A DNA stretch of 64,000 nucleotides from Mobula hypostoma (GCF_963921235.1 NC_086097.1:7874001-7938000), one strand, 5' to 3'; counted from the first letter of the stretch, positions 1 through 64,000 are shown. Numbers and translations: made by a program. The notes: a model not told the origin generated them from the letters alone.

Positions 1-427
1 ACTGTATTCCTTGGAGTTTAGAAGAATGAGGGGAAACCTCATAGAAACATTTCGAATGTTGAAAGGCATAGACAGAGTGGATGTGGCAAAGTTGTTTTCC
101 AAGATGGGGGAGTCTAGTACGAGAGGGCATGACTTACGGATTGAAAGGCGCCCATTCAGAACAGAAATGCCAAGAAATTTTTTTAGTCAGAGGGTGGTGA
201 ATCTATGGAATTTGTTGCCATGGGCAACAGTGGAGGCCAAGCCATTGGGTGTAGTTAAGGCAGAGATTGATGGGTATCTGAGTAGCCAGGGTATCAAAGG
301 TTATGGTGAGAAGGCAGGGGAGTGGGACTAAATGGGTGAATGGATCATCTCATGACAAAACGGTGGAGCAGACTCGATGGGCCAAATGGCCGACTTCTGC
401 TCCTTTGTCTTATGGTCTTATGGTCTA
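1..427 (+). mobile_element. CR1 LINE 3' end (ORF2 C-terminus plus 3' UTR)
   Basis: ORF 11-331 has the CR1 C-terminal motifs TRGH...RNFFSQRVVNLWN; ends in a (TCTTATGG)n tail. Confidence 0.93.
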
Positions 428-2680
428 ATCTAAGTCCTTCTGCATCCTACCTGTTTTCTCAACACTATGTACCCTTCCATCAATCTTTGTATCATCTGCA
501 AACTTGGCAATAAAACCATCTATTTCATCATCTAAATCATTGATATACACAGCATAAAAAGAAACAGCCCCGAAACCAACTCCATGGAACACCATTAGTC
601 GCTGGCAGCCAGCCAGAAAGGATCCTTTTATTCCCACTCGCTGCCTCCTACCAATCAGCCAATGCTCTAACTATGTCAGTAACTTTCCTGTAATACCACG
701 GGCTCTTAAATTAGTAAGCAGCCTCATGTGTGGGACTTTGTCAGAGGACTTCTGAAAACCAAAATGACAACATGCACTGCATCCCCTTTAACTATCCAAC
801 TTGTAATCTCCTCAAAGAATTCCAACAAGGTTTTCCCTGAAAGAAACCCTGTTGACTTTGTACTATCTCGTCCTATGTCACCAAGTACTCCATTAACTTA
901 TCCTTAACAATTAACTCCAACATCTTCCCAACCACTGAGATCAGGCTAACTGGTCTATAATTTCCTTCCTGCTGCCTTCCTCCTTTCTTAAACTGTGGAG
1001 TGACATATGCAATTTTCCAGTCCTCTGGCACCATGCCAGAGTCAAATGATTTTTGGAAGATCATTACTTTCTTTCTTTTCAAATCTTTTTTATTATTATT
1101 ATCCAAAATTAACAAGAGTACATCGAAATAGGCAACACTTACAATGTCTCAAGAAAAAATAACATTGTTTTAAAGATTGAAAAAATTTTGGTCACAAAAA
1201 AAAGAGAAAAAAAAACTCTACTAAAGCAAAGAAAAGTGAGAAAAAAAAACCTATTAGGTGTTCAACCCGGAGCTATGTGTCATACAAAAAGCTTCTAATG
1301 ACAAACATCAAACCGCCAGCAAGAAATAAAATGTACCAAAAATTTACAATTAAATCATGGAGGAAATCTATCAATTAACTCAAATGATAGTAATGAGCGG
1401 ATGAACCCCATCTTTTCTCAAAATCAAACATAGGTTCAAAGGTTCGACTTCTAATTTTCTCCAAACTAAGATAAAGCATCACTGGAAGATCATTACTAAT
1501 GCCTCATCAATCTCTACCACTACTTCTTTCAGAGCTTAGGTGCAGTTCTTCTGGTCCGGGTGTACTCTTAAGTCTTCCATTTTTTGAGCATGTTTTCCCT
1601 TGTAATAGTAACTACACTCACTTCTCTTCCCTTGCACCCTTCATTCCAGCCTCATTTTCTAGTGATCCTATAATCCACTCTCAGCTCTCTTTTATTTCTT
1701 ACATACTTGAAAGAGCTTTAACTATCTTCTTTGTCTGCTAGCTGGCTTTCATATTTCATCTTTTTCCTCTTCTTTTAGGTGTCCTCTGTAGATTTTTAAA
1801 GTTTCCTAATTGTCTGTCTTAGCACTAATTTTTGTGTTGCATGCCCTCTCTTTTGCTTTCACATTGGCTTTGATTTCCCTTGTCAGCCACGGTTCTACTA
1901 TTTTGCCATTGGAGTATTTGTTTGTTTCTGCAACTTCCTTATTTTTCCCAGAAACTCACACCATTGTTGCTCTGCTGTCATCCCTGCCAGCAACTCCTTC
2001 CTATTTACTTTGGCCAACTCCTCTCTCATACCACTGTAATTTCCTTTACTCCACTGAAATACTGCTATGTCAAACTTTACCTTCTCCCTATTAAAGTTCA
2101 AAATGAACTCGATCATATTGTGATCACTGCTTCCTAAGGGTTCCTTTTCCTTAAGCTCTCAAATCACCTCCGATTCATTACATAACACCCAATTCAGTAT
2201 AGCTGATCCCTGAGTAGGCTCAACAACAAAGGCTTTAAAAAAAACATCTCATAGACATTCAACAAACTCAATCCCTTGAGATCCATTTCCAACCTGATTT
2301 TCCCAATTAAGCTGCATGTTGAAATCTCCCATGACTGTATGTTATTGCCATCAGGGTTCTTTTATCCTTGCAGTTTCTTAACTCATTCCACAAGGATTCA
2401 ACATCTTCCGATCCTGTGACAACATTTTTCTACTGATTTAATGTCATTCTTTACCAGCAGAGCCACCTTTACCTACCTTCCTATCCCTCTGATACAATGT
2501 GAAATCTTGGACATTCAACTCCCAACTACAACCATCTTTCACCACGATTCAGTGATGGTCACATCATACCTGACAATCTGCAACAGTGCAACAAGATCAT
2601 CCACCTTATTTCTTATACTCGTGCATTGAGATCTATGAGTACAGTATTTGCTACCTTCTTTGGTTCTGCTTCCCTAATGC
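426..2680 (-). mobile_element. Decayed CR1 LINE ORF2 (APE to RT), interrupted by an L1-type insertion
   Basis: Minus-strand motifs YINDLD..IAKFADDTK, VPEDWKIAYVTPQFKKG..NYRPVSL and DHNMIEF. Confidence 0.9.
1069..1482 (-). mobile_element. L1/Tx1-type LINE 3' fragment
   Basis: Minus strand reads LYLSLEKIRSRTFEPMFDFEKRWG then an A-rich tail; 15-bp TSD TGGAAGATCATTACT at 1054-1068 and 1483-1497. Confidence 0.85.
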
Positions 2681-3227
2681 ACTGATGGCACTGTCAATGG
2701 TGGAGTTTCACTGTCCAATATTACCAGATAAATTAGATATTTGAGAGAGCTTATATGTGTAAATGGGAATGGAATATAGACACAAAGCATTGGCGGTCCG
2801 CTGTAATTCATATGGTGAGCTCTGACTCTATTATGAAAACTAGCCTCCCCTACATTGACACTGTTTATACTTCTCGCTGACTGGAGCAGCCAACATAATT
2901 GAAAACCCATTCTATTCTCACACTCATTCTCTCTTCCATTGGGTGCAGAAGATACAAAAGTTTGAGAACATGTACCACCATCCGGGGCTGTTTCACTTCC
3001 GTAGTGTTCCGTAACTCTGAGACATGGTCAATACAGGACTTCAAGTCCAAGACATCTAGTTATGGGATATGAAAGCAAGAGTAAAATGGAGATTAACTAC
3101 CATCTCATTGTATCTGGGTTCATGTTACCCAATGTGATTGTTAGGATCACTCCTATGAAGTGGAAGGCATTCAAAAGCCAATTTTTAATGGCCAACTTTA
3201 AATGCACACAAAGGTGGAAGTCAGAGT

Positions 3228-3340
3228 AACACACATAAAATGCTGGAGGAACATAGCACGTACAGCAGGATCTATATAAATAAATAAACAGTCAATGTTT
3301 CTGGTGAGACATTTCACCAGGACTGGAAAGGAAGGGAGAA
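3228..3340 (-). mobile_element. Degenerate Penelope-like terminal repeat fragment
   Basis: Similar to the reverse complement of the 38145-38275 family, with an eroded hammerhead. Confidence 0.6.
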
Positions 3341-3574
3341 GAAATTAGAAGTTTGGTGTAAGTCAGCCATCTATTTGGAACCTGGTCACTTTAGACTTTG
3401 CCATGAAGGGTTTCCAGGAATTTCTGGGATAATCAGTCAGTAGGAATATTCATGGTCTAATATAAGAAACATGTCTGACGAGTTCACTGTAGGCCACTGT
3501 AGTAAGAAGACACACAAAAATATATGTGCTTTTTCTCAAAGTTGCACAGACTACCAAAGAATGACCAAGTAAGT

Positions 3575-4282
3575 GATAGATTCAGGAACAGTTATTACCC
3601 CTCAACCATCAGGCTCTTGAACCAGAGTGGATAACCTCACTCAATTTCACACACTCCAACAGTGAACTATTCCCACAACCTTTGGAGTCACTCTTAAGGA
3701 CCCTCCATCTCATGTTCTGAATATTTATTGTTTTTTTTTTGTATTGCATAGTTTATTGTCTTGTTCTGTGCGGCCTTTCATTGATTCTATTGTATTTCTT
3801 AGTGTTTACTGTGAATGCCCGCAAGAAAATGAATCTGTGATGTGATGCCTAGGCAGGGTTGGGAAAAACCAAGTGCTGGAGTTTCTGAGACTAGAATCGA
3901 GACATGACTTTGAGACTGAGATGAAAATAGGGTTTTTAGCTATAATGCTAAACAAGAACCTGATGATATTAGACAAGAATCCAAACAAGACGGAAATCCT
4001 AAAGCAATCGCTAATTGAATCAAAGTTGAACTCATGATCGAGCACTGAAACTGAGTCCAGGTGCTCTTTAAGTACCTAAACTTTGCTGCCAAAACATGAC
4101 CACTAATTAGTGGAGCGGGCCAGAAATCTTAAAGTGACTGTGCCAACTATACATACACTGGACATTCAGAGTGTCTAAATCCCGGAGGCTGGCATGGTTG
4201 GATGCATACCATAACAGAATCTCAGAGTTATCTATGCTGATATATATGTACTTTGATAATTAATTTACTTTGAACTTCGAAC
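3575..4282 (+). mobile_element. Rex1/Babar-like LINE 3' end, split by a solo LTR
   Basis: FRNSYYPSTIRLLN-type end and an AATAA...TACTTTGAAC tail shared with many copies in the window. Confidence 0.7.
3836..4216. mobile_element. Solo LTR (381 bp)
   Basis: TGTGATG...CATAACA termini; perfect 5-bp TSD GAATC (3831-3835, 4217-4221); the host repeat rejoins when it is removed. Confidence 0.8.
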
Positions 4283-6028
4283 ATTTCCAGTCACAGATTC
4301 TTTATCAGATCTGGGTAAAGAGAAGCTTGTAAAACTGCAGAGAGTGTGCAGTGAGAGGATAGCTCGAATGGAGTAAAATGGTTTGACCATGCAGATAAGC
4401 AGCAAGCAAGGTTATCTAGTCAGTGAGTAAATAACAGAAGCTGGAGAATGAGACCATACTGAAAAAGTACATTTTTATTATTTTCATGATGGTTGAAGGG
4501 TAGTAACTGTTACCCTTTCTCATGAATTATTGCAATTTTACTTTACGTGCACATATCATTTAGTGCAATCAAGGACAGAGTGACAGGCATAAACTGCCTT
4601 CTATTTCACCTTTCTGATCCCACAGCAAATAACAAAATAAACATTTGACTGGAAACAAATAATTCTGATTCAACAGATAAGATATTTTTTTCAGGTTTTT
4701 GTAGGAACATGTTGACCATAAATAGTTTATAAATCACTTGTGATGTTGGTGGTTACACGCAGTAGATAATAAATCATATTACTCTACAGAGATAGTGTTT
4801 TGTCAAAAAAAACAGTGAAAGGTTTCTTCTGAACACAGTATTCTTCATTTGCTACTCCAAAACAAAAAAACAATGACCTCGATATTTCACAGGTTTGTCA
4901 TGGGGATACAGCCTTAACTTGTTCAGGTGATTGGCTGAAATTTCAGAGAAATAGATGACAGAACAGTGCTGTTTTAAGGTTATTATAGAGTCTATGGATA
5001 TTCTAGGTGTTCCTAATCTCTTACCCAATTTAAATAATTAATTCTTTGCATACCTTTGCATGCTCTCTTCTCACTACTACCGTCAGCAAAGAGGTACAGG
5101 AGCCTTAGGTCCCACACCACCAAGTTCAGGAGCAGTTATTATCCTTCAACCATCAGACTCCTGGACCAGTGTGGATAACTTTACTGACCTCAACTCTGAA
5201 CTGATTCCACAACATATGGACTCTCTTTCAAAGACTCTACATCTCAAGTTCTCAGTATTATGTATTTACTGATTTATTATGTATATTTTTCTCAAGTCGA
5301 GCTGGTTAAACCCAAGGTACAGACATAACAAAGCATCCTCATTTCTCAATTGCTAGGAACTTTCAGTCTATGCTACTGGGTATTTAGCCTTGTGGCTTTC
5401 TGAAGATTTATATGAATATTGTTTAATTATTTACCATTATTGTGTCGTGCCTTTGGGATGATACCAGTTTCAGATTTTAATATTGGGACACGTTCCAAAG
5501 TCTTTCATTTTCCTCTTTAAATTCAGCATGTTTCTGATATTTTTCACTTATTGATTTCTGTAAGTTATGTGTGTTTGAAATGGCCATATCTATTAAATAA
5601 GTTGTTTGTGCTTGTTTATCCTGCTGTGTATTTTATCTGAACAGTTATTATAGATTGTCCTATCTGCAATAACTGATTGGTCATAATATAATTTCAAGTA
5701 TTCTGACTGTAAAACTAGATCAGGCTTGTATTTATGGTAAGGATACATTATACAGGTTTAGCAAAAATGTTTATTCCCTTTGTTATACTTTTACAGTTGA
5801 GCTCTGTTTGGCAGATTTTCTTAAGCCCTGAAGTAATTTCAATCAAAAGCTTTTCCTTTATCACACTATGATCTATTTTCTCTCCTTATTGATATCTCAG
5901 ATACTTACACATTTCATAGTCATTCATCAGTTATATTGTATCCTGCTGCTCTGTTTTGTATTCTATTAGCTCTATTGCACCTTTATTTATGTTTAATGTT
6001 CTGTATTTATCCAGTCCAAAATTCATGT

Positions 6029-7012
6029 TTATTTGAGCTGGGTACGGGTATCGATTGCAACTGACGTATCAATGACAAACTCTGCCATCTTCTGCAGGGA
6101 TGACGCCTGAGTATATCTAGACTGATGGTATTTATACCCCCATAGTCCGTCCCTCCTGATAGTCCTCATCCAATCAGGTTTCTGCAGTCACAACTTATTT
6201 ACAATCAAATTCCAGTTCTTACTTAGAGCAAGGTCTTCGTCTTTGTTAAAATTCTTTTCCTCTAGTTTTATTACAATGATTTCCTTCTTCAGGATCCTGG
6301 TGATTCTTCCAGATCCTTAAAAGGGATGACAGAAAAACCAGGAAAACTAACAATGAGGAAAAACCCATCACTACTGCCTGATCCCCTATATTTCCACAGT
6401 TTCTGGAAGGATCACCAGGATCCTGAAGAAATACCGGATTAATATCATCCACAAACCTGAAAGGAAGCTCAAGTCACAGCTTATGCGGGTCAAAGATGAC
6501 CTGGGATTCAGGTCGACTTGTGTTTACAGGATTCCCTGTGATTTCAGAGCAGCGTATATTGGCCAGATGGGATGCACAGTGGAAACTCACATCAAGGAGC
6601 ACAGGAAGTATATCCTTTTGGGCTACCCAGAGAAATCAGTGGTAGCAGAACACTGCATTCACAATGACCACAGGATTGACTTTGAAGCCACCAAACTGCT
6701 GTGCCTTTCCAATGGTTTTTGGGATCGCCTGGTGAAGATAGCTATTGAAATAAAACTAGAGGAAAAGAATATTAACAAAAGTATAAGTCTCACTCTAAGG
6801 AAGAACTTGAATTTGATTGTAAACTAGGTGGGGGAGTGGAAACCTGATTGGATGAGGAACAACCAATCAGAAGGGACGGACTATGAGGGTATAAATACCA
6901 CCTGTCTAGACATACGCAGGCATCATCCCTGAAAATGATGGTAGAGTTTGACATTGAAACATCAGTTATAATCGATATGTGTACCTGGCTGGAAGCTCAA
7001 GAAAAGTTTATT
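6029..7012 (+). mobile_element. Penelope-like element 3' part with an inverted 5' duplication
   Basis: About 6029-6280 is the reverse complement of about 6745-7005; GIY-YIG ORF between them; pLTR has CCAAT, TATAAA and a hammerhead remnant. Confidence 0.88.
6483..6827 (+). pseudogene. Penelope GIY-YIG endonuclease domain (decayed)
   Basis: CVYRIPC...YIGQ...IKEH...SVVAEH...RLVKIAIEI matches the PLE GIY-YIG pattern. Confidence 0.88.
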
Positions 7013-7447
7013 CAGGTATCTGCATTTCTTCAATCGCATGTGTGTGTTCTTTTCCCTCCCTAATCCATCTTGCTCCTTGATTTTGTGTCACCCTGTTTCA
7101 CCGGATATTTGATCAAAAGTTCATTATCTCTATGTTGATAATTCTGTGCTAGGGTTAATGAAATTTTGGTGCGCTGAATTTAGTTTTAATGACCTATATA
7201 AAACTTTTCATGGTTTCTGAACTGATCATTCTGTTTTCTTCAACTGGTGCATTCCATGTATCTATTTAGTCTGGCTTTGTTTGCACCAAGCTTTTGTTTT
7301 AATGCAACTATAAATTCTACAGTGCTTTTGTTAGGCTGATCATATCCATGTATGGACATTATATTTCCTGAGCATTTCCTTAGTGTTTTTCTTACCTTTC
7401 TTGCTCGGGTTATCCTTTTATTATTAAATTATTATTTTGTATTTTTA

Positions 7448-7680
7448 TTCTTTCTCAGCTCAAGCTGGTAAAACCTGAGGTATGAGCATAGCCAAACACG
7501 CTCATTCATCAATTGCTTAGGACTTTTGGACTAATTCTAGTGGTGTTTAATATTGTGGCTTTCTGAATATTTAGATTAATATTGCGGTGTAGGCCGACTT
7601 CTTTAGTGCTATTGTGTAGTGATTTTAAGATGTTACCAATTGTAGCTATTACTATCAGGACAATGTATACCCTGTTCATT
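7448..7680 (-). mobile_element. Short R4/Dong 3' end
   Basis: IQKATILNTTRI C-terminus, 3' UTR similar to 5286-5400, flanked by (ATT)n-like repeats. Confidence 0.75.
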
Positions 7681-7891
7681 ATTATTATTATGTAATTGCA
7701 CAATTTGTCCTTTTTGTACATTGGTTATTTGTCAATCCTTGTATGGAGTCTTTCATTGGTTCTATTGTATTTCTTCGTTCTGCCTTGAATGCCTGCAAGA
7801 AAATAATTCAGAGGGTGGTATATGGTGACATTTACATACTTTGATAATAAATTTACTTTGAACTTTGAACTTTTTGAACACCTACCCCCAT

Positions 7892-7960
7892 GTCTCTCTC
7901 TCTCTCTCACACACACACACTCTTTCTCTCACTCTCATTCCTTTCCTCTCTTTTCTCAGT
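7892..7960. repeat. (CT)n(CA)n microsatellite and pyrimidine tract
   Basis: Read directly. Confidence 0.9.
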
Positions 7961-8827
7961 CTTTCACAGTAGTGGAGACTTTAGTCTACAAGTTATATGG
8001 GCTTTATTTATGCATTTACCTCTTCCTGGGTGGGTGAGATTTTAAGAAACTCGAACCAGTAATTTGCCTGCTTCCCCACATTTCGGTGGACATCCTGCGA
8101 GTAATTATTTCAGGATTGTGCAGGATACATGCACAAGAGCCAGCTGAATTTCATTTGTCTCTCACTGTAAACCTCTGGCCAGCCAACATTCCAGCAACTT
8201 TTATCAAGGGATTGCTTGGCAGAAGGAAGAAATCACAGGCTGGAGATTAGATACCAGCAGAAAGGGAAAGCACCAGAGCACCAGTAGACAAAACTGCAGA
8301 AGTATTCACATACCAGATACGAAAATAAATTGGTTGCACTGTATTTGAACTTAAAGCAGAAGTTTAATTTTTTTCTGATTCAATATCATGCTGGATCCCA
8401 GAAAGTAATGGAAAATGGCCAAGCAAGTGGAAGAGCAATGGCATTGCTCCTCCAGCCTCCCCAGCACCAGAATCAGAATGATTTTGATTGCCAGTACAGT
8501 ATGTGAAGCATACCAGGATTGATTGTGGTTCAGTGCCGAGCATAAAACACAGGACAGTAACAAAACAGACAACACTACAACAAGCAACAATTTACAAGAC
8601 AATAGTACAAACGGCCATGAGGAATCAACAATTAGAAGGACGGTCACATGCATAAACATCAATAAGCAAATTTACAAACGTTTGTAAATAAAAGTGAACA
8701 TATGAACAGACTAAATAATTATCAACAGAACAAAGAGAGGAAGAGAGACCATTTAGTGGAGGTTGTTCAAGGAGAGGTAGGGTATTACATCTGAACTAAG
8801 TTTCTGAAGAAGCTGAATAGCTACAGG

Positions 8828-9220
8828 AGTTGGACTGATCAATGTCAGGGCTGCATAAAAATAGCTTGTTTTCAATCAGGTCAGTGATCGAGACTTTAAA
8901 GACAAGGGCCGTGTTCTGTCCACACTCTTGTACGGGCCAGAACATTGGCACATAACAGAACAACCACAGCAGTTTCTCTGAGTTGAGGAGTCACCAATCA
9001 GTTAGAGGCAGCGTGTCAAAAGAGCTACCTTTCAGTCAGGTCCGTGTTCAGGATTTAAAAGACACAGCTTTGCGGCAGTTTCTCTGAGTTGGACAATTAA
9101 CATCAGGGTTGCATAAAAAGAGATTGTTTTCAATCAGTAAGGCGACTGAGATTTCAAAGGCAGAGCTTTGCGGCAGTTTCTCTGAGTTGGCGAGCAACCA
9201 ATCAGCAAGATGGATTCATT
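8828..9220 (+). repeat. About 100-bp diverged tandem monomers upstream of a CR1 ORF1
   Basis: GCAGTTTCTCTGAGTTG at 8969, 9075 and 9173, plus a partial unit at 8828; CCAATCAG motifs. Confidence 0.75.
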
Positions 9221-12200
9221 AGAAAAGGCCAATAAAAATAACACAGGTGCAAGTGGAATGACCATTCTTTCGAGTGTGCCAGAGCTTAGAGTGGTTCTGG
9301 CAAATCAGGATTAGGTGATATCAGACTTGAGTGAGGTAAAGTATCCTGTAAGTTATTCTCTTTCTGTTCTTATTTGCTCGTTCCTTATCTGTTAGGGCAC
9401 AGTCGTTTAGTGAGAATGGCTTTAGGGACAGTGTCTTGTACTGTGTGTGGGATGTGGGAAGTCTGGGAGACTCCCAGTCTCCCGGATGAACACATTTCCA
9501 TCAGGTGCACCAAGCTGCAGCTCCTGAGAGACCATATTAAAGAATTGGAGCTGCAGCTTGATGAACTTCAACTCGTACAGGAGAATAAGGAGATAATGGA
9601 CAGGGGATACAGGGAGATAGACATCACTACATTGCAGGAAACAGGTAACTGGGTGACTGACAGGAGAAAGCAGGGAAACGCACAACCACAGCAGAGTACA
9701 TCTGTGGTCATTACACGCAATAATAAGTATACAACTTCAGATACTGTTGAGGGGACAGTGTACCAGGGTGGAGGCTCAGTGACTGCACCTCTGGCACTGA
9801 GTCTGGTGCTGTGGCTCAGAAGAGCAGAGAGCTGAAGAGGACTGCAGTGTCGATAGGAGATTCCATCGTCAGAGGAATGGAGACGAGGTTCTGTGGGCGT
9901 GGTAGAGACATCAGGATGGTAAGTTCCTCCCTGGTGACAGGATCGGGGATGTTGTGGATCAGGTCCATGGCATTCTTAAGGGTGAGGGTGAGCACCCAAA
10001 AGTCTTGGTGCATGTTGGCACCAATGACATGGGTAAACAAGATGAAGAGGTCCTGAAGAGAGATTTTACAGAGCTAGGTAGAAAGCTGAGAAACAGGACT
10101 TCCGGGGTAGTAATCTCTGGATTGCTGCCAGTGAGGGTAAGAAGAGGATGATTTGGCAGATGAGTGCATGGTTGAGGAACTGTTGCAGGGGCAGGGGTTC
10201 AGAGTTATGGAGCATTGGGATCTCTTCTGGGGAAGGTCCGACCTTCAGAAAGGGTACTGGCTGCACTTGAAGCGGAGGGGTTCCAATATCCTTGCAGGTA
10301 GGCTGGCTAGAGTTGTTCAGGAGGGTTTAAACTAATTTAGCAGGGGATGTGAATCAGAATGATATTGCTGAAGATGAGGTAGCGGGTTTACAAACAGAGA
10401 CGGTGTGTAGTGAGGAGAGGCTGATGATAGGGCAAAACTGCAGTCAGCAGGATGAGTTGCAAAGTAAAAAGTGGACAAAATCAAAAAGGGTGAGTAAAGA
10501 ACTGGAGGTGTTTTATTGGAATGCGTACGGTATATGGAATAACATCAAAGAATTTGTCGTACAGTTACAGATTGGCATGTATGATGTTGTGGACATCACT
10601 GAAACACGTCTGAAAGAAGACTAGAGCTGGGTGCTTAAAGTCCAAGAATACACATTGTATTGAAAGGACAGGCAGGAAGGCAGAGGGGGTGGCATTGCTC
10701 AGTTGGTAAAAAATCGAATCATCTCATGAGAAAGAGGTGACAAAGGGTTTTAAGATGTTGAATCATTGTGGATAGAGTAGAGCTAAGCAAATGCAAGGGT
10801 AAAAATACCCTGATGGGAGTTGTATTTGGAGACCCAAACAGTAGTAAAGATGTGGGCTACAACGAGTGATAGAAAATGCATGCCAAAAGGACAATGTTAC
10901 AATAGTCATAGGGGATTTCAATTTGCAGGTAGATTGGGAAAATCAGGTTGGTGCCAGATGCAGAGATGGGTAATTTCTAGAATTCCTATGAGTTAGCTTT
11001 TCAGAACTGTTCATGGTTAAGTCTACTAGGGGATCAGCTATTATGGATTGAGTGTTGTGCAATGAATGGGAATGGATTAGAGAGCTTAAGATAAAGAAAC
11101 CTTAATGGAAAAGTAATCATAATATTCTTGAATTCATCCTGAAATTTGAGAATGAGAAGCTAAGGTCAGATATAGCAATATTACAGTGGAGTAAAAGGAA
11201 TTACAGAATCCATATGAGAGGAACTGGCCAGAGTTGAATGGAAAAGAACACTGGCAGGGATGATGGCAGAGCAGTAATGTCTGTAATTTCTGGGTACTTG
11301 GAGGCATATGATAAAACAGGCCGTAGTCAACATGGTTTCCTCAAGGGCAAATCTTGCCTGACAAATCTGTTACAATTCGTTGAGGAAGCAGGATAGTCAG
11401 AGGAGAGCTGGTTGATGTTGTGTACTTGGATTTTCAGAAGGCCTTTGACAAGGTGCCACACATGAGGCTGCTTAACAGGACACGAGCCCATAGTATTAAA
11501 GAAAACATTCTAGCATGGATAAAGCAGTGGCATGAGGCAAAGAGTGAGAATAAAGGGGAGCCTTTTCAGGTTAGCTGCCAGTGACTAGCAGTATTCCACA
11601 GGGGTCTGCGTTGGGACTGCTTCTTCTTAAGTTATAGGTCCATGATTTTGGATGACGGAATTGATGGCTTTGTTGCAAAGTTTGCAGATGATACAAAGAT
11701 AAGTGGAGGGACAGATAATTTTGAGGAAGTAGAGAGGCTACAGAAGGACTTGGACAGATTTGGAGAAAGTGCAAATAAGTGTCAGATGTCGGGAAGTGTA
11801 TTGTCATGCACTTTGATAGAAGAAATATGAGGGTAGACTGTTTTCTAAATGGTAAGAAAATACCAAAAAACTGAGGTGCAGAGTGTCTTGAGGGTCTTTG
11901 TGCCAGATTCCCGAAGGTTAATTTGCAGGTTGACTCTGTGGTGGGGAAGGCAATTGCGATGTTACTGTTCAATTCAAGAGGACTGGAATATAAAAGCTAG
12001 GATATAATGTTGAGACTGGTGAGTACTAGTGAGGCCTCACTTGGGGCACTGTATTGTGAACACTTTAGGGCCCTTATCATAAAAAGGATGTGTCAAAACT
12101 GGAGAGAGTTCAAAGAAGTTCTCGAAAATGATTCCAGAATTGAACGGCTTGTCATATGAAAAGTGTTTGATGGCTCTGAGCCTGTACTCCCTGGGATTCA

Positions 12201-12605
12201 GAAGAATGAAGGGTGAACTCATTGAACCCTATCAAATGGTGAAAGGCCTTGATTGAGTGGGTGTGGAGAGAGTATTTCCTGTAGTGGGAGAGTCTAAGAT
12301 TAGAAGACAGAGAATCAGAATAGAGGAGTATCCTTTTAGAATGGAGATGAGGAGGAATCTCTTTAGCCAGAGGGTGATGAATCTGTGGAATTCACTGCCA
12401 CAGACAGCTGTGTAGGCTAAGTCTTTTTGTACAGTATATTTAAGGTAGAGGTTGATGGATTCTTGAGTGGTCAGGGTATGAAGGGATACAGGGAGAAGGC
12501 AGGAGATTGGGGTCTGAGGGGAAAAATGGATCAGCCATGATTAAATGGCGGAGCAGACTCGATGGGCCAAGTGGCCTAATTCTGCTCCTATGTCTTATGG
12601 TCTTA
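9220..12605 (+). mobile_element. Near full-length decayed CR1 LINE (ORF1 zinc finger/coiled coil/SGNH esterase; ORF2 APE-RT with an internal deletion)
   Basis: CTVCGMWE; IGDSIVRG; VHVGTND; APE DVVDITET; RT YLDFQKAFDKVPH and KFADDTK; TCTTATGG tail; many stops and frameshifts. Confidence 0.92.
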
Positions 12606-12692
12606 TTACTTCCCGCATATACGTGCCAATCATGTCTTTTCAGCACATCTGCTTCACCAGTTCTAATCACTTCCTCTGAACTGGATTCGCCC

Positions 12693-13068
12693 AATAGACA
12701 ATAGACAATAGGTGCAGGAGCAGGCCATTCAGCCCTTCGAGCCAGCACCGCCATTCACTGTGATCATGGCTGATCATCCACAATCAGTAACCTTTTCCTG
12801 CCTTCTCCCCATATCCCTTGACTCCGCTATCTTTAAGCGCTGTATCTAACTCTTCCTTGAAAGAATCCAGAGAATTGGCCTCCACTGCCTTCTGAGGCAG
12901 AGCATTCCACAGATCCGCAACCCTCTGTGTGAAAAAGTTTTTCCTCGACTCCATTCTAAATGGTCCACCCCTTATTCTTAAACTGCAGCCTCTGGTTCTG
13001 GACTCCCCAAACATCGGGAACATATTTCCTGCCTCTAGTGTGTCCAATCCCTTAATAATCTTATATAG
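12693..13068 (-). mobile_element. CR1 3' fragment with (CTATTGT)n tail
   Basis: ORF 12784-13077 RKNFFTQRVADLWNALP. Confidence 0.9.
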
Positions 13069-13154
13069 CTCAGCCATGATACATTCAACGGTAACATTCG
13101 GAATATAGTGGGTATATTTGATTAAGAGTTTGAGGAGAGTTGGTATGTTTCTTC

Positions 13155-14025
13155 AGATGTACCACGGACAGCATCCTAACCGGTTGCATCATCATCTGGT
13201 ATGGGGGGGGGTGACTGCACTGATTGGAAAAAGCTGCAGAATGTTACAAACTCAGCCACTTCCGTCATGAACATTAGCCTCCCCAGCATCAAGAAAATCT
13301 TCAAAAGGCGATGTCTGAAAAAGGAGGCATCTATCATTAAGTATCCCCGTCACCCAGGACATGCCCCCTTTTCATTGCTACCATCAAGGAGGCGTGCTGG
13401 AGCCTGAAGACACACACTCAGTGTTTCAGAAACAGGCTATTCCCCTCCATGGGACGGGATGGACGATGAATCAATGAACAATATCTCATTTGTTTTTTGC
13501 TCTTATTTTGCACTTGTTTGTTTGTCGTGTGTGGCGTCGTACGACGCGGGTGATAGTGATCTTTCCACGATCATGATTGCTCTTGGGAAATTTTTCTGCA
13601 GAAGTGGTTTGCCATTTCCTTCTGCTGGTTGCTGTCTTTACAAGATGGGTGACCCCAGCCATCATCAATACTCTTGAGAGATTGTCTGCCTGGCGTCAGT
13701 GGGCGCATAACAAGGACTTGTGATGTATACCAGCTGCTCATACGACTATCACATGGCTTCACATGGCCCTGAGCAGGGGGCTAAGCAGGACTACACCTTT
13801 CCCAAGGGTGACCTGCAGTCTAGCGGAGGGAAGGAGCACCTTACACCTCCTTCGGTGGAGATATAACTCAACCCCACTACTTTACTTATTTAATCAAATT
13901 TATATACGTATATATTTCTTATTGTAATTTATAGATTTTTATTTTGTATTGCAATGCACTGCTGCCACAGAACAATAAATTTCATGACATATGCCAGTGG
14001 TATTAAACCGGATTGTGATTCTGAA
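13155..14025 (+). mobile_element. Rex1/Babar-like 3' fragment interrupted by a SINE
   Basis: KKLQNV..LPSI..RCLKK..HPGHAPFSLLPS; ATTAAACC...GATTCTGA tail. Confidence 0.75.
13522..13878 (-). mobile_element. About 360-bp SINE-like repeat (RTE-type GGCAAACCACT motif)
   Basis: Homologous copies at about 34110-34320, 36507-36878 and 50135-50512. Confidence 0.7.
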
Positions 14026-14544
14026 ACTGTTTTAATTTATTCCCCAGACCTCCCTTCAGGAAGTCAAGGGCATGAATGGTACCATGTTTGCATTAAACTG
14101 GTTGGCCCTGATTCAATAATTACAAGGCAAGCAAAACTATCAGCATTGCTGTAATTAAACTTTGAAACAGACATCAACATCTGCCAACTGCACACGTGCA
14201 GTTTAATGGGGAAATCCAGATGTTACACTCTGTGACATTCTCCTCCCCTGTTCTGTTACACCCTGTAAAAAAGAATCACTTTGAAACAACTGGTATGAGG
14301 AGAACCTCAATATTCCATGCAGTATTTTCACTTTGCAAACCACTGAACATATAATACGTTACTGAAGTAATTCTAGTTAAATTTTGACATTTTATGCTAA
14401 ACTTCTGTTCCAACAAAACTAATTGCATACAGTATGTTGTGCATAAATCATTTTAAGAATCATGTTGAAACTCAATGAAGCAACTCAAACTCTTCTTTTG
14501 GTTTACAAAGTTTGTTCAATATATTTATTTTATCATAATATAAC

Positions 14545-15010
14545 TTAGAACAATGCAGCACATGAACAGGCCATTCGGCCCATAATGTTGTGCTGAACCA
14601 ATTAAATTAGCTATCATATGGCCAACTAAACTAATCTCTTCTGCCCACACAATGTTCACATCTCTCCATTTTCTTTAAATTCATGTGCCTATCTAAATGT
14701 CTCTTAAACGTCCCTAAAGTATCGGCCTCTACCACCACCCCAGTCAGCACATTCCAGCACCCACAACTCTCTGTGTAAAAAAAACTTGTCCCTCACATCT
14801 CCTCTAAAACTGCTCCCTCTCATCTTAAATGCACGCCCTCTGGTATTAGACATTTCAACCCTGGGGACAAGATACTCTCTGTCTCCTCTATTTATTCCTC
14901 TCATAATCTTATAAACTCTATCAGATCTGCCCTTAGCCTCTGCCGCTCCAGAAAAACAACCCAACTTTGTCCGAGCTCTGTTATAGCACATGTCCTCTAA
15001 TCCAGCATAA
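14545..15010 (-). mobile_element. CR1 3' fragment
   Basis: YKIMRGINRGDREYLVPRVEMSNTRG motif and CR1 3' hairpin UTR. Confidence 0.85.
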
Positions 15011-15298
15011 TTCCCCATATGCTCCAGTCCGTGTTTTGTGCCTCTTAAACAATGGTTAAAAGGCAGAACTTTTTGCTTCTTCTGATCTTGTTTTATTCTG
15101 CTGTTCAGACAAATAAATAATATCAGGGTGACTGAATGTCATGGATCCACTGCAGAAGACACCCCACAGCAATTTAAAGTTAACCAAAACAGAAATCTCT
15201 GGAAGCGAGCTGCAGATTAACTTCAATCTTCAACTTTACCACAGATATTCTGGCCACAATCTTCTGAAGTTATTGCCTCCCACTGTCCTTCAGACTCC

Positions 15299-16040
15299 AG
15301 CATTTTCCATACTCGGGAGAGAACGTAGGAGAGCGGGACTTCGCATTTTTCCCCCGTAGATACTTGTTGACTTGTCCAATGTTCCCATCATTTTCCAGAC
15401 TCAGGAGTGAACATGGGAGAACCTGATCCTATTTCTCCCCCCATGAATTCCTCCTGACTTGTCAAATGTTTTCAGCCGAATCAGAATCAGGTTTAATATC
15501 ACTGGCATACTGCATGTCGTGAAATTTGTTAACTTAACAGCAGCGGTACAGTGCAATGCGTGGTAATATAGAAAAATAAATAAGTAATTTAATTATAGTA
15601 AGCAGATTTATGTATATTAAATCACCAAATTAAAAGTAGTGCAAAAATAGAAAAAATATAATAACGTGAGGTAGTGTTCATGGGTTCAATGTCTATTTAG
15701 GAATCAGATGGCAGAGGGGAAGAAGCTGTTTCTGAATCGCTGCATATGTTCTTTTGGACTTCTGTACCTGCCTCCTGATGGTAACAATGAGAAGAAGGTA
15801 TGTCCTGGGTAATGGGGGTCTTTAACAATGGAGCATTTTCCAAAGTCAGGTACGAACATGGGAGAGCATGACTTTATATTTCTCCTGATGGATACTTGTT
15901 AAATTGTCAAATGTTTCCACTATTTCCATACTCGGAAGTGAATGTGGGAAAGCCTGACTCCATATCTCTCCTCGTCAATACTTGTTAACTTGTCAAATGT
16001 CTCCTACAGCTTTGTTTGGAATATCCAGCATTTGCAGATT
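15299..16040 (+). repeat. Four about 88-bp tandem units, split by a Rex1-like insertion (15478-15831, minus)
   Basis: Units begin CATTTTCCA at 15301, 15389, 15834 and about 15920. Confidence 0.75.
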
Positions 16041-16199
16041 TTGGCTCTGGCAACAGCAGCCTGACCCCACAGAATCCATTGATGCTTTTTGGGTAGCGTT
16101 TATTGAGATCAGCAGTGAGTTCCTTTATTTCTCCCTTTTTTCATTTATTGCTCTCCAATTCTGCCTGTAGGTGTCTTTAGCTTGATCCAATTATTTTAT

Positions 16200-16670
16200 T
16201 TTATTTAGAGATAGAGTGTGGAATAGGCCCTGTCAGCCCAACAAGCTGCACCATTCAGCAACCTACTTATTTAACCCGAGCCTAACCACAGGACAATTTA
16301 CAATGACCGAATAACCCACTAAGTCAACTAATGGTATATTGGCATCAGCACCAGACTTTGAGGTGAGTGATCCAGAGTTTGAATCCGGCCGGCTCCTCGC
16401 AGGCTTTCTATCCATGCTGGGTTGAGCGTCGAGCCAGCGACTGGGCCTCATTAAAAAAAACAGCCAAGGTTGCCCCATGATGCAACACAAGATGTGGAAA
16501 GGAACAAATATTAACCAACTAACTGGCACATTTTTGGACCGTGCGAGGAAATTGGAGCACCTAGTGAAAACCCCCACACACATGAAGAGAATGTATAAAC
16601 TCAGTTTCCAATGGCACCAGAATTGAACTCTTAACTCTGTAATCGACTTGTGCTAACCGCCACACTACTG
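16200..16670 (-). mobile_element. V-SINE/HE1-like SINE with a nested tRNA-headed SINE (16323-16511, plus)
   Basis: V-domain-like core and CR1-like tail; nested element has a B-box-like GTTTGAATCC and an approximate TSD TAACC(C/A)ACTAA. More copies at about 29222-29480, 33278-33770, 38580-38805, 41650-41990, 45710-45985, 52040-52350, 52550-52900 and 55130-55405. Confidence 0.7.
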
Positions 16671-16881
16671 GACTTGGTCTTAACAGCTTATTCATAAAGT
16701 TTCAATACATTTTGAAATAAGCCTGACATTGTTAATAGGCACAATAGTTTGCCTATGTCAATTATTCCATGTGGAATATAGTGTGACTGCATTGTGGCTA
16801 GAGGCCTTCCCTGCTTATCTAAGTCATTCCATCCTGACTGGGGCCCACATAACTGATATTAAGTGACATCAGTATTTTTAT

Positions 16882-17296
16882 TGTCATAATCCTTCTGGGC
16901 CCCTGCGGCTTGCCGTTGACTGTTGGGCTTCTAGATTTCTTGAGGACCTGTCTTTACTAATTGCTACCTTAACTAGAGCTGTTAAACCCTTGTCCTTGCT
17001 GTTCAATCTTGTCAAGTTGATTGTGACTGTCAGGGGTTTCTCGCAATCTATGGTTATTTAAAGGGGACTCTCGTTTAACGCTGCAGCAGAGTCCTTGTAT
17101 TTGTGGAGAATTATTTGTTTCACAGTGTCACTTGGTCGTGCCTCAAAGATTCAAAGATATAAAGCACATTTATTACCAAGGTATGTATGCAGTATTGTTG
17201 GCATTCGTATGTATAACCTCTTGTCTCCATCTCTTTGTGGGGAGTTTGCTGTTCCTCTGCTCCTGGGTTGAGTTGTTGCCAGTGCTCACCTTGACA
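16882..17296 (+). mobile_element. Old LTR-like repeat
   Basis: TGTCA...TGACA ends; homologous to 55467-56485; no TSD visible. Confidence 0.5.
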
Positions 17297-17329
17297 GAAC
17301 CGGCCATTCCTCCAGTCCTTCCTGTGACA

Positions 17330-17830
17330 TACCATTGAGAGTGTTCTGACAAGCTCCATACAAAGGACTGTGAGAATGGCCGAGAGGACCACAGGGGTCT
17401 CCCTACCGTTCATCGGGGACATTTATCAGGAGTGCTGTGTATGCAGGGCCCTTAGTATTATTAAGGATCTCACCCATCCATCCAGCATCGTCTTTGACTT
17501 TCTACCATCAGGCAGGAGACTCCGATGCATAAAGACAAGAACGGTCAGGATGGGAAACAGCTTCTCCCCCCAGGCCATTAGGCTTCTGAACTCCACGCCA
17601 CATTGCATCTAAAGTGTCACCAGTTACTCTGTTCCAAACCTGACAATATTTAATTTGTCCACTTTACTTTGTTCATTTATGTATCATTCATATGTAGATT
17701 TTATCCTTACTTTCGTAAGTTATTGTGTGTTATGTGTACTATGGTGTTTTACACCCTGGTTCGGAGAAACGTCTCGATTGACGGTATACATGTATATAGT
17801 TAAATGACAATAAACTTGACTTGATTTGAT
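17330..17830 (+). mobile_element. Rex1/Babar-like 3' fragment
   Basis: IIKDLTHP..FDFLPSGRRLR..NSFSPQAIRLLN; (CTTGA)n tail. Similar copies at 21130-21780, 30790-32140 and 42130-42710. Confidence 0.85.
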
Positions 17831-18819
17831 TAGTGGACTGTAGTCAAATGAAATCAGGTAGACACACTACATTGTTGTCATTATTCAGTGTGAATCGAAG
17901 TAAAGATATTTTCTTCCTTGGAGAACAAACCATTTTTCAGCCTGAAGTACTTGAGGACAGAACTTACCAGTGAGACATAACAATATAAGCTCCATTGTCA
18001 AACTGACATTTCTGGCAGTATTCTGTCTAAGGTCATTTGCCATTCTCAAAGCAGGTGGCAATTTATATATCTATTTTCATAGAAAACCTGTAGCTGAGAA
18101 GGAAATGCCCTTCAATAAATGTCAGGTGTCTGTGCTAAGATCCATAGAAACAATAGCCTTAAAAGTGGGTCTTTGACAAATCCAGAAAATGTGACTGTCT
18201 CTTCTGTGTTCCTTGTCATCTTCACCTTCCACCAAGCAAGAGGAGGACACTAAATACAGATAGCAGTGAGCTGTCCATCAGGAAAACAGCCTGACAGATT
18301 TTGTCTCCTGACAAACAAGAACCTGAACAATCTCTTAGCTGTCAGCTTAGGAGTTTTATTGTTGAGCACCAACAATTTTCAATTTCTGAGGGCTAAACTA
18401 GACCACCTGCTTAAAAGCCCTATGGCAATCATATGATAGATAGTTCCAGACACGGGCCTCTGAAATCAATGCTTCCTGCTATGCAATGGATAACCTTCGG
18501 GCTACTCCACTTCCCACTCTCAAGAGTGAAAGAGAGAGGTTCAAGATTCAAGATCGAAGATTGTTTAATGTCACTTCCACTGCATAAGTGTAAAGGAGAA
18601 TTATTGTTACTCCAGATCTGATGCAGCACAAAAAAAAACACAAAATAAGATAAAGGACACAATAATTAAAAATATATAATGAATTTAAATACATAAGACA
18701 ACTTATATACATAGATTGATCAACTTTACGAACTGTAATCAATCTATGTATATAAGCTATTTTATGCATTTAGTGTATATGTATTGTGATTTATTATTAT
18801 TGTGCTTTATATCTTATTA

Positions 18820-19287
18820 GTCATAGTCATACTCATAGTCATACTTTATTGATCCCAGGGGAAACTGATTTTCGTTACAGTTGCACCATAAATAATTAAA
18901 TAATAATAAAACCATAAATAGTTAAATAGTAATATGTAAATTATGCCAGGAAATAAGTCCAGGACCAGCCTATTGGCTCAGGGTGTCTGACCCTCCAAGG
19001 AAGGAGTTGTAAAGTTTGATGGCCACAGGCAGGAATGACTTCCTATGTGCTGCATCTCGGTGGAATGAGTCTCTGGCTGAATGTACTCCTGTGCCCAACC
19101 AGTCCATTATGTAGTGGATGGGAGACATTTGTCCAAGATGGCATGCAACTTAGACAGCATCCTCTTTTCAGACACCACTGTCAAAGAGCCCAGTTCCAAC
19201 CCCACAACATCACTGGCCTTACGAATGAGTTTGTTGATTCTGTTGGTGTCTGCTACCTGCCCTCAGCCTGCTGCCCCAGCACACAAC
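18820..19287 (-). mobile_element. Young Rex1 3' fragment nested in an older Rex1-like copy (about 18540-20070)
   Basis: Near-identical to 43119-43590; (CTATGA)n tail. Confidence 0.88.
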
Positions 19288-20077
19288 TGTACATAAGGTG
19301 ACTCTGACAGGAAATGATAGAGTAGAGATGGTGGTGGGGGGTGTGGAGGGGTGGGTTAGTGGGTGGATGTGTTGAACAGCCTTCCTGTTTGGGGAAAGTA
19401 TCTGTTTTGGAGTCTGGTAGTCCAGGCGTGGATGTTACATGGCCTCCAGCCTGATGGGAGTAGGACAAACAGTTCATGAGCAGGGTGCGTGGGATCTTTC
19501 ATGATTTTGCTGGCGTTTTTCCATCACCTTACAAAATATACCATATGTCCTTGATGGTGGGTAGGCTGGTGCTGGTGATGCAGTGGATAGTTTGACTACC
19601 AATTGTAGAGATTCTTGTCCACCCTCGTGCAGTTTCCATACCATGCAGTGATGCAGCTTGTTAGGATGTTCCCTACTGCACATCTCTAAAAGGTCATGAA
19701 TATTGATGTACAAAGTCTAACCTTCTTTAGCCTCCTCAGAAATTAGAGGAATTGTTGAGTTTTCTTGATTGTGTAGAATGTGTTTTGGAACGATGCGAGG
19801 CGGTGCAAGATATGCACTCCCATAACATTGAAATTGCTCGCCGATGTAAAGAGGGGTGTGAGTAGTACAAGTTTTCCTGGAGTAGATAACCATCTCATTT
19901 GCCTTGCTGTCAATGAGAAACAGGTTATTTACCTGGAACCAGACCTTGAATTTCCCAGCTCCCTCTCTCTAACCGTTTCAGCATCACTGGTGATGAGCTC
20001 CACCACTATTGTATCATTGTTGGACAGTGTATGTGTGAAAACAGAGTGTATAGCAGTGGGATCAGCACACATTCTGA

Positions 20078-20455
20078 GGGGAGGGTAGATAGAGTGGACA
20101 GCCAGTGCCTCTTCCCCAGGGCATTAATAGATAGAGTGGACAGCCAGCGCCTCTTCCCCAGGGCACCACTGCTCAATACAAGAGGACATGGCTTTAATGT
20201 AAGGGGTGGGAAGTTCAAGGGGGATATTAGAGGAAGGTTTTTTACTCAGAGAGTGGTTGGTGCGTGGAATGCACTGCCTGAGTCAGTGGTGGAGGCAGAT
20301 ACACTCGTGAAGTTTAAGAGACTACTAGACAGGTATATGGAGGAATTTAAGGTGGGGGCTTATATGGGAGGCAGGGTTTGAGGGTCGGCACAACATTGTG
20401 GGCCGAAGGGCCTGTACTGTGCTGTACTATTCTATGTTCAATGTTCTATGTTCTA
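20078..20455 (+). mobile_element. CR1 3' fragment with a 38-bp tandem duplication at its 5' junction
   Basis: DRVDSQxLFPRA is repeated twice; FFTQRVVGAWNALP; (TTCTATG)n tail. Confidence 0.9.
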
Positions 20456-20539
20456 TTAAGTTGACCCATCAGGACAGACTAAAAATCTTGCACGCCTTGT
20501 GTTGACTTCATCTGTATGCTATAATCAATTTTTTTTTTC

Positions 20540-21001
20540 AAGATTCAAAAAACTTTATTGTCATTCTAACCGTACATCAGCTCTGCAGGGCAGAATGAGA
20601 CAGCGTTCCTCAGGGGCAGTGCAATCATAACATAACAAACACAACACTAAATAATAAACATAACAATAAATAGTAAAACACAACAGCCACATGTCAGTTA
20701 AATCAGTTATAAGTGTCCAGTGCAAGTTAAAAGTGTCCAAAGCAGAGTCAGGTAGAGCAGCTATTTAGCAGTCTGACTGCCTGTGGGAGGAAGCTGTTTA
20801 GTAGCCTTGTGGTTTTAGTTTTGATGCTCCTGAAATGTTTACCTGATGGCAGAAGAACAAACAGTTCGTGGAGAGGGTGTGAGGGGTCTTTAATGATGTA
20901 CCGTGTCTTCTGGAGGCATCGACTCTGAAAAAGATCTTGGACAGAAGGTAGGGAGACCCCAATAACCTTCTCTGCTCCCCTAACCACCCTCTGCAAGGCT
21001 T
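20540..21001 (-). mobile_element. Rex1/Babar 3' fragment
   Basis: ORF 20748-20996 QRVVRGAEKVIG..IIKDPSHPLH..LPSGK..NSFLPQAVRLLN. Confidence 0.88.
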
Positions 21002-23746
21002 TACTTAAAGATGAGATTTCAGATGTATTTTAAGAAAGAGATTTATTAAATGGCTCATTTTCAGAGCAAGGTGCGATGTATGTAATTAAGTATTTATTGC
21101 AGGCTGGAGAATCAATATCACCTGGTCCCTTAATATCACCTCCCTGAACAAGAAGGCACAGCAGCACCTCCAATTCCTGATGAGATTAAGTCAAATGAGG
21201 CTCCCCCACGTGCTCCCCCCACCTCTGCACCATCTCCTGAATTTTACAGGAGCACTATTAAGAGAGTTCTGACAAGCTGCATCTCCATCTGGTATGGGAG
21301 CAGCCGCGCATCGGACTAGAAGCCCCAACAAAGGACTGTGAGAACAGCCGAGAGGATCGTAGAGGTCTCCCTCCCATCGGGGACATTTATCAGGAGCTCT
21401 GCATACACAGGTCCCTTAGTATTATCAGGGATTCTACCCATCCATCCAGCATCCTCTTTGACTTTCTACCATCAGGCAGGAGACTCGATATATAAAGACG
21501 AGAATGGTCAGGATGGGAAACAGTTTCTTTCCTCAGGCCATTAGGCTTCTAAACTTCCTGCCATATCGAAATTGAAGTGTCACCAGACAATTTGTACTGT
21601 CCCCTACAATATTTAATTTATGTACTTTTATTTGTTTGTATTTGAGTAATTCATTTACAGATGTAATTGTTACTTCCTAAGTTATTGTGTTTTATGTGTA
21701 CGACTGTGCTTTACACCCTGGCTCGGAGAACCGTCTCGTTTGATATAGTATATAGTTAAATGACAATAAACTTGACTTGTCATACTGTAATGCATTTCAA
21801 CACCCTTACCATCATAGTTGAACAATATTACTGTAGAATTACAATTTCTTTGATACTGTTCACATTCACTAGGTAAAGGATGTCATGGTAACCCAAGAGG
21901 CCTAAATAAGCAGACAGAGAGATTAGACTCATTGGGGGGATAATTAACCACCCAATGCATTCATTATAATTAAATGGAGAGAAAAGTGACAAATGAAAGG
22001 AAATGAACAATTTTGTTAATTAGATTTCATTGCTTTTTAAGAGTGGAGTGAATTATTGGGTGTCTACAGTGAGGACTGCCTGGGGGTGGGTGATGCAGTC
22101 AGTTAGAACCACAGCTGTCAACACTAGGGAGATGTTAAGAATGAGATTTATGACTGAAAAGAGTAAAAGAGATCACATTCTGTTTAAACATGTTAAGCTG
22201 GGTTTATCTTTAACAGTGAGATCCATTAATGCACTTGGATGAAGTAACTGGGTCTAACACTAAAAGCAATTTGAACAGTCTGCTAGGAAGAGAGCTGTAC
22301 ATAGTTCCAATTGGCTGTGTCACCTATGAGGTTTTTTTTGTGGACCGTTTACTTAAAGTGTGTTATCATTAACCGAAAGATGGTCTTTGGAGGTCTTAGC
22401 AGAAATTGTTTACTGCATGCTGGCAGATGTTCAACTTGGAATCTCACCTATGAGGCGATAGAGAAGATGAGAGACGGTAGGTTAAAAAAAGCAGTGTTTT
22501 ACTGTGATTGAAGTTCCAGCCTTCTGCTAGAGCAGTACATACAAAGTGCCGGAAAAACTCATCAGGTCAGGTAGTGTCTATGAAGGGAAACGAACAGCCA
22601 ATATTTTGGGCCAAGACCCTCTTTGTCCTTTGCGTAGTGGGCAGTGACCGCAGGTGTCAAAATTAGGAAAATCTATAGACTTTATGCTGTCCTTCGACAA
22701 CAAAAATAATAAATTCAAAACCATAACATTTGTAGTTCTACAGTTTTTGAAAATTACTGCTCATTATTCAAGATATAAAAACGCAGCTTAAAGGTCACCT
22801 AAGTATACGGATGAAGTGTAACTAAGGCTCAAAACATTACAGCAGATCGGTGCCTCCAGCATGCTGTAGGTCTGGTACGATAGAAACATACCAATGTATC
22901 CAAACTACACTCCCTTTGTCTGCAACTGCTTGCAGTTTTGCCAATTGCTTCCAGGTCTGATCAATAGCAACTGATTTTTTTTTCTATATGCAGGTGTTAG
23001 AATTTACCATCTCTGAGATGAGAGAAATTGTAATGGTCAAATTTCTTGTAAAAAGCATCCTGGATACTAACATTCACCTCCTGATTTTTAACAAGGCCAG
23101 CATTGAATAAATATTGTGGGAACAAATCAGCTTAGAGGTTAAATATTCATCTCTTACTGACTCAGCTCCTTTCTTTCTTCTACCTACAAGGCATGACACG
23201 AGTGTGATAGAATACTTGCTATTTTCTTGGGTGCAAATCCATAGCTCGTTGAAAGTAGCAACACAGGTAGATAACATTGTGAAGAAGGCACGTGGTGTGA
23301 TGATTTACCTGGGCCTAGGTACTAAATGTAAAAGTTGGCATAACATGTTGTGGCTATACAAAACATGAGTTCGATTGCCCTTGGAGTATCGTGCACATTT
23401 CTGATCACCACACTACAGGAAGTATGGGTTAGCATTAGTGAGATTACAGAAGAGATTCACTAGGGTGTTGCGTGGAATGGAAGGCTGTGGTTAAGTTCAG
23501 AGTTCAAAGTACATTTATAATTGAAATATTACATATGTACTACAGACAACCTTGAGTTTTGTCTTCTTGCAGGTAGCTAGAAAGAACCCATTAAAAAAAC
23601 CCACATAACAAAGACCATGAAACAAAAGAACATTTGGTGCAAACAATTAAAAAGAAAACAAATAACACACAGAACATGAACTACAGAGTCCCCAAGAGTG
23701 AGTCCGCAGCCATGGAGCCAGTACAGGAGCACAGGCCACAGTTGTG

Positions 23747-24190
23747 TTGGAGAAGCAACACCTCATATGCCATCTAGGTAGTCTCCAGCCCCTTGGTATG
23801 AACATAGAATTCTCCAACTTCCAGTGATTCCCTCCCCCTCCCTTCCCCTATCCCTATGTCACTTTGCGCCCCCCCCCCCAGCTGCCTATCTCCTCCCTCA
23901 TGGTTCCACCTCCTTCTACTACCCATTGTGCTTTCCCCTATTCCTTCTTCACCTTTCCTGCCTATCACCTCCCTGCTTCCCCTCCCCCACCCCTTTATCT
24001 TTCCCCTTACTGGTTTTTCACCTGGAATCTACCAGCCTTCTCCTTCCCACCCTCCCCCCACCTTCTTTATAGGGCCTCTGCCCCCTCCCTCTACAGTCCT
24101 GACGAAGGGTTCCGGCCCAAAACGTTGACTGATTGTTTCCACAGATGCTGCCCGACCTGTTGAGTTTCTCCCGCATGTTGTGAGTGTTAT
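23747..24190 (+). mobile_element. Penelope-like element 3' end: GIY-YIG C-terminus, pyrimidine-rich pLTR, mutated hammerhead
   Basis: 23747-23827 reads LEKQHLICHLGSLQPLGMNIEFSNFQ*; CTGACGA core at 24099. Confidence 0.85.
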
Positions 24191-24495
24191 TTTTTTGTGT
24201 TAGCTGTGGAATCAGTTCAGCATTGAGGTGAGTGAAACTGGTTCAGGAGCCGGATGGCAGCAGGCCATACCAGTTCAGCACTGAAGTGAGGGCCAACAGT
24301 TGCACAGTCACTTCAGCGCTGTACTGAGTAAACCTGATGGAGCAGTGAGATGAACACTGGTTACAAGGAGAGTTTGGGTAGGCTGGATTTTTTTTTCGCA
24401 CTGGAATGTGTGAGGTTGAGAGTAAACTTGGAGAGGTTTACAAAACTATCAGGGGGCTGAATAGGATTGTTTTCTCAGGGCAAGTGAGTCTAGAA

Positions 24496-24576
24496 CAAGG
24501 GTTCCCAACCTCATGTCCATGGACCCCCCTACTTGATGGTATTGATCCATGGCAGAAAAATGGTTGGGAACCCCTG
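24496..24576. mobile_element. About 80-bp hAT (Charlie-like) MITE
   Basis: TIRs CAAGGGTTCCCAACC...GGTTGGGAACCCCTG; 8-bp TSD GTCTAGAA/ATCTAGAA. Confidence 0.85.
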
Positions 24577-24847
24577 ATCTAGAACTGGTGGGCACAGATT
24601 CAAGGTGGGACAGGGGATTTTAAAGGAGACCTGATGGATATGTTTTTTTTTCCACACAGAGAGTGGTGGTATCTGAAACAAACGGCCAGACGAGGTTGTA
24701 AAGTCAAGACGGAATTATAAGATCTGGGAAGGATGGGAAAGGTGTATAGGCAGAAAGCAAGTAAATAGGATCAGCAACAGATAGGTGAGCACTAGACGGG
24801 CTGAAAGGCCTGCTTATATGCTGTAGTGCCTGTGACTGTTTTCTGAG

Positions 24848-25200
24848 AATCAGAATCAATTTTTAGTATCATTGGCATATGTTGTGAAAATTGTCATTTT
24901 GTGGCAGTGGTACAATGCAATACATAATAATAATAAACTATAAATTACTATATATATAATTAAATTAATTAAGTAGTGCAAAAAGAGAGAGAAAAACACA
25001 GTGAGGTAGTCTACATAGGTTCGTTGTCCTCTCAGCAAACTGGTGGCAGAGGGGAAGAAGCTGTTTGTAAGACAATGAGTATGTGTCTTCAGGCTCCTGT
25101 ACCTCCTTCTCGAGAGTAACAATGAGAAGAGGGAAGGTCCTGAGTGATGGGGGTCCTTAATGATCGATGCCACCTTTTTGAGGCATTGCCTTTTGAAAGT
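24848..25200 (-). mobile_element. Rex1/Babar-like 3' fragment
   Basis: ASIIKDPHHSGPSLFSLLLSRRRYRSLKTHT..NSFFPSA. Similar copies at 29915-30420 and 61245-61560. Confidence 0.85.
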
Positions 25201-25629
25201 GCATCACCAAGTTGGACCAAAGATGCCTATTTCTGTGCTGTAGTTTTATGACCAGATGTGGCTTTGAGTTTATGCTTGTGATGTTTCTTCTGCCCCTTAG
25301 TAATGACAGAGAAGTTTTAAGTTATAGGAGTCTGGGGTTATGTATGCAAACAATGTGGTCTACCCAGCACTGCCAAATGAACTCATCTGTAACCTTAGTA
25401 CTGGGGATATCAGCATGTTGATTCCCTTAACTTTGTAAAGACAGCAATGATGATATTTTACCAAAATTTCAAGCAATCTGCTTTCCATTGGAAATCTACC
25501 ACTTTAACCAAAATTTATCCACCAATCCTAATCTCTCCTTCGTGTGCTGAAATCAAAATTTACAGACTGTGTTATACCTTGCAGAGCTTCACTACAGTAG
25601 GAATATGTGATAGAACAATACTGTTGTTT

Positions 25630-26030
25630 AAAAACACAAGAGATTCTGCAACTGCTGGAAATCCAGAGCAAGACACACAAAATGTTGGAGGCACTCAGCT
25701 AGTCAGGCAGCATCCATGGAAATGAAATGAATCCATTATGGCTTTTAAATTAATGCCAATGTATTGAATGTTACTGATCAAACAATGGCTGCTAACTTCT
25801 TCAAAGAAGTCCTGGGGTCACTGGTACAATATTGACTTAAACACACGAGATTCTGCAGTTGCTGGAAATCCAGAGCACCTCACATAAAATAATGGAGGAA
25901 CTCAGTTGGACAGGCAGCATATATGGAGGGGAATAAATGTTGATATTTTAGGTTAATATTTTATCTTTGCCCAAAATATCGACTATTTATTGCCCTCCAT
26001 AGATGTTGCTTGACTTGTTGGGTCCTTGAT
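25630..26030. mobile_element. Penelope-like tail fragments, one folded back as an inverted repeat
   Basis: Minus copies at 25630-25725 and 25838-25952; plus arm at 25970-26030. Confidence 0.7.
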
Positions 26031-26509
26031 ACTTTCTGGATGATGATGTTGTTCAAGAGCTTATTAGACCATAAACATAGAACACTACAGCAAGGAACAG
26101 GCCCTTTGGCCAACAATGTTGAGCTGAACCAATTTTTTCAAATGACCCAACTCGCCAACACATCATCTGTAAAGCTTCGCTGAAAGTAAAACTGAAACAA
26201 GACACGTTATCTCTTGGCTCCCTTGTTTTGCTTTCAATTAGTTTTATGTTTGGAGTTACAAGACATAACGACCACCACAGCAGGCAGTGCATTCCAGCGT
26301 TCTACCACTCTTCTAAATTCCAGTGAGGACAGACGCAGAGCTATCAAATGTTCCACGTATGATGACGCTTTAATTCCCAGAATCATCCTTGTGAACCTCC
26401 TCTGAACTCCCTCTAATGCCAGCACATCTTTTCTTAGATAAGGACCCAAAACTGTTCACAATACTCAAGGTGAGTCCTCACTAGTGCCTCAGCATCACAG
26501 CACTGTTCT

Positions 26510-29200
26510 TGTATTACTATTGCGACAATGTATACCTTGTTCATATTCCAAAGACTTTCAAATTCCTCTTTTAATTCGGCATATTTCCGATGTTTTTCAC
26601 TTATTGATTTCTGTAAGTTATGCGTCTTTAGAATGGATATATCTATTAAATAACTTGTTCTTGATTATTTATCCTGTATTGTATTGTCCTGTCCATAATA
26701 ACTGATCAGTCATAATATAATTTGTGGTATTCTGACTCCAAATGTGGATCAGACTTGTATTTATAGTAAGATGAGATTTCATTTATGAGATTGTATGTTA
26801 ATGAAAGATTTTGATGAATGATGATTGCTACTTGATTGTGCCTGTGTAAGTAATCAGATTGTGTTAAACAGTTACAGGATCTTGTTACGTATTGGATTGT
26901 TTCAGATATTTCTCAACATTTTTTACATTTATCATTTTGAACTTGCTGGTGTTTTGTTATTATTTTTTGATTTTTTTTTGTGTGTTAACCACCTAGTCTT
27001 GTATTGCCACAAGGAACCCTTCTGTTCCTGGGAAGAGGTTCCCAACTCTGAGCCAGTCATTCAACGCTTCCTTGTCGACATCTATTCTGCTCAGATTGTG
27101 GGGATGTCTTTCATGGAGTGTCATGCTCTTCCATTGGTTAACATTTTCTTCAATAAAGATAATATCTTAATTTTTCTGGGTTGAGCTCTTATTTAAGTTG
27201 TATACTTCTTGAGATGTATACTTCTTATTGGAATTGCATATGCTTCCATGCAGTGCTGATTCCTGTTTTCATTGATGAAAGTATATCCTTAAAAGTTTTA
27301 TCTAACTGTTGTGTAGATTTTTAATATCTATTATTCCTCTCCCTGCTTCTGTCCTTGGTAGTCTTAATATAAGCACATTCAAATGTACAGAATGTTTCTG
27401 AAATTTGTCATTTCTGTCCTTGTCCTTCTTTGTAAACTTTCAAGATTGGTTTTGGATTAAGTTATTATGCCGAAGGAATACATTCCTATAGGTACAGAGA
27501 AAGTGATTATTGTCTTTGCTACATTTTTACTGTTGAGCTGGTTTTAAAGCTAGACAGAACCACAGTGGATGTAAAGAATCACCTTGGAGAATACCTCAGA
27601 TTATTTTGGTAACAGTGGTTATTCTTTTTTGGTTGTTAATAGATAGGGCAATTATAGTACGGCAATGCTTCATCAGAGGTTGCAGGAATTTCACTGGTAT
27701 TGGGTGTAGTTTATATTTCTTAAGAACTTCTATTAGCCATGAATGTGAGGCAGAGTCATATGCCTTTTGGTAGTCAATATTGCAACATGAAAGATTTCTA
27801 TATTTCTGCCAGTCTTGATTTACAATTATAGGATCTATTATCAGCTGTTCTTTACATCCTTTCAGACCCTTATAACATCCTTTAAGTATATTGTGGTTAT
27901 CTAAGTAAGTGGTGATTAGTTCCGAGATACATGTTGTTACAATTTTGTACATAGTTTGTAAACAAATAATTGGATGAGATTTTGATTGATCTTTTGTGAT
28001 TTCTCCTTTAGGTAAAAAATATGTTTCACCTTTGGTCAAAAATTCTGGCACTTTTTCAAGATTTTTAAGAAAATGTTGCTATGGATTAATAGGTACAGAT
28101 GAAGGAAAGTAAATTTTTTTGACAAACAATTATGAATATTAAGACTTTCAGTACTTCTCCAGTTGTGGGTATTTTTTATAACCTCTTTCAGGTATTTGCA
28201 TTTCTTCAATTGCATGTGTGTGTTTTCCCCTCCCTAATCCAGTGTGCTTCTTGATTTTGCATCACCCTGTTTGACCAGATATTAGACAAAAAGTTCATTA
28301 TCTCTGTGTTTGTTGGCAACTCTGTGCTGGGGTTGGGGACATTTTGATATGTTGAGTTTAGTTTTAATGTCCTGTATAAACCTTTTTCATTGTTTCTGAA
28401 CTGATCATTCTGTTTTCTTCATCTGGTGCATTCCATGTATCTATTTCGCCTGGCTTTGTATTCACCAAGCTTTTGTTTTTGTGGTCTATAAACTCCACAG
28501 TGCTTTGGTTAGGCTGATCATATCTTGCATGGACCTTATATTTCTTTAGTATTTTTTTTTAGCTTTTCTCTTAACTTTCTTGCTTGGGTTATCATTTTTA
28601 TATTGTATTAGGTGGGCTATTTTTAGTCCTTACGGTTTTAATTTTATTTTTTTAATCTCTTCTGTCATTTATGTGTTCTCATTTCATTAGTCCATTTTGA
28701 GTTTCCCTTAACAAATGACTCTTTTGGAGCCATTGCTCTGCACTGCCTTTAATGCTGCACAGTATTTTATTGCATGTAGTTCTTCAAATGTTTCAAGTTT
28801 TCCTAAATGTTGTGGTAATATAATATTGTTGAGAATGTTAAAAGTTTTTGCAGATTTTGATGACGTATTTTGTTTTGATATGTAGGGTCTCTTTGTTGAG
28901 TTATTGCCCGTAAATTCTGTTAGTGTGGTGTTAAACATTGGATAATTGTGTGTGTAAGCTCAGCTTCACCATTGTCATCAGCATTCTGCAGCGGCTCCGG
29001 ATCTGTGTTGTTGTTGTTAATGTCTGATTGTGAAGCAGTTGAAATAATTGAGCTTTGGCTGGTCGTATCTCCATTATCTTCTTGCGTAGTATTGTTGTGG
29101 TTTTTATGCTGATTTCTTTCTAGCTCTTGTGCAACTTCATGTTTCATTTGGTTTAACATATCTGTGGGGATTAAACTATTTTTTTATCCACATTGGACCA
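26510..29200 (-). mobile_element. R4/Dong-clade RLE non-LTR retrotransposon (decayed)
   Basis: RT KGCKEQLIID..IDYQKAYDSASHSW; WLRVGNLFPGTEGFLVAIQD; CCHC-like DKCKKC; RLE YLIDISI..HNL..EKHRKYAEL. Confidence 0.9.
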
Positions 29201-29222
29201 TATTATTATTATTATTATTATT
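29201..29222. repeat. (TAT)n microsatellite abutting the R4/Dong 5' junction
   Basis: Read directly. Confidence 0.9.
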
Positions 29223-31369
29223 GAGATTGAGTACAGAATAGGCTCTTCTTGCCCTTCAAACCACACTGCCCAGTAATCTCCTAATTATAATAGTAGCCTA
29301 ATGATGAGACAATTTACAATGTACATTTAGCATATCAGTTGGTATGTCTTTGAACTGCAAGAGGAAACCCACGTTTTCGTGGGAAGAATGTAGAAAGTCC
29401 TTACAGTTTGTGGTAGGAATTGAACTTGGGTCACCTGTACTGTAAAGTGTTGTGCTAATTCTACACCACCGTGCCAGCCCGTCTAATCCAGATTATTAGA
29501 GGGTGCAGAAGAGTGTGTAACTTCTTCTGCATCCTCTCCAAAGCCTTGACATCCTTCCTGTAATGAAGCAACCAGAACTCAATGCAACAGTCCAGATGCG
29601 GCCTAACTATAGTTTTATATCAAATCAATCTTTAATGCCTGTGGTATATGACAGCATAACATTTTTTCGATGCTTCCAAGGTACATTTTGTATTAGGTTT
29701 CAACACGAACACTGACAAATACCTCCTTTTGTTCTCAGTACTGGGATGTATAGATGTGGGTGATAGATAATAACACTAAAGGCATATACTTAATCCTGAC
29801 ATTTAAAAAAAGGATAATGCTTTGTATTTAAGGTATTCAGTCTTGTTAAGTATGTACTATGGTGTGGGCACCACTCGTGTCAAACAAGAGCAGCAAATCC
29901 ACCTTTGTGCATGCTCGAACTGGCTGCATCACCATCCGGTATAGGGTGGGGGCAAGTATCAACTGCACAGGATCAAAGTAAGCTGCAGAAAGTTGTAACC
30001 TTTGTTAGCACCTTCATGGGCACTAGCCTTCCCAGCATCCAGGACATCTTCAAGGAGTGATGCCTCAAAAAGGGGGTCATCCATCATGAAGGACCCCCAT
30101 CACCCAGGTCATGCCTTGTTCTCATTGCTACCAACAAGTCAGAGGAAAAGAAACGTGAAGACACACACTCAATGATTCGGGAACAGCTTCTTCCCCTCTG
30201 CCATCCGATTCCTGAATGGACATTGAACCCATGAACACCACCTCACAAATTTTAATTTCCATTTTTGCACAACTGATTTAATTTAACTTTTTAATATGTA
30301 CACACTTACTGTAATTCATGTTTTTTCCATCTATTATCATGCATTGCAACACACTACTGCCATGAAGTTAACAAATTTGATGCCATATACCGGTGATATT
30401 AAACTTGATACTGATACTGATGTTTATCCCGACATGCAGAGGCACATTCTCAGGCCAGATAAGGATATTACATTGAACCTTCAACAGGTTTCATAAGTGA
30501 AGGTTTAGCACAATACAAATTAATCATGACTGATCTACCAGTGTCAAATATTTCTGTTAAATGTACAGTCTGTATTCCTAGACTCACAGGCACAGAGCGG
30601 GCTCATCACATAATTTATTGTCAAGACACCAACCTCTTCTGTTTAATCTACTGAGTCTTAACCTTCTGTCTCAATGACAGTGGAAAGATAAGCCTCTCAG
30701 CCACAAAGGATCAGCAATAATCACTGTAAAGTAACCAAGCAAGTTGCTAGTTACTTATTTTAATGTTACGTATGACCTCGCCTCATCCCTCAATATAACC
30801 TCCCTGAAGAAGGCGGCCCTGCAGCATTTCCACTTCCTGGGGACATTGAGGCAAGCGAGGCATGCCCCCCCACCCCCCCCCGCAAACTCCATCCCACCAT
30901 TTTAACTGAATCTAACAGGAGCACCACTGAGACCATCCTGTCAAGCTGTGTCTCCATCTGGTATGGTTTCAGCTGGGCATCGGACTGGAAGTCCCTACAA
31001 ACGACTGTGAGACCAGCTGAGAGGATCATAGGGGTCTCCCTACCACCCATTGGGGACATTTATCAGGAGCGCTGCATACGTAGGACACTTAGTATTTTCA
31101 AGGATCCCACCCATCCATCCAGAATCCTCTTTAACTTTCTACCATCAGGCAGGAAACTCTGATGTATAAAGTCAAGAACAGTTAGGTTGGGAAACAATTT
31201 CTTCCCTCGGGCCATTAGGCTTCTCAACTCCTTGCCATATCAAATTTCAAGGTGTCACTGGTTACTCTGTTCTGTACCTGGCAATAGATAATTTATGCAT
31301 TTTACTTTGTTTATTTATGTACAATTGATCTGTAGATTTTATCATTGATTTCATAAGATTGTGTGTTAT

Positions 31370-32020
31370 AGAAACATAGAAACATAGAAAATAGGTGCAG
31401 GAGTAGGCCATTCGGCCCTCGAGCCTGCACCGCCATTCAGTATGATCATGGCTGATCATCCAACTCAGAACCCTGTACCAGCCTTCCCTCCATATCCCCT
31501 GATCCCTTTAGCCACAAGGGCCATATCTAACTCCCTCTTAATTATAGCTAATGAACTGACCTCAACTGTTTCCTATGGCAGAGAATTCTACAGATTCCCC
31601 ATTCTCTGTGTGAAGAAGTTTTTCCTTATCTCGGTCCTAAGAGGCTTCCCCTTTATCCTCAAATTGTGACCCCTCGTTCTAAACTTCCCCAACATCGGGA
31701 ATAATCTTCCTACATCTAGCCTGTCCAATCCCTTTAGAATTTTATATGTTTCAATAAGATCTCCCCACAATCTTCTAAATTCCAACGAGTACAAGCCCAG
31801 TTCATCCAGTCTTTCATCATATGAAAGTCCTGCCATCCCAGGAATCAATCTGGTGAACCTTCTTTGTACTCCCTCTATGGCAAGAATGTCTTTCCTCAGA
31901 TTAGGGGACCAAAACTGCACACAATACTCCAGGTGTGGTCTCACCAAGGCCTTGTACAACTGCAGTAGTACCTCCCTGCTCCTGTACTCGAATCCTCTTG
32001 CTGTGAATGCCAGCATACCA
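31370..32020 (-). mobile_element. Relatively young CR1 3' fragment
   Basis: ORF 31588-32016 LYKALVRPHLEYCVQFWSP..EGVQRRFTRLIPG; (TTTCTATG)n tail. Confidence 0.93.
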
Positions 32021-33382
32021 TTATATGTGTGCTATGTGTACTACTGTGCTTTACACCCTGGTTCGGAGAACCGTTGTCTCATTTGACAGTATACATGTAC
32101 AGTATATACTTAAAGACAATGAAATTGAACTGACGTGACTTATTTTGATGCTTCTCACCATCTAAGAGGATAAGAATATGGGTAAGCTGATAAGGAAACA
32201 AAATTCCCAGCCAGGAACAAAGAGAACAAGATATGAGTGATGCACTTTGTGGTACAGTCCAATGTAAGAGTCTCTTTGAGGACTGGATGCATTACATGAT
32301 CGAACATTGGTACATTATTTCACTGGACAATGAGAATTACTTATTTCCTTAGCCCATTTCCGGTACTGGAGCACAGGCCACTGACAACAGCTCATCAGAG
32401 CCCTCTGTCCTGGGCCTGTTTTTTAAGGTTTATTGTTATTTACCTATTGAGATACAGCACGGACCTAAACTAATACCATAAACATTGAAGAGACAAGCGA
32501 AAACGAAGCTGGCACGAGGGTCGAACTGTGCAGGTGCGATGCAAAGTCACAGCATAGAATATTCGAGGAGAAGCAAGGTCAAGCATGCTTGAGTTTGTTT
32601 CAGAGATGGAGTTGGAGTGAGCAAATCAGAGAAGAGTCAATGCAGAGGAGTTTTATAGCCTATCTGCCTGAACTGGGAGTGAGGTTGGGTCGATCTAAGT
32701 GCCGAGCCATTTCGAAGAGGTCGGGAACATCCTTGGGCTGGGCAGAGGTGTGTAGGCCCAGAGCGTATTGTTTCTGTGGGGCCTGGGTCCTAATGTGCAG
32801 CACGATATGGTAGTTGAGCAATTTAAAAGCTGGCCCAGACAGACTGTAAAGGCAGGGTGTCAGGACCGGAGGCAAGGGTCAAGCCGATTCCACTCACTCT
32901 TCCACGATGTTCACTCCTCTTTCCACACACTGAAGCTGTGAGACTACTCCAGATGCGAAGCACCTTGTATCTGGGAGTTTTGTGGCGATTTTGCCTGCTG
33001 TGTGATGAACTGAGACTGACGCTATGGGCCTACTCTGACAGCTCCTGGCTCCGGGTCTATGGACTCAATTTGGCGGCGAATGCTGTTGCTTGCTTTTATT
33101 CTTTGCATTATTTGTGCTTTTTCTCTTTCTCTGCACATTGGGTGTTGGTCTTTTATTAATTGGGTTCTTTCAAGTTCCGTGCTTTGTGGCTGCCTGGAAG
33201 TAGATGAATCTCAAGGTTATACATTCTTTATGGTTGTAATTTATACAATTAAATGTACATTGAATACTTTGAATCCTGTGGAACAGGTCCTTACGGCAAT
33301 TCGAGCCATGCCACCCAGCAACCCCCAATTTAATCCCAGTCGAATCTCAGGACAATTTACAATGACCAATTAACCTACTAAC

Positions 33383-33718
33383 CCTCCCCCCCCCCCCCGT
33401 CTTTCTTCCCGGACCCCCCCCCCCCCCGTCTTCCCGGACCTCCTGTCCCATGATCCTCTCGTATCCCTTTTGCCAATCACCTGTCCAGCTCTTGGCTCCA
33501 TCCCTCCCCCTCCTGTCTTCTCCTATCATTTCGGATCTCCCCGTCCCCCTCCCACTTTCAAATCCCTTACTCACTCTTCCTTCAGTTAGTCCTGACGAAG
33601 AGTCCCAGCCTGAAATGTTGACTGCACCTCTTCCTAGAGATGCTGCCTGGCCTGCTGCATTCACCAGCAACTTTTATGTGTGTTGCTTGAATTTCCAGCA
33701 TCTGCAGAATTCCTGTTG
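33383..33718 (+). mobile_element. Penelope-like pLTR fragment with a mutated hammerhead, inserted in a V-SINE
   Basis: 13-bp TSD TTAACCTACTAAC (33370-33382, 33719-33731); hammerhead remnant at 33588-33623. Confidence 0.85.
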
Positions 33719-34598
33719 TTAACCTACTAACTAGTATGTCTTTGGACTGTGGGAGGAAACTGGAGGATGCAAAGGAAAATAAGTATATGTTGGGAAAGGT
33801 GACTGAAATTTGAGACAAATATAATATGAGGATGTTTAAAGTAGACAACTTAATTACAAGGGCTCTCATCCTTTACAATGGTAATAAAGCCCATTATCTG
33901 ATCATAGATAGTGTAAATTTCTTTCACACAATAACAAAATTACAACAAGGTGTCCCAAGGGGACATACTCAACATTTCAAAAATATCTTCTTCCGCTCCA
34001 CCATCAGATTTCTGAATGGGCAATGAACTGATGAACTCTACCTCACTATTTCTTTTTGCTCTTTTTTTGCACTACTTTTTAACTTAATTTCATATACATA
34101 TATAATCTATGAGCGGCTGGTGCATATCACCTGGTTTTGCAATCACTGATGCCAGGCAGATAATCTCTGAAGAGTATTGATAATGGCTCTGGTCACCTGT
34201 TTTGTAAAGACACTGCCCAGAAGAAGACGATGGCAAATCATTTTGGTAGAAACAGTTGCCAAGAACAATCATGGTCATGGATAGATCATGATCTCCCACA
34301 TCATATGACACAGCACACAATGGTAATGATGATGATTATGTATTGCATTGTACTACTGCCACAAAACAACATATTTCATGTTCATGTGCCAGTGATAATA
34401 AACCTGATTTTGATACTGATGCCAAAATGCTTGATTTTCCAGAGTGAATTAAAACAACTGTTATCACATTTCAGGAGAAAATAAAGTGAACTATTCTCAA
34501 TTATCTCATACTGGAAAAAAAAGAAATTGTGGAGAGTTTGTTGGAAGAGGCTCCTTTGAGAGATGTTGTGATTCTATATGTAGCACCAACCTCTAGTG

Positions 34599-34678
34599 CA
34601 GTGGTTCCTAATCTTTTCTATGTCATGGACCCCTACCATTAACCAAGGGTTCTCTGGACCCCAGGTTGGGAACCTCTG
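34599..34678. mobile_element. About 80-bp hAT MITE, same family as 24496
   Basis: CAGTGGTTCC...GGAACCTCTG; TSD CTCTAGTG/CTCTTGTG. Confidence 0.8.
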
Positions 34679-34896
34679 CTCTTGTGATTGGATGATATTC
34701 TGTAATGATTCTATAAACCAATTCTTTGGAAGCAAATTGCCTTGTCTGATGTCTGTACCCATGCCACTTGCCACCCCAGCACTCCTTCCCTGCCGTCTGT
34801 CCCACACACCTCCACTGTGCTCCACCCTTGCCATTCCCAACATGCTTTGCTCCTACCAGGTTTACAAATTCGCTCTCTGCTCCACTTTGATGAATA

Positions 34897-34968
34897 CAGT
34901 TCTGTGCAAAAGGCTTAGGAGCCCTAACTATATATACTGTACGTGCCTCAGACATTTGCACAGAGCTA
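34897..34968. mobile_element. Tc1-like mini-MITE
   Basis: TA-flanked imperfect TIRs CAGTTCTGTGCAAAAGGCTTAGG...CCTCAGACATTTGCACAGAGCT. Confidence 0.7.
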
Positions 34969-35016
34969 TATATCAAGCTACAAGTTGGCATAATGGTGTA
35001 ATATGCAGGAGGAGTA

Positions 35017-35745
35017 CAATGGATTTTGGTTAACTGGGCCATTGGTTAATCAGGCAGTCTCTTATTTGGGAAAGCTCCTAAAGAACAAAAACTAATCGAG
35101 ACAATCACCAAGATTCCATTAGATGTGTGGTCATCAGACACTACGCCATGCTTAGATCGGTGTATTTTTAAATAGTGTCAGTTGTGTGTGCTTGTGCTCA
35201 AAAAGCATTGAGTCTTGTCTCTGATAGTTGGTGGGAAATAAGCAGTAAGACAATTCAGAACTGTTTTTGCTTACTGTGGTTCCAAGCATTCAGCTTTGGA
35301 GATATCAGTAACCACTGAGCGTGAAAATGATTCATCACTCAACAAGTTCTGAATTAAGAAGAATTTGAAGGAATCAACAATCCGCTTGAATGTTACAATA
35401 AAAATGAAAATTTGGAGAATGCAGTCATTGGCAGCATTGTATGAAAGCAGTCCATTATCTACACTCGGTGTCTGTGCTGATTAAGTTTACTTACAGTCAA
35501 TCAAAACACTGCAGCATAATTCTTCTATCGATAACTATTAGGAACTAATACACAGTTTTATAGAATGTGTTGATAGTGTTCAAATTTGGTTTGTATTTCA
35601 TTTAAATACATAATTTGTTACTCAGTTAAATGACTTGTTTTTTTTTAATGCCTTTTTAACTATTTCCATGAAACTTCGGCTAATTGGGGCAGCTGCCTAA
35701 TTAAGCCAAAATATCCTGATGTGTCCCCATTAACTGAATCCACTG
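35017..35745 (+). mobile_element. Tigger/pogo-like non-autonomous DNA transposon
   Basis: TA TSD; CA(A/G)TGGATT...GAATCCACTG ends; internal TIQNCF remnant; partial second copy at 54893-55126. Confidence 0.78.
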
Positions 35746-35815
35746 TATTGCAAAATCCCAGTGAAATGGTGTAACTGGATTTCTCCAGATGTTTCTACAA
35801 AGTAATTCTCAAGGT

Positions 35816-36386
35816 ACCTCGGGTCAAGAATGATGAGTTCGGAGATAAAGATACGGAAGGCGCTGGCATGGAGGGCTATGAACGACATGAAGGAAATCTG
35901 GAAGTCGAAGCCAGAGGGCTTAAAACGAGGATCTTCATAGCAGTCATACAGCCCATTCTCACGTACGGATGCGAGACGTGGACACTCATCAAGACGATGC
36001 GAAAGTCTCTAGATGGTTGCTATACACGAATGTTCCGGATTGCTCTTGATATGAGTTGGCAACAGCACATGACGAACGTTGAACTCTGATGTGAACGTTG
36101 AACAACCTACTGATGCTCTCCACTAAAATCAAGGCAAGAAGACTGCAACTATCAGGGCACTGTCTACGCCACCCCGAGCTACCTGCCAGCCTAGTCATCA
36201 TATGGGAGCCCAAGCACGGGAGGATGAACCCTGGGCGCCCTCCCAAGACTATGGTCAACACACTCCTAGAAGACAGCGGCGCGGCTAATGTAGATGAACT
36301 GAGCACACTGATGAGGGAGAGGGAGAAGTGGAGAGTCCGTCATCGTGCCCGATGCCGGCCCCCTAGGCCTGAGTCAACATAGTAGT
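35816..36386 (+). mobile_element. RTE-clade LINE 3' fragment
   Basis: LTYGCETWTL..RRLQLSGHCLRH..GRPPKT; (AGT)n tail; 15-bp TSD AGTAATTCTCAAGGT (35801-35815, 36387-36401). Confidence 0.9.
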
Positions 36387-37465
36387 AGTAATTCTCAAGG
36401 TGTTAGCTGATCTCCTGTCTAAGTTACAAAATGCTAGAAAAGTGTTTCCGGTGAAATACATTGTTGTCAGCTGGCTGTAATGCAATCAAGTTAGCCAAGA
36501 ATGCCCTCGTTCATTCGTTATGTGCCATGTTGTAAGGCATAGATGATCATAGTCTTTCCATGACCATGATTGTTCTTCTACTGAAGTGGTTTGTCATTGC
36601 CTTCTTCTGGGAAGTATCTTTACAAGACAGGTGATCCCAGTCATTATCAACACTCTTCAGAAATTGTCTGCCTGGCGTTATTTGGTACTTAACCAAGATT
36701 TGTGATGTGCATCAGTTGCTCATACAACCACCCATCACCTGCTCCCATGGCTTCATGTGACCCTGATCAGGGGCTAGGCAGGTGTTACACCTTGCCCAAG
36801 GGTGACCTGCAGTCTAGCAGAGGGAAGAAGCTCTTTAAACCTCCTTTGGTAGAGATGTTTCTCCACCCCGCCACCCAAGATAGACATAACATCGTTTTTC
36901 AGGAGATAATTGTTTGCCTTGGGTACCAGTACTGCCTGTTGACATATCCCCTTTTTCTTCCTGCTTTCTCATCAAAAATAGTGCTTACGGGCAACTTATC
37001 TCCAGGGATGAAATCTTACCTGTTCAGTTGATCACTCAATGCTAAGCCTGGGGCCTAGGCTACACCTCAGTGCAGCATCTGAACATTCTGTTCCCTCAGT
37101 TTGAATGCTGATAGACTGCTCCATGGTAGTTAGCATAATGTCATTGCAGCTGGGTGTGTCAGAGTTCAGAGTTCATCGTCATCAAAGATCCTCACCACCC
37201 GGGCCATGCTCTTTTCTCGCTGCTGCCTTCAGGTAGAAGGTACAAGAGCTTCAGGATTCCACTACCGGGTTCAGGAACAGTTACTAACCCACAACCATTA
37301 GGCTGTTGAACAAAAGGGGATAAAGGGGGTAAAAACTGAGATGCAAAGAGACTTGGAAGCCCTTGTGCAGGATTCTCTAAAGGTTAATTTGCAGGTTGAG
37401 CCTACCAGCCTTCTCCTTCCCACCCTCCCTCCACCTTCTTTATAGGGCTTCTGCCCTTTCCCTCT

Positions 37466-37505
37466 TCAGTCCTGACGAAGGGTTCCGGCCCGAAACATTG
37501 ACTGA
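37466..37505 (+). ncRNA. Minimal type I hammerhead ribozyme, probably impaired
   Basis: TCAGTC-CTGACGA-A-GGGT(TCCG)GCCC-GAAA-CATT-GACTGA; the palindromic ACGT is mutated to ACAT. Confidence 0.65.
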
Positions 37506-38143
37506 TCGTTTCCACGGATGCTGCCCGACCTGCTGAGTTCCTCCAGCATGTTGTGAGTGATGTTATGTTGAAAGTTTATAAAGCACTGGTGAGGCCTCAC
37601 TGGAGTATTGTGAGAAGTTTTGGGCTCCTTATCTTAGAAAAGGTGTACTGAAACTGGAGAGAGTGCAAAGGAGGATCACGAAAATGATTTCACGATTGAA
37701 TGGCTTGTCATATGAAGAGCACTTGATGGCTCTGGGCCTGTATTAACTGGAATTCAGAAGAATGAGGGGTGACCTCATTGAATGGTGAAAGCCCTTGATA
37801 GAATGATTGTGGAGAGGATGCTTCCTATGGTGGGAGAGTCCAAGACCAGAGGACATAGCCTCAGAATAGAAGGGCCTTCTTTAGAACGAAGGTGAGGAGG
37901 AATTTTTTTAGCCAGACAGTGGCGAATCTGGGGAATTCTTTGCCACCGACAGCTGTGGAGGCCAAGCCTTTATGAATATTTAAGGCAGTTATTAATAGAG
38001 TCTTGACTGGTCAGGGCATGAAGGGATACGGGGAAAAAGCAAGAGATTGAGGTTGAAAGGAAAATTGGATCAGCATGATGAAATGGCAGAGCAGATCAAT
38101 GGGCTAAATGGCCTAATTCTGCTCCTATATCTGTCCTATATCT

Positions 38144-38179
38144 AGTCCTGACGAAGGGTCTCGGCCTGAAACGTCGACT
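38144..38179 (+). ncRNA. Minimal type I hammerhead ribozyme, intact core
   Basis: AGTC-CTGACGA-A-GGGT(CTCG)GCCT-GAAA-CGTC-GACT; predicted cleavage after GUC at 38175. Confidence 0.82.
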
Positions 38180-39394
38180 GCGCCTCTTCCTATAGATGCT
38201 GCTTGGCCTGCTGCGTTCACCAGCAACTTTGATGTGTGTTGCTTGAATTTCCAGCATCTGCAGAATTCCTGTTGTCTGCTCCTATATCTTATGGTTTTAT
38301 GGTCTTATAATTACACTCATTTATTGAGATATTCCTACAACCACCAATCTCACTTTAAGGACTCTTTATCTTGTTATTTCATGCTCTTCGTATTTATTGC
38401 TATTTATTTATATTTGCATTTGCACATTTTGTTTCTTCTGCACGCTATTTGCTCTATTACTGATCCTGTTTACAGCTACTGTTTTATAGATTTGCTGAGA
38501 ATGCTCACAGTAAAAAGTATATTGGGGTTGTATTGTTGAAATATATGTACTATGATAATAAAATTTACTTTGAACTTCGAAATCGATTCTAGCGCTGTCT
38601 GTGAGAAGTTTGTACATCCTTCCTGTGAGTATGTGTTTTTTTCCTGGGAGTTCCAGTTTCCTCCCACATTCCAAAAACGTACCAGTTAGTAGGGTCATTG
38701 TAAATTGTCCTGTGATTAGGCGAGGGTTAAATAGGTGGGTTGCTGGATGGTTTGGCTTGTTGGGCCAGAAGTTTCTGTTCTCCACCGTATCGCTAAGTAA
38801 ATAAATAACGTATGAATTATGATCAATACACAAGCCCTCTCTCTTACCCACTTGGATAAAAGTGCAATACACCTGAGAGACAATTATCTCTCAACAGCCC
38901 TCATAGAACTTAGACCTGTAAGTGTGAGTCGGAGTGGTGGAGGTTGAAATTAAAGACTGGAACCCATAAAACATAAATCAATATTGGTGATGTCAATGCC
39001 CCTGTTAATTAGTGTTTACCTTGAATAATTTATAATTACAGAGCTTCCATGTATAGTTCTATTTTTGTATGCATGGAAGTACGAAAATTCCTTCTCAGTC
39101 TGCATATTTTGCTTGAATGGTAACATATTTTAGCAGCTAATTTTAGCAGGTATTAATAACATCAAAACAAGCCAAGAGAAGGCTTTGTTTTTTTAATGAA
39201 CAATTGTTCACTTGGAATTGATTTTTGACTGTAACAGGGAGACATATGTTAATGTAATAACATTTAGTTCAGCTTGCCACAGATCTAACAAACCACTGTC
39301 CATTTCTTGTTGTTTTCAGAAATTTCAAGCATTGTCATAATGTAAGAGGATACAGAAAATGTATATATTTGTTTACAGATATAGCACAGAATAG

Positions 39395-39655
39395 GCCAGA
39401 ATAAAAAGGGTAGAGGAAGAGAAAGAGGACTAGCTAGAAGGTGATAGGTGAAGCCAGGTGGGTGGGAAAAGTAAAGGGGTGGAGAGGGAGGAATCTGATA
39501 GGAAAGGAGTGTAGACCCGAGGAGAAAAGTAAGAAGGGGACAGGTGAGAAGTGGCAAGAGATCAGAATGGGGAATAGAAGAAGAGGGGAGGGGGAGGGAA
39601 TTTTTTTTTACCAGAAGAAGAAATTGATTTTCATGCCATCAGGTTGGAGACTACT
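39395..39655 (-). mobile_element. Penelope-like pLTR fragment
   Basis: Minus strand SLQPDGMKINF then a pyrimidine-rich tract, as in 23747-24090. Confidence 0.75.
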
Positions 39656-40634
39656 TGAAGCAATGTATTTCTGGCACAACTTCTGCTTGATAATTTGGGA
39701 AGATCAGGGTTCATTCATTTAGTTTGTACAAAAGTCTTGATATTATGTGATTTTATTGCCAGAGTGGTGCGTCTATTGTACAGATTGTATTGACTCTGCA
39801 TGTCCTCAGTTAGATACCATTTCAATTTTTGTTAAGGGTATGCATGAAATCCCATAGAAATGTAGAGCTACAAATTACCCACCTTCCAATATTGTATTTA
39901 TACAAGTCTCTTTAGAGAGGTACTATTAAACTTTGCTTTCATCACCATTTCATACAGGAGATTACAGATTATAAAATGCACCGTGTGAAAATACTTCCCT
40001 GTGTGTTTCTGCTTTCTTTGCCAAAGTCTTTGTTCCTGATTGCCAATCCTTCTGTGACTGAAACCCATATCTTCACTGAAGCTGGAAAACTTTTTACCAA
40101 GCGTAACAGGAGTGATGTGAAGATGATGTTTCCCCGGTTGGGCTGTGAGAACCAAAGCTCACAGTCTCATTATAAGCATTGAGAGGGGAAGAAAGTTCTA
40201 CCCAAGAGGATCAATGGTACATTCAAAACAAAGAAAAATAATTTTAGGTATATCCAGAGTCAAGGAATATGTGGTGTGTGTGGGATGGTGGTACTGGGAT
40301 ATAAGTGGAGCTACGGTTTTATTGTGTGGCAGAGCAGATATGAGGAGCTGACTGACTTCCTCCAGCTTCTATTTCTTGTGTTAAAGTACTTCATGAATTT
40401 TTTAAGAACTCTGTCAAAGCATTCTGTCTGGATACATAATGGCTAGGTATGGGAACCACTGTGCATGCATCTGCAAGAAACTGCAGCTCAGCAAATTATG
40501 GGAAACAGCCTCCCCTCTATAGACTCTGTCTATACTTATTGCTGCCTCAGTAAATCAGCCAGCGTAATCAAATACCCCACCTACCCTGGACAGTCTCCCT
40601 TCTCTCCTTTCCCATCAGACAGAAGAATCAAAAG

Positions 40635-41004
40635 CAGGCATCCCACCCTGCAAAAACTCATTTCAGGGAGGTAGCACCATCGATTTGCGGGAGACTCCTG
40701 GAACTTCCGGGAGAGATGGGATGTTTGCAATAGAGTAGCTCCTGAGCAGCTAGCCAGTAAATTTAAATAACGGTAACTATGCTAATGAACGAACGACACC
40801 TGTTAAACTCACCTCAACATGTCTTTTACAGTCTTAACCCACCATGGGCAATAGAAAAGTCACTGTTGCAAACAGTGCAGCTAGCAACACTGTCATTATT
40901 TTTCACCCCTATTAGGCAGGGGTACTCTTTAGGGTAGTCTGGGGTGACGTACGTTTTATATTTTCTTTTTTTGGAATACTGCCATGGCGCGCTCTCGCTC
41001 TCTT

Positions 41005-41041
<37 letters not shown>

Positions 41042-41085
41042 CTCTCACTCTCTGTCTCTCTCTCGCTCTCTCGCTCTCTCTCTCA

Positions 41086-41131
<46 letters not shown>

Positions 41132-41181
41132 CTCTCGCTCTCTCGCTCTCTCGCTCTCTCTCGCTCTCTCGCTCTCTCTCG

Positions 41182-41212
<31 letters not shown>

Positions 41213-41378
41213 GTGCGCGCGCTCTCTCTCATGGTCGCTCTCGCGCTTTCTCTTGCTTTCTCTCGCTCGCTCTCAAAAAAATTGATTTCCGTGATATTGT
41301 ATATAATTTGCGGGCATCAGGGAGCCACTATTAATATGCGGCAGACTCCCAGAACTTCCAGGAGAGGTGGGATGTCTG
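40635..41378. mobile_element. Non-autonomous TIR transposon (hAT/Blackjack-like) with 6-bp TSD
   Basis: CAGGCATCCCACC...GGTGGGATGTCTG; TSD CAAAAG (40629-40634, 41379-41384). Confidence 0.85.
40988..41273. repeat. Long (CT)n/(CTCG)n microsatellite
   Basis: Read directly; explains the SL-repeat ORFs. Confidence 0.95.
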
Positions 41379-42266
41379 CAAAAGCCTGGAAGTCTGTAAA
41401 GAAGTGCTTCTATCCCACTATTATCAGAGTCAAAAACAAACCCCTTGTACAATAAGATGGACTCTTAACCTCACAATCTAATTATATTTTACACTTTATT
41501 GTTTACCTGTGCTGCACTTTTTCTGTAGGTTTTACACTTTAATCTGCTATTGTTATTATTCTAGCTCAATGCACATAGTAATCATTTGATCTGCATGAAC
41601 AGTTTGCAAGACATTGTGTCTTCTTGTTATCTGTGTCGATAATGTGACAATAGGGTGTCACAAGGCAGCACAGTGGTTAGCGCAATTGCTTTACAGATCA
41701 TCGATTCGGTTACGGTTTCCATCACTGTCTGTAAAGAGTATGCACGTTCTTCCTGTGACCTCGTGGCTTTCCTTAGGATGCTCTTGTCTTCTCCCACATT
41801 CCAAAGATGTATGGGTTAGGGTTGGTGAGTTGCAGGCATGCAATGTGGGCGCTGGAGGTGTGGTGACACCCACAAGCTGCCCCACTCCCAGCACAACCCT
41901 GGGACCGTGTTGAATGTTGATGCCATGTGACAAATTTCACTGTATGTTCTGATGTTTTGATGTACATATGACAAGTAAAACTAACCTTTATCTTTAACAA
42001 ACCAACTTCTCCTTAAAATCCTCAGCCGGAAGATTGACCCAGTATAATGAGAGTGTGGAATGAGCTGCCAGCACATGTGGTGGATGCAGGGTTGAGTTCA
42101 AAATTTAAGAGAAAGTTGGATAGGGAGAGGTATGGTCAGCTATAGGCAAGACAAGTTTATTGCCATTTAACTATATACTTGTATACCGCCAAATGAGACA
42201 GTATTTCTCCGGACCAGCATGAAAAGCACAGTAGTACACATAACACACAGTAACTTAGGAAAGTAA

Positions 42267-42518
42267 GGCTACGTCCACACAGGTCCTGACGAAGGGTCTC
42301 GGCCTGAAACGTCGACTGCGCCTCTTCCTATAGATGCTGCCTGGCCTGCTGCGTTCACCAGCAACTTTGATGTGTGTTGCTTGAATTTCCAGCATCTGCA
42401 GAATTCCTGTTGTCTACGTCCACACTAGACTGGATAATTTTGAAAACGCCGGTTTCACGTAAAAATGAGAGGCGTCCACACCAGGCGTTTTTGAAAATAC
42501 CTCCGTCCACATTAAAAC
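42267..42518 (+). mobile_element. PIF/Harbinger-like MITE left end, interrupted by a hammerhead cassette
   Basis: TAA|GGCTACGTCCACACT terminus with CGTCCACA subterminal repeats. Confidence 0.7.
42282..42317 (+). ncRNA. Minimal type I hammerhead ribozyme, intact core
   Basis: GGTC-CTGACGA-A-GGGT(CTCG)GCCT-GAAA-CGTC-GACT; predicted cleavage after 42313. Confidence 0.82.
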
Positions 42519-43118
42519 AGCTCAGAAGCCTAATGGCCTGAGGGAGAAAAACTGTTTCTCATCCTGTCCATTCTTGTTTTTATGCACTGGTGTTTCCTAC
42601 TTGATAGTAGAAAGTCAAAGAGGATGCTGGATGGATGGGTGGGATCCTTAATAATACCAAGGGCCCTGCGTACACAGCACTCCTGATACATGTCCCTGTG
42701 CAGGTTGATGGGACTAGGCAGCTTCAATGGTTCGGTGTGCACTGGATGGGCCGAAGGGCCTGTTGCAGTGCTTAGTTTTCTATGACACTACAGCACGTCA
42801 CTTTTTCAACTCAGTTCACTACAATGGAATTTTTAAAATTCTGATTCTGTTCTCTCTGGCATAATTTTGAATTTTTTTTTGTTTAACTTATGTTTTCTTG
42901 GGCTCTGATATGGTTATAAATAAGTTTTTAAGGCACCCATGCATGAGTGTATTTGTGCACATGACAGTAAACTTGGTTTTGTCTTTGGACTTGGTAAAGT
43001 CCAACATAAACTCAAAGAATAACATTCGTCCTCTGACTGGCCACGCAACAGCCTTCCAAGTTCAACAATTTCAGATAATTACTTACTCCAGCCTTTGTAG
43101 ATTTTTTCCTTTTCTATT

Positions 43119-43990
43119 GTCATAGTCATAGTCATACTTAATTGATCCCGAGGGAAATTGATTTTTATTACAGTTGCACCATAAATAATTAAATAGTAAT
43201 AAAACCGTAAATAATTAAATAGTAATATGTAAATTATGCCAGGAAATAAGTCCAGGACCAGCCTAGTGGCTCAGGGTGTCTGACCCTCCAAGGGAGGAGT
43301 TGTAAAGTTTGATGGCCACAGGCAGGAATGACTTCCTATGACGCTCTGTGTTGCATCTCGGTGGAATCAGTCTCTGGCTGAATGTACTCCTGTGCCCAAC
43401 CAGTCCATTATGTAGTGGATGGGAGACATTGTCCAAGATGGCATGCAACTTGGACAGCATCCTCTTTTCAGACACCACCGTCAGAGAGTCCAGTTCCATC
43501 CCCACAACATCACTGGCCTTACGAATGAGTTTGTTGATTCTGTCGGTGTCTGCAACCCTCAGCCCGCTGCCCCAGCACACAACAGCAAACATGATAGCAC
43601 TGGCCACCACAGACTTGTAGAACATCCTCAGCATCGTCCGGCAGATGTTAAAGGACCTCAGTATCCTCAGGAAATAGAGATGGCTCTGACCCTTCTTGTA
43701 GACAGCCTCAGTGTTCTTTGACCAGTCCAGTTTATTGTCAATTCGTATCCCCAGGTATTTGTACTCCTTCAACATGTCCACACTGACCCCCTGGTTGGAA
43801 ACAGAGATCACCGGTGCCTTAGCTCTCCTCAGGTCCACCACCAGCTCTTTAGTCTTTTTCACATTAAGCTGCAGATAATTCTGCTCACACCATGTGACAA
43901 AGTTTCCTACCGTAGCCCTGTACTCAGCCTCATCTCCCTTGCTGATGCATCCAACTATGGCAGAGTCATCAGAAAACTTCTGAAGGTGAC
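43119..43990 (-). mobile_element. Young 5'-truncated Rex1 LINE
   Basis: Open RT C-half HLQKFSDDSAIVG...KSFLPVAIKLYN; (CTATGA)n tail. Confidence 0.93.
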
Positions 43991-43991
43991 C

Positions 43992-44545
43992 TAAGAGCAG
44001 AATTAGGTCATTCGGTCCATCAAGTCTATTCCACCATTCCATCATGGCTGATTTATTATCCCTCTCAACTCCATTCTCTTGCCTTCTCCCCATAAGCTTT
44101 CCCTCTTCATCAAGAAGCTATCAACTTCCACCTTAAATATATCCATTGACCTGTCCTGCACAGCCATCTAAGGCAATGAATTCCACAGATTCACTCCCCT
44201 CTGGCTAAAGAATTTTTTCCTCATCTCTGTTCTAAATGGACATCACTCAATTGTGAGGCTGTGCCTTCTGGTTGTAGACTCCCCCAATATAGGAAACATC
44301 CTCTCCAAATCCACTCTATTCAGACCTTCCAATATTTCAATGAGATCCCCTCTCATTCTTCTAAACTCCACTAGAGCCATCAAATGTCAACCTTTTCATT
44401 TCTAACATCATTATTGTGAACTTCCTCTGGATTCTCTCCAATGCCAGCATATTCTTTCTTAGATATGAGGCCCAAAACTGTTCATTATATTCTAAGTTCA
44501 GTCTGACCAATGCCTTATAAAGCCTCCACATCACATCCTTGCTTT
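43992..44545 (-). mobile_element. CR1 3' fragment
   Basis: CR1 3' UTR and ORF2 end on the minus strand. Confidence 0.85.
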
Positions 44546-46199
44546 AGTGCTATTGTGTACAGTCAGATAATTATTTCTTTTTCCATTAACACTTCTTTTA
44601 AACTGGTCTTTTATTATTAAGCTCCAGAACCTGGGCATTGGTATCTCCCTCTGCAAGTGGATCCTTGACTTCTTTATCAGAAACCACATTCAGTGGAAAT
44701 CAGTAAGAACATTTCCTTCTCTTTGTCAATATATGCACACTTCACAGATGTGTGCTTAGCCTACTGTTCTAATCTCTCCACAGTCATGACTATGCAGATA
44801 GACACAGCTCAAATACCACTGATAAATTCACTGATGATACCGTTGTTGGCTGAATGTCACATTGTGACGAAGATGTGTACAGGAGAGAGATAGGATGAGT
44901 TTTGGTTTATTATTGTTACATGTACTGAGATACAGTGAAAAGCTTGTCTTGCATATTGTTCATTCAGATCAAATAATTACACAGTGTATTGAAGCAGAAC
45001 AAGATAAAACAATAACAGAATGCAGAATGAAGTGTAACAATTGCAGGAAAGGTGTAGTGCAGGTAAACTATAAGGTGTAAGATTATAACAAGGTAGTTTG
45101 TGAGGTCAACAGTCAAATTTATCTTAGGGAATTAGTTAATAGTCTTATAACAGTGGGATAGAAGCTGTACTTGAATATAGTGGTATGTGCTCTTGCAAAT
45201 TTTCTGCCCAATGCGACAGAGGAGAAAGGAGAATATTCAGGGTGGGTTGGGTCTTTATGTCGGCTGTTTTACTGAAGCAATGAGAAGTGTAGACGGAGTC
45301 CTGAGGGGAGGCTGATTTCTCTGATGTACTGAGCTGTGTCTCTCAGCCACATGCAGACCAGTTACTCTACCAAGCCATTATGCATCCAGATGGGTTACTT
45401 TTGTGGTGTACCGATAAAATTTGATAAGGGTTGAGGCAGAAATTAATGCCAGGTTTCTGTTGGTTTGGCAGTATTGCCAGTTCCATCACAGACTCAACCC
45501 TCCCTGTCATTGAGTGCCTCAAAATGCAGCATCGATCATTAAAAACCGTCACCAACTTGAACATGCCCTTTAATGATACAACCACTGGGGAGGAAATACA
45601 GGATCCTGAAGACCCACACTCAGTATTCAAAGAATAGCTTCTTTTTCTCTGCCATCAATTTCTGAACAGTCCATAAACACAACCCCATTATTCCTCTTTT
45701 ATACTATTTACTTAGAGATACAGTGTGGAACAGGTTCTCACAGCCGTTCAACAACTCCTGACAACCCTTGATTTTAACCTAACCTAATCACAGGACAATT
45801 TACAATGACCAATTGACCTACTAAATGGTATGTCCTTGGACTGTGGGAGGAAACTAGAGCATGTCAAACAAAGTCATGCGGTCACAGGAAGAACGTACCA
45901 ACTCCTTACCAAGGACACCAGGACTGAACTCTAAAGTGGGAAGCCCAGGGCTGTAATTGCACTGACTGCTATGCTACTGTGGTGCCCATATTTTTGTAAT
46001 TTTTATGTCTTGCAATGTACTGCTGCCACAAAATAATAAATTGCATAACATACGTCTAAATCTGAATCTGATTATTAACTGCAACACCAAAAGTACTGGA
46101 GGAACTTGACAAGTCAGGCAGCCTCTGCAGAGCAAAGCGGATCGTCGATGTTTCTGGTCAAGTCCTTTCATTGGGATCTCTTGTTGTTCACTTATGCCC

Positions 46200-46615
46200 T
46201 AAAGGCAGGTTAGTGGTCCTTTAAAACCAGTTGCTCCGGGCAGACAGAGCTCTTCTGGCATGGTTTGCAACTCATCTAGGAGAAGGAAAACTCTGATCTC
46301 AAACTTCCATTGCCTTGAAGCTACATCCACTTGTGAGGAAGGGTTTGGGAGTAAACCCATAAGGAAAAAATCTGGAGCTGGAGTCGATAAGGAAGTCTTA
46401 CTTTGAGTTCAACGCTGACTGGCAACTCCTGCGACGCCACTGGGGCCAAACTGTATCAGTCTCTGCTGTTCCTTTGGGTTCATCAGCTACGTAGAGAGTG
46501 GAAGCCTGCTGCTTGGGCAGCAATTTGATCTCCATATCGTACTGCCCTGGCTTGTGTAACACATAGCCAGCTGGGCTGCGATATCCTTGGTCAACCCTGA
46601 CCAGTGAAGGCCTTG
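46200..46615 (+). mobile_element. RTE 5'-UTR-like repeat
   Basis: CTAGGAGAAGGAAAACTC motif recalled from RTE 5' UTRs; no ORF. Confidence 0.45.
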
Positions 46616-47178
46616 AATGCCCTTACTGCAAATTTCACAATGCATGTCAGTGATAATGAATCCAATACCGATTTTGTTTGCTTCTAACCTGGTTCAACAA
46701 TTTCTATTACTTGATCTTACCTGTCTGACAATTATCGGATCACAGCCCTTTTGTTCTCTGTGTCCCTCTCCTGATTCTCTCTATCTATAAATATGCTTCA
46801 TCTTTAACATCCCAGTACTGATAAAAGGTTATTGACTTGAAACATTTGCCTTTTCCCCACTTCTGCAGAAGATTCCTTCCAGAATGTTTATTTACTGTAT
46901 GAGGTTGCCTTTTATTAGAAGTAGTAGTTACTTTGAAATTTCCAGCATTCTCTTATGGGAAACCTTTCTTTGTTAAAATCTGAATGAACCAATCTGTTGT
47001 ACTCTGTGCATTGACTTTGCTTTAATACTGCATGAGTGTTTTGCTAAGCAGTCACATTAAATTATCAAAATAACTCCTCTTTTTCTTGTTATAAAACAAG
47101 TTTTGAGATACAAGATTGCCCATTGTTATTTCCAGTACACAAGTGTAAAGGAAAACAAGTTAATCATAAGGCCATAAG

Positions 47179-48672
47179 GTATGTGCCCCTCAGCTATGTG
47201 GAGAACTTCACCATGTCTTCAACCTGAGCCTGAGTCTCCAGAGGGTTCCTGTGCTGTGGAAGATGTCCTGCCTCGTCCCTGTGCCGAAGACGCCGCGCCC
47301 CAGCAGCCTCAATGACTACAGACTAGTGGCATTGACCTCCCACATCATGAAGACCCTGGAGAGACCTGTTCTGGAGCTGCTCCGGCCTATGATTAGGCCA
47401 CACTTAGATCCCCTCCAGTTCGCCTACCAGCCCCGACTAAGAGTTGAGGATGCCATTGTCTACCTGCTGAACCGTGTCTACGCCCACATGGACAAGCCAG
47501 CGAGCACTGTGAGGGTCACGTTTTTTGACTTCTCCAGTGCATTCAATACCATCCGCCCTGCTCTGCTGGGGGAGAAGCTGACAGCGATGCAGGTGGATGC
47601 TTTCCTAGTGTCATAGATTATTGATTACCTGACTGGCAGACGACAGTATGTGTGCTTGCAACACTGTGTGTCAGACAGAGTGATCAGCAGCATTGGGGCT
47701 CCACAGGGGACTGTGTTGTCTCCCTTTCTCTTCACCATTTACACCTCAGACTTCAACTACTGCACAGAGTCTTGCCACCTTCAGAAGTTTTCTGATGACT
47801 CTGCCATAGTTGGATGCATCAGCAAGAGAGATGAGGCTGGGTACAGGGCTACGGTAGGAAACTTTGTCACATGGTGTGAGCAGAATTATCTGCAGCTTAA
47901 TGTGAAAAAGACTAAGGAGCTGGTGGTGGACCTGAGAAGGGCTAAGGCACCGGTGTCCCCTGTTTCCATCCAGGGGGTCAGTGTGGACATGGTGGAGGAT
48001 TTCAAATACCTGGGGATACGAATTGACAATAAACTGGACTGGTCAAAGAACACTGAGGCTGTCTACAAGAAGGGTCAGAGCCATCTCTATTTCCTGAGGA
48101 GACTGAGTTCCTTTAACATCTATCAGACGATGCTGAGGATGTTCTACGAGTCTGTGGTGGCCAGTGCTATCATGTTTGCTGTTGTGTGCTGGGGCAGCAG
48201 GCTGAGGGTAGCAGACACCAGCAGAATCAACAAACTCATTCTTAAGGACAGTGATGTTGTGGGGATGGAACTGGACTCTCTAATGGTGGTGTCTGCAAAG
48301 AGGATGCTGTCCAAGTTGCATGCCATCTTGGACAATGTCTCCCATCCACTACATAATGGACTGGTTGGGCACAGGAGTACATTCAGCCAGAGACTCATTC
48401 CACCGAGATGCAACACTGAGCGTCATAGGAAGTCATTCCTGCCTGTGGCCATCAAACTTTACAACTCCTCCCCTGGAGGGTCAGACACTCTGAGCCAATA
48501 GGCGGGTCCTGAACTTATTTCCTGGCAAAATTTACATATTATTATTTAATTATTTATGGTTTTTATATCGCTATATCTATACTCTATGCTTGGTTGGTGC
48601 AACAGTAATGAAACCCAATTTCCCTCGGGATCAATAAAGTATGACTATGACTATGACTATGAGTATGACTAT
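47179..48672 (+). mobile_element. Young 5'-truncated Rex1 LINE with nearly intact RT
   Basis: ORFs 47251-47616 and 47650-48501 share one frame, broken by a single TAG; NDYRLVALTS, FFDFSSAFNTI, GAPQGTVLSP, KFSDD. Confidence 0.95.
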
Positions 48673-48720
48673 AGGAGTAGAATTTGGCCATTTGGTCCAT
48701 CAAGTCGATTCTGCCATTTC

Positions 48721-49857
48721 TTTTTTTATTAATTTTTTAATGCATTTCTACATTGAAACTACAGAAGAAAACCCCACAACAAAATGGAGATTTATACAGT
48801 GCAAAACAAACAAATCCAACATGTAATTCATAACAATAAGAAAAAAGCACCCAAAAGAGAATTATGTAGAATTAGTATCCAACCCAACCTCCCACTGAAA
48901 AAGAAAAACCCAAGCCAACTATTTCTGCATTAAAAGGGAAAAAAATCAATCAGAGCATTCAACCCCAGAGAACTGTAAATATATACAGGAAAAAAGAAAG
49001 TATGATGCCGACTACCAAAAGTATTATGTAATTCACAACAAAAAAATGTATAAGTTACAAAAAAAAAGCTGAAAGTAAGGGATTGTAGCATACAAAAAAA
49101 AAGAATAAACTTACCCTAAAGAAAGATTATGAAAATATTCAAGAAAAGGTCCCCACACCTTATGAAACTTTATGTCCGAATTAAGACATGAATAATTAAT
49201 CTTTTCGAGGTCTAAACAGGCCATAATATCACTAAGCCATTGAGCGTGAGTGGGTGGGGCAGCATTTTTCCACCTAAGAAGAACCAACCGTCGAGCCAAG
49301 AGAGAGGCAAAAGATAATGTTCAGCATTTAGTCGAACTCAAGTGCACATTTACTTCACCCAAGGTGCCAAAAAGAGCAACCAGAGGGTTAGGTTCCAAAT
49401 GGCAATTAAACATATGAGATAGGGTTGAAAAAACTTCTCTCCAGAATTTCGCTAGACTAGGACAGGTCCAATACATATGAATAAGGGAAGCCTCAGCACT
49501 TCACACTTATCACAGACAGGACTAATGTCAGGATAAAACCGCGATAATTTAGTTTTAGACATACGAGCCCTGTGTACAACCTTAAACTGTAAAAGGCAGT
49601 GGCGAGCACATAGAGAGGTTGAGTTGACTGACTTAAGAATTAAATCCCAAACCGCATCAGATAAGGAGATATTTAGATCTTGTTCCCAGGCAGTTCTGAT
49701 TTTATCAAAAGGGGCATACCTCAAAATCACTAACTTATCCTGAATAGCAGATATTAAAAAGTTTCACCCGATGGATTGATAGAAAGAAACAAGTCCAGAA
49801 CATTTTTCTCAGGCATCTCCGGAAAGTTTGATATCAAAGGGTTAATGAAATGTCTAA
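48721..49857 (-). mobile_element. L1/Tx1-type LINE 3' fragment
   Basis: AWEQDL..LQFKVVHR..CDKC zinc knuckle, ARRLVLLRWK..LDLEKI..FHKVWGPF; poly(A); 14-bp TSD GATTCTGCCATTTC (48707-48720, 49858-49871). Confidence 0.92.
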
Positions 49858-52800
49858 GATTCTGCCATTTCATCTTGGCTGATCTGTTTTACCTCTCACC
49901 CCAGCCTCCTGCCCTTTCCTCGTATCCCGCCCTGACCAGTCAAGAATCTATCAACATCTGCCTTAAATATACCCACTGATTAGGCATCCACAGGCACCTG
50001 TGGCAATGAATTCTACAGATTCAACGTTTTCTGGCTATTTTTTGCTCTGGATCCGAAGCAGCACAAAAGACACAATAAAGGACACAATAGTAAAATAAAA
50101 TAAATATAAATACATAACAGAGCTTATACTGTTTGTTCACTTCTTATGTGTGTGTCGTGAAACAAAGGCGATTGTGGGCTATCTATAACCATGATTATTC
50201 TTGGCAAATTTTTCAGCAGAAGTGGTCTGCCATTGCTTTCTTCTGGGCAGTGTCTTTACAAGACAGGTGACCCCAGCCATTGTCAATACTCTTCAGAGAT
50301 TGTCTGGTGTCAGTGTTCGCGTAACCAGGACCTGTGATGTGCACCAGCTGCTCAAACAGCCATCCACCACCTGCTCCCGTGGCTTCACGTGACCCTGATT
50401 GGCGGGGGCGCTAAGCAAGTGCTACACCTTGCCCAAAGGCGACCTGCAGGTTATCGGAAGGAAGAAGCACCTTACACCTCCTTTGGAAGAGACGTATCTC
50501 CACCCCGCCACTTTAGCTTATATACATCTGCATAAAGTGACACTAGACACATGAGTAGCTCTATATAAGGTGAATCGTAATCAGGCATATGTCATGAAAT
50601 GTAAACAACATTTTCCTAGAGATGCTGCCTGGCCTGCTGCGTTCACCAGCAACTTTGATGGATGTTGTTGTCATGAAATGTGTTGTTTTACAAGAGCAGT
50701 ACACTGCAATGCATCATAATAAAAACTAGAAATTACAATAAGTAGATATAAAAATTAAATTAAGTAAGTAGTGCAAAATGAGAGACAAATAAATATATAT
50801 ACTGAGGGAGAGGTAACTCAGGGATTATAAATAAGTGGTGGTTAGTGTGCAGAGGGGTGAGTTATTGGGTGGAGGTGTTGATCAGCCTTACTGCTTGGGA
50901 AAGTAACTAATGTTGGATTGACTTATTTCTAAAACATTTTGTATTATAAAAAGCTACAGGATAGTTTGCAACGGTAAGAATTTTATCCACTGCTGTCCTA
51001 CACACTGTGATCCACACAGAAAATTTTAAAAATCTGCAGATGCTGGGAATCTGGAATGAAGGCATCAAATACTGTTAATAGAGGCATATAAAACTACAGC
51101 AGAGAAACAGACATTTCGGTCCATCTAGTTCATGCTGAACCATTTAAACTGTCTAGTACCTGCCATCCATACCCCTCCCATTCATGTACCTATCCAAACT
51201 TTCTTAAAGATTGAAATTGAAATCACTTCCACCTCTTGTCCTGGCAGCTCGTTCCGCACTCTCACCACCCTCTAAGTGAAGAAGTTTCCCCTCACGTTCC
51301 CCTTAAACTTTTCACCTTTTACAGTCAACCCATGACCTCTGGTTGTAGTACCACCTAACCTCAGTGAAAAAAGCCTGCTTGTGTTTACCCTCACTATACC
51401 CCTCACGATTTTCTATACTTAGATAGGTAGAAAGAGAAAAGCAGTAAATGTGCTGGTTAAAAGACTCATCATTAAATTGGCTATGTTTTTACAGATGTTG
51501 CTTTACCAACTGATACTTTAATATAGTTTTCTATTATGAGACTTTAATTGGTTTATTCCCTTTGTTAGTTAATACAACTTGACAATTCAGTATTTAAAGG
51601 CAAGATTCCTCGATGACCATCAATATATATAAATTAGTAAAACACTTGAAAAAGATAACATTCCGATCGCACTAAATAATTGTCCTAAAGTTGAACAGCT
51701 GTTTAAATAGTTAAAGGTAAACTTTGAAATAAGTTGAAAAAGATGCCTGGACAAAGAGAAATCAGTACCTCAAATTGGATTCTGTGCAGAATAGTGCAAG
51801 GCGATATGTTTGAATTTTTGCGAAGTGCTGCGACACAGTATGGTTTTTCCAGATGGACAAATTAATACAACCTTCCTCAGTGCAGTTATCCAGTGATATT
51901 ATGAATTTAAGATGACTAGGAAGTTCAGTCTCATCTAAAAGCTTCCCAAATGTAAAAAACATCCAAAATTTCATTGGCTGTGAGATTTCCTAGATAGTTA
52001 TATCAGACTTCTGTGGAACAGAGAATATGGGAATTTATAATTTATTATTTATTATTTATTTCTTTGGATACAATATGGAACAGGCCCTTCCAGCATCTCA
52101 AGCCCCTCTGCCGAGCAAACTCCAACTTAATCATAGCCTCATCATAGGACAACTGACATAGGACATAGGACCTATTAACCTTTCTGCTGATGCATCTTTG
52201 AAATGCAGGAGAAATCCAAAGCACCTGGAGGAAACACACACGGTCACCGGGGGTACGTACAAATTCGTTACAGACACTGGCAGCGATTAAACCCTGGTAG
52301 CTGGCCCTGTAAAGCGACATTTTAACAACTAAACTACCGTGCCGCCGCTGATTCTTGATGTAATCCAAACCACATGAAGGTGGCCATCTATATCCCAGTC
52401 AGGCCCTTTTTACTTTTTAAATCAATTTGTTTCCAACGTGAACTCTGATAACCTGGATGGAACATGGGGCTGGTTTGTACAACAACGTCCAAACGTGGTC
52501 ATCTTCACCTCAGGGTTGTTATTATATTTACTTTAGTTACTGTTCGGGATGTTGGAGTTAGGAGTTCAATTCTGGCGTCCTCCATGAGGAAGTTTCTACA
52601 TTCTTTCTGTGTGAATATGTGTCTACTCCAGGTGCGGTCTTCCATTGATTCTATTATGGTTACTATTCTATAGATTTATTGAGTAAGCCTGCAAGAAAGT
52701 GAATCTCCGGATTGTATATGGCGACATATATGTATTTTGCTCCAGTTTCCTCCCACAGTCCAAAGATGTACTGTTTAGTAGATCAATTAACCATTGTATA

Positions 52801-52909
52801 ATGTCCTGTGATTAGACTAGGGTTAAATTGATGGTTTGCGGGGCGTGACGGCTTGATAGGCCAGAAAGGTCCATTCCATGCTGTATCTGTAAATAAAATA
52901 TAAAACATA

Positions 52910-53395
52910 CGAGGGATGATTGATAAATTCATGGCCTAAGGTAGAAATGATCAATTTTAGAAAACCTAGCACATTTATTTTTCCTACATTTACACACAAA
53001 GCCCAGCGGTCGTGGAGCATACGAATCCCTTCTTTGTAGAAGTCGGCGTCTTGGACCTCCAGAAGTGGTCCACAGCAGGGGTGATTGATAAATTTGTGGC
53101 CTAAGGTAGAAGCAGATGAGTTATTAACTTCAAACTTTCTGCATTTTCACTCAAAGAGTTGAACTGCATGTGCAGGTAACGAGAGTTGTATAACTCATCT
53201 CCTTCTACTTTAGGCCACGAAGTTATCAATCATCCCTGCTGTGGACCACTTCTACAAAGAAGGGATCCGTATGCTCCACGACCGCTGCACTAAGTGTGTA
53301 CATGTAGGAGGGGACTATGTTGAAAAATAAATGTGCTAGGTTTTCTAAAATTGACTCCTTCTACCTTAGGCCCCAAACTTATCAATCACCCCTAG
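52910..53395. mobile_element. Palindromic mariner-derived MITE with four TIRs
   Basis: TA TSD; outer and inner (53077-53237) TIR pairs; 53250-53330 reads FYKEGIRMLHDRCTKCVHVGGDYVEK*. Confidence 0.9.
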
Positions 53396-53413
53396 TATGC
53401 TAATATTGAATTT

Positions 53414-54100
53414 AGATTAGATTATGAGAACACTCAGTCCTCTTTTATTGTCATTTAGAAATGCATACATGCATTAAGAAATTAGACAATGTTTCTACGG
53501 AGTGATATCACAGAAAACAGGACAAACCAAAGACTAACACTGACAGCACCTCATAATTATAACAAATAGTTACAGCAGTGCAAAGCAATACCATAATTTG
53601 ATAAAGAAAGGACCATGGGCACAGTAAAAAAAATCTCAAAGTCCCGAGTTGATCGACTCCCGAGTTCCCGGTAGCAGGCAGCAAAGGGAGAAACTCCCTG
53701 CCATAAATCTCCAGGCACCATCAACTTGCCGATACCTTGGAAGCAGCCGACCCCAGCCGACACTGAGTCCATCCGTCCGAAAACTTCGAGCTTCCGAGCA
53801 GCCTCTCCAATACAGCCACCCGAGCGCTATCCTCTGCCGAGCGCCTTCGACCTTGCCCCGGCCACTGAAACACGCAAAGCCGAGGATTTCGGGGCCTTCA
53901 GCTCGAGAGATTCCGGTTACCACACAGTAGCAGTGGCAGCGAAGCGGGCATTTCAGAAGTTTTCCAGATGTTCCACTGTACTCTCACATCTGTCTCTATC
54001 AAATCAGGACTGTGCACGGTCCCCTACTTGACAGATAACAGACATCACCACCGAAGTGGCTGCGCGCGCTGCCATCATGCCGCCATCTTCTCCCCCCTCC
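53414..54100 (-). mobile_element. Non-coding GC-rich retroelement with a Rex1-like tail
   Basis: Minus strand begins near AAGATGGCGGC (YY1-like) and ends GACAATAAAAGAGG...(TAATC)n. Confidence 0.55.
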
Positions 54101-55466
54101 CGAGAGGAATTTATTAAAGTTCTATAAATACTTAAAAGAGATGTTTTGGAATTTTGGGCCTGAGTACCCCTCTGAAGATGAATTCACCTTTCCTCTGAAA
54201 TTTCCTCTTCATTGTCTTGAATTTCCAACCTTTGTTGTACAAAAACAGACATTGTAGTAATAACAAGGAGCCCCTCTGGCTCTCCTCCATTATAAATACA
54301 GATTTTACAAATTTTGTATTAAGCTTGTCACTAAAGCACTGACATTTCTGACATATTACCTTTGAATGTTTAGGAAAAAATTTCCAGTGGCATTTTATTG
54401 TTTGAGAAAATCTTGCTAAGTCTGAAGCTTCTAGTTCAGAAGTAATGTGGGTAATTTAATTTGCAGATGTCATGTAACTGGATACGCGGGATTTACACGT
54501 ATTTGAAGCCTTTTGTAAAGTCCAGCCATGTTGAATAGATGTGTTTTATCGTATTCAGCAGCACTTAATTATATCTCAATTGTTTTCTCCCTCTCTTGGA
54601 CAAACAATTATATAGGGCGTTGACAGAAAGAGGACAAGTCTGCTATGCTATTGTAATGGAAAATATCTGCTTGTCACATAAGGGGACAGCTACATAATGC
54701 TATGCTTAGCTAAATGTCTATCCAAGGAGAATGCATTTTAACACATAATGAGGTCTAATATTGGACTAAATTTAAAAGTAAAATGACAAAGTTTTGAAGT
54801 AAAAAAGGATACCAATTTTTTGTGATAATTTCATAGTTAATATTTTGGTAAACTACTTTAATAAGAAATTCATGGAGACAGATAGTGATATACAGTGGAT
54901 TCTAGCTAATCAGCCGCTTATTTGGGATAACTCTTGAAGAACAAAAACTAACTGAGAAAATAACCTGGATTCCCTTTGTTTATTTGGGACACTATGTTAA
55001 GTGGGGCGGGAGACTGTTGCTGAACAGTGTCAGATATATGTACTTGCATGGCCATTAGACTCTACTCTGTGCTCAGGGTGAGTAGATTTTAAATAGAATC
55101 AGTGGCTTGCGCTTGAGTTCAAAAATCACTTAGAGATGCATGTGGAACAGGCTCTTCCAGTTCAGCAAGCCGCACCGTCTAGCAACCCACCAAAGCCTAA
55201 CCACTGCATTGTTTACTATGACGAATTACTCTCCTAACCAGTACGTCTGGACTGTGGGAGGAAACCAGGGCAACCGGGGTAACCTGAGCATTCCATAGGG
55301 AGGATGTACAAACTCCTTAGAGAGAATGCAGTGACTGAACCATGAATCCAACACACTGAGCTGTGATAAAGTCACGCTAACCACTATGCTTCTGTGGCAC
55401 CCCCATTTCTCATTCACCTCATGCTTAAAATTGTGAAGAGCTTAAAAAGGGTGAAATCTATCAGTC

Positions 55467-56485
55467 TGTCATAAACCCTGTTGGTTTCTGTGGTGAGCCG
55501 TAGAACATGGGGATTCTAGGTATCTCAAGTATCTGTATTTACTAACTGTTGTCTTAACTAGACTCATTAAGCTAATGTGCTTTCTGTTTAATCTTGTCAA
55601 GTTATATGTGGCTAGTAAAGGGGGCTTTCCACATTTTGTGATTACTTAAAGTGGACCCTTGCCTAGCGTTCCTTAGAGTCCTTGTGTGGAGAATAATCTT
55701 TCTCGCAGTGTTGTTCGGTTGTGCCACCAATATCAGACATCCCACCTCTCCCAGAAGTTTCGGGAGTCTCCCGCATATTGATAGCAGCTCCCTGACGCCC
55801 GGAAATTATATACAATATCCCAGAAATTGATTTTTTTGAGACGGAGAGAGAGCGAGAGCAAGCATCCTGATTGGTGTCTCTTCGTGCTAAGTAGACCTAT
55901 CAGTTTTCTCTGTGGGCGGGCTTTACAGCCGACCTCAAAAATAATGACGGTGTTGCTCGCTGCACTGTTTGCAACAGTTACTTTTCTATTGCCCATGGTG
56001 GGTTAAAATGTAAAAGACATGTTGAGGTGAGTTTAACAGGTGTCATTCGTTCATTAGCATAGCTAACGTTATTTAAACTAGCTGGCCAGCTGCTAAGGAG
56101 CTACTCTATTGATGTCCTACCTGAAGAGGCCAAACTCCCTGTAGACTTGCTTAAAGTTGTAATAGAATAAACATGATAATATAATATAATATAAGTACAT
56201 ATTTTAATGTCACATTTTCTGCATATACCCAGCTTGGTTTACAGATTAGACAAAATCACTAAACAAAGTATTACATACACCCTCGGAGGTCGATGGGGGG
56301 GGGCGGGGGGGATATGGGGTTGCGGGGGGTGGGAGTGCTACCTCCCTGAAATGAGTTTTTGCAGGGTGGGATGTCTGCAATATCCTGTTGGAATTCCAAT
56401 CGATAACCTCTTGTTTCCGTCTCCACGTGGGAGTCTGCCGTTCCTCCACACCTAGGTTCAGTCGTTGCCAGCACCCTCCGTGACA
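55467..56485 (+). mobile_element. Old solo-LTR-like repeat split by a TIR transposon
   Basis: TGTCA...TGACA; flanks CAGTC/CCGTC; homologous to 16882-17296. Confidence 0.6.
55734..56377. mobile_element. Non-autonomous TIR transposon with 6-bp TSD, same family as 40635, opposite orientation
   Basis: CAGACATCCCACC...GGTGGGATGTCTG; TSD CAATAT (55728-55733, 56378-56383). Confidence 0.88.
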
Positions 56486-58378
56486 CCGTCTTTTACTCTG
56501 AGCTGGTGAATCACAAACCAGAGGGCATAAATTTAATATGAGAGGGGGAAGACTTGATAGGAACTGTTGGGGCAACTGTTTTACACAAATGGTGGTTTGT
56601 CTGTGAAATAGGCTGCCAGAGAAAGTAGTTGAGCCAGGAGTAATTTTGAAAAATAGCTGGACAAGTACATGGATAGAAAAGATTTTGATGTCAATGCAGG
56701 CCAGTGGGACTAGTTTGGGTGATGCTGCAGAAAGCATCCAGGGACTGGACCATTGCAGCCCTTCCACTAACTGCTGTTTGCCCGATTATGTCACAGCACC
56801 GGATGAGTCTAAATCTAGAACACTGACAGCATAGGGTCTCTTTTCAATGTCTGGGTCACCGTGACCAGCGCGGTAGGAACAGTGAAAGTGTGCTGCAGTA
56901 AGAGAGGGCATTTTACAACATATCCCGGTGATATTAAACCTGATTCTGATATGATTCTGAGCACACTCTTTAGGTAAGTATTTGCCATCGTTTGTAACTT
57001 GAATGGTTTACTGATTGTTTGCTTGTCTTGGAAGTAAATGTTTAACTTAACTAGCAGTAGTGAATGTCTTTTGTCAACACTCACTGAACCCGCAAACCTG
57101 ACTTCACACAATAGATGGACCAAAAGGCTTGTTTCTCCATTATTATGACTATGACTCTCTATCTATGACTCCGTTGGAACAGAAAGGATACAAATTATTT
57201 TTGTCAGGAATTTAACCAGTCCATTGAATCTGTGGGAAACTAACCCACCGACCAATAATTTTACTGACCCCATCAGCGATCAAAGCTATTTCTATAACGT
57301 TTATTTCTATTAAATAGTGCTTGGCAATGAGTCAAAATGTCAGCAGAAGATTGAAAAGGCAGCAATAATGTTAATTTAATTAAATTTAAGTTTAGCATGT
57401 GGGCCAAGCAGACATGGGTTCAATTAGGAGCCGAAGTTAACATGTTTTAATAGAAAGAACGAATACTGCACAGTAGCAGGGTTCAGAAAACTTGCCACAT
57501 TGATGCCAAGATACAGAGGTGTGTGCTACATTATTCTACAATTTTTGTCAACGCAGAAATAATTAACCCATTTGCTTCTTTGGTGAACCATGAAAATGAA
57601 TACCGTACCTTTTCCAATGGATGGATTGGTGCTTTTGTTTTCAAAGGGAAAATAATCACACTATGTATGAAGGGTATAGATAGGGCAAGCTTTTTCCAAT
57701 AAGGTCAGGTGAGACTAGAACTAGCGGTCGTGGGTTAAGGGTAAAATAGTGAAATGTTTAAGGGGAACAGGAGGAGGAACCTCTTCACTTAGCGGGTGGT
57801 GAGATTAAGGGATGGGATGCCAACAAAAGTGGTGGATGTGGGTTGAATTTTAATAATTAAGAGAAGTTTGGATAAGTACATGGATGGGAAGGGTATGGAG
57901 GGCTATAATCAGGGTGCTGCTCGATGGGGCTAGGCAGATCAGTATTTTAGCATGGACAAGGTGAGTCGTGGGCATATTTCTCTGCCGGATTGTTCCATGA
58001 CTCTATAACTCTACGTAGAATCACAAGAACTTTCTTGTCTCATCCAGGGAAGTAGATTTAAATTCATATTATGTTGATCATCTGAAGGGTTGTTTTCACA
58101 AGAAGTTAATGAAAATAGCAGGCCAGATATCATTTGAGAAAAGACAAGTGAATGGCCTGTTGTCAGTACTGATGAAAGATAACTAACCCTGCTAGATGTG
58201 ATTATTTAATTCTTAGATTAGACTATTTAATTGTTATTTTCTTTGCAGTCCAGCAATTAATTATCTGCTTGCATTTTAAGTTGTTCTTATATGAAAATGA
58301 CAGCTTAATATTCTACCTATTGGCCACAATATGCATATGCAGTTGTTCAATTTGTCCCCTAGTGGTTATATTGGTGCA

Positions 58379-58403
58379 ATTCTGGAAAGTTCTGGAAGCT
58401 TCT
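58379..58403. promoter_or_regulatory. Perfect five-pentamer heat-shock element
   Basis: aTTCt gGAAa gTTCt gGAAg cTTCt; function untested. Confidence 0.6.
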
Positions 58404-58879
58404 CTTGGTGCTGCATTATTTGAATAAGAGATTTCTCATTGGCTTGCTTTTATCTACAAATCTGAATGGACTTTTCCTTATCTTCGGTATAAAAATAGCT
58501 GACGATAAGGCACCAATATTTTAGTTCTTTTGTCTCTCCCTGTGCTTACGAGATCTCTATCAATGTTTGTTTTCAACTCTCTTTTTGTTCTATTAACACT
58601 CAATAAAACAATTGTGAAGCAACATGTTTTCTGGTTCTTTCCTGACTTCTGCAAGAACATTTAATTTAAACATCAGAAGCCAACAACCTAAAAGGTTACG
58701 TTTTCCATAGATACTGCCTAACTAACTTAGATTTTTTAACAATTTCCCTTGTTATTTCAGATTTGCAGCATCTTAAGTGTTTTGTTTTTATCTTTCATGA
58801 ATAGTTACAGTAGTCCAATGCATAAAATATTTTTGATTTTAAATGAGTTGCAGGCAGAATGCTTTGCAGTACAAATACT

Positions 58880-59385
58880 GGAAGGGCTATCAACACATTT
58901 TTTTTTGAGAGTGTTGCTTCCTCAGAATTTTATTTGTTTACGATGGACCACTTGAAGCTGAACATAAAAGATAATTTCAGATTACTTGCATCACTTAGGA
59001 ATTTGGAGAAACAAGAAATTAACTTTTGTTGAATATAATGCATTTAATTACATAATGTTTCTTACACTTTGCAATAGTTCAACTAAACTAAAATTGTTTT
59101 GTTGATAATTTTCATTTGTGTGACGCTTATTGCTTAAGTGTCCAACAATAATCAGCCAACATTGATGGATTCCAGTTCCCCTGACCGCAATGTCCTAGTG
59201 AAACCTTTCCCCATGCTCGTCACTGACAGCACCAAAATTTGCAGGGAAGAAGTCTAAATGGAAATGCAGAAAATGAATCTTTAGTGACATGTTGCACTTC
59301 ATGACTTTGTATGCTTGAAGCACATTGTCAACTAGTTGTATATAGTTTGTTGTTCGGTAGTTGCAAGAAATTTTTCAACATCCTT
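58880..59385 (-). mobile_element. DNA transposon 3' end with transposase remnant (Chapaev3-like)
   Basis: 59385 to 59127 reads NYIQLVDNVLQAYKVMKCNMSLKIHFLHFHLDFFPANFGAVSDEHGERFH*DIAV..NWNPSMLADYCWTLK; left boundary approximate. Confidence 0.8.
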
Positions 59386-59666
59386 GCAAACACGAGGGGA
59401 TCTGCAGATGCTGGAAATTCAAGCAACACACACAAAAAACGCTGGTGAATGCAGCAGGCCAGTGAGGGTTTTATGTGAGGGTTTTAGGGGACAGGCCAAA
59501 TTTCTTTAGCTTTCTCAGGAAGTAAAGGCACTGGTGGGCCTTCTTGGCAATGGACTCACCCTCAAAGAAATGTGAGGGGCAAGGTTTTTTTGACACAGAG
59601 ACTGGTGGGTGCTGCCTGGATTAGTGGTAGAAGCAGAAACATCAGAGACTTTTAGGAAACGTTAAG

Positions 59667-59860
59667 ATAGATAGATAGACAGATAGATAGATAGATAGAT
59701 AGATAGACTTTATTGATCCCAAGGGAAATTGGGTTTCGTTACAATTGCACCAACCAAGAATAGAGTATAAATATAGCAATATAAAACCATAAATAATTAA
59801 ATAATAATATGTAAATTATGCCAGATGGAAATAAGTCCAGGACTAGCCTATTGGCTCAGG
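59667..59860 (-). mobile_element. Very short Rex1 3' end with (TATC)n tail, inside a CR1 fragment (about 59560-60050)
   Basis: Body is nearly identical to 60287-60440. Confidence 0.85.
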
Positions 59861-60273
59861 CACATGAAAGTGTTGAAAATGGAAGGACATTAACATAGAT
59901 CACATTTTGCTGAGGAAAATAAGAGGGTATGGACATTTTGTAGGCAGAAGAGATTAGTTTTGTTAGCCAAACTAATTTAATTATTTTGATACAACATTAT
60001 GGGCCGAAGGGCCTGCTCTTGGGCTGACTCTGTGCTATGTTCTATCTTCTATGATGTTTCAGGCCAAGACCCTTGATCGGGACTGTTCATATTCATTTCC
60101 ATAGATGCTGCCTGACCTGCTGAGTTCCTCCAGCACTTTTTTTGTGTGTTTCTCTGGATTACCAGCATCTGCAGAATCTCTGGTGTTTAAATTCGGTGAG
60201 CCCTCAATGAGCCTTCCTGATATCCTCAAAAATCTTCAATCACTTTAAATACACATGACCTTCTCTGAACATA

Positions 60274-60657
60274 TAGTCATAGTCATACTTTATTGATCCC
60301 GAGGGAAATTGGGTTTCGTTACAGTTGCACCAACCAAGAATAGAGTATAAATATAGCAGTATAAAACCATAAATAATTAAATAATAATATGTAAATTATG
60401 CCAGATGGAAATAAGTCCAGGACCAGCCTATTGGCTCAGGGTCTCTGACCCTCCAAGGGAGGAGTTGTAAAGTTTGATGGCCACAGGCAGGAATGACTTC
60501 CTATGACACTCTGTGTTGCATCTCAGTGGAATGAGTCTCTGGCCGAATGTACTCCTGTGCCCACCCAGTACATTATGTAGTGGATGGGAGACATTGTCCA
60601 AGATGGCATGCAACTTGGACAGCATTCTCTTTTCAGACACCACCGTCAGAGAGTCCA
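60274..60657 (-). mobile_element. Rex1 3' fragment
   Basis: MDSLTVVSEKRMLSKLHAILDN..KSFLPVAIKLYN; (CTATGA)n tail. Confidence 0.92.
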
Positions 60658-62439
60658 TATGAATGTCCTCAATTAAGCTGTGTCCTTTAAATAAAAACAA
60701 AGATAAGCACATTTCTAATAGGGTCCATATTTCTCTAATGCCAACATGTTACAGAAAGTTTATATTGTAGAAAATAAAAGAGAGGAGGATAAGGCCAGTA
60801 TGTTAGATCAGAGCTATTGCATTGGGGGAGCAGGAATATATCCATGGACTGATTGGCACAAGCAAGTGGCTTCTGGTCCAGTTCCATATCTAACATTAGG
60901 GAAAGAGATTCATAGACCCAATTCATAAAAGGTTGCCATCCATCAGAACACAGAATATAGAACACTACAGGCCCTTTGGCTAACAATGTTGTGCTGTCCT
61001 TTTATTTATTCTAAGATAAATCTAACCCTTCCCTCCTACATAACCCTTCATTTTTCTATCATCCATGTGCCTATCTAGGAGTCTTTTAAATGTCCCTAAT
61101 GAATCTGCCTGTACCACCACCCCTGGCACAGTGTTCAACGCACCCGCCACTCTCTGTGTAAAAAAACTTAACTCTAACACGCATCTTAAACCTTCCTCCA
61201 ATCACCTTAAAATTATGCTCCCTGGTGTTACCCATAGCTGCAACACAGTCTGGTATAGAGCGGGTGGGGGACATTGCACATGCTCAAAATAAGCTGCAGA
61301 AAGTTGCAAACTAAGCCAGCTTCATTGTGGGCACTAGCCTCCCGGCAACCAGAACATCTTCAAAACAGGGTCCATGATTAAGGAGCACCCCCTCCCCCCC
61401 CACCCAGGACATGCCTGCTTTCATTGCTGTCATTAGAGAGGAGGTGCAGGAGGGTGAAGACCTGTACTCAACTATTTAGGGGCAGCTTTTTCCCCTATGC
61501 CATCAGATTTGTGAACGGACAATGAACCAGTGAACACCACCACACTACTTTTGCTTTGCTCCCTTTTATCTATATACTGTACGTACATTTCTACTTATTC
61601 AACGCACATAAAATGCTGGGGAAGGGGAAACTCAAAGGTGCTTAGCGTAGGCACACATCGAAGAGACTCTGCAGTGGATTGGCAAACCATAAGCAGAAGA
61701 GATTCTGCAGATGCTTCTAATCTAAAACACAGACAAAACGTGGCATTCAGTCGGTTAACAATGCCATCTGTCCTTATTTAACCTCAATCATTTTGAGAAA
61801 CGGTGCATTAAGTATTTCTCACTACTGTGCTTTAAGGTAGCAAGCCAATTCATTAAATATTAAATACAATCATCAGTAATTACAGAAACAGATGACAGCT
61901 ATATGCAGGACATGTACCTTGTCAAGTTTAAATAGCAATCAGTCTCAGCTGGCTGTCAGTAATTCCCTTTGAAAATACCTGACCTGCCACAAGTCCCCAA
62001 GGTTTATTTATGTCAAGTTTCTAAGATCTGCCCTTCTCTCCATAAACTCCTCCGACTCTCCCCTTCTCATCTCTCTTTTACAATCCTCATTTAAATTGAG
62101 TCTGAAAATTTGCCTTTCTCTGAACCAACCTTTTGAACATCTACACTGATACAAGATGTTAATGACATGGCATCAATTTTTGTAACAGCAATGTTATTGT
62201 GAAAAATAAATTGCAGGATATTTTGTGACAGAAATGTATTGTTGTTGGAGAAAACTTTTTCATCTTCATTTATTTTAGTCTTCCTCTATAACATCTTAGA
62301 GGATCAGTTCATAATCGCCAATATATGCGCAAACACTGCTTGAAAACTGATCAGGAGGGAAAAGCAAGATGTAATCTGCCATTTCTGCAACAATAGATTT
62401 AAATAATTGCTTCAGACCCAAAGCCTCCTTCCTGGGATC

Positions 62440-64000
62440 CATAAGGCTATAAGACACGGGGAAAAGTTATTAGGCCATTCAGCCCATCAAATCTGCTTTG
62501 CCATTCCATCATGGCTGATTTATTTTCCCTCTTAACTCCATTGTCCCACCTTCTCCCAATAACCTTTGATGCCCTTACTAATCAAGAACCTATCAACCTT
62601 CACTTTAAGTACAGTCAATGCTTTGGCCTTCAAAGGCATCCATGACAGTTAATTCCCAAGATTTACCACCCTCAGTTTAAAGAAATCCCTCCTCACCTCC
62701 ACTGTAAAGGGACATCCATCTATTCTGAGGCTGTGCCCCCAGGCTTAGACTTTTCCACAATTGAAAACTTCCTCTCCAAGGCTTTCAATATTCAACAGGT
62801 TTCAACGAGATCCTTCCACATTCTTCTAAACTCAACAAGTACAAGCCCAGAGCCATCAAACACTCCTCATATGTAAACACTGGGATCATTGTAAGTTCCT
62901 GGGCTCATTCTTGTGAACTTCCCCTGGATCCTCGCCATTGCAGCACATTCATCCATTGATATGAAACCCTAAATCACTCATAGTGTGTTCTGACAATGCC
63001 TTATAAAGCTTTAGTATTACATCCTTGCTTTGTATTGCAGTCCTCTCAAAATGAATGCTAACATTGCATTTGCCTTCCTTACTACTGACTCAACCTGCAC
63101 AAGGACTGTTGTATTCCTAATTTACCCATGTATCATTGGCAGTTAAACTTTAACTGTAACTGTATACCAAAATAGTGATTAAAGAAGACAGTGTTCCATA
63201 CATAATCAGAAGGCCTTTGACAAAGTGACATACGTGAGGCTGCTGAACAATCTAAGAGGCCATGGTATTACAGGAAAGACACCAGCATGGAAAAAGCCGA
63301 TTATTAAGGATGTGGTTTTGGTGTACTTGGGGGCCCATGATAAAATAGCCCACAATCAGCATGGTTTCCTCAAGGGAAAATCTTTTCTGATAGATCTGTT
63401 AGAATTCTTTGAAGAAGTACCCCAAGTACTTGCCTTCCTCACCACAGACTCAACATGCAAATTAACCTTTAAGGAATACTGCATGAGGACTCTGGTTGCA
63501 CCTCAGAATTTCGGATTTTTTCTCCATATAGAAAATAGTCTACTCTTTTATTTCTTTTGATTTTTACTTGCTGACACTGTATTCCATCTACCACTTCTTT
63601 GCCCATTCTCCTAATCTGTCTAAGTCCTTCTGTAGCCTTTACTTCTTCAAAACTATCTGCCCCTAAAACTATCTTTGTGTCCTCCACAAACTTTGCCACA
63701 AAGCTATCATCCAAGTCATTGACATATAAAGAGAAGCGGTCCCAACACAGACCCCTGTGGAACACCATTAGTCACCATTAACCAATCGGAAAAGGCTCCC
63801 TTTATCCCCACTCTTTGCCTCAATCAGCCACAGTTCTATCCATGCTAGAATCTTTCCTGTAATATCATGAGCTTGTAGCTTGTGAAGCAGCCTCATGTGT
63901 GGCACCTTGTCAAAGGCCTTCTGAATATCCAAGTACACAACATTCAACAATTCTCCTTTATCTATCCTACTTCTTATTTCTTCAAAGAATTCTAACAGAT
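62440..64000 (-). mobile_element. CR1 fragments (minus 62440-63100 and 63425-64000; short plus piece 63210-63420)
   Basis: VYLDIQKAFDKVPH, YVNDLDD..AKFVEDTK, NQHGFLKGKS; CR1 3' UTR at 62440. Confidence 0.85.

What the first reader, a model, noticed from the sequence alone, without database searches (positions are those of the whole stretch)
38133..42425. Recently mobile 131-bp cassette that starts with an intact hammerhead ribozyme
Seen: 38145-38275 and 42283-42413 differ at one base, sit in unrelated hosts (a CR1 tail and a Harbinger-like TIR), and each has its own TSD (TCTGCTCCTATATCT; CTACGTCCACAC). Both begin at stem I of a complete hammerhead: CUGACGA, an extra A, a 4-bp stem II with a tetraloop, GAAA, palindromic ACGU and a GUC site. 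A downstream AGATGCTG/CAGCATCT stem follows. Known: Penelope-like pLTRs carry minimal hammerheads with a palindromic stem III that cleave as dimers. Inference: a non-coding, ribozyme-headed SINE- or retrozyme-like unit mobilised by a Penelope RT, seeding self-cleavage sites through this genome.
Basis: partly seen in the sequence, partly recalled or inferred. Interest (0 to 1): 0.8.

Follow-up and report, generated by a model that had tools for sequence, protein, structure and literature searches.

The report
Truncated Penelope-like retroelement tails with hammerhead
The two near-identical 131-base insertions are the chopped-off tail ends of a very abundant, protein-coding Penelope-like jumping gene whose tail carries a small hammerhead ribozyme motif, which is a known kind of thing and not a new ribozyme-headed mobile element.

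Summary
Window 38145-38275 and 42283-42413 differ at one base. Each has its own perfect target-site duplication and starts at helix I of a complete minimal hammerhead core.

The cassette is not a separate non-coding SINE or retrozyme. [quoted passage not shown] The order is ORF, ~300-nt UTR, hammerhead, then two reverse-transcription start zones ~35 nt apart (the PLE "tail").

The 33-nt hammerhead occurs 39,061 times exactly in the 3.48-Gb genome. In an unbiased sample of 100 copies:
- 34 run at least 100 nt upstream into the UTR or ORF.
- 36 of the 66 shorter copies abut an inverted copy.
- 3' ends fall into two classes.
- Short and long copies share subfamily markers.

All of these are published PLE hallmarks.

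5' ends are not random: 28 of 66 truncated copies end within 7 nt of the hammerhead's 5' edge, and few end at the ribozyme cleavage site. The same genome also holds a 310-bp tandem array of this module joined at GT/AG boundaries, which is retrozyme-like.

Verdict: a known kind, with modest interest.

The parts
38118..38132 (.). Left target-site duplication of copy 1 (15 nt).
   Evidence: Identical 15-mer at 38275-38289, read.
38133..38144 (+). 12 extra bases at the 5' junction of copy 1. They partly re-copy the TSD. The last 2 bases may already belong to the element (positions -5 and -4).
   Evidence: Similar filler occurs at other 5' junctions (gap column, e.g. L018, L009).
38145..38275 (+). 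Copy 1: the 3'-terminal ~130 bp of a Penelope-like element (positions -3 to +127 relative to the C of CTGACGA).
   Evidence: 99% identical to copy 2. 10 of 72 sampled genomic copies are identical to it over 0..+90. It aligns to the 3' pLTR of full-length copies L108-L110.
38144..38179 (+). Minimal type I hammerhead motif. Helix I is 38144-47 with 38176-79. The CTGACGA box is 38148-54. Helix II plus loop is 38156-67. The GAAA box is 38168-71. The predicted cut follows C at 38175.
   Evidence: Read directly. The motif scan finds only 3 such motifs in the window. There are 39,061 exact genomic copies of the 33-mer and 0 of the reversed control. Rfam gives no hit.
38243..38275 (+). The PLE 'tail': an optional ~35-nt extension between the two 3'-end zones. 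In full-length units it is also the start of the long reading frame.
   Evidence: 3' ends of 100 sampled copies are bimodal: +87..+102 (50 copies) and +122..+141 (49 copies). The frame starts in the tail in L108-L110. A two-site initiation model is published (PMC11167929).
38275..38289 (.). Right target-site duplication of copy 1. The T at 38275 is ambiguous between element and TSD.
42269..42280 (.). Left target-site duplication of copy 2 (12 nt), followed by 2 extra bases at 42281-82.
42283..42413 (+). Copy 2: the same 3'-terminal PLE fragment. Its hammerhead is at 42282-42317, with the predicted cut after 42313.
42414..42425 (.). Right target-site duplication of copy 2.
37405..37556 (+). Older, diverged PLE tail fragment of a related family. 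It keeps a C/T-rich UTR piece ending in CAG, helix I, and helix II with a G-C closing pair. The ACGT palindrome and GTC site have decayed to ACAT and ATT. Boundaries are approximate.
   Evidence: Families D3 and D5; sequence; motif scan.

Best explanation
Both cassettes are dead-on-arrival, extremely 5'-truncated insertions of a young and very abundant endonuclease-positive Penelope-like element (PLE).

Shown here:
- The unit is ~3.6 kb. It runs: hammerhead, ~95 nt, tail (which is also the start of the reading frame), a long ORF, a ~300-nt C/T-rich UTR, then hammerhead and tail again.
- The ORF has a DKG motif, a YIDD reverse transcriptase, a CX4CxxC linker and a GIY-YIG endonuclease.
- Copies occur as tandems, as full-length single units, as head-to-head inverted pairs and, mostly, as short tail pieces.

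Inferred from published PLE biochemistry:
- The element's protein nicks AT-rich DNA and starts reverse transcription inside the RNA at either of two nearby sites. This gives the two 3'-end classes.
- It copies towards the RNA's 5' end and usually stops early.
- Priming on both DNA strands, or snap-back of the cDNA, gives the inverted pairs.

The window copies used the outer start site (+127). They ended at -3 and -5, which is the commonest stopping zone.

Why that zone is favoured is not shown. My estimates are:
- About 0.4: a major template RNA begins there. An initiator-like TTCAGT, which also reads as a CAG 3' splice site, sits at -11..-6. RT starting at the 5'-proximal initiation site would then run off that RNA end.
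- About 0.35: the folded or protein-bound hammerhead module makes the RT stop or fold back there.
- About 0.25: something else.

The hammerhead is probably a weak ribozyme that depends on a dimer or on protein, and it is not needed for insertion.
For: Upstream continuity:
- In 30 loci holding the exact hammerhead, the sequence before it is conserved. Homology runs upstream for variable lengths, from -12 to beyond -950.
- That upstream sequence encodes a GIY-YIG domain and, further up, a YIDD RT.

Protein:
- An 836-aa stop-free translation matches Pfam RVT_1 (E 1.9e-5) and GIY-YIG (E 4.8e-4) in that order.
- It shows DKG, CX4CxxC and two Cys inside GIY..YIG by reading.

Arrangements:
- L110 is a tandem, with hammerheads 3,512 bp apart.
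- L109 has an inverted 1.2-kb copy abutting a full copy.
- L108 is a full unit with a 12-nt TSD.

Abundance:
- 39,061 exact hammerhead 33-mers.
- 63,448 exact +57..+87 anchors.
- Only 381 tail-to-ORF junctions.
- 165,900 first-look RT candidates.

Sample of the first 100 anchor places on contig 1:
- 34 extend to -100 or further.
- 66 are truncated. Of these, 36 abut an inverted copy.
- 3' ends: 50 short, 49 long, and 1 running on into the ORF.
- The same marker types occur in every length class.

Flanks: the 10 nt after the 3' end are 67.6% A+T, against 59.0% for the window. ATT is the commonest first triplet, in 7 of 99.

Literature:
- Minimal hammerheads in PLE pLTRs, the extra base between positions 9 and 10.1, the palindromic 15.2-16.2, opposite-strand pairs 100-700 bp apart, and single motifs as truncated PLEs (PMC4209133, whole text read).
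- 5' truncation, inverted 5' copies, the 30-40-bp tail, and Zn-finger linkers (PMC8557442, passages).
- Two internal RT start sites, extension of both strands, and a hammerhead dispensable in vitro (PMC11167929, main text).
Against: - Both Pfam matches lie below the curated cut-offs (24.9 against 29.6 bits; 20.8 against 22.6 bits). The endonuclease piece alone gave no Pfam hit. No solved relative was found.
- Rfam finds no hammerhead.
- Helix II closes with G.U, not the G10.1-C11.1 pair reported as highly conserved.
- The predicted monomer fold sequesters the core.
- 5' ends are not those of plain random truncation. 28 of 66 fall in a 15-nt zone. Simple early termination does not explain this.
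- The sample comes from one 4-Mb stretch of one contig. It was chosen by an exact 31-mer, so it favours young copies.
- No RNA evidence could be had.
Confidence: 0.9

Rival explanations
1. The cassette is an independent non-autonomous, ribozyme-headed retroposon (SINE-like). It has its own master copies and uses the PLE enzyme in trans.
For: - There is a sharp excess of copies starting at the hammerhead's 5' edge: 28 of 66 truncated copies, and 12 of 30 simple ones.
- By analogy with the Anolis element, the region from the cut site to the RT start sites is the minimal template (PMC11167929). A cassette RNA could therefore be copied in trans.
- Non-autonomous PLE derivatives are known (PMC8557442; bioRxiv 10.64898/2026.07.22.740005).
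Against: - There is a continuum of longer copies into the UTR and ORF: 34 of 100.
- The same marker types (CG/T, TA/G, CA/C) occur in short and long classes.
- Full-length copies carry a 3' end with 1 mismatch to window copy 1.
- There is no tRNA, 7SL or 5S head: Rfam finds nothing in the window.
- Any promoter upstream of -8 is not carried along.
Confidence: 0.05
2. The copies are monomers shed by a retrozyme, that is, a small circular hammerhead RNA copied by rolling-circle reverse transcription.
For: The genome holds a 310-bp tandem array of at least 4 units at 99% identity. Each unit runs from -6 to +304 of this same module, with a hammerhead in every unit. The array ends at the short RT start site.
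Against: - The window copies are single and dispersed.
- They stop at +127, so they lack the +132..+304 part and the +304|-6 junction of that unit.
- Only 381 of the many tens of thousands of cassettes run on past the tail at all.
Confidence: 0.03
3. The two copies arose by segmental duplication or gene conversion within the window, not by insertion.
For: They are 4,138 bp apart and 130/131 identical.
Against: - The flanks are unrelated.
- Each copy has its own perfect TSD of a different sequence and length.
- Tens of thousands of equally similar copies exist elsewhere.
Confidence: 0.01

Closest known systems
Endonuclease-positive Penelope-like elements with a CX2-5CxxC linker (Neptune/Nematis type), and their insertion products
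   Same: - RT with DKG and YIDD motifs.
- C-terminal GIY-YIG with internal Cys pair.
- CX4CxxC linker.
- Tandem and pLTR arrangement.
- Adjacent inverted 5'-truncated copies.
- Heavy 5' truncation.
- Optional ~35-nt tail.
- Hammerhead in the pLTR.
- TSDs of variable length.
   Different: - Clade placement rests on the linker motif alone; no tree was built.
- Copy number is very high.
- A marked 5'-end hotspot lies at the hammerhead's edge. I did not find this described in the passages I read.
[quoted passage not shown]
   Same: - CUGANGA and GAAA boxes.
- One unpaired base between positions 9 and 10.1.
- Short helix I (4 bp).
- No helix III beyond a palindromic ACGU that could pair in a dimer.
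- Mostly found as single motifs in truncated elements, or as opposite-strand pairs.
   Different: - Helix II is only 4 bp and closes with G.U in the young family (G-C in the older copy at 37472).
- Sequence is almost invariant: 39,061 identical 33-mers. The paper stresses variability within a genome.
Poseidon of Anolis carolinensis (PAc), the PLE studied in vitro (PMC11167929)
   Same: - The hammerhead lies just before or at the start of the reading frame.
- Two adjacent internal RT start sites ~100 nt downstream define the tail.
- AT-rich targets.
- Both-strand extension would explain head-to-head pairs.
   Different: - Different clade (PAc lacks the CxxC linker, according to PMC8557442).
- Here the frame starts in the tail, not in helix II.
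- Nothing here was tested biochemically.
Non-LTR retrozymes of animals (tandem hammerhead repeats giving circular RNAs; PMC7229834 listing only; bioRxiv 10.64898/2026.07.22.740005 results read)
   Same: The same hammerhead type. The 310-bp array L111 has the retrozyme layout and derives from a PLE pLTR, as that preprint proposes.
   Different: The two window copies are solo and untandemised, and they lack the array's junction. They are not retrozymes.

Membership tests
Penelope-like element (EN+) | Reverse transcriptase of PLE type (RT core with YIDD; DKG motif upstream). | tested here: met
   Pfam RVT_1 at residues 327-489 of P0003, E 1.9e-5. The score of 24.9 bits is below the curated 29.6. 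ADKGG and YIDD are read in the translation. No tree with telomerase or other RTs was made.
Penelope-like element (EN+) | GIY-YIG endonuclease C-terminal to the RT in the same frame, with a CCHH-type Cys pair inside the core. | tested here: met
   Pfam GIY-YIG at 739-814, E 4.8e-4. The score of 20.8 bits is below the curated 22.6. VIY-x10-YIG with two Cys between is read. The endonuclease piece alone gave no Pfam hit at E<=0.01.
Penelope-like element (EN+) | Pseudo-LTRs from partial tandems, and inverted 5'-truncated copies at the 5' end. | tested here: met
   L110 is a tandem and L109 has an inverted copy plus a full copy. 36 of 66 truncated sampled copies abut an inverted copy.
Penelope-like element (EN+) | Optional 30-40-bp tail at the insertion end. 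| tested here: met
   3' ends of 100 copies: 50 at +87..+102, 49 at +122..+141, and 1 running on.
Penelope-like element (EN+) | Hammerhead motif within the pLTR. | tested here: met
   The motif lies ~300 nt after the stop codon and ~85 nt before the next frame, in both repeats of L109 and L110.
Neptune/Nematis-type PLE | CX2-5CxxC Zn-finger-like linker between RT and EN. | tested here: met
   CKRNKCYTC is read. The criterion is taken from PMC8557442. Phylogenetic placement was not tested.
Minimal hammerhead of PLEs | Invariant core (C3 U4 G5 A6 N7 G8 A9; G12 A13 A14; A15.1-U16.1; H17). | tested here: met
   Read directly at 38148-38175 and 42286-42313.
Minimal hammerhead of PLEs | Conserved G10.1-C11.1 pair. 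| tested here: not met
   The young family has G.U (GGGT/GCCT). The older copy at 37472 has G-C (GGGT/GCCC).
Minimal hammerhead of PLEs | Unpaired base between positions 9 and 10.1, and palindromic 15.2-16.2. | tested here: met
   The extra A and the ACGT palindrome are read. The features are as listed in PMC4209133.
Hammerhead ribozyme (any type) | Self-cleavage at H17. | not testable with these tools
   No RNA data were available. The predicted monomer fold pairs GACG with CGUC and so hides the core. Only 4 of 66 main arms plus 1 of 36 inverted arms end at +26..+30.
Hammerhead ribozyme (Rfam families) | Match to an Rfam hammerhead covariance model. | tested here: not met
   0 families at gathering score in the window. 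No hammerhead at E<=10 in 37400-38350.
SINE | Small-RNA-derived head with an internal pol III promoter, and a lineage of its own. | tested here: not met
   No tRNA, 7SL or 5S match in the window. Short and long copies share markers. The sequence continues into the PLE ORF in 34 of 100 copies.
Non-LTR retrozyme | Tandem repeats of ~170-400 nt, each with a type I hammerhead. | tested here: not met
   The window copies are single. The feature is met elsewhere in the genome by L111: 310-bp period, 4.0 copies, 99% identity.

The most novel reading that the evidence does not exclude
The hammerhead-headed module may be a discrete RNA unit and not just a truncation product. Three boundaries coincide at about -6:
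- the 5'-end hotspot of insertions;
- an initiator-like TTCAGT that also reads as a CAG 3' splice site;
- the unit junction of a 310-bp tandem array, whose other side is a GT 5' splice site inside the ORF.

If a capped or spliced (or back-spliced, circular) RNA starting at -6 is a preferred template of the PLE enzyme, two things follow. This vertebrate genome would show directly how PLE pLTRs give rise both to tens of thousands of ribozyme-headed mini-insertions and to retrozyme arrays. It would also show spliceosomal, not ribozyme, processing defining the unit.
Probability: 0.25. Interest if true: 0.6.

Novelty: new member of a known kind. Interest (0 to 1): 0.27.

Why it matters
Taken at face value this is routine. 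It annotates two repeats as tail fragments of a Penelope-like element, and it warns that hammerhead cores in such genomes are mostly debris of one retroelement family.

Two by-products could be useful:
- The family is young, very uniform and huge (39,061 identical hammerheads). That makes it a good natural data set for PLE insertion mechanics: two RT start zones, head-to-head pairs, and a stopping zone at the hammerhead edge.
- The GT/AG-bounded 310-bp array offers a concrete, testable route from PLE pLTR to animal retrozyme. A 2026 preprint argues for this link from phylogeny only.

Tried and rejected
- Rfam gave nothing: gathering threshold on the whole window, and E<=10 on 37400-38350.
- A BLAST-type search of the 131-mer in the own genome returned nothing, because very common words are skipped. 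I replaced it with exact pattern counts.
- Pfam on the endonuclease piece alone gave no family.
- The PDB sequence search gave no relative.
- RNA evidence: no RNA holder is listed among 22 runs.
- The four runs laid are Logan contigs of unknown kind, so they cannot show RNA starts, ends, strand or level. Their table 6, places where many molecules begin or end, was empty.
- From these contigs I use only one weak hint of the same 5' and 3' boundaries in three coded organisms: contigs break into unrelated sequence just before L110 2810-2813 (-5..-2; 16, 9 and 4 contigs in X1, X7, X21) and just after 2948-2949 (+134).
- I rejected the idea that hammerhead cleavage sets the 5' ends. Only 4 of 66 main arms lie at +26..+30, one of them a clean case with a TSD.
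- I considered a lariat branch-point stop. Ends between -32 and -10 are only mildly raised, at 12 of 66.
- I looked for an untemplated G (cap copy) at simple 5' junctions and saw none consistently.
- I wanted a sample of copies that run on into the ORF, to see where more-than-unit copies begin.
- Earlier-scan look-ups by place and by sequence gave nothing.


Full report
**1. The observation**

The two stretches are real. The repeat finder reports 38145-38277 and 42283-42415 as a direct pair at 99% identity. Reading them shows one difference, T at 38203 against C at 42341. The 31-nt hammerhead string occurs twice in the window, and 0 of 100 shuffles reached two matches.

Each copy has its own perfect target-site duplication (TSD):
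- Copy 1: a 15-mer at 38118-38132 and 38275-38289.
- Copy 2: a 12-mer at 42269-42280 and 42414-42425.

In copy 1, 12 extra bases that partly re-copy the TSD lie between the left TSD and the element. In copy 2 there are 2 extra bases.

The hammerhead core is complete by direct reading:
- Helix I (4 bp).
- CTGACGA, then one extra A.
- A 4-bp helix II with a tetraloop.
- GAAA, palindromic ACGT, then C17.

The predicted cut lies between 38175/38176 and 42313/42314.

Rfam calls nothing, either at gathering score in the window or at E<=10 around copy 1. This fits a motif that has no helix III.

A motif scan finds just three such motifs in the window. The third, at 37472, is an older relative with decayed ACGT and GTC.

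**2. What it belongs to**

The exact 33-nt hammerhead occurs 19,501 + 19,560 = 39,061 times in the 3.48-Gb genome. The reversed control occurs 0 times.

In the 30 loci returned, the sequence before the hammerhead is conserved in most copies. Homology runs upstream for variable distances, from about -12 to beyond -950.

That upstream sequence is coding:
- A linker with CKRNKCYTC.
- A GIY-YIG core with two Cys inside it, and a stop codon about 300 nt before the hammerhead.
- Further upstream, an RT with YIDD.

An 836-residue stop-free translation from one copy matches Pfam RVT_1 (E 1.9e-5) and then GIY-YIG (E 4.8e-4). Both scores are a little below Pfam's curated cut-offs. It also carries the DKG motif. 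No solved relative exists by sequence.

Searching the genome with the RT piece gave 165,900 first-look candidates. The 99 that were scored all reached E <= 8.4e-240.

**3. The whole unit**

Three long copies show the layout. The unit runs: hammerhead; about 95 nt; a ~35-nt tail in which the long reading frame already begins; the ORF; a ~300-nt C/T-rich UTR; then hammerhead and tail again.

- L110 is a head-to-tail tandem, with hammerheads 3,512 bp apart.
- L109 is a full copy that starts at -59 and abuts an inverted 1.2-kb copy.
- L108 is a single ~3.6-kb unit that starts near +39 and has a 12-nt TSD.

The 131-bp cassette is therefore the 3' end of an autonomous element, the pLTR part in the terms of the literature. 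It is not a family of its own.

**4. An unbiased sample of copies**

I chose an anchor downstream of the hammerhead (+57..+87), which has 63,448 exact hits. I took the first 100 places on contig 1 without dropping any. Each was aligned to a tandem reference.

5' ends, relative to the C of CTGACGA:

| Zone | Copies |
|---|---|
| -100 or further upstream | 34 |
| -99..-8 | 19 |
| -7..+7 | 28 |
| +8..+57 | 19 |

3' ends:

| Zone | Copies |
|---|---|
| +87..+102 | 50 |
| +122..+141 | 49 |
| Runs on into the ORF | 1 |

Of the 66 truncated copies, 36 abut an inverted copy head to head with tails outward. In 26 of these 36, at least one arm ends in -7..+7.

The marker combinations that distinguish subfamilies occur in all length classes. 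So the short copies are not a lineage of their own.

Only 381 exact tail-to-ORF junctions exist genome-wide. Nearly all copies are therefore tail pieces.

The 10 nt after the 3' end are 67.6% A+T, against 59.0% for the window. ATT is the commonest first triplet, in 7 of 99.

Ten of 72 sampled copies are identical to window copy 1 over 0..+90, and 39 of 72 have at most 3 differences. Together with the intact TSDs and CpGs, this supports recent insertion.

**5. Comparison with what is published**

Every structural trait above is a described PLE trait.

- Cervera and de la Pena (PMC4209133, whole text read) found minimal hammerheads in PLE pLTRs. They describe an unpaired base between positions 9 and 10.1, a short helix I and a palindromic 15.2-16.2. 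Most occurred as single motifs 'probably related to truncated PLEs', or as pairs on opposite strands 100-700 bp apart. Activity in vitro was low.
- Craig et al. (PMC8557442, passages) list heavy 5' truncation, partial tandems, an adjacent inverted 5'-truncated copy and a 30-40-bp tail. They describe the CX2-5CxxC linker of Neptune and Nematis, a TSS in the pLTR, and an intron in the 5' UTR.
- Frangieh et al. (PMC11167929, main text) showed for the Anolis element that reverse transcription starts at two adjacent internal sites that define the tail. Both DNA strands are cut and extended. AT-rich DNA is preferred. The hammerhead needs protein to cut and is dispensable for insertion in vitro.

By the linker motif the present element is of Neptune/Nematis type. 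I built no tree.

One departure from the published motif is the G.U closing pair of helix II in the young family. The older copy in the window has G-C.

**6. What the plain picture does not explain**

The 5' ends are not random. 28 of 66 truncated copies fall in a 15-nt zone at the hammerhead's 5' edge (binomial P about 2e-12 against a uniform spread over 157 nt). Among copies without an inverted neighbour the figure is 12 of 30 (P about 1e-5). Both window copies (-5/-3 and -3) belong to this class.

TSD-supported ends spread over -7..-3, with no consistent extra G.

Ends at the ribozyme cut site are few: 4 main arms plus 1 inverted arm at +26..+30. One of them is clean, with the TSD directly abutting +28. 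Ribozyme cleavage therefore does not set the ends of most copies. This agrees with the in vitro work.

Contigs from runs of three coded organisms break into unrelated sequence at -5..-2 and at +134. These runs are of unknown kind, and I treat this as a weak hint only.

**7. A related array elsewhere in the genome**

Among the tail-to-ORF junction hits, three lay 310 bp apart. The stretch (L111) is a tandem array with a 310-bp period, 4.0 copies and 99% identity.

- Each unit runs from -6 through the hammerhead and tail to +304 in the ORF, and then joins back to -6.
- In the full element, the base after +304 begins GTATCC.
- The bases before -6 are a pyrimidine run ending in CAG.
- The junction is therefore GT/AG-bounded, as a splice or back-splice would leave it.
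- The array ends at the short RT start site.

This is the layout of an animal retrozyme made from a PLE pLTR. A 2026 preprint proposes exactly this link from phylogeny (10.64898/2026.07.22.740005; abstract and results read). The 2014 paper also notes that in Drosophila virilis the intron's 3' end abuts helix I.

The same hexamer region also reads as an initiator-like TTCAGT. That reading rests on my recalled consensus and comes from no call.

**8. Mechanism and confidence**

Shown:
- The cassettes are tail fragments of an RT/GIY-YIG element.
- 3' ends fall into two classes.
- Head-to-head pairs are common.
- There is a 5'-end hotspot.

Inferred from the literature:
- Target-primed reverse transcription starts at either of two internal sites.
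- Both-strand priming or cDNA snap-back gives the inverted pairs. Several junctions join -4 to +26..+32, which are the two strands of helix I.

Open: why ends pile up at about -4. My estimates are:
- About 0.4: a template RNA starts there, and RT starts at the 5'-proximal site of a pLTR-initiated transcript.
- About 0.35: the RT stops or folds back at the folded or protein-bound module.
- About 0.25: something else.

The monomer's predicted fold hides the catalytic core, and the cassette folds no better than shuffles. This is consistent with a weak, context-dependent ribozyme.

**9. Verdict**

It is a new member of a known kind. Interest is modest. It is raised a little by the hotspot and by the GT/AG-bounded retrozyme-like array, both of which need RNA data to interpret.

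Two earlier notes of this scan on other genomes reached the same reading for similar fragments. I used them only as leads.

Limits:
- The sample comes from one 4-Mb stretch and favours young copies.
- The host repeats around the two copies were only read by eye.
- Supplementary files of the cited papers were not opened.

Noticed in passing
L111 (G000:C2:157816400-157817700), whole locus, minus strand: A tandem array with a 310-bp period, 4.0 units and 99% identity. Each unit runs from -6 to +304 of the PLE module, with a hammerhead in each. The unit junction is bounded by GT (in the full element) and CAG, and the array ends at the short RT start site. This is a retrozyme-like derivative of the same element. 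A second pair of junction hits 262 bp apart (C2:122542762 and 122543024) was not fetched.
   Followed up: partly
L001-L099 sample; window 38143-38148 and 42283-42288: The 5' ends of truncated copies cluster within 7 nt of the hammerhead's 5' edge (28 of 66). In head-to-head pairs one arm usually ends there (26 of 36). Several junctions join -4 to +26..+32, the two strands of helix I, as a cDNA snap-back would.
   Followed up: partly
L108 2895-5699, L109 2892-5696, L110 2900-5704 versus L110 3-2510; L031 650-2130 minus strand: In several long copies the RT frame (935 codons stop to stop) and the GIY-YIG part lie in different frames. In the upstream copy of L110 they are in one frame. The 935-codon class may be over-represented because the query itself carried the shifted end. 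Whether this is decay or a regular feature was not examined.
   Followed up: no
window 37300-38117 and 38290-38320: A CR1-like LINE 3' region, judged by eye from the reading frame and a TATGGTYT-type microsatellite tail. It is interrupted by the older PLE fragment at ~37405-37556 and then hit again by copy 1 near its 3' end. About 20 codons of the LINE seem to be missing at the older insertion.
   Followed up: no
window 40930-41308: A long, imperfect microsatellite-like array with 8-14-nt spacing, rich in CT/TC (family D1). It lies between the two copies.
   Followed up: no
L020 1-624; L002/L003; L017; L024: Head-to-head pairs of the element also occur with long arms. In L020, an RT-containing inverted copy meets a copy truncated at -950, with a 72-nt overlap repeated in inverted orientation.
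   Followed up: partly
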